IMG/VR virus record: IMGVR_UViG_2585427738_000003
Reading direction: 5' to 3' (one strand)
Length of the DNA: 15,598 nucleotides
DNA from: a virus
Taxonomy: Duplodnaviria > Heunggongvirae > Uroviricota > Caudoviricetes
Shown here: one piece after another, positions 1 to 15,598 of the stretch
Numbering within the stretch: the first letter of the stretch is position 1
Layout of the letters: every line of letters begins with the position of its first letter
Program-made: the position numbers and the translations under genes
The notes under the pieces: generated by a model
The model's input: the letters and a program-made list of their open reading frames with translations, nothing else
Told to the model about the DNA's origin: nothing
Database searches by the model: none

Positions 1-224
1 ACGCCTTACGGGGAGTGGCCGTAGGCCGGAAAAACTGGCTCTTCGCGGGTTCCGACAGCGGTGGCGAACATGCGGCGGTGTTGTACTCGCTGATCGGCAC
101 ATGCCGTCTGAACAATGTAGAGCCAGAAAAATGGCTGCGTTACGTTATTGAGCATATCCAGGACTGGCCGGCAAACCGGGTACGCGATCTGTTGCCCTGG
201 AAAGTTGATCTGACTTCTCAGTAA
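1..224 (+). pseudogene. IS66 transposase (TnpC) C-terminal fragment, copy 1, 5'-truncated at window edge
   Basis: Frame is open from position 3; the 69-aa track ORF begins at a GTG. About 96% identical at nucleotide level to 380-603. Confidence 0.7.
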
Positions 225-255
225 ATATCAATACGGTGACTGGATACAGCAACAG

Positions 256-603
256 ATGAAAACACTGTCGCGTCACTCAGATACGGCAAAAGCGTTCGCA
301 TACCTGCTGAAACAGTGGGATGCACTGAACGTGTACTGCAGTAATGGCTGGGTGGAAATCGACAACAACATCGCAGAGAACGCCTTACGGGGAGTGGCCG
401 TAGGCCGGAAAAAGTGGATGTTCGCGGGTTCCGACAGCGGTGGTGAACATGCGGCGGTGTTGTACTCGCTGATCGGCACATGCCGTCTGAACAATGTGGA
501 GCCAGAAAAGTGGCTGCGCTACGTCATTGAACATATCCAGGACTGGCCGGCAAACCGGGTACGCGATCTGTTGCCCTGGAAAGTTGATCTGAGCTCTCAG
601 TAA
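256..603 (+). pseudogene. IS66 transposase (TnpC) C-terminal fragment, copy 2
   Basis: 115-aa ORF containing internal TnpC sequence ([46 protein letters not shown]...) followed by the same C-terminus as copy 1. It starts at an internal Met just after the duplication junction at 237/238. Confidence 0.7.
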
Positions 604-616
604 ATATCAATACGGT
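380..616 (+). repeat. Direct repeat of 1-237 (partial tandem duplication of the tnpC 3' end, offset 379 bp)
   Basis: Positions 1-237 and 380-616 align with roughly ten mismatches. Copy 1 diverges at 238 back into internal tnpC sequence, while copy 2 continues into the putative IS terminus. Confidence 0.8.
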
Positions 617-991
617 TCTGACGAGCCGCTTACGGTGAAAATCATGTTTATTTATATATTTCAATTAATTGTAAACTGGTCTAATGACAGGGAGAAAAAA
701 ATATTGTACAGGTAAAAAGATAAATAACTTTTAATTATCAATAAATTACCAAACATGCTGCCGCCGCCATGGAAATGCAAAAACTAGCCTTTTTCCGCGA
801 CGCTCCCGCCCCGTGGCAGGGGCCCCCACCGGGAGGACCCGACAGCCTGACAGCCGTGATGAGCATCTGATACAGCGCTTTACATAATGGCATAGGAATA
901 ATTCAGAAGGACATCACAGCATGCCCACACAAATTAGTGTGAGTGTCCTGTTTCTTCCTACGCACAGGACTGACGAGCATGAGGGGAAAAT

Positions 992-1159
992 ATGCGAACC
1001 ATAAATGCCTCATCTTCAGCAATGCAACCGGCATCCGAACAGGACGATATTGTAAATTCACCTAATTACGAGGACATTGCAGTAGTTGAATTGCAGCTCT
1101 GTATTAGCCTGACAGTGACAGAATGCGATATTGACTCTGTCACAGGTGAAATAGTTTGA
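992..1159 (+). CDS. Candidate small ORF (55 aa), function unknown
   Basis: ATG at 992 preceded by GAGGGG about 6 nt upstream; encodes MRTINASSSAMQPASEQDDIVNSPNYEDIAVVELQLCISLTVTECDIDSVTGEIV; stop TGA 1157-1159. Below the track's 60-aa cut-off. I do not recognise the protein. Confidence 0.25.
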   Translation: MRTINASSSAMQPASEQDDIVNSPNYEDIAVVELQLCISLTVTECDIDSVTGEIV

Positions 1160-1179
1160 ATGATTAGCAGTTATGGTGC

Positions 1180-1386
1180 TCAGTCAACCACCAGGGAATA
1201 ATCCTTCGAATTCTTATCGTGCTTCACCAACGCTGCCTCAATTGCCCTGAATGCTTCCAGAGACACCTGATGTTCTATACATGCAATTACAACATCCGGG
1301 TAACTCATAGAAATGGTGCTATTAAGCATATTTTTTACACGAATCAGATCCAACGAGAGTTCATCAGCAGATTGTTCTTTATTCAT
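1180..1386 (-). CDS. Hypothetical small protein (68 aa)
   Basis: ATG at 1384-1386 with GGAG about 7 nt upstream on the minus strand; 68-aa track [23 protein letters not shown].... Sits where I recall a small unnamed gene upstream of ydfO in Qin; identity not recognised with certainty. Confidence 0.45.
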
Positions 1387-1686
1387 TTTGTCGCTCCATG
1401 CGTTTGCTCGTCATCTAGCGGTTAAAATATTACTTCAAATCTTACTGCATAAAAGAGGAAAAGTATGAAAGTTTGAGTACATCGACCTTACATACATCTG
1501 TCGGTTGCATATCCCTCCTGGATGCCAGCAAGGCTCAATTTTGTTACGCAATCAACACTATTCATTAAAAACAGGCTTAATATTTGACATAAATCATCAA
1601 CAAAACACAAAGAGGTCAGACCAGATTGAAACAATAAACACGATAATGCTAACTACGCGCCATCGTATCACATGGAAGGTTTACCA

Positions 1687-2118
1687 ATGGCTCAGGCTGC
1701 CATTTTTAAAGAAATATTCGATCAAGTGCGTAAAGATTTAAACTGTGAATTATTTTATTCTGAGCTAAAACGTCACAATGTCTCACTTTATATTTACTAT
1801 TTAGCCACAGATAATATTCACATTGTGTTAGAAAACGACAACATAGTGTTAGTAAAAGGACTCAAAAAGGTTGTAAATGTTAAATTCTCCAGAAACAAAC
1901 ATCTTATAGAGACCTCCTATAATAAGTTGAAATCAAAAGAAATCACATTTCAACAATACAGGGAAAATCTTGCTAAAGCAGGAGTTTTCCGATGGGTTAC
2001 AAATATCCAGGAACACCAAAGATATTACTATGCCTTTGATAACTCATTACTATTTACTGAAAGCATCCAGAAAATTACTGAAAGCATCCAGAAAACTACA
2101 CAGATCTTACCACGCTAA
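1687..2118 (+). CDS. ydfO: YdfO-like protein (DUF1398 family), 143 aa
   Basis: Translation [33 protein letters not shown]... matches my recollection of Qin YdfO. Start chosen at the second ATG (1687), which has GGAAGG about 7 nt upstream; the track ORF starts at 1672. Contains a 21-bp in-frame tandem duplication at 2056-2097. Confidence 0.75.
2056..2097 (+). repeat. 21-bp tandem duplication inside ydfO (ACTGAAAGCATCCAGAAAATT / ACTGAAAGCATCCAGAAAACT)
   Basis: Two adjacent 21-nt units, 20/21 identical, encoding [14 protein letters not shown] in frame. Confidence 0.9.
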
Positions 2119-2269
2119 ACCATAACGTCCGGCTTCTCTCACTCCTGAGCCGGACTGCATTGGTTTAATAAAAACCATCAACAATTGTGATTTAGATATT
2201 CGGAACCATTCAAATATAACAAAACCCCGTAAAAACGAGGTTTATGGATAAATTTTATTATTGAATACA

Positions 2270-2443
2270 TCAGATTAAATTAATCTTGACATCATAGCTT
2301 TCAAGACCCGTCATTTTTTCCCGTGCGGTAAACTGAATACTGGTAACTTCTTTCCCGGTCTTTTTCTTAAGTTCAATAATTTTTTTTGTTATATATTCAG
2401 AAATATCTGCTTCTGCTTTTGTTTTTAAGTCTTCAATATTCAT
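2270..2443 (-). CDS. gnsB: GnsB-like small protein (57 aa)
   Basis: Hand translation of the minus strand gives M(M)NIEDLKTKAEADISEYITKKIIELKKKTGKEVTSIQFTAREKMTGLESYDVKINLI, closely resembling my recollection of GnsA/GnsB. GAGGAA precedes the ATG doublet; stop is TGA (TCA on + at 2270-2272). Missed by the ORF track because it is under 60 aa. The start may instead be the upstream ATG at 2446. Confidence 0.75.
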   Translation of the reverse strand: MNIEDLKTKAEADISEYITKKIIELKKKTGKEVTSIQFTAREKMTGLESYDVKINLI

Positions 2444-2614
2444 CATTTCCTCTTTTAGTCTGTTATGACTTTCCAGTTACACAGTAAGTCGATTATATGG
2501 TGCAAACGTGTAAAAGATAAGATGAAACATCGCAATAATCAACATACGATAGTCTAAATTTTACACAAACAGACAAAGAGAATTTTCCTGAATTATCAAT
2601 GCAATAGCATCAAA

Positions 2615-2845
2615 TCAACTCAAGAGCCTTATTGCTGCTTCCAGAATTTCTTCTGAAGTAACATGTCGATCCGCGGCTACATAAATGACTTTATGATCTC
2701 CGGTCAGAGATGGAAACCCTGCGGCCATTACAGTAAGGTGTGTTTTTTCGCCATTTGGATATTCACGCATGATGGTGTTAACTCCAGTCATCGCTGGCAC
2801 TACCACTGCTGGTTCAGAGTTAAAAAAAACTATGATTTTTTTCAT
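2615..2845 (-). CDS. ynfN: YnfN-like small protein (76 aa)
   Basis: Track ORF 2615-2887 starts at a TTG; the first ATG (2843-2845) gives MKKIIVFFNSEPAVVVPAMTGVNTIMREYPNGEKTHLTVMAAGFPSLTGDHK.... Position between gnsB and cspI matches the Qin order as I recall it. Confidence 0.6.
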   Translation of the reverse strand: MKKIIVFFNSEPAVVVPAMTGVNTIMREYPNGEKTHLTVMAAGFPSLTGDHKVIYVAADRHVTSEEILEAAIRLLS

Positions 2846-3116
2846 GATGTTACCGTAGTATGTGAGTATCCATCGAATAGACACCAAGCAAAAAAGCTCC
2901 CGAAGGAGCCTTCATTTTCACTTTTTTAAATCCAACGACAGACGGCTGGCATTTAAGTATTGTGAAATATTATCAAATGTAATCATCATTGATTTACAAA
3001 AGATACATTTTGCCCCGAAAGGATTCATGTCAGAAACATCAAAAGATGATGTTCTATACTGGGAACCATGACAACACGGGCATCTAAAGTGAATATGGTT
3101 TGTAATATTGTCTACC

Positions 3117-3329
3117 TCAAAGCGCCACTACATGAACAGCGGCAGGACCTTTAGGTCCGTTCTCAATACCAAATTCAACTTCCTGATTCTCAGTTAATGT
3201 TTTGAAATCGTTGCTCTGAATTGCTGAGAAATGGACAAACACATCTTTGCTGCCATCTTTCGGCGTGATGAAACCAAAACCTTTTTCAGGGTTAAACCAT
3301 TTCACTAAACCAGTCATTTTGTTAGACAT
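3117..3329 (-). CDS. cspI: Cold-shock protein CspI (CspA family, 70 aa)
   Basis: [70 protein letters not shown] carries the canonical RNP motifs (KGFGFI, VFVHF). AAGG lies upstream of the ATG; about 360 bp of non-coding sequence lies upstream, consistent with a long cold-shock leader. Confidence 0.9.
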
Positions 3330-3690
3330 AATTATTACCTTTTGAAGAAATTAGCCCTTGGGCAGAATGGTCCGAAAAAAATATCAGAGAGAAAAACCAA
3401 CAAGGAAATCTCAAGAGGTACAAATAATAAAATTATAACAATGACTGCTTCAGATAAATTTGTAACAAACCAGAACACCATTAACGCATGATTAACCACC
3501 CATAGCAAGGATTACTTTTGTAAAGAAAAACACAGCAATGAAAGAATAGCTTTATTTATTAATAAAACGTGTCATTCTGATTAAGACCTTTTATCTTACC
3601 CTTAAGATTTCAGGAATTTTGGCTCATGGAAGAGTCCTTTTTATTCAAATTTTACATTCCGCGATGTAAATGTTCCGATTTAATATTACC

Positions 3691-4714
<1,024 letters not shown>

Positions 4715-4718
<4 letters not shown>

Positions 4719-5026
4719 AGATATTTATGATGAGGACGCTCGTGCTTATTGGCAGGATTTTCAATCTTAAAGGAGTACTGATGCTGCAGATAAGACTCAA
4801 CTTTTTCTGACAATTTTTCTGCTACTTCCAGGAAGACTTGCCGGACGCTCCTTCTGGCTGCTGCCTCATAAAACTCCAGCGCAGCTCCTTCAACACGGTC
4901 CATGGCGACATCCAGGTCAAAAATTTCACCGTCAAAGCGTTCTTTGTCCTGTAAGGCTACAGTTACCGTAACTTTATTCTCAAAATTACGGACTCCTTTC
5001 ACAACCAGTTCATAGTCTTGAGTCAT
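4715..5026 (-). CDS. ydfR: YdfR-like protein (103 aa), unknown function, between holin and endolysin
   Basis: 103-aa ORF MTQDYELVVKGVRNFENKVTVTVALQDKERFDGEIFDLDVAMDRVEG...; position matches the Qin lysis cassette as I recall it; 4-nt overlap with the rrrQ start. Confidence 0.65.
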
Positions 5027-5030
5027 TGGA

Positions 5031-5246
5031 TTACTCTCCTCTCGCAGCCTTACGCCTGTCTTCTTTAATCTTGAAATAAAGATTTGTCAGATACGTCAGC
5101 AGGCCAAAAACCAGGCTACCCAGCACACCGATTGCAGCCCACTGTGACGGAGTTACTTTATCGAGTAACTGCAATGCCCAGAAACCAGCATTACCCGCCG
5201 ATGTGCCATAGGCAACACCTGTTGTTAACTTATCCATTGATTTCAT
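5031..5246 (-). CDS. essQ: Class II holin / pinholin (phage 21 S-like) with dual-start motif, 71 aa
   Basis: [71 protein letters not shown] has two transmembrane segments and a charged C-terminus. Met1-Lys-Ser-Met4 is the classic antiholin/holin dual start. GAGG lies about 5 nt upstream of the ATG at 5246. The track ORF is longer (96 aa, starting 5321). Confidence 0.8.
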
Positions 5247-5465
5247 ATCCTCACCCCGATGTACACGGATGGTGCAATATGTTTGAAAAGATCGGAGTCT
5301 ACGGGGTAGTTTTGACAGCACACGTTGTTCTCAACGGCGCTAAAAAAACATACACATTAAAAATGTGGGTAATTATTTTGAAAGAAAGTCATATATAAAA
5401 TAATAATACGAGAAATGTTTTCATATTTAGTGTACTGTATACGGCCATTTATACAGGAAAAGCCT

Positions 5466-5636
5466 ATGTCAGAACGTAAAAACTCAAAATCACGCCGTAA
5501 TTATCTCGTTAAATGTTCCTGCCCAAACTGCACCCAAGAGTCAGAACACAGTTTTTCAAGAGTACAAAAAGGTGCCCTTTTGATCTGCCCTCATTGCAAC
5601 AAAGTATTCCAGACAAATCTTAAAGCTGTAGCCTGA
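5466..5636 (+). CDS. Small zinc-ribbon protein (56 aa; CxxC...CxxC), possibly YdfK/YnaE-like
   Basis: ATG at 5466 with AGGAAAAG just upstream; MSERKNSKSRRNYLVKCSCPNCTQESEHSFSRVQKGALLICPHCNKVFQTNLKAVA has CPNC and CPHC pairs. The track ORF starts earlier (5415) without a ribosome-binding site. Family assignment is tentative. Confidence 0.5.
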   Translation: MSERKNSKSRRNYLVKCSCPNCTQESEHSFSRVQKGALLICPHCNKVFQTNLKAVA

Positions 5637-5694
5637 TTGATTTTATTAGTAACAAGTATTTTTTATATTTTAATAATATATTTAAAGCAGATAA

Positions 5695-5720
5695 TAAAAA
5701 ACCCGCCTGAGCGGGTTTGA
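5695..5720. terminator. Bidirectional rho-independent terminator-like hairpin
   Basis: AAAAAA-ACCCGC-CTGA-GCGGGT-TTT; the T-run is stronger on the minus strand (reverse complement ends in TTTTTT). Confidence 0.55.
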
Positions 5721-5999
5721 GATTGTGGTGCTTTTTGTGGGAGTCATCCACTTACGCACTTTGTTTTGCCATGCCAGCAGTTAGCTTCTGCTGTAAAACT
5801 ATTCATGCAGCAAACCTGCACTTCACCACAATGGTTAGCATACTTTTCCTGATTAAGATTTTGCCAAATATGCTAGCCATTGTTTCATGTATTGGACCTC
5901 CTTACTTTTTATTAAAGAGATCCAATATTCACTACTCTGTCCGTATCTCTACTCAGGCATCAGCCTTCTTCGTTATCGTATACAGACGAGCGATGAATT

Positions 6000-6215
6000 T
6001 TAATCAGTAATGATGACATTTGCTGCTGCAGGACCTTTAGCACCACTCTCTATAGAGAAGGTAACCTTTTGACCTTCAAATAAGGTTCGATAATTATCAT
6101 TCTGAATCGCAGAAAAATGCACAAACACATCTTTACTACCATCAACAGGAGAAATAAAGCCGAAACCTTTATCAGCGTTAAACCATTTTACTAAACCAGT
6201 CATTTTATTTGACAT
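6000..6215 (-). CDS. cspB: Cold-shock protein CspB (71 aa)
   Basis: [71 protein letters not shown] is a canonical CspA-family sequence; divergent from cspF across a roughly 300-bp region. Confidence 0.9.
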
Positions 6216-6515
6216 TCTACATTCCTTAACTTGAGCCTTTCGGCATAAATGGTTTGCATAACAGAAACGACTTCGTACTTAATTGGAGAGACTCAAAGAA
6301 GGAATAAGTGAATAACACCTGAAATGAGAACTGCTTTAGTAAACTACTTCGTATATCGTCTGTTCTTCAAACCGACGCAATCATTAACGCATAGTTGAAC
6401 ATATGAAGCAATGTTTATTTTAGACATCCAGCCATCTTCAACCCCATCAAAAAACTATAGCTTTCTTCAGGAACGTGTGTATAGTGCGCCAAGTTATCAG
6501 TATTAAGGAATTTTT

Positions 6516-6728
6516 TTGTCCCGTAAAATGACAGGAATTGTCAAAACCTTTGACGGCAAAAGCGGCAAGGGTCTTATCACCCCATCCGATGGTCGTATCG
6601 ATGTCCAGCTTCATGTTTCAGCGCTCAATCTCCGCGATGCAGAAGAAATTACCACCGGATTACGCGTGGAATTTTGCCGGATAAATGGTCTGCGTGGCCC
6701 TTCAGCTGCCAATGTTTACCTTTCATGA
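6516..6728 (+). CDS. cspF: Cold-shock-like protein CspF (70 aa), divergent CspA-family member
   Basis: [70 protein letters not shown] has a CspA-like fold signature with degenerate RNP motifs. Confidence 0.85.
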
Positions 6729-7020
6729 GCTATATTAAAGCTTTAATTTCAGGCCCCATCGGATCACACATGGAGAGTTTTTATGAATAACCCCGTCTGT
6801 CTTGATGACTGGTTGATTGGCTTTAAAAGCTTATGCTGTACTTTGGCCGTAATAGCTCTGCTAATAATATAATAAGCAGACTCATTGTGTTTAGGGACAT
6901 TGTACTGGAAGAAAACATTTTAAACATCAGGCAAATAACCAAGTCACCAGCTAAATAATAAGTTAACAGACATGAGTCCCGGGATGAGATTCAACATTAC
7001 CATTGCCCCATTTAAAGCAC

Positions 7021-7044
7021 AAAACCCGCTCATCAGCGGGTTTT
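7021..7044. terminator. Bidirectional rho-independent terminator-like hairpin between cspF and quuQ
   Basis: AAAACCCGCTCATCAGCGGGTTTT followed by a T-rich run on the + strand and a T-run on the reverse complement. Confidence 0.55.
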
Positions 7045-7149
7045 CTACTTTTTCTTAACGTCGGGTATACAAAGCCCATCGTTGAAAAAATTTTATCCAT
7101 ATTTTTTGAAAAATGCAAACATCATGTCGCCATCTTCAGCAAAAATCAT

Positions 7150-7902
7150 TTATCTCGTCACCTTCCTCAATTGCGCTTCCGCGTATGCTTCTTCCTGCCA
7201 GCACTTTGTTACCAGTTTACCAATGACGTCCGCATACCCCTTATACCACTGATAATCGGTCAGGTCTGGTACCAGCTTCTGGACATGACGTCGTGCCAGC
7301 GTGGTCGGTAAACGACTAAACCGGTTTCCATTACAACGCCCACAAATCTTATATACCGGTACGCCATGAAACCGGGTTCTTTTTTCATCCAGAACAATCC
7401 CTTTACCCTTACACCCTCTGCACGCTGTGCTGGCTTCGCCCTTACCATGGCAATGCTGACATAGTTCCTTCACCCATTCTTCCTTGATTACAGATTCCCC
7501 GCGTCTGTAGTGTTTCACCACTTCGCGCAATACATTATAAAATCCCGTACCTGAACAATGCTCACAGCGAGCCTTACTTGCCGCAGACCTGGAGTAATCA
7601 GCAAAGGCAAAACTCACGAGGTAAGGAATAATCTGTAACCGGATTTCTTCACTCAATTTGTTCAATGTCGGGTTATCCAGTGCCATCGCGTAATTTAGCA
7701 GGCCTTCAATCGCAAACTGAGGGTCCTGAACACCAACTTTTGCCAGAAATAAGGCCAACCCAAGTGGTGCTTTCGACTGCACCATCCCCTGCGCTGCCAT
7801 TACATCCGTAATTGTTAAACAACCGGTGCCTGTCGCTGGAGCGTCATCGCTCAATTTTGGAGATTTTGGGGAGTAATATTTTGGTAAGGCTTCAAGGTTC
7901 AT
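7150..7902 (-). CDS. quuQ: Late-gene antiterminator Q (phage 82/21-type), 250 aa
   Basis: Start at the ATG at 7900-7902 (MNLEALPKYY...) with GGAG about 9 nt upstream; the track ORF starts earlier. Multiple CxxC pairs (CEHCSGTG, CQHCHGKG, CRGCKGKG, CGRCNGN) fit the Q zinc-binding region. Located upstream of the lysis cassette on the same strand. Confidence 0.8.
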   Translation of the reverse strand: MNLEALPKYYSPKSPKLSDDAPATGTGCLTITDVMAAQGMVQSKAPLGLALFLAKVGVQDPQFAIEGLLNYAMALDNPTLNKLSEEIRLQIIPYLVSFAFADYSRSAASKARCEHCSGTGFYNVLREVVKHYRRGESVIKEEWVKELCQHCHGKGEASTACRGCKGKGIVLDEKRTRFHGVPVYKICGRCNGNRFSRLPTTLARRHVQKLVPDLTDYQWYKGYADVIGKLVTKCWQEEAYAEAQLRKVTR

Positions 7903-7915
7903 GCTCGTTCTCCAC

Positions 7916-8965
7916 TTACGCCAGTACGCCAATTGCCAGCGCGCGATCGATAAAACGAAATATCAGCTCCAGTTGGGAGCCATACTTATCTTCAAATGCC
8001 ACTGTATCCGTATGCAGCTCGTTGTGATGCTTTCTGCACAAAGGCAACACAAAGAGATCATGTGCTTTTGTTCCCATTCCGCCCTGCCCGTGACCAATCA
8101 GATGATGCGGATCGTCGGCTGGCATACCGCAGCAAGCACACGGCTGTGTCTTAACCCAACGTGTGTATTTCTCCTTAACCCAGCGGCGACGTTTAGGCAG
8201 CTTCATGAAAGATTCCGGAGACTCTGGATCAACGGTGATGCTTACCACCGTCTTTTCCTGTGGTGATTTTTGTTGCTGGTGGGCGTAAGGCAACGGTGCA
8301 AGATTTTTTGTGCGTTGTTTCAATATGCTGGTGGCGGTCTGCTCTCCCGGTACGATGTCGCTTTCGCGGTACACCGAGCAGATTTTTTCCGCTGGTAATC
8401 CCAGCGAACGACGCGATACAGCCTCAGGTAGTGCATCCACCACCTGATTGCAGACCGCCCACCAGGATAATTCAGCCAAAGATAATTCCCGCTCCTGCGT
8501 ACCGCTTATTGCGTGACGGATGACGTCAATCACCCATGCTGTCAGATTTTGTTGAGCAAGCAGCTCCAGTGATTCCGATGTCTGGTCACGCAGTTGGTTG
8601 TCGCAGTGCCAGCACAACACCATTGCGCCGGTACCATAACGGTGAATGACTGTTTCAGTGTGATGGTAATCGCCATTAGGCCACTGGCAGGATGTAACAT
8701 GACGTAATAGCCAGTCGGACAATGCGCCAACGCCGCCAGCAGCACGAATCACCCGTTCGTTACTAAAAAACGGCAGCAATGTTTTGTCTTCCGCCATCGG
8801 CTGGCGAACGGCAGGAACGACTCCGGATGGCAGATTACGCATGCTTTTTGGTTCCGGTTCCACCAGCACTCGAGGATTATGAAATATCTGTATGGATTCA
8901 CGGCCCGGCTTAAGGACCACCAGCCCAAGCTCAGGCACCAGAACAGGTCTAAGTAATACCCGCAC
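7916..8965 (-). CDS. ydfU: YdfU-like protein (DUF968) with C-terminal HNH-like motif, 349 aa, probable GTG start
   Basis: Track ORF begins at a GTG at 9004. I place the start at the in-frame GTG at 8963-8965 because GGAGG lies 5 nt upstream and it sits 1 nt after the rem stop (translational coupling); this gives 349 aa. C-terminus CACCGMPADDPHHLIGHG...PLCRKHHNELH resembles an HNH nuclease motif. Confidence 0.7.
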   Translation of the reverse strand: MRVLLRPVLVPELGLVVLKPGRESIQIFHNPRVLVEPEPKSMRNLPSGVVPAVRQPMAEDKTLLPFFSNERVIRAAGGVGALSDWLLRHVTSCQWPNGDYHHTETVIHRYGTGAMVLCWHCDNQLRDQTSESLELLAQQNLTAWVIDVIRHAISGTQERELSLAELSWWAVCNQVVDALPEAVSRRSLGLPAEKICSVYRESDIVPGEQTATSILKQRTKNLAPLPYAHQQQKSPQEKTVVSITVDPESPESFMKLPKRRRWVKEKYTRWVKTQPCACCGMPADDPHHLIGHGQGGMGTKAHDLFVLPLCRKHHNELHTDTVAFEDKYGSQLELIFRFIDRALAIGVLA

Positions 8966-8966
8966 G

Positions 8967-9245
8967 TTACCTCCAGATCCGTTGCTGGAAAGTGCGGGAC
9001 GCACGTGGTGGGCGTTCGGAATAAGGCAGCCTGACAGAGATTATCCAGTGCCGATAGTCGAGACTGAGAGCTTTCTTAACCTCGAACCCGCGCCTGCGGT
9101 AAGAATGAATCAGCCATTCGGCCTGTTCTGCAGTGCATGGAGGGTGCTGGAACCATTCAGACTTGAATGCGTGAGAATACCGCCCGTGCGTGCAGGCAAG
9201 AACGGGCGAATTATCAGAATTGTAATATTTTGCGTTGCGTGCCAT
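8967..9245 (-). CDS. rem: Rem-like small protein (92 aa), unknown function
   Basis: ATG at 9243-9245; MARNAKYYNSDNSPVLACTHGRYSHAFKSEWFQHPPCTAEQAEWLIHSYRRRGFEVKK...; stop TAA 8967-8969 immediately precedes the ydfU start. Confidence 0.65.
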   Translation of the reverse strand: MARNAKYYNSDNSPVLACTHGRYSHAFKSEWFQHPPCTAEQAEWLIHSYRRRGFEVKKALSLDYRHWIISVRLPYSERPPRASRTFQQRIWR

Positions 9246-9311
9246 CGGTTTTCTCCGGTGGCACGGTGTTACTCAGCGGGAGTTCAGCCCCGCGCAAGAT
9301 TGTAGATGAGT

Positions 9312-9563
9312 TTATTCTCCTGAAAAAGCAGAAAAGCCAGCTTTTATTCCGATCTCTTTCAATGCCTGTAATGAAGTGACAAACTCACCTTCGCGCAAGA
9401 TAAATCCGTCCGTGACCCGAGCATCCACAAAATTAATTAACGCAGCCCCATTCTTTCGCAAACACATAATGCGGTAATGACTAACAAGATTTCCATTTTC
9501 AACGCACACAGCATAGAGGCCATCTTCACAAAAAATTTTACGCAGTTCTTCGATGTTCATCAT
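9312..9563 (-). CDS. Hypothetical protein (83 aa)
   Basis: ATG-ATG start at 9558-9563 with GGAAGGA upstream on the minus strand; MMNIEELRKIFCEDGLYAVCVENGNLVSHYRIMCLRKNGAALINFVDARVTDGFILREGEFVTSLQALKEIGIKAGFSAFSGE. I do not recognise the family. Confidence 0.5.
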   Translation of the reverse strand: MMNIEELRKIFCEDGLYAVCVENGNLVSHYRIMCLRKNGAALINFVDARVTDGFILREGEFVTSLQALKEIGIKAGFSAFSGE

Positions 9564-9680
9564 CAGAATCCTTCCGGATAATTAGCTCTCCCCTTTAAGG
9601 GACCATCCCTCTTATCCCTGCGCGCTACTTAAGTATTTTTGATTCTATTCCGGCACCGTCCAGAACTTCAAACGCGTTGA

Positions 9681-9711
9681 AAATAAAAACAAAAACCCGC
9701 CGAAGCGGGTT
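9681..9711 (-). terminator. Rho-independent terminator downstream of hokD (end of the relB-relE-hokD transcript)
   Basis: On the minus strand: AACCCGC-TTCG-GCGGGTT followed by TTTTGTTTTTATTTT. Confidence 0.6.
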
Positions 9712-9779
9712 AAGTGCGGGTGCGTTGAGGATGCCTGCCACATCAGAGGTGGCGAGGGATTTCTCCCCCGCCGGGTCTC

Positions 9780-9935
9780 TTACTCCTCAGGTTCGTAAGC
9801 TGTGAAGACAGCGACCTCCGTCTGGCCGGTTCGGATTCGTACCTCGCAGAGGTCTTTCCTCGTTACCAGTGCCGTCACTATGACGGTTAAACAGATGACG
9901 ATCAGGGCGATTAACATCGCCTTTTGCTGCTTCAT
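9780..9935 (-). CDS. hokD: Hok-family membrane toxin HokD/RelF (51 aa)
   Basis: Hand translation gives MKQQKAMLIALIVICLTVIVTALVTRKDLCEVRIRTGQTEVAVFTAYEPEE, a typical Hok toxin with N-terminal transmembrane helix and conserved C-terminus. Below the track size cut-off. Downstream of relE on the same strand. Confidence 0.85.
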   Translation of the reverse strand: MKQQKAMLIALIVICLTVIVTALVTRKDLCEVRIRTGQTEVAVFTAYEPEE

Positions 9936-10006
9936 AGCCTGCTTCTCCTGTCAACGCAAAGCAGAAGTGTCACCTTCGGTGCGAAACAGAGATGTCATGC
10001 TTTGGT

Positions 10007-10294
10007 TCAGAGAATGCGTTTGACCGCCTCGCTATATACTTCCGAGCGTTCTCTTTTCCCAACAGAAATCACGAAAACGACAACTTTCTCGTCTATAACC
10101 TGGTATACAAGGCGATAGCCTGAAGACCGGAGCTTAATCTTGTAACAATCAGGCATACCACGGAGCTTGTTTGCTTCAATCCGGGGTGACTCAAGTACTT
10201 CAACCAGCTTCTTTTTCAACTGTTCACGTACCGTCGAGCCCAGCTTTCGCCATTCCTTTAGTGCCCGCTCGTCAAAATCCAGAAAATACGCCAT
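10007..10294 (-). CDS. relE: RelE mRNA-interferase toxin (95 aa)
   Basis: MAYFLDFDERALKEWRKLGSTVREQLKKKLVEVLESPRIEANKLRGMPDCYKIKLRSSGYRLVYQVIDEKVVVFVISVGKRERSEVYSEAVKRIL; start overlaps the relB stop. Confidence 0.9.
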   Translation of the reverse strand: MAYFLDFDERALKEWRKLGSTVREQLKKKLVEVLESPRIEANKLRGMPDCYKIKLRSSGYRLVYQVIDEKVVVFVISVGKRERSEVYSEAVKRIL

Positions 10295-10533
10295 CAGAGT
10301 TCATCCAGCGTCACACGTACTGGCTTAGGATTACGAAGCCGTTCTTTCACTATCTCCACAAGTTCAGCATCTTCATCACTCAGGAGTGTCTGTTTGAACG
10401 GCAAGCGTTCATTGTCAGCGATATACTCGAGCATGAGACGAAGCGCTTCAGAAGGAGTTACACCCATTTTTTCAAGCGCGGCGTAAGAACGCGCTTTAAG
10501 TTCATCGTCAATACGCAGGTTAATGCTACCCAT
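10294..10533 (-). CDS. relB: RelB antitoxin (79 aa)
   Basis: MGSINLRIDDELKARSYAALEKMGVTPSEALRLMLEYIADNERLPFKQTLLSDEDAELVEIVKERLRNPKPVRVTLDEL has a ribbon-helix-helix-like N-terminus; immediately upstream of and overlapping relE. Confidence 0.9.
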   Translation of the reverse strand: MGSINLRIDDELKARSYAALEKMGVTPSEALRLMLEYIADNERLPFKQTLLSDEDAELVEIVKERLRNPKPVRVTLDEL

Positions 10534-10544
10534 GTCTTACACCT

Positions 10545-10570
10545 CTTGTAATTACAAATGTCATTACAAG
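10545..10570. promoter_or_regulatory. relBE operator-like near-palindrome (relO) in the relB promoter region
   Basis: CTTGTAATTACAAATGTCATTACAAG contains the perfect palindrome TTGTAATTACAA (10546-10557) and a related repeat TGTCATTACAA, 12-37 bp upstream of the relB start codon. Confidence 0.6.
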
Positions 10571-10759
10571 TATCGCACTACAACATGCTTAGGGCAAGTC
10601 ACGAAGGAAGTCAGAAAGTAGTCGTAAGAACGGTGATCACTGTCCGCTTTGTGCCAGGAGCAGCCATTGCTAAGTCCATCCTGTATTGTGCAGGTCAGCT
10701 CGTTTTTAAAGAGTCCGGCCATCATCTTACTGGTACAGACACCATATACTTTGTGACGG

Positions 10760-10894
10760 TCAGGCTAGACGCATCGCGCGACCTTCGGGAACTAAATCCC
10801 CTTTCCAGCTATAAAGCGAAGCCAAACGAATACCTGCTGCTTGTGCAAGTTTTGTTTTTGAACCGAAATACAAAAGAGCGTCAGTTTTAAGCAT
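10760..10894 (-). CDS. dicC: DicC-like (Cro-like) regulator, only 44 codons here, possibly truncated
   Basis: Minus-strand ATG at 10892-10894, divergent from dicA; MLKTDALLYFGSKTKLAQAAGIRLASLYSWKGDLVPEGRAMRLA then TGA. I recall DicC as about 76 aa with the same N-terminus, so the 3' portion appears absent or replaced. Below the track size cut-off. Confidence 0.55.
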   Translation of the reverse strand: MLKTDALLYFGSKTKLAQAAGIRLASLYSWKGDLVPEGRAMRLA

Positions 10895-10911
10895 TTAAAA
10901 CACCTTTACTG

Positions 10912-10975
10912 TTAGTTATAACTAACAAGATAGATGTTAACAAAAACATAGTCAATACGATTTAGCATTAGCTAA
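10912..10975. promoter_or_regulatory. dicC-dicA divergent promoter/operator region with two TTAG-N6-CTAA sites
   Basis: Perfect 14-bp palindrome TTAGTTATAACTAA (10912-10925) and TTAGCATTAGCTAA (10962-10975) share TTAG...CTAA half-sites, lying between divergent dicC-like and dicA starts; the second abuts the dicA ATG. Confidence 0.45.
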
Positions 10976-10977
10976 CT

Positions 10978-11385
10978 ATGGAAACAAAAAATTTAACTAT
11001 CGGCGAACGCATCAGGTATCGTCGGAAAAACCTCAAACACACCCAAAGGTCTCTTGCTAAAGCCCTGAAAATCTCCCATGTGTCTGTATCACAATGGGAA
11101 CGGGGTGATAGTGAACCTACAGGGAAGAACCTTTTTGCCCTCAGCAAAGTATTGCAATGCTCACCAACATGGATTCTATTTGGCGATGAAGACAAGCAAC
11201 CAACACCACCTGTTGAGAAGCCAGTTGCCTTATCCCCCAAAGAACTAGAGCTCCTTGAGCTGTTTAATGCACTGCCAGAATCAGAACAGGATACCCAGCT
11301 CGCCGAAATGCGAGCTCGAGTAAAAAACTTCAATAAACTCTTTGAAGAATTACTAAAAGCCCGTCAGCGGACAAATAAAAGATAA
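10978..11385 (+). CDS. dicA: DicA repressor (XRE-family HTH, phage C2-like), 135 aa
   Basis: METKNLTIGERIRYRRKNLKHTQRSLAKALKISHVSVSQWERGDSEPTGKNLFALSKVLQCSP... has a classic XRE helix-turn-helix (QRSLAKALKISHVSVSQWERG). Confidence 0.9.
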   Translation: METKNLTIGERIRYRRKNLKHTQRSLAKALKISHVSVSQWERGDSEPTGKNLFALSKVLQCSPTWILFGDEDKQPTPPVEKPVALSPKELELLELFNALPESEQDTQLAEMRARVKNFNKLFEELLKARQRTNKR

Positions 11386-11551
11386 CATCATCAATGAGTT
11401 ATCTTTTACCACATCAATTATGTTAGCTATAGCATACAAAATCACTTGACCGATATGTTAGTCATGGCTAATCTTGTTTGCATCAACACACCGCACGGTG
11501 TTCTCAGCAAACAGTTCCGCTACCCCAGCGTTAAGGGGAAATGAGGTCAGC

Positions 11552-11707
11552 ATGGATACTATCGATCTTGGCAACAACGAATCTCTGGTGTACGGCGTGT
11601 TTCCAAACCAGGACGGCACGTTCACCGCAATGACGTATACCAAAAGCAAAACGTTTAAAACCGAAAATGGTGCCCGTCGCTGGCTGGAAAGAAACTCAGG
11701 TGAGTGA
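11552..11707 (+). CDS. ydfA: YdfA-like small protein (51 aa)
   Basis: ATG at 11552 with GAGGT about 4 nt upstream; MDTIDLGNNESLVYGVFPNQDGTFTAMTYTKSKTFKTENGARRWLERNSGE. The track ORF starts earlier at 11474. Confidence 0.75.
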   Translation: MDTIDLGNNESLVYGVFPNQDGTFTAMTYTKSKTFKTENGARRWLERNSGE

Positions 11708-11708
11708 T

Positions 11709-12284
11709 ATGGATTTCGACACAATCATGGAAAAGGCTTACGAAGAATACTTCGAAGGCCTTGCCGAAGGCGAAGAAGCTCTCAGCTTCAGTGAGTTTAA
11801 ACAGGCACTCAGAATAAGAATGTGCTCTCACAATGACGCGGAGCACAAATATGAGAAGCAAAATCAGACCGCAGAAAATTTTGTTCTGGAACCCGGAGAA
11901 ACGCTTTTCAAAATTCCCGTTACGTGCCCCATTTGCGGTTTTACATCAGAAGAACTTGACGACTCCTGTAACAATCAGGAAACAACCAAGTATGTCGAAG
12001 ATGATACCGAGTGCGCACGAAGAACGATTATATCCACGAGTCCAAACTCCAGGACCAATAAATCTCACTATGAGAGGGTGATTAATCCACTCCCCCAAAC
12101 CAATAAAAAAGATGCCGGAGGACAAAAAACCCAATGGAACAACGGGATATCTGTCAAAAAAAGACGTTCCATTAAAGACAAACAACGCAGCGCCAACAAC
12201 TGTAAGCGCTTTATACCAGTAATCAATTTTCATGTTCTTAAGCGGATTTATTGGTGGTTGCGACATTGCTTAATGAATCCTTAA
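11709..12284 (+). CDS. 191-codon ORF covering the ydfB/ydfC region; cysteine-rich middle, basic C-terminus
   Basis: ATG at 11709, one nucleotide after the ydfA stop (TGA-T-ATG); MDFDTIMEKAYEEYFEGLAEGEEALSFSEFKQALRIRMCSHNDAEHKYEKQNQTAENFVLEPGETLFKIPVTCPICGFTSEELDDSC... then a Lys/Arg-rich tail. The frame is open for 191 codons. The track ORF (11667) starts at an upstream GTG. Confidence 0.5.
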   Translation: MDFDTIMEKAYEEYFEGLAEGEEALSFSEFKQALRIRMCSHNDAEHKYEKQNQTAENFVLEPGETLFKIPVTCPICGFTSEELDDSCNNQETTKYVEDDTECARRTIISTSPNSRTNKSHYERVINPLPQTNKKDAGGQKTQWNNGISVKKRRSIKDKQRSANNCKRFIPVINFHVLKRIYWWLRHCLMNP

Positions 12285-12543
12285 AACTGTGGTGATTTTA
12301 AGGATACCACCTCGCCTGACGTGGTTAAAAGCAGGCACACAACACGAAAGCGCACGGCGAAGTTCGTCTCACTGTACGGTGTCGTTAAATTTAATTCGAC
12401 CGTGCGCTTCCGGTTGTGGCAACCCGCAAAATGGCGCGGCGGTAAGTATGGCGGGGTTATTCCTTCCCCGTTGAGGACACCGGGTTGTCAGGTTGACCAT
12501 ACGCTTAAGTGACAACCCCGCTGCAACGCCCTCTGTTATCAAT

Positions 12544-12601
12544 TTTCTGGTGACGTTTGGCGGTATCAGTTTTACTCCGTGACTGCTCTGCCGCCCTTTT
12601 T
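12544..12601 (+). ncRNA. dicF: DicF small regulatory RNA (ftsZ-targeting sRNA processed from the dicA-operon transcript)
   Basis: TTTCTGGTGACGTTTGGCGGTATCAGTTTTACTCCGTGACTGCTCUGCCGCCC followed by TTTTT matches the DicF sequence as I recall it, including the GGCGG...CCGCC terminator stem and U-tail. Confidence 0.85.
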
Positions 12602-12607
12602 AAAGTG

Positions 12608-12751
12608 AATTTTGTGATGCGGTGAATACGGCTAAGCGCACGCGGAACAGTTAAAACCAAAAACAGTGTTATGGGTGGATTCTCTGTATCCGACGTTAAT
12701 TGTTAACTGGTTAACGTCACCTGGAGGCACCAGGCACTGCATCACAAAATT
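12608..12751. repeat. 13-bp perfect inverted repeat (AATTTTGTGATGC at 12608-12620; GCATCACAAAATT at 12739-12751) bracketing the dicF-dicB spacer
   Basis: The arms are exact reverse complements; the left arm starts 7 nt after the dicF U-tail and the right arm ends 20 nt before the dicB ATG. Confidence 0.8.
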
Positions 12752-12770
12752 CATTGTTGAGGACGCGATA

Positions 12771-12959
12771 ATGAAAACGTTATTACCAAACGTTAATACG
12801 TCTGAAGGTTGTTTTGAAATTGGTGTCACTATCAGTAACCCTGTATTTACTGAAGATGCCATTAACAAGAGAAAACAAGAACGGGAGCTATTAAATAAAA
12901 TATGCATTGTTTCAATGCTGGCTCGTTTACGTCTGATGCCAAAAGGATGTGCACAATGA
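12771..12959 (+). CDS. dicB: DicB cell-division inhibitor (62 aa)
   Basis: ATG at 12771 with GAGGA 7 nt upstream; MKTLLPNVNTSEGCFEIGVTISNPVFTEDAINKRKQERELLNKICIVSMLARLRLMPKGCAQ. The track ORF starts earlier at 12666. Confidence 0.9.
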   Translation: MKTLLPNVNTSEGCFEIGVTISNPVFTEDAINKRKQERELLNKICIVSMLARLRLMPKGCAQ

Positions 12960-13147
12960 ATTCAGCATTTGCGCTTGTTCTGACAGTTTTTCTTGTTTCC
13001 GGAGTGCCAGTTGATATTGCAGTCAGTGTTCACAGGACAATTCAGGAGTGTATGACTGCAGCAACCGAACAGAAAATTCCCGGTAACTGTTACCCGGTCG
13101 ATAAAGTTATTCACCAGGATAATATCGAAATCCCGGCAGGTCTTTAA
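12956..13147 (+). CDS. ydfD: YdfD small membrane lysis protein (63 aa)
   Basis: ATG overlaps the dicB stop (ATGA); MNSAFALVLTVFLVSGVPVDIAVSVHRTIQECMTAATEQKIPGNCYPVDKVIHQDNIEIPAGL has an N-terminal transmembrane helix. Confidence 0.85.
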   Translation: MNSAFALVLTVFLVSGVPVDIAVSVHRTIQECMTAATEQKIPGNCYPVDKVIHQDNIEIPAGL

Positions 13148-13240
13148 AACAGTTCCGTAATAAATATCCGGTTTCATTCTTATATGCCAGCAATGGCAGG
13201 GATTTGTTCATCCTTAAATCTGTCATGAGGTTAAAACAAA

Positions 13241-15181
13241 ATGAGTAAAGTCTTTATTTGCGCCGCTATTCCTGACGAACTGGCAACAAGGGAAGAAGGC
13301 GCTGTGGCTGTAGCCACAGCCATTGAAGCTGGCGACGAACGCCGTGCTCGAGCAAAATTTCACTGGCAGTTCCTGGAACATTATCCGGCTGCTCAGGACT
13401 GCGCTTATAAATTTATTGTCTGCGAGGATAAACCTGGCATACCCCGCCCTGCCCTCGATTCATGGGATGCTGAATATATGCAGGAAAACCGCTGGGATGA
13501 GGAGTCTGCTTCTTTTGTCCCGGTTGAGACTGAATCCGATCCGATGAACGTCACTTTTGACAAGCTGGCCCCTGAAGTACAGAACGCTGTCATGGTTAAG
13601 TTCGACACATGTGAAAACATCACCGTTGATATGGTTATTAGCGCACAGGAATTGTTGCAGGAAGACATGGCAACATTCGACGGACATATCGTTGAAGCGT
13701 TGATGAAAATGCCAGAAGTTAACGCCATGTATCCGGAGCTTAAGTTGCACGCCATTGGGTGGGTTAAGCATAAATGTATTCCTGGTGCTAAATGGCCCGA
13801 AATTCAGGCAGAGATGCGCATCTGGAAAAAACGTCGCGAAGGTGAACGCAAGGAAACCGGAAAATACACGTCTGTTGTTGATCTCGCCCGCGCCAGAGCC
13901 AATCAACAGTACACTGAAAATTCAACAGGAAAAATCAACCCGGTCATTGCTGCCATTCATCGCGAATACAAGCAGACATGGAAAACACTGGATGACGAAC
14001 TGGCCTACGCTCTCTGGCCTGGTGATGTGGATGCCGGAAACATTGACGGCAGCATCCATCGCTGGGCAAAAAAAGAAGTTATCGACAACGACCGCGAAGA
14101 CTGGAAGCGTATCTCGGCATCAATGCGCAAACAGCCTGATGCCCTTCGCTACGACCGCCAAACTATTTTTGGCCTTGTCCGTGAGCGTCCGATCGACATT
14201 CACAAAGATCCCGTAGCACTGAACAAATATATCTGCGAATACCTGACGACAAAGGGCGTGTTTGAGAATGAAGAAACAGACCTGGGCACTGTTGATGTTC
14301 TCCAGTCATCAGAAACACAAACTGATGCAGTGGAAACGGAAATACCAGACAACGAAAAAACCGAATGCAAAGTGGAAGTCGAACCATCTGTAGAACGTGA
14401 GGGGCCGTTCTACTTCCTCTTCACCGACAAGGACGGAGAAAAATACGGTCGCGCAAACAAACTTTCTGGTCTGGATAAGGCACTGGCTGCTGGCGCCACT
14501 GAAATCACAAAAGAAGAATATTTTGCCCGAAAAAATGGCACATACACGGGCTTACCGCAAAATGTAGATACCGCTGAAGATTCAGAACAACCAGAGCCGA
14601 TAAAAGTTACCGCTGACGAAGTAAACAAAATTATGCAGGCAGCCAATATCAGCCAGCCTGACGCCGATAAGTTGCTTGCTGCATCACGTGGTGAATTTGT
14701 TGAAGGGATTAGCGACCCGAATGATCCGAAATGGGTTAAGGGGATCCAGACCCGCGATTCTGCGAACCAGAACCAGCAAGAAACGGAACAGAACGACCAG
14801 AAAGCGGAACAAAACAGCCCAAATACGCAACAAAACGAGCCAGAAACGAAACAACCTGAACCAGTAGTGCAACAGGAACCGGAAAAGATCTGCACCGCCT
14901 GCGGTCAGAGCGGCGGCGGCAACTGCCCTGATTGTGGCGCGGTGATGGGCGACGCAACATACCAAGAAACATTCGATGAAGAGTATCAGGTTGAAGTTCA
15001 GGAAGATGATCCGGAGGAAATGGAAGGCGCTGAACATCCACACAAGGAGAACACTGGCGGCAATCAGCATCACAACAGCGATAATGAAACTGGCGAGACG
15101 GCAGATCACCCAATTAAGGTGAACGGTCATCACAAAATCACATCCACCAGCAGACGGGGACCATCTAATGATCGACCTTGA
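13241..15181 (+). CDS. ydfE: Large acidic protein (646 aa), YdfE-like; C-terminal CxxC-x11-CxxC zinc ribbon flanked by low-complexity Q/E/N-rich segments
   Basis: ATG at 13241 with GAGG about 10 nt upstream; the N-terminus [20 protein letters not shown]... matches what I recall of the Qin YdfE fragment. C-terminal region has [32 protein letters not shown], then [16 protein letters not shown], then an acidic His-rich tail. I recognise no catalytic motif. Confidence 0.7.
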
Positions 15182-15598
15182 AACCATGGGAAAAAATCCC
15201 GATGCCCCGATCATCTCAATAGGTGCAATATTTTTCGATCCGCAAACCGGAGATATGGGACCGGAATTTAGTAAGACTATCGATCTGGAAACTGCTGGCG
15301 GAGTCATTGATCGGGACACCATTAAATGGTGGCTTAAACAATCACGCGAAGCGCAATCTGCCATTATGACCGATGAAATCCCGTTAGATGATGCACTGTT
15401 ACAATTGCGGGAATTTATCGACGAAAACTCCGGTGAATTTTTTGTTCAGGTCTGGGGAAATGGAGCCAACTTCGACAACACGATTTTGCGCCGTTCATAC
15501 GAACGGCAGGGGATCCCCTGCCCGTGGCGTTACTACAACGATCGCGATGTACGCACAATCGTTGAGCTGGGGAAAGCCATAGACTTCGATGCCAGAAC
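15168..15598 (+). CDS. DnaQ-like (DEDD family) 3'-5' exonuclease, 5' partial (runs off window end)
   Basis: ATG at 15168 overlapping the preceding stop by 14 nt in the +1 frame. Hand translation [34 protein letters not shown]...[40 protein letters not shown]... contains Exo I (D-L-E-T) and Exo II (NGANFD) motifs. Absent from the ORF track because no stop is reached. Confidence 0.7.

Follow-up and report, generated by a model that had tools for sequence, protein, structure and literature searches.

A phrog_1212 gene adjoins ydfU, which encodes a probable His-Me finger nuclease, in the Escherichia coli Qin prophage

YdfU, a DUF968 protein, was placed by name in 2017 in His-Me finger group 7, alongside YbcO of DLP12 and phage 82 (Pfam YbcO, formerly DUF1364; PDB 3g27) (PMC5714182). 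YbcO occupies the same slot before RusA/Q as YdfU, and phrog_1212 genes precede YbcO relatives in mEp237 and phiES15. YbcO is, however, a single 96-aa domain, whereas YdfU, at 349 aa, opens with a large, conserved Cys/His domain followed by a helical middle, and sequence similarity between the two is by itself not significant, consisting of a weak in-register match to 3g27 (E 0.69). Lambda Rap/NinG (PF05766) is likewise a zinc-containing His-Me endonuclease encoded in the nin region just before Q (PMC5714182). NinG is the commonest gene to follow phrog_1212 relatives (95 loci), with the same succession of Shine-Dalgarno sequence (SD), stop and start as at ydfU. It nevertheless belongs to a different Pfam family, falls in His-Me group 24 rather than group 7, and arranges its domains differently; branch-specific nuclease activity has been shown for Rap, whereas in the literature that we searched none is reported for YdfU or any other DUF968 protein.

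Two further families share parts of the YdfU architecture. The HNHc_6 profile (PF16784), known from Orf-HNH fusions of Listeria and Staphylococcus phages (Curtis et al. 2014, PMC4118853), matches the YdfU C-terminus alone. Both the fusions and YdfU are phage recombination-module proteins with a C-terminal zinc-finger HNH, but their N-terminal domains are not demonstrably related. An Orf/NinB-HNH fusion architecture has been proposed for DUF968 (PMC4118853); profile searches did not bear it out, NinB/Orf being unmatched by full-length YdfU (E <= 1) and by its separate parts (E <= 10). P1 PdcB, in turn, is homologous to YdfU over its full length, with 26% identity across residues 32–348, and shares the N-terminal CQ...CWHxDN cluster. 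In PdcB, however, the HH and the final H of the C-terminal HNH are replaced, and pdcB follows phd-doc-pdcA, whereas ydfU lies in a nin region.

Coupled gene pairs in which a hairpin masks the downstream ribosome-binding site are known from many operons and from RNA phages. The pair formed by ydfU and the small gene before it resembles them in its 1-nt gap, in the SD lying within the upstream ORF, and in the predicted pairing of SD and start codon with upstream coding sequence. It differs from them in that close packing is the default for the ydfU family with any upstream neighbour.

The window analysed here, 15,598 nucleotides in full, is the E. coli Qin prophage, with 100% and 99.9% matches to RefSeq-annotated E. 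coli chromosomes. ydfU and its neighbours all lie on the minus strand, in the order rem, 92-aa phrog_1212 gene, ydfU, ydfT. RefSeq annotates rem at 9312–9563 (83 aa; WP_000980994.1 / b1561), and its product is a DicA antirepressor (PMC10448788). The 92-aa ORF occupies 8967–9245 (ATG 9245–9243, TAA 8969–8967), 66 nt from rem, and is called by PGAP as a 'hypothetical protein' (WP_012304870.1). ydfU itself, a widespread 'y-gene', spans 7916–8965 (GTG start, 349 aa, TAA 7918–7916), 346 nt from rem and at the same coordinates as RefSeq WP_001265198.1 / b1560. It is followed by ydfT/quuQ at 7150–7902, annotated in RefSeq as a Q-type antiterminator (Pfam Antiterm, E 3.6e-54). An earlier, sequence-only reading of this locus had put the end of ydfU 13 nt before Q, and the 13 positions 7915–7903 do separate the ydfU stop from the ydfT ATG (7902–7900). 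The same reading had named the small gene abutting ydfU as rem. That identification fails: rem lies one gene further upstream, and BLASTP aligned the 92-aa ORF with Rem nowhere at E <= 100. We interpret 7150–9563 (minus strand) as a probable recombination/late-regulator segment of cryptic Qin, a putative equivalent of lambda ninR made up of four separate genes. The slot before Q is held by YdfU in Qin and by NinG or YbcO in relatives. A PADLOC search for defence systems returned no matches for YdfU, the 92-aa ORF or Rem.

The small protein matches phrog_1212 with E 1.7e-35, and its gene is missing from the curated MG1655 record NC_000913.3. Relatives of the ORF form 129 clusters at 90% identity, mostly of 90–92 aa; a search of 1.84 billion representative proteins gave 75 clusters at the 50% level. 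Residues 1–26 are variable and disordered, and residues 27–92 form a conserved core; dN/dS is 0.08–0.24 in the core and ~0.3–1.9 in the N-terminal extension, and indels keep the reading frame. An SD-like GGAG (9253–9256, minus strand) precedes the ATG by 7 nt. By these comparative measures, the 92-aa ORF is a real, conserved gene under purifying selection. The AlphaFold2 (AF2) model is disordered over residues 1–23 and continues as beta-alpha-beta-beta with a C-terminal helix. Pfam yielded nothing for the 92-aa protein at E <= 1 and nothing for a 67-aa relative at E <= 0.01, NCBIfam gave no match to the 92-aa protein, and Foldseek searches of the model against PDB and BFVD returned no informative match. 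The best BFVD match was N15 'Orf QD1' (E 1.2e-03, 31% identical), which is probably a member of the phrog_1212 family. Two other identities were considered and set aside. NinE, NinF and NinH were ruled out, the corresponding Pfam models being unmatched, and P1 PdcA (66 aa, encoded upstream of pdcB) shows no similarity and belongs to another PHROG.

On the minus strand, the junction between the two genes reads GGAGG (8974–8970), TAA (8969–8967), C (8966), GTG (8965–8963). The 1-nt separation between the small-ORF stop and the GTG, claimed by the sequence-only reading, can be read directly, and the GTG opens an in-frame run of 349 codons. The GGAGG at 8970–8974 is formed by TGG AGG, the last two sense codons of the 92-aa ORF; it had been placed 5 nt before the GTG, and the actual spacer is 4 nt (TAAC). 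The sequence GGAGGTAACGTG is invariant in 80 close (>= 89% identical) IMG/VR loci, differs among GTDB species-level loci only by a C-to-T change in the spacer (2 of 7), and is retained even where the small protein is only 63–71% identical. The 66-aa phrog_1212 relatives have an analogous ending, TGG GGN TGA nn ATG. A GGAGG followed at 3–8 nt by a start codon is neither rarer than chance nor enriched in the window (3 found, 5.8 expected); the weight of the motif lies in its position and conservation.

Several lines of comparison support initiation of ydfU at this GTG (8963–8965), which is also the RefSeq and MG1655 start. Six YdfU homologues with 29–61% identity, P1 PdcB among them, align from residue 1. 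The codon at that position is GTG in 43, ATG in 31 and TTG in 6 of 80 GTDB loci. Codons 2–54 show dN/dS of 0–0.5, indicating purifying selection, and phrog_96 covers YdfU residues 1–349 with profile positions 1–334 of 334. A 362-aa YdfU starting from a GTG at 9004, the old UniProt length given in the P1 record, was rejected on two grounds: where a different gene lies upstream, homologues begin at the aligned residue 1, and the added codons would run into the conserved small ORF. As judged from these alignments, translation of ydfU begins at GTG 8965, a start already annotated.

The SD and the GTG-CGGG that begins ydfU fall within a predicted RNA hairpin (8959–8998, minus strand) of 14 bp plus a 4-nt bulge, in which they face codons ~82–86 of the 92-aa ORF. 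Its minimum free energy is -19.3 kcal/mol, with 1 of 200 shuffles equally stable; the z score of -2.9 is optimistic, because the folded segment was picked after the fold had been seen. The same stem recurs in a 110-nt fold, but z there is -0.86. In diverged copies the stem persists, with two substitutions that allow wobble pairing and a single broken pair, the latter in the natural variant L283. No compensatory covariation was seen in the stem among the diverged copies compared, and its conservation is confounded by amino acids conserved on both hairpin arms. Synonymous divergence (dS) in the 92-aa ORF is 0–0.36 over the last 14 codons, compared with 0.3–2.7 in the core. Because the predicted hairpin would trap both SD and GTG, ordinary translational coupling appears to be the most likely mechanism. 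A ribosome ending the 92-aa gene would melt the hairpin and terminate one base before the GTG, and the same ribosome, or a newly recruited one, could then initiate ydfU. Coupling between the small gene and ydfU is thus plausible on the sequence and the folding model. Of the coupling earlier proposed between rem and ydfU, the coupling-type junction with its SD inside the upstream ORF is retained, and rem as the upstream partner is not.

The GGAGG could also allow ydfU to initiate independently, and the tight junction might then be mere compaction of a lambdoid early-right operon, with ydfU served by its own strong SD and with the hairpin and low dS as by-products of conserved codons. The gene neighbourhoods speak for such compaction. 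Directly 5' of ydfU, 80 species-level loci carry Rha/ANT (28), RusA (15), KilA-N (12), a phrog_1212 gene (9) or other genes (~14), and the unrelated neighbours sit just as close: Rha/ANT genes overlap ydfU by 4 nt in 28 of 28 cases, RusA genes overlap it by 4–16 nt, and KilA-N genes leave gaps of 7–15 nt. Almost all of these alternative junctions are as tight as that of Qin, and the nin regions of Gifsy-2, mEp237 and phiES15 contain other genes that overlap or almost abut. The lack of enrichment of the GGAGG-start motif in the window and of covariation in the stem fits as well. Yet an SD and start codon held within a predicted stem of -19 kcal/mol would hinder free 30S binding, and amino-acid conservation alone does not explain the drop in dS over the last 14 codons. 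We regard compaction with independent initiation as rather unlikely, and retain coupling as the preferred reading of the junction. Because unrelated upstream genes are packed equally tightly, the closeness of the two genes is poor evidence that they are specific partners.

The sequence-only reading had gone further and proposed a conserved Rem/YdfU unit, possibly a nuclease with a small partner. The conserved unit does not hold up: the partner was misidentified, the genes upstream of ydfU vary, and the small gene abuts only 9 of the 80 species-level ydfU genes. In the other 71 it is not directly upstream, with RusA lying between the two in 8. Nor do the small gene and DUF968 form an obligate pair, since NinG or YbcO follows the majority of phrog_1212 genes. 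What survives of the idea is that the family nearly always precedes a His-Me nuclease gene, with Rem playing no part. Loci were sought by single-sequence scans. In ~195 sampled phrog_1212 loci, the next gene encodes NinG/Rap in 95, YdfU in 80, YbcO in 14 and RusA in only 1; in 5, something else or a shortened gene follows. YdfU, NinG and YbcO belong to three different Pfam families and are all His-Me fingers. This near-constant position before a His-Me nuclease gene is the sole mildly new lead from the locus.

One interpretation of that position is that phrog_1212 proteins serve the His-Me nucleases of nin regions as dedicated partners, whether subunit, regulator or inhibitor, with coupling ensuring co-production. 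Besides the adjacency, such a partnership is favoured by the W-R/G codons that supply the SD, followed by the stop, 1–2 nt and the start, all of which persist though the downstream gene changes, and by a Klebsiella 67-aa member that directly abuts a YdfU only 50% identical. Set against these observations, the small gene is missing from directly upstream of most ydfU genes, as counted above, and in PY54 it follows an RdgC-like gene and precedes an unrelated 175-aa protein. Lambda NinG and DLP12 YbcO presumably have other small genes, ninF and ninE, in the phrog_1212 slot, which also counts against partnership. No fusion to a nuclease occurs among the 75 family representatives; a fusion search with the small domain gave one O-protein chimera, the sole long match, and one repeat artefact. 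Lambdoid phages keep their gene order to a high degree, which makes adjacency by itself a weak argument for a partner, and conserved nin-region gene order could explain it equally well. We consider a dedicated partner unlikely.

The earlier reading had also seen an HNH-like motif in CACCG...DPHH...CRKHHNELH at the YdfU C-terminus and suggested a search against HNH profiles. Both the residues and the profile matches bear it out. The His-Me finger (HNH) core maps to residues 268–330 (7976–8164, minus strand), with zinc ligands C276, C279, C310 and H313 and catalytic-type residues H287/H288, D303 and H318. HNHc_6 scores 29.5 bits on the isolated residues 254–349, above its cut-off of 26.6, and 26.3 bits, just under the cut-off, on full-length YdfU; RecA_dep_nuc scores 21.8 bits on the isolated C-terminus. 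YdfU matches Pfam DUF968 (E 1.4e-76) and, over its full length, phrog_96 'HNH endonuclease' (E 3.3e-171); it also matches phrog_131, which has the same annotation. In a 48-sequence alignment, C276, C279 and C310 are invariant and position 313 is H or C, giving a zinc site CxxC...CxxC/H; D303 is likewise invariant, and H287/H288 and H318 are present in >= 90% of the sequences. In weak but in-register profile matches, H287/H288, D303 and H318 align with the HH...N...H of IscB HNH domains.

The AF2 model of YdfU places strands at 285–288 and 306–309 and a helix at 311–319, with pLDDT of ~83–89, and a loop at 291–297 with pLDDT below 50. Structure comparison supports an HNH fold weakly: Foldseek of the model against PDB gave nothing at E <= 0.001, and its top matches were HNH proteins at E >= 0.4. 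A profile search of PDB was similarly weak (best E 0.065; YbcO 3g27, E 0.69), as was phmmer against PDB sequences, and NCBIfam held no match to YdfU. Taking residue conservation and profile matches together, the YdfU C-terminus is a zinc-stabilised His-Me (HNH) finger with intact catalytic-type residues, an assignment already published.

Upstream of this finger, YdfU would comprise a Cys/His domain (residues 1–155), a helical middle and a disordered linker (residues ~228–249). The N-terminal domain (8501–8965, minus strand) contains conserved C93, H101, C118, C/H121 and D122, and no Pfam model matches residues 1–155. AF2 predicts a beta-beta-alpha element there, with strands at 105–110 and 113–118 and a helix at 119–125 (pLDDT ~90). 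We considered whether CQW...HH...LCWHCDNQL in this domain is a second HNH copy and rejected it, since hhalign on sub-alignments of the 48 sequences gave a probability < 1%. BLASTP aligns the N-terminal cluster and the C-terminal HNH in register at E 0.26. The predicted N-terminal beta-beta-alpha element is no more than a structural hint toward duplication.

From its protein family and genomic context, YdfU is most likely a DNA endonuclease, probably one acting on branched DNA or recombination intermediates in phage recombination or replication. Alternatively, the prophage may be decaying and YdfU a remnant in it that binds DNA or regulates but does not work as a nuclease. Qin is cryptic and Rho-silenced, P1 PdcB retains the fold after losing the HH and C-terminal H, and the C-terminal module of YdfU is mosaic between alleles. 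The Qin copy nonetheless keeps all zinc and catalytic-type residues, 3478 of 5426 complete E. coli genomes carry ydfU at full length, dN/dS of 0.05–0.26 over residues 55–250 indicates purifying selection, and functional temperate phages carry intact orthologues. On this evidence a remnant is very unlikely, and an endonuclease remains the preferred reading. K-12 ydfU sits downstream of a strong Rho-dependent terminator (PMC9160355), and with Qin cryptic as well, both expression and activity of ydfU in a K-12-type host are uncertain.

Four separate genes, a GTG-started ydfU, coupling through the hairpin and a YdfU that is a probable nuclease together make up what we judge the likely explanation of the locus. 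As regards ydfU, the finding is mostly ordinary, because the GTG was annotated, the HNH assignment was published in 2017, and tight junctions are normal in lambdoid early operons. The 92-codon gene between rem and ydfU is a candidate addition to the MG1655 reference annotation. The conserved YdfU N-terminal Cys/His domain, which no Pfam model covers, may explain substrate specificity. More speculatively, and with the odds clearly against it, the phrog_1212 proteins (66–92 aa) may be an unrecognised accessory or regulatory factor of nin-region His-Me nucleases, co-translated with YdfU, Rap/NinG or YbcO through a junction whose SD lies in the last codons of the small gene; the position of their genes before those of three nuclease families makes a possible accessory factor for Rap-type recombination nucleases a testable hypothesis.

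We examined the gene identities around the ydfU junction. A 1.6-kb stretch spanning it is 99.9–100% identical to many E. coli chromosomes and is matched in 4918 of 5426 complete genomes, 3478 of them with at least 80% query coverage; in strains C600 and MG1655 it sits within the cryptic prophage Qin. The genes concerned all lie on the minus strand, in the order relB-relE-hokD-rem, a 92-aa ORF, ydfU, ydfT (the Q antiterminator), cspF, cspB and the lysis genes. The sequence-only reading had named the ORF upstream of ydfU rem, which is wrong. In RefSeq, rem (83 aa) lies at 9312–9563 (minus strand), and the ORF at 8967–9245 (minus strand) is a separate gene, present in PGAP-annotated genomes as "hypothetical protein" WP_012304870.1, with no similarity between the two proteins on comparison. 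In the curated MG1655 record NC_000913.3 this ORF is unannotated, and ydfU and rem are separated by a 346-nt "intergenic" gap. Rem is known as an antirepressor that lifts DicA repression of the dicBF operon (PMC10448788), a role of an unrelated kind.

A toxin-antitoxin cargo site lies upstream of the small gene (in Qin, at 9640–10533 on the minus strand, upstream of the intervening rem). Its content differs by prophage: hokD and relBE in Qin, parDE in the compared loci L283–L285 (L283, 1303–1865), and a hok gene in locus L287 (1624–1836). The site looks like an insertion hot spot for accessory ("moron") genes.

With high confidence, the 92-aa ORF is a real gene, and it is under purifying selection. 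It matches PHROG family phrog_1212 (E 1.7e-35), has 129 relatives at the 90%-cluster level, most of 90–92 aa, and indels between its copies preserve the reading frame. In pairwise Nei-Gojobori comparisons of copies with 63–91% protein identity, dN/dS is 0.08–0.24 for residues 27–78 and about 0.3–1.9 for residues 1–26, which evolve almost neutrally. AlphaFold predicts residues 1–26 to be disordered and residues 29–74 to fold into a beta-alpha-beta-beta unit with a short helix after it. Distant relatives of 66–68 aa, from Salmonella, Klebsiella, Cronobacter and Yersinia phages, consist of the core only. The family is small, with 75 clusters at 50% identity among 1.84 billion representative proteins. 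No model in Pfam, NCBIfam or PADLOC matched the small protein, and structure searches returned no informative neighbor.

The GTG start of ydfU (8965–8963, minus strand), in frame with a 349-codon ORF ending in TAA at 7918–7916, is correct and already known, being the start in RefSeq and MG1655 (349 aa). Homologues of 29–61% identity from E. coli, Providencia and Vibrio phages and from P1 (PdcB) align from residue 1 and share a conserved N-terminus, M-R-x-L-L...KPG; in the phrog_96 alignment, YdfU 1–349 matches 1–334 of 334. At the position of residue 1, 80 species-level loci from GTDB genomes have GTG (43), ATG (31) or TTG (6). For codons 2–54, dN/dS is 0–0.5. An older 362-aa reading from GTG 9004 would run into the conserved small ORF, and no homologue has an equivalent.

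Read on the minus strand, the junction runs ...TGG AGG TAA C GTG CGG..., so that the small ORF's stop (8969–8967) stands 1 nt (C, 8966) from the in-frame GTG, as the sequence-only reading had it. The GGAGG Shine-Dalgarno motif noted there is also present, within the final two codons of the upstream ORF (8974–8970, minus strand), with a spacer of 4 nt rather than 5. Downstream, 13 bases separate the ydfU stop from the start at 7902 of a protein that strongly matches Antiterm (Q). The anatomy of the ydfU junction is classical for translational coupling. A predicted 40-nt hairpin (8998–8959; −19.3 kcal/mol, z −2.9 against shuffles) pairs the Shine-Dalgarno sequence and GTG-CGGG with about codons 82–86 of the small ORF; a 110-nt fold contains the same stem and is unremarkable as a whole (z −0.86). 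The junction string is identical in all 80 closely related IMG/VR loci, recurs in GTDB species representatives with one C-to-T change in the spacer, and is retained where the small protein is only 63–71% identical. In those diverged copies two stem changes are wobble-compatible, one breaks a pair and none is compensatory, so covariation does not decide for or against the stem. Synonymous divergence in the small ORF falls from a dS of 0.3–2.7 in the core to 0–0.36 in the last 14 codons, which points to selection on the RNA itself. Judged from sequence, coupling through ribosome-mediated unmasking is plausible and a reasonable inference.

Such tight junctions are generic. Upstream neighbors in the ydfU family include Rha/ANT antirepressors (28 loci, all with a 4-nt overlap), RusA (15), KilA-N (12) and others, the latter three kinds overlapping ydfU or leaving a gap of a few bases, and nin genes are equally packed in Gifsy-2, mEp237 and phiES15.

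In rho mutants, ydfU rises about 4-fold (log2 about 2) and rem does not, and the terminator preceding ydfU is one of the strongest in E. coli that depend on Rho (PMC9160355). In K-12, ydfU is probably silent. The region upstream of ydfU (8966–9311, between rem and ydfU) is that of the 92-aa ORF, whose translation status may therefore control Rho access. Just upstream of the ORF there is a sigma-70-like site (9326 to 9299, minus strand).

The C-terminal residues likened earlier to an HNH motif are present in the YdfU translation, the profile search suggested there as a check gives a positive result, and the HNH assignment is correct, though not new. Full-length YdfU matches Pfam DUF968 (1.4e-76) and reaches 26.3 bits against HNHc_6, slightly under the 26.6-bit cut-off; its last 96 residues alone score 29.5 bits, above it, and 21.8 bits against RecA_dep_nuc, the P1 Ref family. 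Across 48 aligned sequences (26–98% identity), C276, C279 and C310 never vary and position 313 is occupied by H or C, giving a CxxC...CxxH/C zinc site; D303 is also invariant, and at least 90% of the sequences retain H287, H288, H302 and H318. The AlphaFold model (mean pLDDT 78.8) places the C-terminal zinc and catalytic residues on a predicted beta-beta-alpha element. A domain profile aligns in register with IscB HNH domains (E 0.065–0.35) and YbcO 3g27 (E 0.69), none significant alone; the best Foldseek matches are all HNH proteins (Cas5-HNH, Cap5, IscB), but with E of at least 0.4. An HNH zinc finger in DUF968 proteins was noted by Curtis et al. 2014 (PMC4118853), and Jablonska et al. 2017 later assigned DUF968, along with DUF1364, to His-Me finger group 7, naming Qin YdfU explicitly (PMC5714182). 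Our literature search found no biochemical study of a DUF968 protein.

Two very different alleles of the HNH module (YdfU aa 251–349; 7919–8215, minus strand) occur in otherwise similar ydfU genes (compared loci L283, L286 and L208), with dN about 0.39 and saturated dS, against dN about 0.05 for residues 55–160. This suggests that recombination swaps the nuclease module.

The large, conserved N-terminal domain, covered by no Pfam model, carries a Cys/His cluster (C93, H101, C118-x2-C/H121, D122; aa 93–123, 8597–8689 on the minus strand) on a predicted beta-beta-alpha element with no detectable sequence relation to the C-terminal HNH. YdfU takes the slot that Rap/NinG has in lambda and YbcO-RusA in DLP12, and its His-Me catalytic set is intact. 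On family and context, YdfU is best read as a DNA endonuclease tied to recombination or replication, its extra domains conferring substrate choice. P1 PdcB (2405–3448 in the P1 locus), a full-length homologue of unknown function after phd-doc-pdcA, differs in having the HH and final H of the C-terminal motif replaced, and may be catalytically dead.

A conserved unit of small gene and ydfU exists within one lineage only. Every Qin-type ydfU (at least about 77% identity) has the 92-aa gene upstream, and in two Klebsiella loci a 67-aa member directly precedes a 50%-identical YdfU. The broader "Rem/YdfU unit" proposed earlier does not hold as described: besides the misnaming, the small gene lies directly upstream in only 9 of 80 species-level ydfU loci and one gene away, with RusA between, in 8; in the other 63 it is absent within 2.5 kb. 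Viewed from the small gene, the next gene is NinG/Rap in 95, YdfU in 80, YbcO in 14, RusA in 1 and other or truncated in 5 of about 195 sampled loci, a sample skewed toward sequences closely related to three queries. YdfU, NinG and YbcO are all His-Me fingers, from three different Pfam families, and the junction design (TGG-GRG-stop-1-2 nt-start) is constant across them. A functional link could explain the pattern, and so, just as well, could the set order of genes in the nin recombination module, where NinB/Orf, DUF1367 or RdgC is found upstream and RusA or Q comes after the nuclease. No fusion of the small domain supporting physical partnership appeared among the 1.84 billion representative proteins. 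One of these, P0469 (248 aa), joins a replication protein O N-terminus to the C-terminal 55 residues of a Gifsy-type small protein; it probably arose by deletion and not as a functional fusion. Yersinia phage PY54, a linear-plasmid prophage, is one of the few exceptions to the nuclease-after-small-gene rule; there (2012–3765 in the PY54 locus) the phrog_1212 gene sits between an RdgC-like gene upstream and the gene for an unrelated 175-aa protein (phrog_1372) downstream. The residual novelty is a conserved small gene, unannotated in K-12, and its regular placement before His-Me nucleases.

Follow-up and report, generated by a model that had tools for sequence, protein, structure and literature searches.

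We consider it very probable that the window analysed here, by which we mean the whole 15,598-nucleotide stretch of IMG/VR virus record IMGVR_UViG_2585427738_000003, carries a lineage-specific deletion that arose by illegitimate recombination in a Qin-like cryptic prophage, with the predicted loss of the Cro arm of its immunity switch. The prophage is of the Qin type both in its gene order (lysis genes, cspB/F, ydfT(Q), ydfU, rem, hokD and relEB, followed, after the interval discussed here, by dicC, dicA, ydfA, dicF, dicB, ydfD and exonuclease), with which the annotation of identical DNA agrees, and in its near identity to reference Qin, as the flanks are 99.7–99.97% identical to K-12 and IAI1 over the collinear blocks. 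HokD is identical to that of K-12, and ydfD is present. On the minus strand, Rfam also detects leaders of the cspA thermoregulator type at 5984-6376 and 3090-3474, upstream of cspB and cspI. The features on which the argument is built are the following:

9312 to 9563, minus strand: rem, the antirepressor of DicA, downstream of the truncated dicC on the same strand; translation identical to K-12 Rem.
10007 to 10294, minus strand: relE, intact; translation identical to K-12, and RefSeq on strain 504239 agrees.
10294 to 10533, minus strand: relB, intact; translation identical to K-12, and RefSeq on strain 504239 agrees.
10558 to 10890, plus strand: ydfV remnant, a chimeric ORF of 110 aa in which codons 1-70 (10558-10767) are native and 40 further codons are antisense dicC; from the alignment with K-12 YdfV.
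10760 to 10894, minus strand: dicC remnant, with 43 native codons (10766-10894), then GCC (Ala) and TGA; from the ORF list, translation alignment and Pfam.
10766 to 10767: deletion junction, which is also the recurrent breakpoint P, after dicC nucleotide 129; from blastn breakpoints and three-way alignment.
10909 to 10928: operator Oc, the DicA binding site, 20 bp, which reads CTGTTAGTTATAACTAACAA versus TTGTTAGTCATAACTAACAA in K-12; from alignments, with Oc taken from PMC3441716.
10927 to 10955, minus strand: dicC promoter, -35 TTGACT and -10 TATCTT, the -10 abutting or overlapping Oc; from a consensus scan, in agreement with PMC3441716.
10978 to 11385, plus strand: dicA, CI-like repressor, intact; protein identical to K-12 DicA, with Pfam HTH_3 and Phage_CI_repr.
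11503 to 11522: recurrent breakpoint L (...CAGTTCCGCTA/CCCC), 30 nt upstream of ydfA, intact in the window; four different deletions elsewhere end here.
12545 to 12596, plus strand: DicF small RNA, intact; Rfam RF00039, 76.7 bits.
12771 to 12959, plus strand: dicB, cell-division inhibitor, intact; from its translation, the same RefSeq protein as in IAI1.

When the window is aligned with the K-12 Qin locus by blastn, positions 4661-10767 correspond to locus positions 1-6107 with 2 mismatches, and positions 10766-11806 to locus positions 7723-8763 with 3 mismatches. The interval between relB and dicA, whose collinearity with canonical Qin would have spoken against a deletion, is not collinear with it, and 1,615 bp are missing relative to K-12. 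The gap that is left between the two genes amounts to 444 bp, in line with the approximately 440 bp given in the earlier note, which had also expected additional genes at this place in K-12; K-12 does have more genes there, in the order ydfV, flxA, ydfW, ydfX and dicC from relB towards dicA. The deletion or recombination junction that had been suspected near 10760 lies at 10766/10767, where the switch from one parent to the other is clean in three-way alignment, with the dinucleotide TA common to both parents and a repeat of at most 2 bp, and where codon 70 of ydfV is joined to codon 43 of dicC. Lost by the deletion are the 3' end of ydfV, flxA, ydfW, the ydaT-like/ydfX gene, what was left of the replication module and, from dicC, the last 33 codons. 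As both parents are known, 2 bp (TA) are shared between them and no mobile-element end is present, the event is of the microhomology-mediated (illegitimate) kind. It is not an IS-mediated adjacent deletion: an IS terminus adjoins neither 10766/10767 in the window nor the endpoints of the related deletions of types A, B and D (see below), and the IS3-family element that one carrier, TW11681, has about 70 nt away is secondary.

The junction is rare: it is present in 6 among 5,426 complete E. coli genomes, and 4 IMG/VR contigs have it as well. The whole relB-dicA interval is present in five of these genomes (504239, 67-1, WS1933D, S1-NGR-02-A and LR883000), while the sixth, TW11681, has the junction together with an extra IS3-family element inside the dicC remnant; this element is at 10609-11917 of its locus and represents a second hit on an already truncated dicC. 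The carriers appear to form one clone and, judging from the strain names, are presumably enterotoxigenic E. coli. The window by itself would be compatible with an assembly or collapse artefact in the compressed interval, and yet the probability of this is practically negligible, because the same 30-nt junction is identical in the six independently assembled complete genomes and in the four IMG/VR contigs, because the junction lacks any repeat above 2 bp on which a collapse could have occurred, and because one carrier later gained the IS3 insertion inside the remnant.

The window matches none of the six carriers exactly, since it has about 50 substitutions clustered in the exonuclease gene and 237 extra bases at its start. 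Compared with strain 504239, with which it is collinear over 15.4 kb, all 53 differences are found at 14338-15452, inside the exonuclease (ydfE-like) gene, and the cluster looks like a recombination patch; from these differences it follows that the window comes from a carrier outside the complete-genome set. At the other end, positions 1-237 and 380-616 form a direct repeat of 237 bp with 95% identity, adjoining an IS66-family (ISCro1) element, and the first copy of the repeat is absent from strains 504239 and TW11681.

The minus-strand ORF at 10760-10894 encodes MLKTDALLYFGSKTKLAQAAGIRLASLYSWKGDLVPEGRAMRLA followed by a stop codon. It had been proposed that these 44 residues are the N-terminus of DicC and that the full protein has about 76 aa, and both points hold: over residues 1-43 there is no difference from the DicC of K-12 and IAI1, a protein with a full length of 76 aa, while residue 44 (Ala) and the stop derive from antisense ydfV. 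A reference DicC of about 44 aa would have made the ORF complete, but the reference protein is 76 aa long, the homologues found by protein search have 75-76 aa, and no 44-aa DicC-like proteins as a widespread form were present in the homologue search. Against the Pfam family P22_Cro (PF14549), full-length K-12 DicC scores 44.1 bits over model positions 2-57 of 60, whereas the remnant scores 34.2 bits (gathering cutoff 30.2) over positions 2-41 of 60, meaning that it belongs to the family and that the complete domain of approximately 60 positions and five helices is not there. Comparison with the structure of P22 Cro (1RZS) gives the same picture: full-length DicC aligns over residues 1-59, and the N-terminus aligns from residue 1 with the helix-turn-helix kept in the remnant, but the alignment of the remnant stops at the equivalent of residue 42 of 61, so that the last third of the domain is gone, and the missing part aligns with P22 Cro residues 43-58. 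In the predicted DicC model, which at a pLDDT of 57 (low confidence) served for helix boundaries only, and with caution, the cut falls within helix 4 and helix 5 is gone. The dicC promoter and the Shine-Dalgarno sequence are kept, and RefSeq flags the remnant as a pseudogene (identical sequence, strain 504239).

On the opposite strand ydfV is not wholly lost, as its first 70 codons are retained. K-12 YdfV has 101 aa, and the chimeric frame of the window ends at a stop codon at 10888-10890. A plus-strand ORF of 10585-10890, running antisense through dicC, had been described earlier; the antisense run is correct, but position 10585 is an internal ATG of ydfV, the true start of which is at 10558, and there is no separate gene. 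The chimeric ORF has no family match in Pfam or PHROG, and RefSeq lists the ydfV remnant as a pseudogene ("incomplete, missing C-terminus").

Since full-length DicC matches the P22_Cro model and the 1RZS structure over the ranges given above, and since its homologues have the same length, the long form is ancestral and the window is a deletion. The opposite direction, in which the short form would be ancestral and K-12 and IAI1 would have acquired the extra genes by insertion, can call on the TA found on either side of the segment, which is superficially like a TA target-site duplication. It is nevertheless very improbable, because the inserted DNA would need to bring at its start an in-frame continuation of dicC that matches P22 Cro residues 43-58, and at its end an in-frame continuation of ydfV, and because overlapping nested segments with one common end, as seen among the related deletions, are impossible for insertions.

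Besides the 1,615 bp missing relative to K-12, 4,454 bp are missing relative to EC101, the closest undeleted relative, and 6,444 bp relative to IAI1. The latter retains a full ydaT-family gene along with an O-like and a DUF977 gene, a methyltransferase gene in decay and what remains of an ISEsa1. The Qin of K-12 has itself undergone deletion. The ancestor was probably a fuller Qin, similar to EC101 or IAI1, and not the K-12 form, which favours a deletion of 4.5-6.4 kb over one of 1.6 kb, though the true size may be 1.6, 4.5 or 6.4 kb according to the ancestor. A further difference is present at 11806-12327, where the window has 520 bp versus 399 bp in K-12 and differs from both K-12 and IAI1: ydfB is cut to 34 codons, ydfC is absent, and an unannotated minus-strand ORF of 106 aa (11946-12266), hydrophobic by eye, has no PHROG match. 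Because EC101 has the same unusual ydfB-dicF segment as the window, this segment is independent of the dicC deletion.

It is already known that DicA and DicC form a bistable switch in K-12, that deletion of dicC lowers the spontaneous and the urea- or heat-dependent induction of dicBp, and that Rem is an antirepressor of DicA (PMC10448788). The repression of dicA by DicC is 48- to 84-fold, and cells in which DicC is induced grow more slowly, an effect that is independent of Qin (PMC11430063). Among the components of such a switch, the window has an intact CI-like repressor (DicA being identical to K-12) and a shared operator/promoter region (83 bp between dicA and dicC, with PdicC and with Oc, inside which there are two substitutions), and the Cro-like repressor is not intact, DicC being cut after residue 43 of 76. 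We infer that the remnant is a null or strongly impaired Cro arm. The truncated protein would keep the helix-turn-helix without the end of helix 4 and without helix 5 of the P22-Cro fold, and it should neither repress dicA nor exert toxic control on host genes. With DicA, Oc, the dicBF operon and Rem intact, the strain would be expected to act like a K-12 dicC deletion mutant: dicB and dicF would remain repressed and DicA repression would be stable, spontaneous or stress-induced stable switching would be rarer, and derepression would be possible only via Rem. The 44-aa peptide, consisting only of the helix-turn-helix part, might still bind DNA to some degree or interfere with DicA.

The K-12 Qin immunity region and its engineered dicC deletion mutant (Ragunathan et al. 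2023, PMC10448788) have the same DicA, the same intergenic promoters and the same dicBF operon as the window, and loss of DicC function is expected in both. Unlike that mutant, the allele in the window is natural, keeps 43 codons, removes 1.6-6.4 kb of neighbours, fuses ydfV to antisense dicC, places PdicC beside relBE and has the two changes in Oc. In lambda, CI and Cro are likewise encoded by divergent repressor genes on shared operators, and the loss of the Cro partner, as in cro-minus mutants, is expected to block stable commitment to the derepressed state (lambda genetics, PMC10448788). Unlike lambda CI, however, DicA has no domain that RecA could cleave, and its repression is lifted by the antirepressor Rem, and unlike lambda, Qin is cryptic, with cell-division inhibition as its output and not lysis. 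The racR-ydaS-ydaT region of Rac, a different prophage from Qin, shows the same layout of CI-like, Cro-like and YdaT-family genes; this likeness is one of layout and of Pfam, where DicC matches YdaS_toxin weakly and YdfX matches YdaT_toxin.

Oc is the single site with demonstrated DicA binding, and DicA represses dicC and activates dicA (PMC3441716). In the window it differs from K-12 at 10909 (T>C) and 10917 (C>T). The change at 10917 gives a perfect palindrome of 18 bp with a TATA centre, the change at 10909 hits the outermost base and breaks the outermost symmetric pair, and both spare the TTAG/CTAA tetramers of the published DicC motif. Among 851 genomes with a matching intergenic region, this Oc variant is found only in the 6 deletion carriers, and the other dicC-truncated lineages (types A, B and D) have wild-type Oc. 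In 7.1 kb that otherwise hardly differ from K-12 and IAI1, there are three lineage-private substitutions (8797, 10909 and 10917), the latter two being the only ones in the immunity region, and the chance that two of three would fall within 20 of 7,146 bp is about 2e-5, to be read with the carriers being seemingly one clone; the substitutions may have hitch-hiked with the deletion. In an unrelated IMG/VR contig the T at 10917 occurs alone, and this position is thus naturally variable. A different change near the promoter is present in the type-B genome GCA_033746255.1, with G>A just upstream of the -10 hexamer of dicC (GATAGATG>GATAAATG). The text of the Reg-Seq paper has no position-level data for Oc. 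It is plausible, as a speculation, that the two substitutions tighten DicA binding by an A/T-richer and more symmetric centre, though the net effect could also be nil or negative.

From these observations one could suppose that the deletion and the Oc changes were jointly selected and that the prophage is locked off, the toxic DicC, the ydaT-like gene and the replication genes having been removed and tighter binding of DicA to Oc stopping read-through into relBE, hokD and rem. We regard this as unlikely. It would fit with the fact that relB now follows PdicC at a distance of 387 nt, no terminator being predicted in between, with the growth inhibition caused by DicC induction, with the placement of two of the three private substitutions in Oc and with their presence only in the deletion type that adjoins relBE; moreover, read-through into rem would otherwise feed back on DicA, and at only about 20-25 copies of DicA per cell the affinity of the operator matters. 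Such a scenario is, however, wholly inferential, and in carriers that are one clone, linkage between substitutions and deletion is expected anyway. The parental arrangement is also without a predicted terminator: scans for intrinsic terminators gave none that was convincing, whether in the stretch of the window from PdicC to relB or in the K-12 segment that the deletion removed, and therefore new read-through into relBE is hypothetical. The reading that we prefer is still a deletion by illegitimate recombination with predicted loss of the Cro arm.

The break on the dicC side is not random but belongs to a set of three endpoints that recur around dicA: P (dicC nucleotide 129), A (codon 93 of the ydaT-like gene) and L (30 nt upstream of ydfA), which are at positions 14001, 13636 and 14757, respectively, of the IAI1 locus. 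Endpoint P is common to at least three other independent deletions, namely types A, B and D. In a protein search with the remnant, two other DicC variants diverge after residue 43, and their contigs have different deletions with the same dicC endpoint. In type A, P is joined to codon 93 of the ydaT-like gene (about 360 bp removed), in type B it is joined beyond the DUF977 gene (about 1.9 kb removed), and in type D, from a pattern scan of IMG/VR, it is joined inside the ISEsa1 transposase gene. According to queries with 44-nt junctions, the complete genomes contain type A once (n = 1), type B once (n = 1) and type D not at all (n = 0). The distal parental ends are CTA, TTA and TCTA, with GTA in the window, and all junctions share at least TA. 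Site A has five further partners in IMG/VR, and the K-12 ydfX/ydfW junction starts exactly at site A, where type A ends. This K-12 junction is of the same event class as that of the window, a TA-joined microhomology deletion in the dicC-relB interval, but the K-12 deletion spares dicC, whereas the one in the window takes the dicC C-terminus and everything up to ydfV. The four different deletions that end at L run the opposite way to those of P and A.

The sequence ...(G/C)CTA-3' is common to all three sites on the early transcript's sense strand, and the deletions head outward from dicA. Together the three sites serve 14 distinct deletions, that of the K-12 ydfX/ydfW junction included, and in 13 of the 14 junctions TA is present in the parental sequence of the partner, which at a TA frequency of 5% has a chance of about 1e-16. 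Two control TA sites in dicC showed no deletion junctions, and one further dicC deletion is at a different site, with 6-nt homology. Between P and the downstream 8 kb, a search for extended homology gave only chance matches of 7-9 nt, none of them at the junctions. A hairpin was also considered as the common cause and was rejected: P is in the apical loop of one (-12.7 kcal/mol, z = -3.0), but A and L have z about 0. To our knowledge, the three sites do not match Pin/Hin-type crossover sites, IS630/IS5 targets, type IIS restriction sites or the gyrase consensus. A literature search for recurrent breakpoints in cryptic prophages yielded nothing relevant.

The lesions of dicC found in nature include an IS1 insertion, the IS3 insertion of TW11681, several frameshifts, an in-frame deletion, a nonsense mutation at codon 44 and at least five deletion types. 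Given the toxicity of DicC upon induction, its loss may plausibly reflect relaxed or positive selection. The nonsense mutation is on the metagenome contig SKES01013571.1 (approximately 391-412), in a dicC allele of about 90% identity, where CAG>TAG at codon 44 ends DicC at the same residue; this may be coincidence, the search pattern selecting changes at that base. One could propose that DicC(1-43) is a working mini-regulator, such as a weak Cro or a competitor for Oc, and that the lesion re-tunes the switch and does not break it, which would perhaps account for residue 43 being the end of DicC in four deletions and one nonsense mutation alike. Five independent lesions stop the native sequence exactly there, the helix-turn-helix is kept with a P22_Cro score above the gathering cutoff (34.2 vs 30.2 bits), and both the promoter and the Shine-Dalgarno sequence are retained. 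We nevertheless find this quite unlikely, for the following reasons: the tails differ, with +1 residue in the window, +15 in type B, +20 in type A and more than 25 in type D; selection on the protein would not fix one same nucleotide; TW11681 has IS3 inside the remnant; the nonsense match came from a pattern selecting changes at that very base; and identical endpoints at two sites outside dicC point to mutational bias. A loss of the Cro arm continues to be the reading that we favour.

As for the origin of the recurrent ends, we can offer only a tentative proposal, which we hold to be somewhat unlikely: P, A and L would be site-specific break points flanking the Qin immunity core, and the decay of this prophage family, including the K-12 arrangement, would result from a targeted activity producing 3' ends and not from random illegitimate recombination. 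From these sites, deletions would extend outward again and again, always in one direction, and any TA further downstream could serve for rejoining. The TA rule would follow if a fixed 3' end, left by nicking, stalling or pseudo-termination, paired anew through its two final bases. The candidates for such an activity would be a strand-specific nickase, pseudo-termination by an HUH-type enzyme, or template switching at a transcription-linked stall, and the immunity core of dicA, Oc and the truncated dicC would be what such a process leaves.

Taken for itself, the deletion is ordinary prophage decay, one more deletion allele of a well-studied cryptic prophage, in which RefSeq already marks ydfV and dicC as pseudogenes. 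Its use is that it provides a natural, clinically derived and presumably dicC-null/dicA+ genotype, with which the DicA/DicC switch and the host regulon of DicC can be tested beyond K-12. The points worth pursuit are the operator substitutions and the recurrent TA-joined endpoints, and if these endpoints reflect a specific enzyme or stall site, they would give a concrete mechanism for the whittling of lambdoid prophages down to "grounded" remnants.

Follow-up and report, generated by a model that had tools for sequence, protein, structure and literature searches.

Two predicted genes overlapping on opposite strands form an exchangeable cassette in the dicBF operon of Qin-like prophages

Protein-coding reading frames that lie antisense within an annotated gene have been reported from E. 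coli, e.g. nog1, laoB, asa and pop in EHEC, and such antiparallel genes are mostly young, narrowly distributed and accompanied by expression data. In phage lambda, rexA and rexB are transcribed together with cI, in one direction and without overlapping, and in phage P22 the control of sieB involves the antisense RNA sas and the escape protein Esc, the latter a shorter in-frame form of SieB encoded on the same strand. The sieB gene provides a prophage-expressed function that halts superinfecting phages midway in their lytic cycle (PMC10883804), and the dicBF operon of the K-12 Qin prophage has been described in its own right (PMC5069750). We searched the literature for ydfB and ydfC, for the motifs and the accession treated below and for antisense overlapping prophage genes; this yielded the dicBF and SieB background, and the gene pair that is the subject of this study was not described there.

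The window, i.e. the whole stretch of 15,598 nucleotides that was analyzed, is a segment of a Qin-like lambdoid prophage with relB, dicA, ydfA, an ORF of 191 codons, dicF, dicB, ydfD and an exonuclease gene. It shares with the Qin prophage of K-12 the operon, the slot between ydfA and dicF and the first 33 codons of the ORF, which are those of ydfB and, as in K-12, translationally coupled to ydfA. Past codon 33/34, in contrast, the window carries another cassette, ydfC is absent, and a gene is present on the minus strand that the K-12 slot, occupied by ydfB (42 aa) and ydfC (72 aa), does not contain. The features are as follows.

11552–11707, plus strand: ydfA, the upstream gene (Pfam DUF1391, E=1.7e-28).
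11709–12284, plus strand, stop included: the 191-codon ORF, an in-frame fusion of ydfB codons 1–33/34 with the plus-strand gene of the cassette.
11709–11809, plus strand: ydfB-derived 5' part, identical to K-12 in the alignment, with the left recombination breakpoint at ~11809.
11810–12338, both strands: exchanged cassette of ~530 bp, GC 0.42, in place of the K-12 ydfB tail, ydfC and ~140 bp.
11820–12284, plus strand: probable native plus gene of 154 aa, with an in-frame ATG at codon 38 of the ORF.
11913–11942, plus strand: peptide motif I-P-x-x-C-P-(I/V)-C-G-F with one zinc-knuckle-like CPxCG; codon differences among variants are nearly all at third positions.
11946–12266, minus strand: gene for a 106-aa membrane protein, ATG at 12266–12264, stop at 11948–11946.
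12267–12336, minus strand: conserved leader of the membrane gene (tentative), with the Shine-Dalgarno sequence AAGGA at 12282–12278.
12328–12301, minus strand: TTAACC-N16-TGgTATCCT, an extended -10 promoter or an anti-Shine-Dalgarno arm.
12336–12314, minus strand: hairpin GCCTG-N13-CAGGC, with one compensatory pair in the variant L235.
12545–12596, plus strand: dicF small RNA, landmark of the dicBF operon (Rfam RF00039, 76.7 bits).

A first-pass annotation of this DNA had described one uninterrupted ORF of 191 codons that starts a single nucleotide past the ydfA stop and is far longer than expected by chance, and all of this was borne out. The ydfA stop codon TGA occupies 11705–11707, and from the ATG at 11709 the plus frame remains stop-free up to the TAA at 12282–12284; counted from an upstream ATG at 11667, the same frame comprises 205 codons. 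The base composition of the ORF itself gives a stop probability of 0.0595 per codon, at which a run of 205 open codons is expected with P ~3e-6 per start, and in mononucleotide shuffles of the whole window open frames this long occur with a mean of 0.03. The acidic N-terminus, the CPICG motif and the basic C-terminus recorded at the time are all there as well: residues 1–37 of the 191-aa product have a net charge of -6, CPICGF is encoded at 11925–11942, and the tail from residue 80 to 191 carries a net charge of +9. A megablast search with 11553–12400 as the query retrieved the ORF at ≥98.5% identity from 793 of 5426 complete E. coli genomes, and the cultured phage HannyBb (PP925841) also carries it at this level. 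Among PHROGs families, phrog_35040, for which no function is given, matches the 205-aa plus ORF over its full length, while phrog_2061 (YdfB) matches residues 1–34 only (E=3.3e-21); similarity to the 42-aa YdfB does not extend over the full length, as the sequences diverge after codon 33/34. Since the frame is intact in 26 of 28 distinct alleles and a selection signal is seen in diverged relatives, the 191-codon ORF is in all likelihood a genuine gene that is translated.

The 106-aa membrane protein is read from the opposite strand, in exact codon register with the plus ORF (12264-11709 = 555 = 3 x 185), the last ~107 codons of the plus gene being the exact in-phase antisense of the entire membrane gene. 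This gene (12266–11946) had gone unseen in the first-pass annotation. An AlphaFold2 model of the protein (pLDDT 86.7, pTM 0.72) shows helices at residues 17–32, 42–62 and 85–105 and a beta-hairpin at 65–79, in agreement with the hydropathy profile. We found 60 database homologues, many of them full-length at 34–58% identity, in Yersinia, Herminiimonas, Reinekea and many metagenomes, and relatives were located at 29 genomic loci in several phyla; overall, full-length homologues of 30–58% identity are spread over many bacterial phyla. An alignment of 41 sequences contains 13 invariant columns, including the motifs WYKA and GEWxNHP, substitutions in the gene cluster at its own third codon positions, and the pN/pS ratio of this frame is 0.11–0.3 in close pairs, with a median of 0.49. 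Homologues, invariant columns, a confident model and purifying selection thus combine to show that the predicted membrane gene is real. The protein has no family match in Pfam, NCBIfam, PHROGs or PADLOC, and what is uncovered here is a widespread membrane-protein family that lacks an entry in all four. Foldseek searches of the model against the PDB and BFVD gave nothing at E≤0.001, with best values of 0.017 in BFVD and 0.45 in the PDB, and the connexin and holin rows in their output (a 'Holin' model at E=0.35) are noise. A class I holin, likewise of three transmembrane helices and ~105 aa, was considered and rejected because of the location in an immunity/early region and the lack of a holin profile match. 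A scan of viral contigs with the Yersinia homologue produced no match.

The stretch 11815–12300 is carried by 806 RefSeq complete E. coli genomes, in 785 of them at ≥99% identity, and is left unannotated in most: 27 of 30 records in a spread sample are blank, and only few hold a 'hypothetical protein'. Elsewhere PGAP annotates a truncated ydfB or, alternatively, a hypothetical protein of 191 aa. The membrane gene is almost never called, and other pipelines mostly predict the 205-aa plus ORF in its stead (1798 member sequences vs 141 for the membrane protein).

In relatives of the cassette, the plus-strand gene has an ATG of its own, 20–68 codons before the overlap (32–50 in most), preceded in most variants by a good Shine-Dalgarno sequence, usually at a distance of 6–10 nt. 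These ORFs are 134–187 aa long and in nearly all variants end 7–12 codons past the ATG of the membrane gene (15 in L246). The motif IPxxCPxCGF is present in every enterobacterial variant, just upstream of the overlap, and its codons wobble at the third position (ATT/ATC/ATA, CCC/CCA/CCT/CCG, TGC/TGT, GGT/GGA, TTT/TTC). Over the non-overlapping N-terminal part, pN/pS by the Nei-Gojobori method is 0.06–0.27, and 0.10–0.26 in the closer pairs. In a Pantoea/Enterobacter-like group the domain reads M(D/N)YEFFERL....PGSVxIDRENSTVxLxGW, with pN of 0.07–0.20 vs pS of 0.23–0.91. A prophage of Roseateles, with a membrane protein of just 41% identity, encodes PPGATITPFYFNCPKCGH and keeps the PG-x9-CPxCG spacing of the window. 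Proteins of 150–155 aa are called for the gene in Enterobacter, Klebsiella, Serratia and Paucibacter. As evidenced by these comparisons, the predicted plus gene is a real gene, with an N-terminal domain under purifying selection.

Searches with its product in Pfam, NCBIfam, PHROGs and PADLOC gave phrog_35040 and phrog_2061 as the only informative hits; a Lar-like match at E=0.38 was discarded. The CPxCG element provides a single CxxC pair and is confined to a Cys subgroup, the Pantoea/Enterobacter-like members being devoid of the Cys motif, so that zinc binding is not a feature of the family. The same holds for a zinc ribbon of the FmdB type, which the pattern (Y/F)x(F/V)xCPxCG recalls and to which the Roseateles/Paucibacter homologue owes its UniRef name ('FmdB zinc ribbon domain' protein): membership requires two conserved knuckles, whereas the plus family keeps one CxxC pair, often none, and is without a Pfam match. 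An analogy to lambda N, an idea that had arisen from the basic tail and from a position immediately behind the repressor in some contexts, was dropped as well, for the N-terminus lacks an arginine-rich motif, the charge varies, and other phages have the gene between cro and cII.

Stops tend to be rare in the frame that is antisense to a gene and in phase with it, as they require TTA, CTA or TCA codons in the sense strand, and the openness of the plus frame was therefore assessed against a null derived from each gene's own third-position composition. The prophage-type subfamily, defined by the loop NGTG..(F/Y)P..P and with a GC content of 0.40–0.64, comprises 26 distinct coding sequences that together contain not a single in-phase antisense stop, vs 84.7 expected. 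When these were reduced to 15 clusters differing at ≥40% of third positions, with the most favourable member taken from each, the 15 diverged lineages still had 0 stops vs ~46 expected (joint log10 P = -22.6). Note that a control sister subtype has 27 stops vs 52 expected under the same null, which is therefore about two-fold too high; rescaled accordingly, it predicts ~24 stops for the 15 lineages, and P is ~4e-11. The 15 cluster representatives contain the following numbers of stops.

Sense frame (membrane gene): 0
Sense +1: 46
Sense +2: 92
Antisense in phase (plus ORF): 0
Antisense, second frame: 53
Antisense, third frame: 157

Both coding frames of the pair are thus open beyond chance (0 + 0 vs 46–157 stops), and each of the two genes is under purifying selection, with pN/pS of 0.11–0.5 for the membrane gene and 0.06–0.27 for the N-terminal domain of the plus gene. 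Family members of the other loop subtype have 3–17 in-phase antisense stops at comparable GC.

Inside the overlap the plus frame behaves differently from its N-terminal domain. Here pN/pS is ~1.03, and among homologues the tail varies in net charge from -3 to +14 and in Cys content from 0 to 9. AlphaFold2 modelled the 191-aa product with a mean pLDDT of 48 and below 50 in the tail, only the helices derived from YdfB being moderately confident. Taken together, these comparative data show selection on the sequence of the membrane protein, on the N-terminal domain of the plus protein and, over the overlap, on the plus frame simply staying open; as judged from the alignments, the plus tail is a segment that must stay open while its sequence is free. 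The proposal in the first-pass annotation that a very basic C-terminus points to a nucleic-acid-binding protein is not supported by this analysis, as the tail is an antisense read-out of the codons for a hydrophobic membrane protein. Of the homology search and structure prediction that had been suggested for the 191-aa product, the former yielded homologues under selection, the latter a poorly modelled tail and no support for a nucleic-acid domain.

A tail that forms a functional domain and contacts the membrane protein or a nucleic acid, beyond serving as a translated spacer, would be in keeping with the maintained openness, with the hydrophilicity of all tails (GRAVY -0.4 to -1.3) and with the last 8–12 residues past the overlap, which are alike among variants (..FLFTPIGKF). 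The residues of the tail are however without purifying selection, and with their drift in charge and Cys content and the low pLDDT we consider such a domain unlikely.

We likewise see little room for the plus frame being a shadow ORF, in which case the membrane gene alone would be functional and the 191-aa product not made or irrelevant. Two frames exactly in phase do constitute the classic shadow arrangement, the tail has the neutral pN/pS and low-confidence model that would be expected of one, GC-rich members of the other subtype frequently lack stops too, and the probability of finding no stop is only 0.003–0.23 in any single lineage. All 15 diverged lineages are open, however, vs ~24–46 stops expected, the sister subtype accumulates its 3–17 stops at the same GC, and the frame extends upstream through a domain with pN well below pS to a Shine-Dalgarno sequence and ATG, and closes within a few codons of the membrane ATG in nearly all variants. 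Two rare E. coli alleles (L115 and L133) have one stop each in the plus frame, and in L122 the N-terminal part of the plus gene is gone, which indicates that truncation is tolerated at least briefly. Truncated plus ORFs of 86 aa also occur in two Enterobacter-like sequences (P0101 and P0103).

With the antiparallel genes of EHEC the pair has in common that a protein-coding ORF lies antisense within another gene. It differs from them in that the overlap is complete and in phase, and in that the support is comparative, from 15 lineages in several genera. A complete antiparallel overlap in which one frame is selected for its sequence and the other for an N-terminal domain and for openness thus has comparative rather than anecdotal support, and the debated reality of antisense ORFs in bacteria and phages, together with the question of what selects them, becomes open to experiment in HannyBb and in ordinary E. 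coli.

The genomic contexts of the cassette fall into three types. In the window and its close relatives it resides in the dicBF operon, an operon of the early-left type, after ydfA or in place of ydfA-ydfB. In Yersinia, Pantoea and the Escherichia-type variants of 58% identity it follows immediately behind the repressor gene, on the pL/dicBF side, and the plus gene shares the strand of the repressor. Enterobacter/Pantoea-like phages have it on the pR side, where it separates cro from cII in the order S24 repressor, then divergently P22_Cro, plus gene and Phage_CP76. In each context analyzed, the plus gene follows the direction of early lytic transcription and the membrane gene runs counter to it.

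The pL-type variants share the leader of the membrane gene, with the AAGGA Shine-Dalgarno sequence and TTAACC-N16-TGgTATCCT. An alternative pairing within this leader, UAUCCU...AGGAUA, would hide the Shine-Dalgarno sequence. Covariation is slight (RNAalifold), and a relaxed scan is compatible with a promoter and with an anti-Shine-Dalgarno hairpin alike. A strict scan of 11300–12700 returned no promoter, and terminator-like matches remained at chance level; the promoter of the membrane gene is thus a tentative candidate with a weak match to the consensus.

The explanation that best accommodates these data is a nested pair of membrane and plus genes with the architecture and selection described above and, by inference, a division of labour between the lysogen and early antisense transcription, and on the whole we think it rather likely to be correct. 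Its architectural part, two overlapping genes on opposite strands, appears highly probable from the comparisons, and its functional part, in which a membrane protein of the lysogen would be switched off by early antisense transcription, is offered as a tentative model. The membrane protein would be a 'moron' expressed in the lysogen, made while the early promoters are repressed, and may serve in superinfection exclusion or abortive infection, or act as a toxin. Once the prophage is induced, early transcription would cross its gene in antisense orientation and silence it by transcriptional interference and antisense RNA. The same transcription would yield the plus protein, whose conserved N-terminal domain may have the membrane protein or some early function as its target.

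Ribosome coverage protects transcripts from Rho-dependent polarity or RNA decay, and the lambda cro-cII interval contains a Rho-dependent terminator, tR1. In the cassette the open plus frame would most likely serve to let ribosomes cover the antisense stretch of ~320 nt and thereby prevent Rho-dependent polarity or decay of the early transcript, which has to reach dicF/dicB/exo or cII/O; a sequence-specific task of the tail is less likely than such a ribosome-covered spacer, the alternative being a tail that functions through its composition alone. In several phages the next gene follows 17–30 nt past the stop of the plus ORF. Note that bridging to the next gene is not fully valid for the window, because its plus ORF stops 260 nt before dicF. 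We also considered that sense and antisense genes might form a lysogeny/lysis switch, in which the membrane protein would be neutralised by the N-terminal domain of the plus protein and possibly also by its tail, which is hydropathically complementary. Such a switch would amount to a self-immunity encoded opposite the very gene that is controlled, and from the sequence data at hand we judge it to be rather doubtful.

The logic of the pair is that of sieB/esc/sas, rexAB and type I toxin-antitoxin loci, whereas its form recalls the antiparallel overlapping genes. A sister Qin-like prophage has sieB in exactly this slot, on the minus strand and antisense to the dicBF operon. The likeness is one of position and strand only: the 106-aa protein has no sequence or Pfam relation to SieB, no significant Pfam, NCBIfam or PHROG match places it in that family, and the plus protein is encoded antisense, whereas Esc is not. 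Like rexA and rexB, the cassette sits next to an immunity region and combines a small inner-membrane protein of several helices with a soluble partner, but here the two genes occupy different strands, and that of the soluble partner is part of the lytic operon. PADLOC returned no defence-model match for either protein, and neither has the defining features of any of the sequence families compared. The pair is best regarded as a putative prophage moron set antisense in an early operon, with unusually strong comparative support and an unusual signature of selection.

A type I toxin-antitoxin-like addiction module would consist of a membrane toxin held in check by the plus transcript, with the plus ORF in a secondary role. 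As in loci of the hok/sok type, a small hydrophobic protein is encoded beneath a fully complementary transcript, the leader may form a hairpin that sequesters the Shine-Dalgarno sequence, and the module is mobile in immunity regions close to toxin-antitoxin genes (relBE and hokD here, ParE/HigB in relatives). On the other hand, a protein of 106 aa and three helices is twice the usual size of type I toxins, and the complementary transcript is an mRNA of ~150–190 codons that is kept open, not a short non-coding RNA. As judged from its orientation, moreover, this transcript would be repressed in the lysogen in all contexts, the opposite of a constitutive antitoxin, and we find the module improbable on these grounds.

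How the cassette came to reside behind ydfA can be read from the alignment with K-12. The pairwise alignment is identical up to ~11809 (YdfB residues 1–33), then unrelated, and homologous again from ~12339; in line with this, the megablast match of 11553–12400 to K-12 strains covers no more than its initial 254 bases. YdfC has no similarity to the ORF anywhere (BLASTP E=17), and the DNA is unrelated as well. In three other prophages (P0067, P0068 and P0070) the cassette sits upstream of an intact ydfC, into which the ORF reads on, and ydfC is therefore an independent gene rather than a decayed half. With ydfC separate, the alignment identifies the ORF as a chimera that arose by cassette exchange with an in-frame breakpoint inside ydfB, and shows 11810–12338 to be a mobile cassette of two predicted genes that took the place of ydfC and the end of ydfB in a Qin-like prophage. 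Placed in frame, the left breakpoint would cause the plus gene to be read as a 191-aa fusion of YdfB(1–33) to the plus-gene product, coupled to ydfA.

That the ORF is instead the intact ancestor of which K-12 ydfB (42 aa) and ydfC (72 aa) are decayed halves would account for the shared residues 1–33 and for PGAP marking ydfB of such strains as lacking its C-terminus, and is scarcely tenable in view of the unrelated sequence between ~11809 and ~12339, the E-value of YdfC, the tandem with intact ydfC and the many phages in which the plus gene has its own ATG and no ydfB part. Of the intact ancestral gene envisaged in the first-pass annotation there remains a probably real gene, uninterrupted in nearly all alleles; its descent into ydfB and ydfC does not hold. 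The alignment with K-12 that had been suggested as a check confirmed that K-12 lacks the same long ORF, and revealed replaced sequence in place of decay by frameshifts or stops. The attractive inference of an ancestor of two K-12 y-genes is thereby corrected, and the dicBF operon is seen to have an exchange point inside ydfB.

Other prophages fill the slot in different ways. In the Qin-like prophage with sieB (L006, 1940–2311, minus strand) an intact 42-aa ydfB is followed by the minus-strand sieB gene in the slot that corresponds to 11810–12338 of the window, and in another (L005) the same slot holds a different pair of ORFs, 121 aa on the plus and 66 aa on the minus strand, that overlap at their 3' ends. 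With such different contents, the 3' end of ydfB looks like a hot spot of cassette exchange. A decayed cassette with multiple interruptions is found in Shigella flexneri (L029, 4001–4282), and one YdfB fusion (P0082) has a frameshift.

Beside distant homologues of the membrane gene in Desulfobulbales genomes (L030–L035) there is a nearly invariant small gene, convergent with the homologue and 60–480 nt downstream, whose product (..ATCPSCGMFHLTRxEIDQLNSEKFTESQDFAKLRDEAEES) also bears a CPxCG motif. We rejected the notion that this is an ancestral, non-overlapping form of the pair, given that CPxCG is common, the distance is variable and the small gene is far more conserved than its neighbour; the synteny is probably coincidental.

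Further differences to K-12 concern the region upstream of ydfA. In a strain record identical to the window (L001, 2006–2342, corresponding to the region 10564–10894 of the window) ydfV and dicC are annotated as abutting truncated pseudogenes, which suggests that a segment between relB and dicA was deleted relative to K-12, with flxA, ydfW and ydfX missing. Finally, two thermoregulator leaders of the cspA type were identified on the minus strand of the window, at 3090–3474 and 5984–6376 (Rfam RF01766, 114 and 159 bits), and these presumably belong to the cold-shock-protein paralogues of the Qin prophage.

Follow-up and report, generated by a model that had tools for sequence, protein, structure and literature searches.

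The dicF-dicB spacer holds an STnc100-related folded RNA domain closed by a long-range inverted repeat

Introduction

Several well-described transcripts carry extended double-stranded stalks that are recognized by RNase III, among them the stems of the rRNA operons, the sites in the T7 early mRNA, the leader of the lambda N gene, and sib. In these stalks, sequences that flank a functional RNA or precede a gene are brought together into a duplex of about two turns, and its cleavage, which leaves a 2-nt 3' overhang, separates the products and can alter the translation or the stability of the neighbouring one.

The dicBF operon is a textbook prophage operon, in which the 174 nt separating DicF from dicB have until now been treated as a spacer. 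A 72-nt species of DicF was reported to be made by RNase III, in papers that cite Faubladier, Cam and Bouche 1990 for this observation (PMC5069750, PMC9438474); the accessible text of these papers gives the size of the product only, and mentions no long-range helix, folded domain or relatives. The latest study of the operon describes RNase III for the 190-nt DicF, at its 5' end only, and leaves the 72-nt form unmentioned (PMC10448788). In the Rac prophage of K-12, a further sRNA, KilS, has been annotated (PMC8175672).

Lambdoid prophages are also the home of STnc100, an RNA otherwise named EcOnc27 or sRNA103 and related to PasD1 and PasD2, members of which were reported to be Hfq-associated. 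Classical STnc100 copies are free-standing, often tandem sRNAs of the late region. The free-standing copies have a closing helix (P1) of 6-11 bp and, where this was checked, terminators of their own. Here we describe the region between DicF and dicB within a window of 15,598 nucleotides (the whole stretch of DNA that was analysed), and we relate it to these systems.

Results and Discussion

The locus and its inverted repeat

The prophage in the window is Qin-like and belongs to E. coli: over 12400-12960 it shares 100% identity with strain E2865 and 98.9% with K-12, and this segment was matched in 4722 of the 5426 complete E. coli genomes. The 53-nt form of DicF lies on the plus strand at 12544/12545-12596, where the Rfam DicF model scores 76.7 bits (12545-12596) and to which the MG1655 annotation (1649382-1649434, corresponding to 12544-12596) was mapped with the dicB start as anchor. 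Its terminator hairpin is followed by a U-tract ending near 12601, 3-5 nt 5' of the first arm of the repeat. The dicB coding sequence (62 aa, plus strand, 12771-12959) is given both by our list of open reading frames and by the annotation of K-12 and of E2865, with a Shine-Dalgarno sequence, GAGGA, that can be read at 12759-12763 of the same strand.

An initial annotation of this DNA had pointed to a perfect 13-bp inverted repeat bracketing the spacer, and the two 13-mers are indeed present, at 12608-12620 and 12739-12751. The perfect complement is in fact 15 nt long (TGAATTTTGTGATGC at 12606-12620 and GCATCACAAAATTCA at 12739-12753), and a repeat search extended the arms to 19 nt (12606-12624 and 12735-12753) with one non-Watson-Crick position. 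This sole mismatch, G12621 opposite T12738, is a G.U wobble in plus-strand RNA, and the further pairs G12605.U12754 and A12604-U12755 bring the helix to 21 bp. The helix has two G.U pairs (G12621.U12738 and G12605.U12754) and no mismatches, and thus amounts to about two turns (at least 20 bp) of near-perfect double-stranded RNA; the duplex energy of the window arms, taken with 30-nt flanks, was -34.8 kcal/mol. As had been described, the first arm comes just after the DicF terminator; the second, placed originally 20 nt before dicB, ends 17 nt before the ATG at 12771 if the perfect arm is counted. Similarly, the enclosed length of about 118 nt holds for the 13-mers but not for the 19-nt arms, which enclose 110 nt.

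The base composition of this AT-rich spacer, taken alone, would speak for chance complementarity. Dinucleotide-preserving shuffling of 12597-12771 (175 nt; 2000 rounds), however, never yielded a perfect inverted repeat of more than 11 nt (0 of 2000), and the arms covary across genera, as described below; a chance origin, already judged unlikely in the initial annotation, can for all practical purposes be dismissed. The repeat is also unique in the 15.6-kb window, in which no other perfect inverted repeat of at least 13 nt with arms at most 200 nt apart was found.

Selection for a helix in plus-strand RNA

It had been proposed that the arms form a long-range stem in the read-through transcript, and that their conservation and compensatory changes be compared across related prophages. 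This comparison bears the proposal out, as the arms do covary in homologous prophages. The long-stem alignment comprised 26 distinct sequences from Escherichia, Shigella, Citrobacter, Klebsiella, Raoultella, Lelliottia and Buttiauxella. The helix formed by the repeat, P1, has its 5' strand at 12604-12624 (perfect core 12606-12620) and its 3' strand at 12735-12755 (perfect core 12739-12753), both on the plus strand, and compensatory double changes were found at 12 of its 21 pairs. Pairing was seen in 97.4% of the P1 cells of this alignment, compared with 33-41% for the whole four-helix structure when it was slid by 1-3 columns, and the observed values were reached in none of 500 shuffles. Since G.U combinations greatly outnumber A.C (40 vs 3), selection on the helix acts in the plus-strand RNA, as opposed to the DNA or a transcript of the other strand. 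We conclude that the stem is a genuine, selected RNA helix.

A DNA-level element, be it an operator, a cruciform or a small mobile insertion with its terminal inverted repeats, could also account for a perfect 15-bp inverted repeat placed around some 120 bp, and for the occurrence of similar sequence in several genomic contexts. Such an origin is nevertheless extremely improbable: the arms covary rather than stay conserved, the excess of G.U makes sense only in one RNA strand, the interior shows covariation of the RNA type, and the flanks carry no target-site duplication. On the grounds of the covariation and the G.U asymmetry, we rejected both the mobile element and the DNA operator.

The folded domain between the arms

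Folding of 12540-12800, which the initial annotation had also put forward as a check, gave a multi-branched structure that the repeat closes (z = -5.2). When 12604-12755 was folded alone, P1 again closed a multi-branched fold (z = -6.4), and it was paired in both the MFE and the centroid structures. Its inner 8 nt (12617-12624, ending in GCGGUG, with the partner 12735-12742) are the part found throughout the family to which the domain belongs, whereas the outer 13 nt are an extension particular to a subclass of long-stem leaders; both points are taken up below.

Four further elements, all on the plus strand, occupy the space between the arms. P2 (12628-12643), recognized by RNAalifold and in the alignments, is a hairpin of 5 bp with a bulged A at 12640 and the loop UAAGC, and its pairs vary between CG, GC and UA at three of the five positions (RNAalifold, 93 sequences). 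At the base of P2 (12628/12643) the window has an A.C mismatch, and nearly all relatives, K-12 included, have G at 12628 and hence a G-C pair. The P3 region (12644-12691) holds one or more hairpins within the junction, is variable in length and sequence, and shows indels in both alignments. It is followed by P4 (12692-12718), a hairpin of 10 bp with the loop GUUAACU and a conserved CUGG, in which compensatory changes occur at 6 of the 10 pairs in the long-stem alignment. P5 (12720-12734; CCUGG-AGGCA-CCAGG) lies within a nearly invariant 20-mer, CACCNGGAGGCACCNGGCAC (12718-12737), which is the most conserved stretch of the core; the middle pair of P5 covaries between U-A and G-C. Rather than serving as a spacer, the 110 nt enclosed by the arms form a folded RNA domain that is conserved.

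The segment 12718-12742 of the core also contains a perfect Shine-Dalgarno-like GGAGG in the stem and loop of P5. In relatives, CACC occurs three times within about 22 nt, and in the window twice, followed by CACU. The GGUG in the 5' strand of P1 could pair with any of the three CACC-type sites, which hints at alternative pairings.

We also considered a protein-coding cause of the conservation of the core and rejected it, as what is conserved is base pairing, and the flanks show no conservation as protein. A 97-aa open reading frame in frame with dicB (12666-12959, plus strand) extends back through the folded domain; this frame, and the 'SPGGTRH' that recurs in translations of relatives, which is the 20-mer read in one frame, are by-products. 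Likeness to tRNA or tmRNA was rejected as well, ARAGORN having returned nothing in the window and no tRNA model having matched at E <= 10.

Relationship to STnc100

The Rfam model of STnc100 (RF02076) aligned over its whole length (positions 1-206) to 12594-12803, scoring 34.6 bits (E = 7.5e-6, 601 nt searched). This score falls short of the gathering score of 47 bits, and neither the window nor any of nine related loci gave an STnc100 match at the gathering threshold. The outer helix of the model coincides with the inverted repeat; the model's 3' hairpin, which falls on the start of dicB, is poorly aligned. The 20-mer, in turn, matches at least 120 phage contigs, many of which carry STnc100 matches of 52-132 bits. 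An alignment of 93 sequences, made of bona fide STnc100 matches and the window, contains 27 invariant columns and reveals a shared architecture: RNAalifold recovered from it an 8-bp P1, a 5-bp P2 with a bulged A, and the CCNGG hairpin (P5). One P1 pair is G-C in 63 of these sequences and A-U in 24, and three hairpin pairs switch from C-G to G-C in 34-39 of them. Because this family-wide closing helix was recovered with covariation, the inner 8 bp of the stem (12617-12624 / 12735-12742) are the universal P1 of a known prophage RNA family.

With STnc100 the window shares the GGUG-AAU junction, P2 with its bulged A, P4, P5 in the 20-mer CACCNGGAGGCACCNGGCAC, the 8-bp closing helix, and the occurrence in lambdoid prophages. 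It differs in the pairs of P2 (GCGGC/GCGC, as against CCCCC/GGGG in STnc100), in the extension of P1 to about 21 bp, and in its setting, since the window copy lies in an early operon, directly 5' of an open reading frame, and has no terminator of its own. No terminator-like site on the plus strand was found in 12000-13200, a range that runs from the element through dicB and beyond.

Long-stem leaders in other prophages and phages

A second search pattern, specific to the window-type P2, detected copies in Citrobacter, Lelliottia, Klebsiella, Raoultella, Buttiauxella, Enterobacter, Pantoea, Arsenophonus and others. In many of these copies P1 is again 19-25 bp long but of different sequence, as exemplified by the arm pairs CAGACCUUGCAAUGCAGUG / CACUGCAUUGCAAGGUCUG and AGCAGGUUUUAAGGUGUGGUG / CACCACACCUUAAAGCCUGCU. 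Duplex energies were -28 to -41 kcal/mol for cognate arms, compared with a mean of -13 kcal/mol for arms swapped between types, and among the copies the stem strength is bimodal. The leader is also present in intact phages, among them mEp460, Tritos, HannyBb, Rac-SA53 and the Shigella phages 75/02 Stx and POCJ13; P7 and D6 carry the short-stem form.

The place of the long-stem domain directly 5' of small open reading frames is conserved. A Shine-Dalgarno sequence and a start codon follow every long-stem copy examined, the distance from the first base of the 3' arm to the start codon being 36-70 nt (36-56 nt in all copies but one). The genes behind the long stem include dicB, kilR, a 282-aa Ant-like frame, several hydrophobic peptides of 36-45 aa, and other small proteins. 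In the related loci examined from other genera, neither DicF nor a terminator was found 5' of the long stem. Setting the 3' end of an sRNA therefore cannot be the general purpose of this stem, and DicF 3'-end formation was rejected as its general role.

The arrangement in the Rac prophage of K-12 resembles that in Qin, with an sRNA bearing a DicF-like terminator, the long-stem domain and a gene for a division inhibitor in the same order. The DicF-like terminator of KilS (…CCGCCCUUUUU) is followed directly by a copy of the long-stem leader and then by kilR, within NC_000913.3 1417701-1418900 (our locus L185), minus strand, 500-830. The two prophages differ in the gene behind the leader, kilR in Rac and dicB in Qin. 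Compared with the window, the 3' arm of the Rac leader has one bulged A, and P5 in K-12 Rac has CCAGA instead of CCAGG, which breaks one pair. The annotation of Rac covers KilS but not the leader. The shared leader thus links two cell-division-inhibitor loci, those of Qin and Rac.

In the accessible literature we found no description of the dicF-dicB 'spacer' as a folded domain of the STnc100/PasD superfamily, of a long-stem, terminator-less leader subclass below the Rfam threshold, or of this subclass recurring across Enterobacterales in front of kil-type genes and of other small early ones. Both the link to the STnc100 family and the subclass itself appear to be undescribed so far, and the STnc100/PasD family gains a subclass that was missed by the Rfam thresholds.

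Probable processing of the stem by RNase III

The initial annotation had seen in the stem a plausible RNase III substrate, or a structure that might set the 3' end of DicF or gate dicB translation. If the 72 nt reported in the papers citing Faubladier and co-workers are counted from 12544 (12544 + 71 = 12615), the putative cut falls at 12615-12616 (+/-3 nt, plus strand), inside the 5' arm. We infer that the published cut lies near the middle of this arm, 9-10 bp from the junction; a position near 12615 is where RNase III is expected to cut a two-turn duplex. By this mapping from the product size, the 72-nt site of the 1990 study belongs to the same locus and the same helix. Both the dependence on RNase III and the size of 72 nt are taken from the literature, as relayed by the citing papers; the RNase III part of the earlier idea is probably right and agrees with published work, in which the processing had already been reported. 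The domain on its stalk would provide a structural basis for this old observation.

A table of RNA-seq data from an rnc deletion holds an entry between dicF and dicB at NC_000913.3 1649470 (about 12632 in the window), with 0 and 0 reads in the wild type vs 26 in the mutant; it is flagged as a known site and is accompanied by hundreds of similar low-count entries, so that the signal, while in keeping with a cut here, is a weak one. The kilR-sieB entry of the same table (1418510) maps to the 5' edge of KilS, outside the leader. The repeat search also revealed an upstream hairpin on the plus strand, with 13-nt arms that are 92% complementary (12345-12357 / 12400-12412). It would fit the published cut by which RNase III generates the 190-nt DicF at its 5' end; counted back from the terminator, this cut should lie at about 12408-12411.

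We consider it probable that the repeat is the P1 helix, of about 21 bp, which closes an RNA domain of about 150 nt from the STnc100/PasD/EcOnc27 group within the dicBF transcript, and that it is cut by RNase III near the helix middle. The domain, with a core of P2, the variable P3, P4, P5 and the nearly invariant junction, would sit 3' of the DicF terminator and 5' of the ribosome-binding site of dicB in the plus-strand operon transcript, and the helix would form only in RNA that reads through this terminator. Cleavage of the two-turn duplex near its middle would give the 72-nt form of DicF its 3' end at about 12615 and part DicF from the dicB message; a second, staggered cut on the 3' strand, near 12744/12745, would be expected from the 2-nt overhang rule. 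A core RNA of about 128 nt (roughly 12617-12744) would be left, retaining the family-wide 8-bp P1, together with a dicB mRNA having a 5'-monophosphate leader of about 26 nt. Release of the core, its subsequent fate and any effect on the synthesis of DicB are predictions of this scheme. In its construction from flanking sequences the helix would resemble the known RNase III stalks, which it differs from in enclosing a small conserved phage RNA.

Alternatively, the helix could be purely architectural, with P1 closing a domain that acts as a trans-acting sRNA of the Hfq type or as a protein-binding element, and with the RNase III cut being incidental turnover. The extra length would then provide stability or insulate the fold from the flanking mRNA. 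This would be in line with the existence of free-standing STnc100 copies that manage with a P1 of 6-11 bp and terminators of their own, and with the reports of STnc100/EcOnc27 and PasD as Hfq-bound sRNAs. Two full, near-perfect turns, however, exceed the need of folding and have the size of a classical RNase III substrate, and an RNase III cut in the stem has been reported, according to the papers citing the 1990 study. Moreover, the stem strength is bimodal, and all the long-stem copies that we examined directly 5' of an open reading frame retain a P1 of 19-25 bp, the sequences of which differ widely. In view of these features we find the architectural explanation distinctly unlikely.

Translation of dicB

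Gating of dicB translation is a possibility suggested by the predicted structures, and it would be compatible with a stalk cut by RNase III. The read-through structure might hide the ribosome-binding site of dicB, which cleavage or unfolding would then open, as in the lambda N leader. The Shine-Dalgarno sequence starts 3 nt after the end of P1; in the MFE structure, GAGG (12759-12762) pairs with CCUU (12595-12598), where the DicF terminator ends. After the proposed cut, the Shine-Dalgarno sequence is predicted to be unpaired with a probability of 0.34, up from 0.15. The genes behind the leader are often toxic, as dicB and kilR are. On the other hand, this predicted change in accessibility is small, and the Shine-Dalgarno sequence lies outside the covarying helix, 3-25 nt beyond its end in the relatives. 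Its pairing with the U-tract is without covariation and of low information. No covarying pairing that would include the Shine-Dalgarno sequence or the start codon, as in a translational operator, was found in the window and its relatives. We hold such gating to be unlikely; cleavage of the stalk by RNase III is our preferred explanation.

A broader reading can be put forward tentatively, as one that is possible but rather doubtful: the dicF-dicB and kilS-kilR spacers and their counterparts in Enterobacterales would encode a third product of the operon, a structured STnc100-superfamily RNA about 128 nt long, which RNase III would excise from the polycistronic early transcript by means of a dedicated stalk. 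This RNA would act either independently, as a regulator, or in cis, as a sensor that adjusts the expression of the toxic gene following it. Should this be true, the long-stem leader would be a portable RNA cassette marking kil-type genes.

Other RNA elements

The company in which the domain is found varies. In one locus (L019, 4747-5234, plus strand), DicF, the long-stem leader, isrK and the C4 antisense RNA stand in a row 5' of an Ant-like frame, and another (L130) likewise carries isrK and C4. In a different subclass (L128, L110, L023 and L077), a KilS/DicF-like module, consisting of a GCUGUGUGUAGUCYUGGCGG… hairpin and a U-tract, lies 3' of the domain and not 5' of it, which suggests that the RNA modules are shuffled as cassettes.

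STnc100 itself occurs in tandem arrays of 4-6 copies per phage contig (L016, 2265-3380, minus strand; L104, 4349-5513 and 8357-8555, plus strand); the array of L016 adjoins tRNA genes, and the array copies are with or without terminators of their own. In P1-like phage-plasmids, a short-stem copy of the domain lies between tRNA genes, 5' of a small hypothetical open reading frame. Short-stem copies were located at 687-837 of L002, at 2426-2567 of L004, in P7 (AF503408.1, 72453-72568) and in D6.

Elsewhere in the window, the Rfam model of the cspA thermoregulator matches the minus strand twice, at 5984-6376 (158.8 bits) and at 3090-3474 (114.2 bits); both matches are presumably the 5' leaders of Qin cold-shock genes.

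Follow-up and report, generated by a model that had tools for sequence, protein, structure and literature searches.

The two overlapping open reading frames at the distal end of the DNA stretch analysed here (the window, 15,598 nt in full) very probably represent a single ydfE-type gene, interrupted by a net loss of 2 nt at the seam between its scaffold and nuclease parts, with the split private to one draft contig. It corresponds to the Qin-prophage ydfE at full length, which closes the early-left operon under dicA control (dicF-dicB-ydfD-ydfE) and is followed by xis-int. It is among the most widespread of Escherichia coli prophage genes; no fewer than 64% of complete E. coli genomes carry an intact copy. 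The gene is already known, being annotated and placed in curated families (Pfam YdfE_N/YdfE_C, PHROG 2082 and NCBI 'exonuclease'), and none of the findings is new enough, or specific enough to the window, to rank highly. The case does show that a frameshifted gene in a draft contig can pass for a novel overlapping gene pair, and that comparison with close relatives resolves the matter.

The split reading frame

The source contig is JOSC01000029.1, from assembly GCA_000713505.1 of E. coli 6-537-08_S1_C2, a draft that stops at 15598 within the exonuclease gene. All features discussed are on the + strand. ORF1 (13241..15181; KEN49154.1) begins with ATG and encodes 646 aa; its product is acidic, as first described, with a pI of 4.68 computed from the sequence. 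The second ORF (15168..15598), which carries the DEDDh exonuclease domain, begins with the ATG at 15168, shares its first 14 nt with ORF1 and is left incomplete by the contig end, which is also the end of the window. Directly 5' of ORF1 (span 12771..13147) are dicB (12771-12959; PF05358 DicB on the contig record) and ydfD (12956-13147; PF07358 DUF1482 on the contig record), both with the same annotation in relatives, and further upstream is the DicF sRNA (12545..12596; Rfam RF00039, 76.7 bits vs a gathering score of 48). The placement of the pair at the distal end of the dicB operon was therefore right. The order dicF-dicB-ydfD is present in the window, and xis-int lies directly 3' of the gene in five relatives.

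The first-pass annotation read the two ORFs as a two-gene module, with the overlap implying co-translation. This did not survive comparison: the close relatives examined have a single 823-aa CDS (a 2,472-nt ORF), annotated "exonuclease", at 98-99.6% DNA identity, and the single-CDS form is also found in the free phage HannyBb at 99.8% protein identity. Aligned with the relatives' ORF, the window is 2 nt short at ~15154/15155, which places the nuclease domain in the +1 frame. At the frameshift site (15150..15160) the window reads CAGCAGACGGGGACC vs CAGCAGGACGTGTGACC or CAGCAGAGCGGGGATTC in relatives, a net change of -2 nt. Because of the deficit, ORF1 ends after seven out-of-frame codons; its product thus consists of the N-terminal 639 aa of the ydfE-type 823-aa exonuclease, seven out-of-frame residues and a stop, and the second ORF from 15168 represents aa 641-783 of the 823-aa protein. 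The missing nucleotides fall in a hypervariable seam, TSTSR-xxx-HLM, just 5' of the nuclease domain, and the seam TSTSR-xxx-HLMIDLE is in frame in 27 of the 27 seam variants among the proteins retrieved by that stage. The start of the nuclease ORF happens to be the Met of the HLM-IDLET junction.

How widely does the junction occur? A 201-nt query across it has 6,820 homologous places in 5,426 complete E. coli genomes; at none does the identity to the window version reach 99%, and all of the best 30 matches listed span 203 nt rather than 201. The exact 39-mer junction has no match in 185,579 species-representative genomes, and in a collection of 15 billion proteins the exact 646-aa product comes from one contig only, the window's own. 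Other short members of the cluster (632-657 aa) are contig-end partials and are not frameshifted; products of about 646 aa elsewhere were considered as further split copies and rejected, as their ends coincide with contig ends.

Is a true two-gene operon still conceivable, in which a 646-aa zinc-ribbon protein and a DEDD exonuclease are coupled through the 14-nt overlap as a DNA-end-processing module? Both ORFs and the overlap are present in the window, the ATG at 15168 precedes an intact Exo I with a weak GGGGA 7 nt upstream, and stand-alone nuclease homologues in phages start with MN(H/N)LM(I/V)DLETMG, so that an unfused state is biologically possible. Yet the arrangement occurs on one contig alone, with one ORF in all the relatives, and the start chosen for the second gene in GenBank, the ATG at 15186, removes Exo I and gives an annotated product of 138 aa. 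Such an operon is thus very improbable, and the absence of conservation already largely refutes it. Judged by these sequence comparisons, the module is not a real conserved feature, and the overlap is a product of the 2-nt deficit; some free nuclease may nevertheless be expressed independently from the downstream ORF. That programmed ribosomal frameshifting of +1 (or -2) rebuilds the 823-aa fusion from the split template is hardly credible. The shift needed is indeed +1, near the rare Arg codons AGA-CGG, but no slippery motif is recognised, all other copies of the gene are in frame without a shift, and conservation, the hallmark of programmed shifts, is absent.

We return, then, to one interrupted gene. 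From 237 to 14337 the window has no mismatch to strain 504239, which carries a nearly identical Qin prophage, and 54 of the 54 differences from this strain lie within 14338-15452, in the 3' half of the ydfE-type gene. With these 54 differences and the 2-nt gap, the gene as a whole is ~98% identical in DNA to the intact copy of strain 504239, and mosaic patches at 14338-14428 and 14763-14910 match other alleles. Copies of ydfE-type genes number up to 10 per genome, with a median of 2. The privacy of the split, the clustering of all differences in the 3' half and the contig end within the gene point either to a real and recent pseudogenising mutation or to a sequencing or assembly error in a multi-copy prophage gene, and the two seem about equally probable. 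A simple chimera of two alleles, of the TCD and AGI types, was also considered for the seam; it resembles both and matches neither, and a plain graph chimera thus does not explain it.

Scaffold, tether and exonuclease domain

The intact 823-aa protein consists of a folded, RecE-related scaffold of ~435 aa with no catalytic fold, an acidic, Q/N-rich, disordered tether of ~200 aa, and a DEDDh exonuclease at the C-terminal end. The YdfE-type head (aa 1-240; 13241..13960) lies in the stretch, aa 1-256, that shares 99% identity with the K-12 YdfE fragment, and is predicted with AF2 pLDDT mostly above 90; in the model it comprises an alpha/beta domain (aa 1-100) and a helical domain (aa 105-227), and a structure search with it gave no significant fold match. 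There follow a helical middle domain (aa 241-345; 13961..14275; pLDDT above 90), which aligns to RecE 278-351 and to the NF007259 profile from position 271, and a small, basic beta-hairpin/helix domain (aa 388-440; 14402..14560; pI 8.2, pLDDT ~95) that begins with EGPFYFLF. Single-strand annealing, Gam-like and Abc-like folds, suggested earlier as ones to look for, were not found by structure search.

In the AF2 model aa 381-646 are mostly disordered. Within the predicted disordered tether is a near-invariant linear motif of 16 residues (aa 483-498; 14687..14734); no other columns of alignment A2, whose members differ in heads and effectors, reach 90% conservation. The tether also carries a CxxC-x7-CxxC knuckle. 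The zinc ribbon of the first-pass annotation is real, but its spacing is not CxxC-x11-CxxC; it reads C551-x2-C554-x7-C562-x2-C565 (14891..14935), with a weak, sub-threshold DZR match in Pfam. It is kept in RecE and missing from several family members. The Q/E/N-rich and acidic His-rich segments described on either side of the ribbon are present.

The downstream ORF is, by its motifs and domain matches, a DnaQ/DEDDh-type 3'-5' exonuclease, as had been proposed. Numbered from 15168, Exo I (DLET) is at aa 3-6 and Exo II (NFD) at aa 101-103; the position of Exo III (H-x4-D) lies past the contig end, where the continuation in relatives reads HNALDD. The intact relative matches PF16473 (Rv2179c-like) at 2.4e-67 and 226.5 bits vs a gathering threshold of 27, and the contig record lists the same family for the window's 138-aa product. 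In the PDB the domain has a single sequence match, T4 DexA (8KEL, E 1.5e-6 with phmmer).

As to family membership, the 823-aa relatives belong to PHROG 2082 and carry Pfam YdfE_N, YdfE_C and Rv2179c-like domains (e.g. WP_000048316, "exonuclease"). With P0017, the representative of the 823-aa cluster, the 646-aa product shares 92% identity, and it is colinear with positions 1-639 of 823 in phrog_2082 (1477 bits). PF27430 YdfE_N and PF27432 YdfE_C are recorded for the window's own product; the Rv2179c-like domain is present in the window but on a separate polypeptide from these two. The local Pfam copy gave only the sub-threshold DZR match with the 646-aa protein, and the YdfE_N/YdfE_C models are newer than that copy. 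These family matches do not support the implied novelty of the protein. Membership of a well-characterised family had been named as a finding that would count against the module: the match to curated families is there, but the function of the family is uncharacterised. A literature search on ydfE, on Rv2179c with prophage and on PF16473 returned nothing functional, and no experiment on any YdfE-family member.

Relation to RecE and to other nucleases

The closest counterpart is ydfE (b1577) in the K-12 Qin prophage, a pseudogene that represents the same gene at the same locus, dicB-ydfD-ydfE. The first-pass statement that K-12 Qin retains only a fragment was correct: K-12 ydfE is cut by IS2, whereas in the window copy the 2-nt deficit separates the nuclease domain from the rest, and the contig stops within the gene.

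The window gene occupies the same operon slot as RecE (exonuclease VIII) of Rac, and the first-pass suggestions of a recET slot and of a search for a RecE N-terminal-like region both proved apt. The window protein aligns over aa 262-627 with K-12 RecE 278-592 (E 7e-62); the homology takes in the middle region, the aa 483-498 motif, the zinc ribbon and the acidic linker. Against the RecE family model NF007259 it scores 288 bits vs a cut-off of 1269, over profile positions 446-600 (best stretch) or 271-600. Unlike RecE, the window protein lacks the PF06630 head, and neither it nor the 823-aa relative has a Pfam match to the PD-(D/E)XK nuclease (PF12684/DUF3799); the nuclease is of the DEDDh type with opposite polarity (3'-5'), and no recT follows the gene in relatives. 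A 900-aa sister protein has the same N-terminal ~620 aa joined to the RecE PD-(D/E)XK nuclease, and recT and lar lie downstream of its gene. Only this RecE-nuclease form is followed by recT; no annealase gene is found 3' of the 823-aa form in five relatives.

The DEDDh fold family also includes T4 DexA and EcD, its E. coli homologue (HREX; 8KEL/8KEN), and the window domain keeps the catalytic DxE as well as the Asp of Exo II. The similarity to DexA is distant, and the window-type domain is fused to a 640-aa scaffold. In DexA, W152 is needed for recognition of 5hmC, together with Asp D169, and D90 is a tetramer residue lost in EcD (PMC12153337). In the phmmer alignment to 8KEL, W152 is replaced by Tyr, D90 is retained as Asp (Ala in EcD) and D169 lies outside the aligned stretch. 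The change at W152 and the retained D90 mean that an EcD-like specificity is not supported.

Stand-alone DnaQ-like nucleases, e.g. Salmonella phage epsilon34 gp34 and that of phage 1720a-02, are 56-60% identical to the window nuclease domain and share with it the N-terminal (H/N)LM(I/V)DLETMG. These are single-domain proteins of ~183-190 aa, whereas here the domain is normally fused to a RecE-like scaffold. The epsilon34 nuclease is encoded in the early-left operon, in a recombinase-SSB-exo-Abc2 module (PMC12315714); unlike modules of this type, the 823-aa gene adjoins xis-int and has no annealase, SSB or anti-RecBCD gene. The match to the family of Rv2179c from Mycobacterium tuberculosis, the founder of PF16473, spans the whole nuclease domain; Rv2179c is a chromosomal, stand-alone exoribonuclease.

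Possible function

The intact protein is most likely a tethered 3'-5' DNA exonuclease, as its domain composition suggests. Through its scaffold and the aa 483-498 motif the protein would be brought to a partner or to DNA ends, and the tethered DexA-like domain would degrade DNA 3' ends when the early-left operon of the prophage is derepressed. The protein might serve in recombination or in the processing of ends, like the DnaQ-type nucleases of other lambdoid Rec modules, or alternatively in the exclusion of other phages, as reported for EcD. A 3'-5' exonuclease has the wrong polarity to produce the 3' tails on which annealases act.

Could the protein be primarily an anti-phage (superinfection exclusion) nuclease of the HREX/EcD kind and not a recombination protein? 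EcD protects against T4 by degrading 5hmC DNA (PMC12153337), and the nuclease domain is homologous to DexA. The gene has no annealase gene as a neighbour and is kept in a large share of E. coli genomes, and DnaQ-type genes that adjoin int stand outside the canonical Rec modules (PMC12315714). On the other side, PADLOC gives a weak and generic DEDDh match only, the residues equivalent to W152 and D90 are unlike those of EcD, and EcD is a stand-alone protein that starts with MIDTET. Sister proteins, moreover, put the RecE nuclease and RecT on the same scaffold, which speaks for recombination, and a primarily anti-phage role is on balance unlikely, if worth keeping in view. More doubtful still is an exoribonuclease that acts on RNA 3' ends instead of DNA. 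The best Pfam match is named after the 3' exoribonuclease Rv2179c, and '3'-5' exoribonuclease' is the NCBI name of many copies, but the family name rests on a single characterised member, DexA is a DNase, and both the genomic slot and the sister forms that carry RecE nuclease are directed to DNA.

With a tethered DNA exonuclease as the preferred reading, a wider and speculative one may be put forward, although the chances are against it: in the YdfE family a RecE-type scaffold may have exchanged the 5'-3' PD-(D/E)XK nuclease and RecT for a DexA-like 3'-5' DEDDh nuclease, with a role beyond classical exo/annealase recombination, e.g. in keeping out phage DNA, possibly modified, as it enters or in trimming the 3' ends of breaks in host or phage DNA, directed by binding of the aa 483-498 motif to a putative partner. 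If this is so, the same scaffold would constitute a general 'effector-on-a-leash' platform.

The large N-terminal region is common to the gene and RecE, and its role is a long-standing question. Full-length RecE boosts linear-linear recombination, and the function of its N-terminal region is likewise unassigned (PMC11611040). The effectors that swap on the same scaffold are the RecE nuclease, a larger PD-(D/E)XK domain, RecT and an unclassified phrog_7838 module. This last C-terminal module of sister proteins has no Pfam or PDB sequence match, and an impression that it is Rad52-like was dropped as unsupported. Interchangeable nucleases and annealases on one scaffold, together with a near-invariant short motif, offer a concrete handle on the role of the N-terminal region.

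A frameshifted gene at the distal end of the dicB operon

With DicF (12545-12596), dicB and ydfD directly upstream, the locus lies in a Qin-type prophage, at the far end of its dicB operon, as the first-pass annotation had placed it. Two plus-strand reading frames are present: one of 646 codons (13241-15181, ATG start), whose product is acidic (pI 4.68), and a second that runs from an ATG at 15168 and is still open at the window end. The 14-nt overlap between them exists as sequence, but the overlapping, co-translated two-gene module that had been read from it does not hold. In the annotated relatives opened (strain 504239, O26:H11 11368, GDAR2-2, a draft with the AGI-type allele and the free phage HannyBb), a single 2,472-nt CDS, annotated as an exonuclease of 823 aa, spans both frames. 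Alignment gives one gap; the window is short by 2 nt at about 15154/15155, where it reads CAGCAGACGGGGACC and the relatives read CAGCAGGACGTGTGACC or CAGCAGAGCGGGGATTC. Their protein is continuous across the seam, with three variable residues (TCD, AGI, VWY, LWH, VRH or FWH) between ...TSTSR and HLM..., and 27 of 27 seam variants, found among 149 proteins retrieved, are in frame. The PHROG 2082 family has 823 positions, of which the 646-aa protein matches 1-639, and the 2.6-kb region was matched in 4,803 of 5,426 complete E. coli genomes, at least 80% covered in 3,487 of them. The two frames are one gene, known, annotated and very common, of which the window carries a copy with a frameshift.

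The split is private to the window contig. A 201-nt junction query found 6,820 places in 3,998 complete E. coli genomes, none at 99% identity, and the best 30 matches listed all span 203 nt; the exact 39-nt junction was not found in 185,579 species (one genome each). The exact 646-aa sequence (KEN49154.1) occurs on a single 15,598-bp contig, the window itself (JOSC01000029.1, GCA_000713505.1, E. coli 6-537-08_S1_C2). Other cluster members of 632-657 aa were considered as frameshifts and rejected, as these proteins are cut at contig ends. The GenBank annotation of the contig starts the nuclease frame at a second ATG, window 15186 (position 2946 of locus L014; MGKNPDAP...), which would remove the catalytic D-x-E of Exo I that the ATG at 15168 retains.

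Origin of the frameshift

Did the frameshift arise by mutation, or in assembly? Between 237 and 14337 (14.1 kb) the window has 0 mismatches to strain 504239 (NZ_CP025859.1), and all 54 differences from that strain, plus the 2-nt gap, lie within 14338-15452. Patches of difference at 14338-14428, 14763-14910 and 15134-15158 match other alleles of the multi-copy exonuclease gene, a pattern indicating gene conversion among prophage paralogues or a mixed-copy assembly, and the contig ends inside this gene, 430 nt past the frameshift. Gene conversion with a genuine frameshift in a decaying cryptic prophage is about evenly balanced against a mis-assembled or mis-called repeat. Real decay is plausible, since an IS element interrupts the gene in K-12, and in an O157 genome it carries a frameshift annotation. 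A simple chimera of two alleles offers no explanation, because the window seam differs from both alleles compared. On either origin, mutation or sequencing/assembly error, the overlap is uninformative about co-translation; and a programmed frameshift that would restore the fusion is not supported, as no other copy of the gene requires one.

The contig terminates in a repeat on each side. On the right (15598) this is the multi-copy exonuclease gene, and on the left (1-237) a fragment of an IS66-family element (ISCro1) with 95% identity to a shifted part of the relative's copy.

A RecE-related scaffold with interchangeable effectors

Over residues 1-256 the protein shares 99% identity with YdfE, the pseudogene fragment of K-12 Qin; K-12 thus retains only a fragment here, as stated earlier. 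A RecE-like N-terminus had also been suspected, and residues 262-627 indeed align with 278-592 of K-12 RecE (exonuclease VIII), the non-catalytic portion of that enzyme, at 39% identity overall and far higher beyond aa 470. The NCBIfam RecE model is matched at positions 271-600 only (288 bits; cut-off 1269), and newer Pfam models describe the two regions as YdfE_N (PF27430) and YdfE_C (PF27432). The function of the RecE N-terminal region has been described as unknown (PMC11611040).

The N-terminal ~620 aa (about 90-94% identity) are common to three architectures, in which the scaffold is followed by an Rv2179c-like DEDDh domain (812-830 aa), by the RecE PD-(D/E)XK domain DUF3799 (900 aa) or by a longer PD-(D/E)XK domain (1,058 aa). 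At its locus (L007, 6348-9852) the 900-aa form has recT and lar behind it, the arrangement of Rac, in agreement with the recET slot proposed earlier; in the relatives opened, xis-int comes directly after the DEDD form and there is no annealase. An exhaustive search gave only 246 representatives at 50% clustering. Family members are mosaics: a head of one of two types, YdfE-type or RecE-type (PF06630), is combined with the common middle domain, a linker and one of various C-terminal effectors. Protein P0157 (805 aa) has a RecE-type head and the same DEDD domain, P0230 is a RecE-N/RecT fusion and P0047 has a larger PD-(D/E)XK domain; the phrog_7838 C-terminal module of some members (the mosaic set includes P0218) had no match by sequence in Pfam or the PDB. 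"RecE-2" proteins that lack a nuclease domain are also reported in a survey of lambdoid Rec modules (PMC12315714). The scaffold is a mosaic platform whose effector modules are interchangeable.

AlphaFold2, with a 35-sequence alignment, modelled aa 1-470 with confidence (mean pLDDT 84.5); the folded parts are an alpha/beta domain (1-100), a helical domain (105-227), a helical domain shared with RecE (245-340) and a small basic beta-hairpin/helix domain (388-435). Most of the stretch 441-646 is predicted to be disordered. Within this region, a 16-residue motif (aa 483-498, window 14687-14734) is the sole near-invariant element family-wide, with any head or effector; it looks like a short linear interaction motif, a candidate for partner binding. 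The zinc ribbon noted earlier is present between Q/N-rich and acidic His-rich segments, but its central spacing is x7 (C551-x2-C554-x7-C562-x2-C565) rather than x11, and it is not universal in the family.

The nuclease domain and its possible role

The second frame carries DnaQ-type Exo I (DLET) and Exo II (NFD) motifs, and its product belongs to Pfam PF16473 (Rv2179c-like), with T4 DexA as its sole PDB sequence relative (8KEL, E 1.5e-6); the DnaQ-type assignment stands. Phages commonly encode stand-alone homologues of ~183-190 aa, which begin MN(H/N)LM(I/V)DLETMG (phage loci L011, 4001-4549, and L012, 3998-4570), and the seam HLM of the fused gene thus keeps the N-terminus of a once-separate gene. 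The hypervariable seam residues are the three immediately ahead of HLM. In Salmonella phage epsilon34, the stand-alone gene lies between SSB and Abc2, adjoining a putative recombinase. The 2025 lambdoid survey had already reported DnaQ-like 3'-5' nucleases in Rec modules, citing epsilon34, and sporadic DnaQ-type genes adjoining int (PMC12315714).

Scaffold, disordered tether and DEDDh domain together make up one polypeptide, which is broken in the window copy. A literature search found no experimental work on ydfE or the intact form. What might the intact protein do? With moderate confidence, a DNA-directed tethered exonuclease is favoured. Upon derepression of the operon, the scaffold and invariant motif would engage a partner or DNA ends, and the tethered DexA-like domain would then remove DNA 3' ends, which could serve in recombination or end processing, or to exclude other phages. 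T4 DexA was shown in a 2025 study to be a 3'-5' DNase (PMC12153337). RNA as the substrate appears improbable. Defence seems unlikely, though less so: the E. coli DexA homologue EcD, a stand-alone protein that starts MIDTET, protects against T4 by degrading 5hmC DNA (PMC12153337). However, EcD-like specificity is not established for the ydfE-type nuclease, as the 5hmC-recognising W152 of DexA aligns with Tyr, and the D90 position, Ala in EcD, is Asp.

Elsewhere in the window, two cspA-type thermoregulator 5' leaders (3090-3474 and 5984-6376, both minus strand) belong to cspI and cspB, cold-shock genes of the prophage, as named in the relative. In strain 504239, ydfV and dicC are annotated as abutting, truncated pseudogenes (locus L013, 10322-10658; window counterpart about 10558-10894) and ydfB is also partial, which suggests that DNA has been deleted from the immunity region in this Qin variant.
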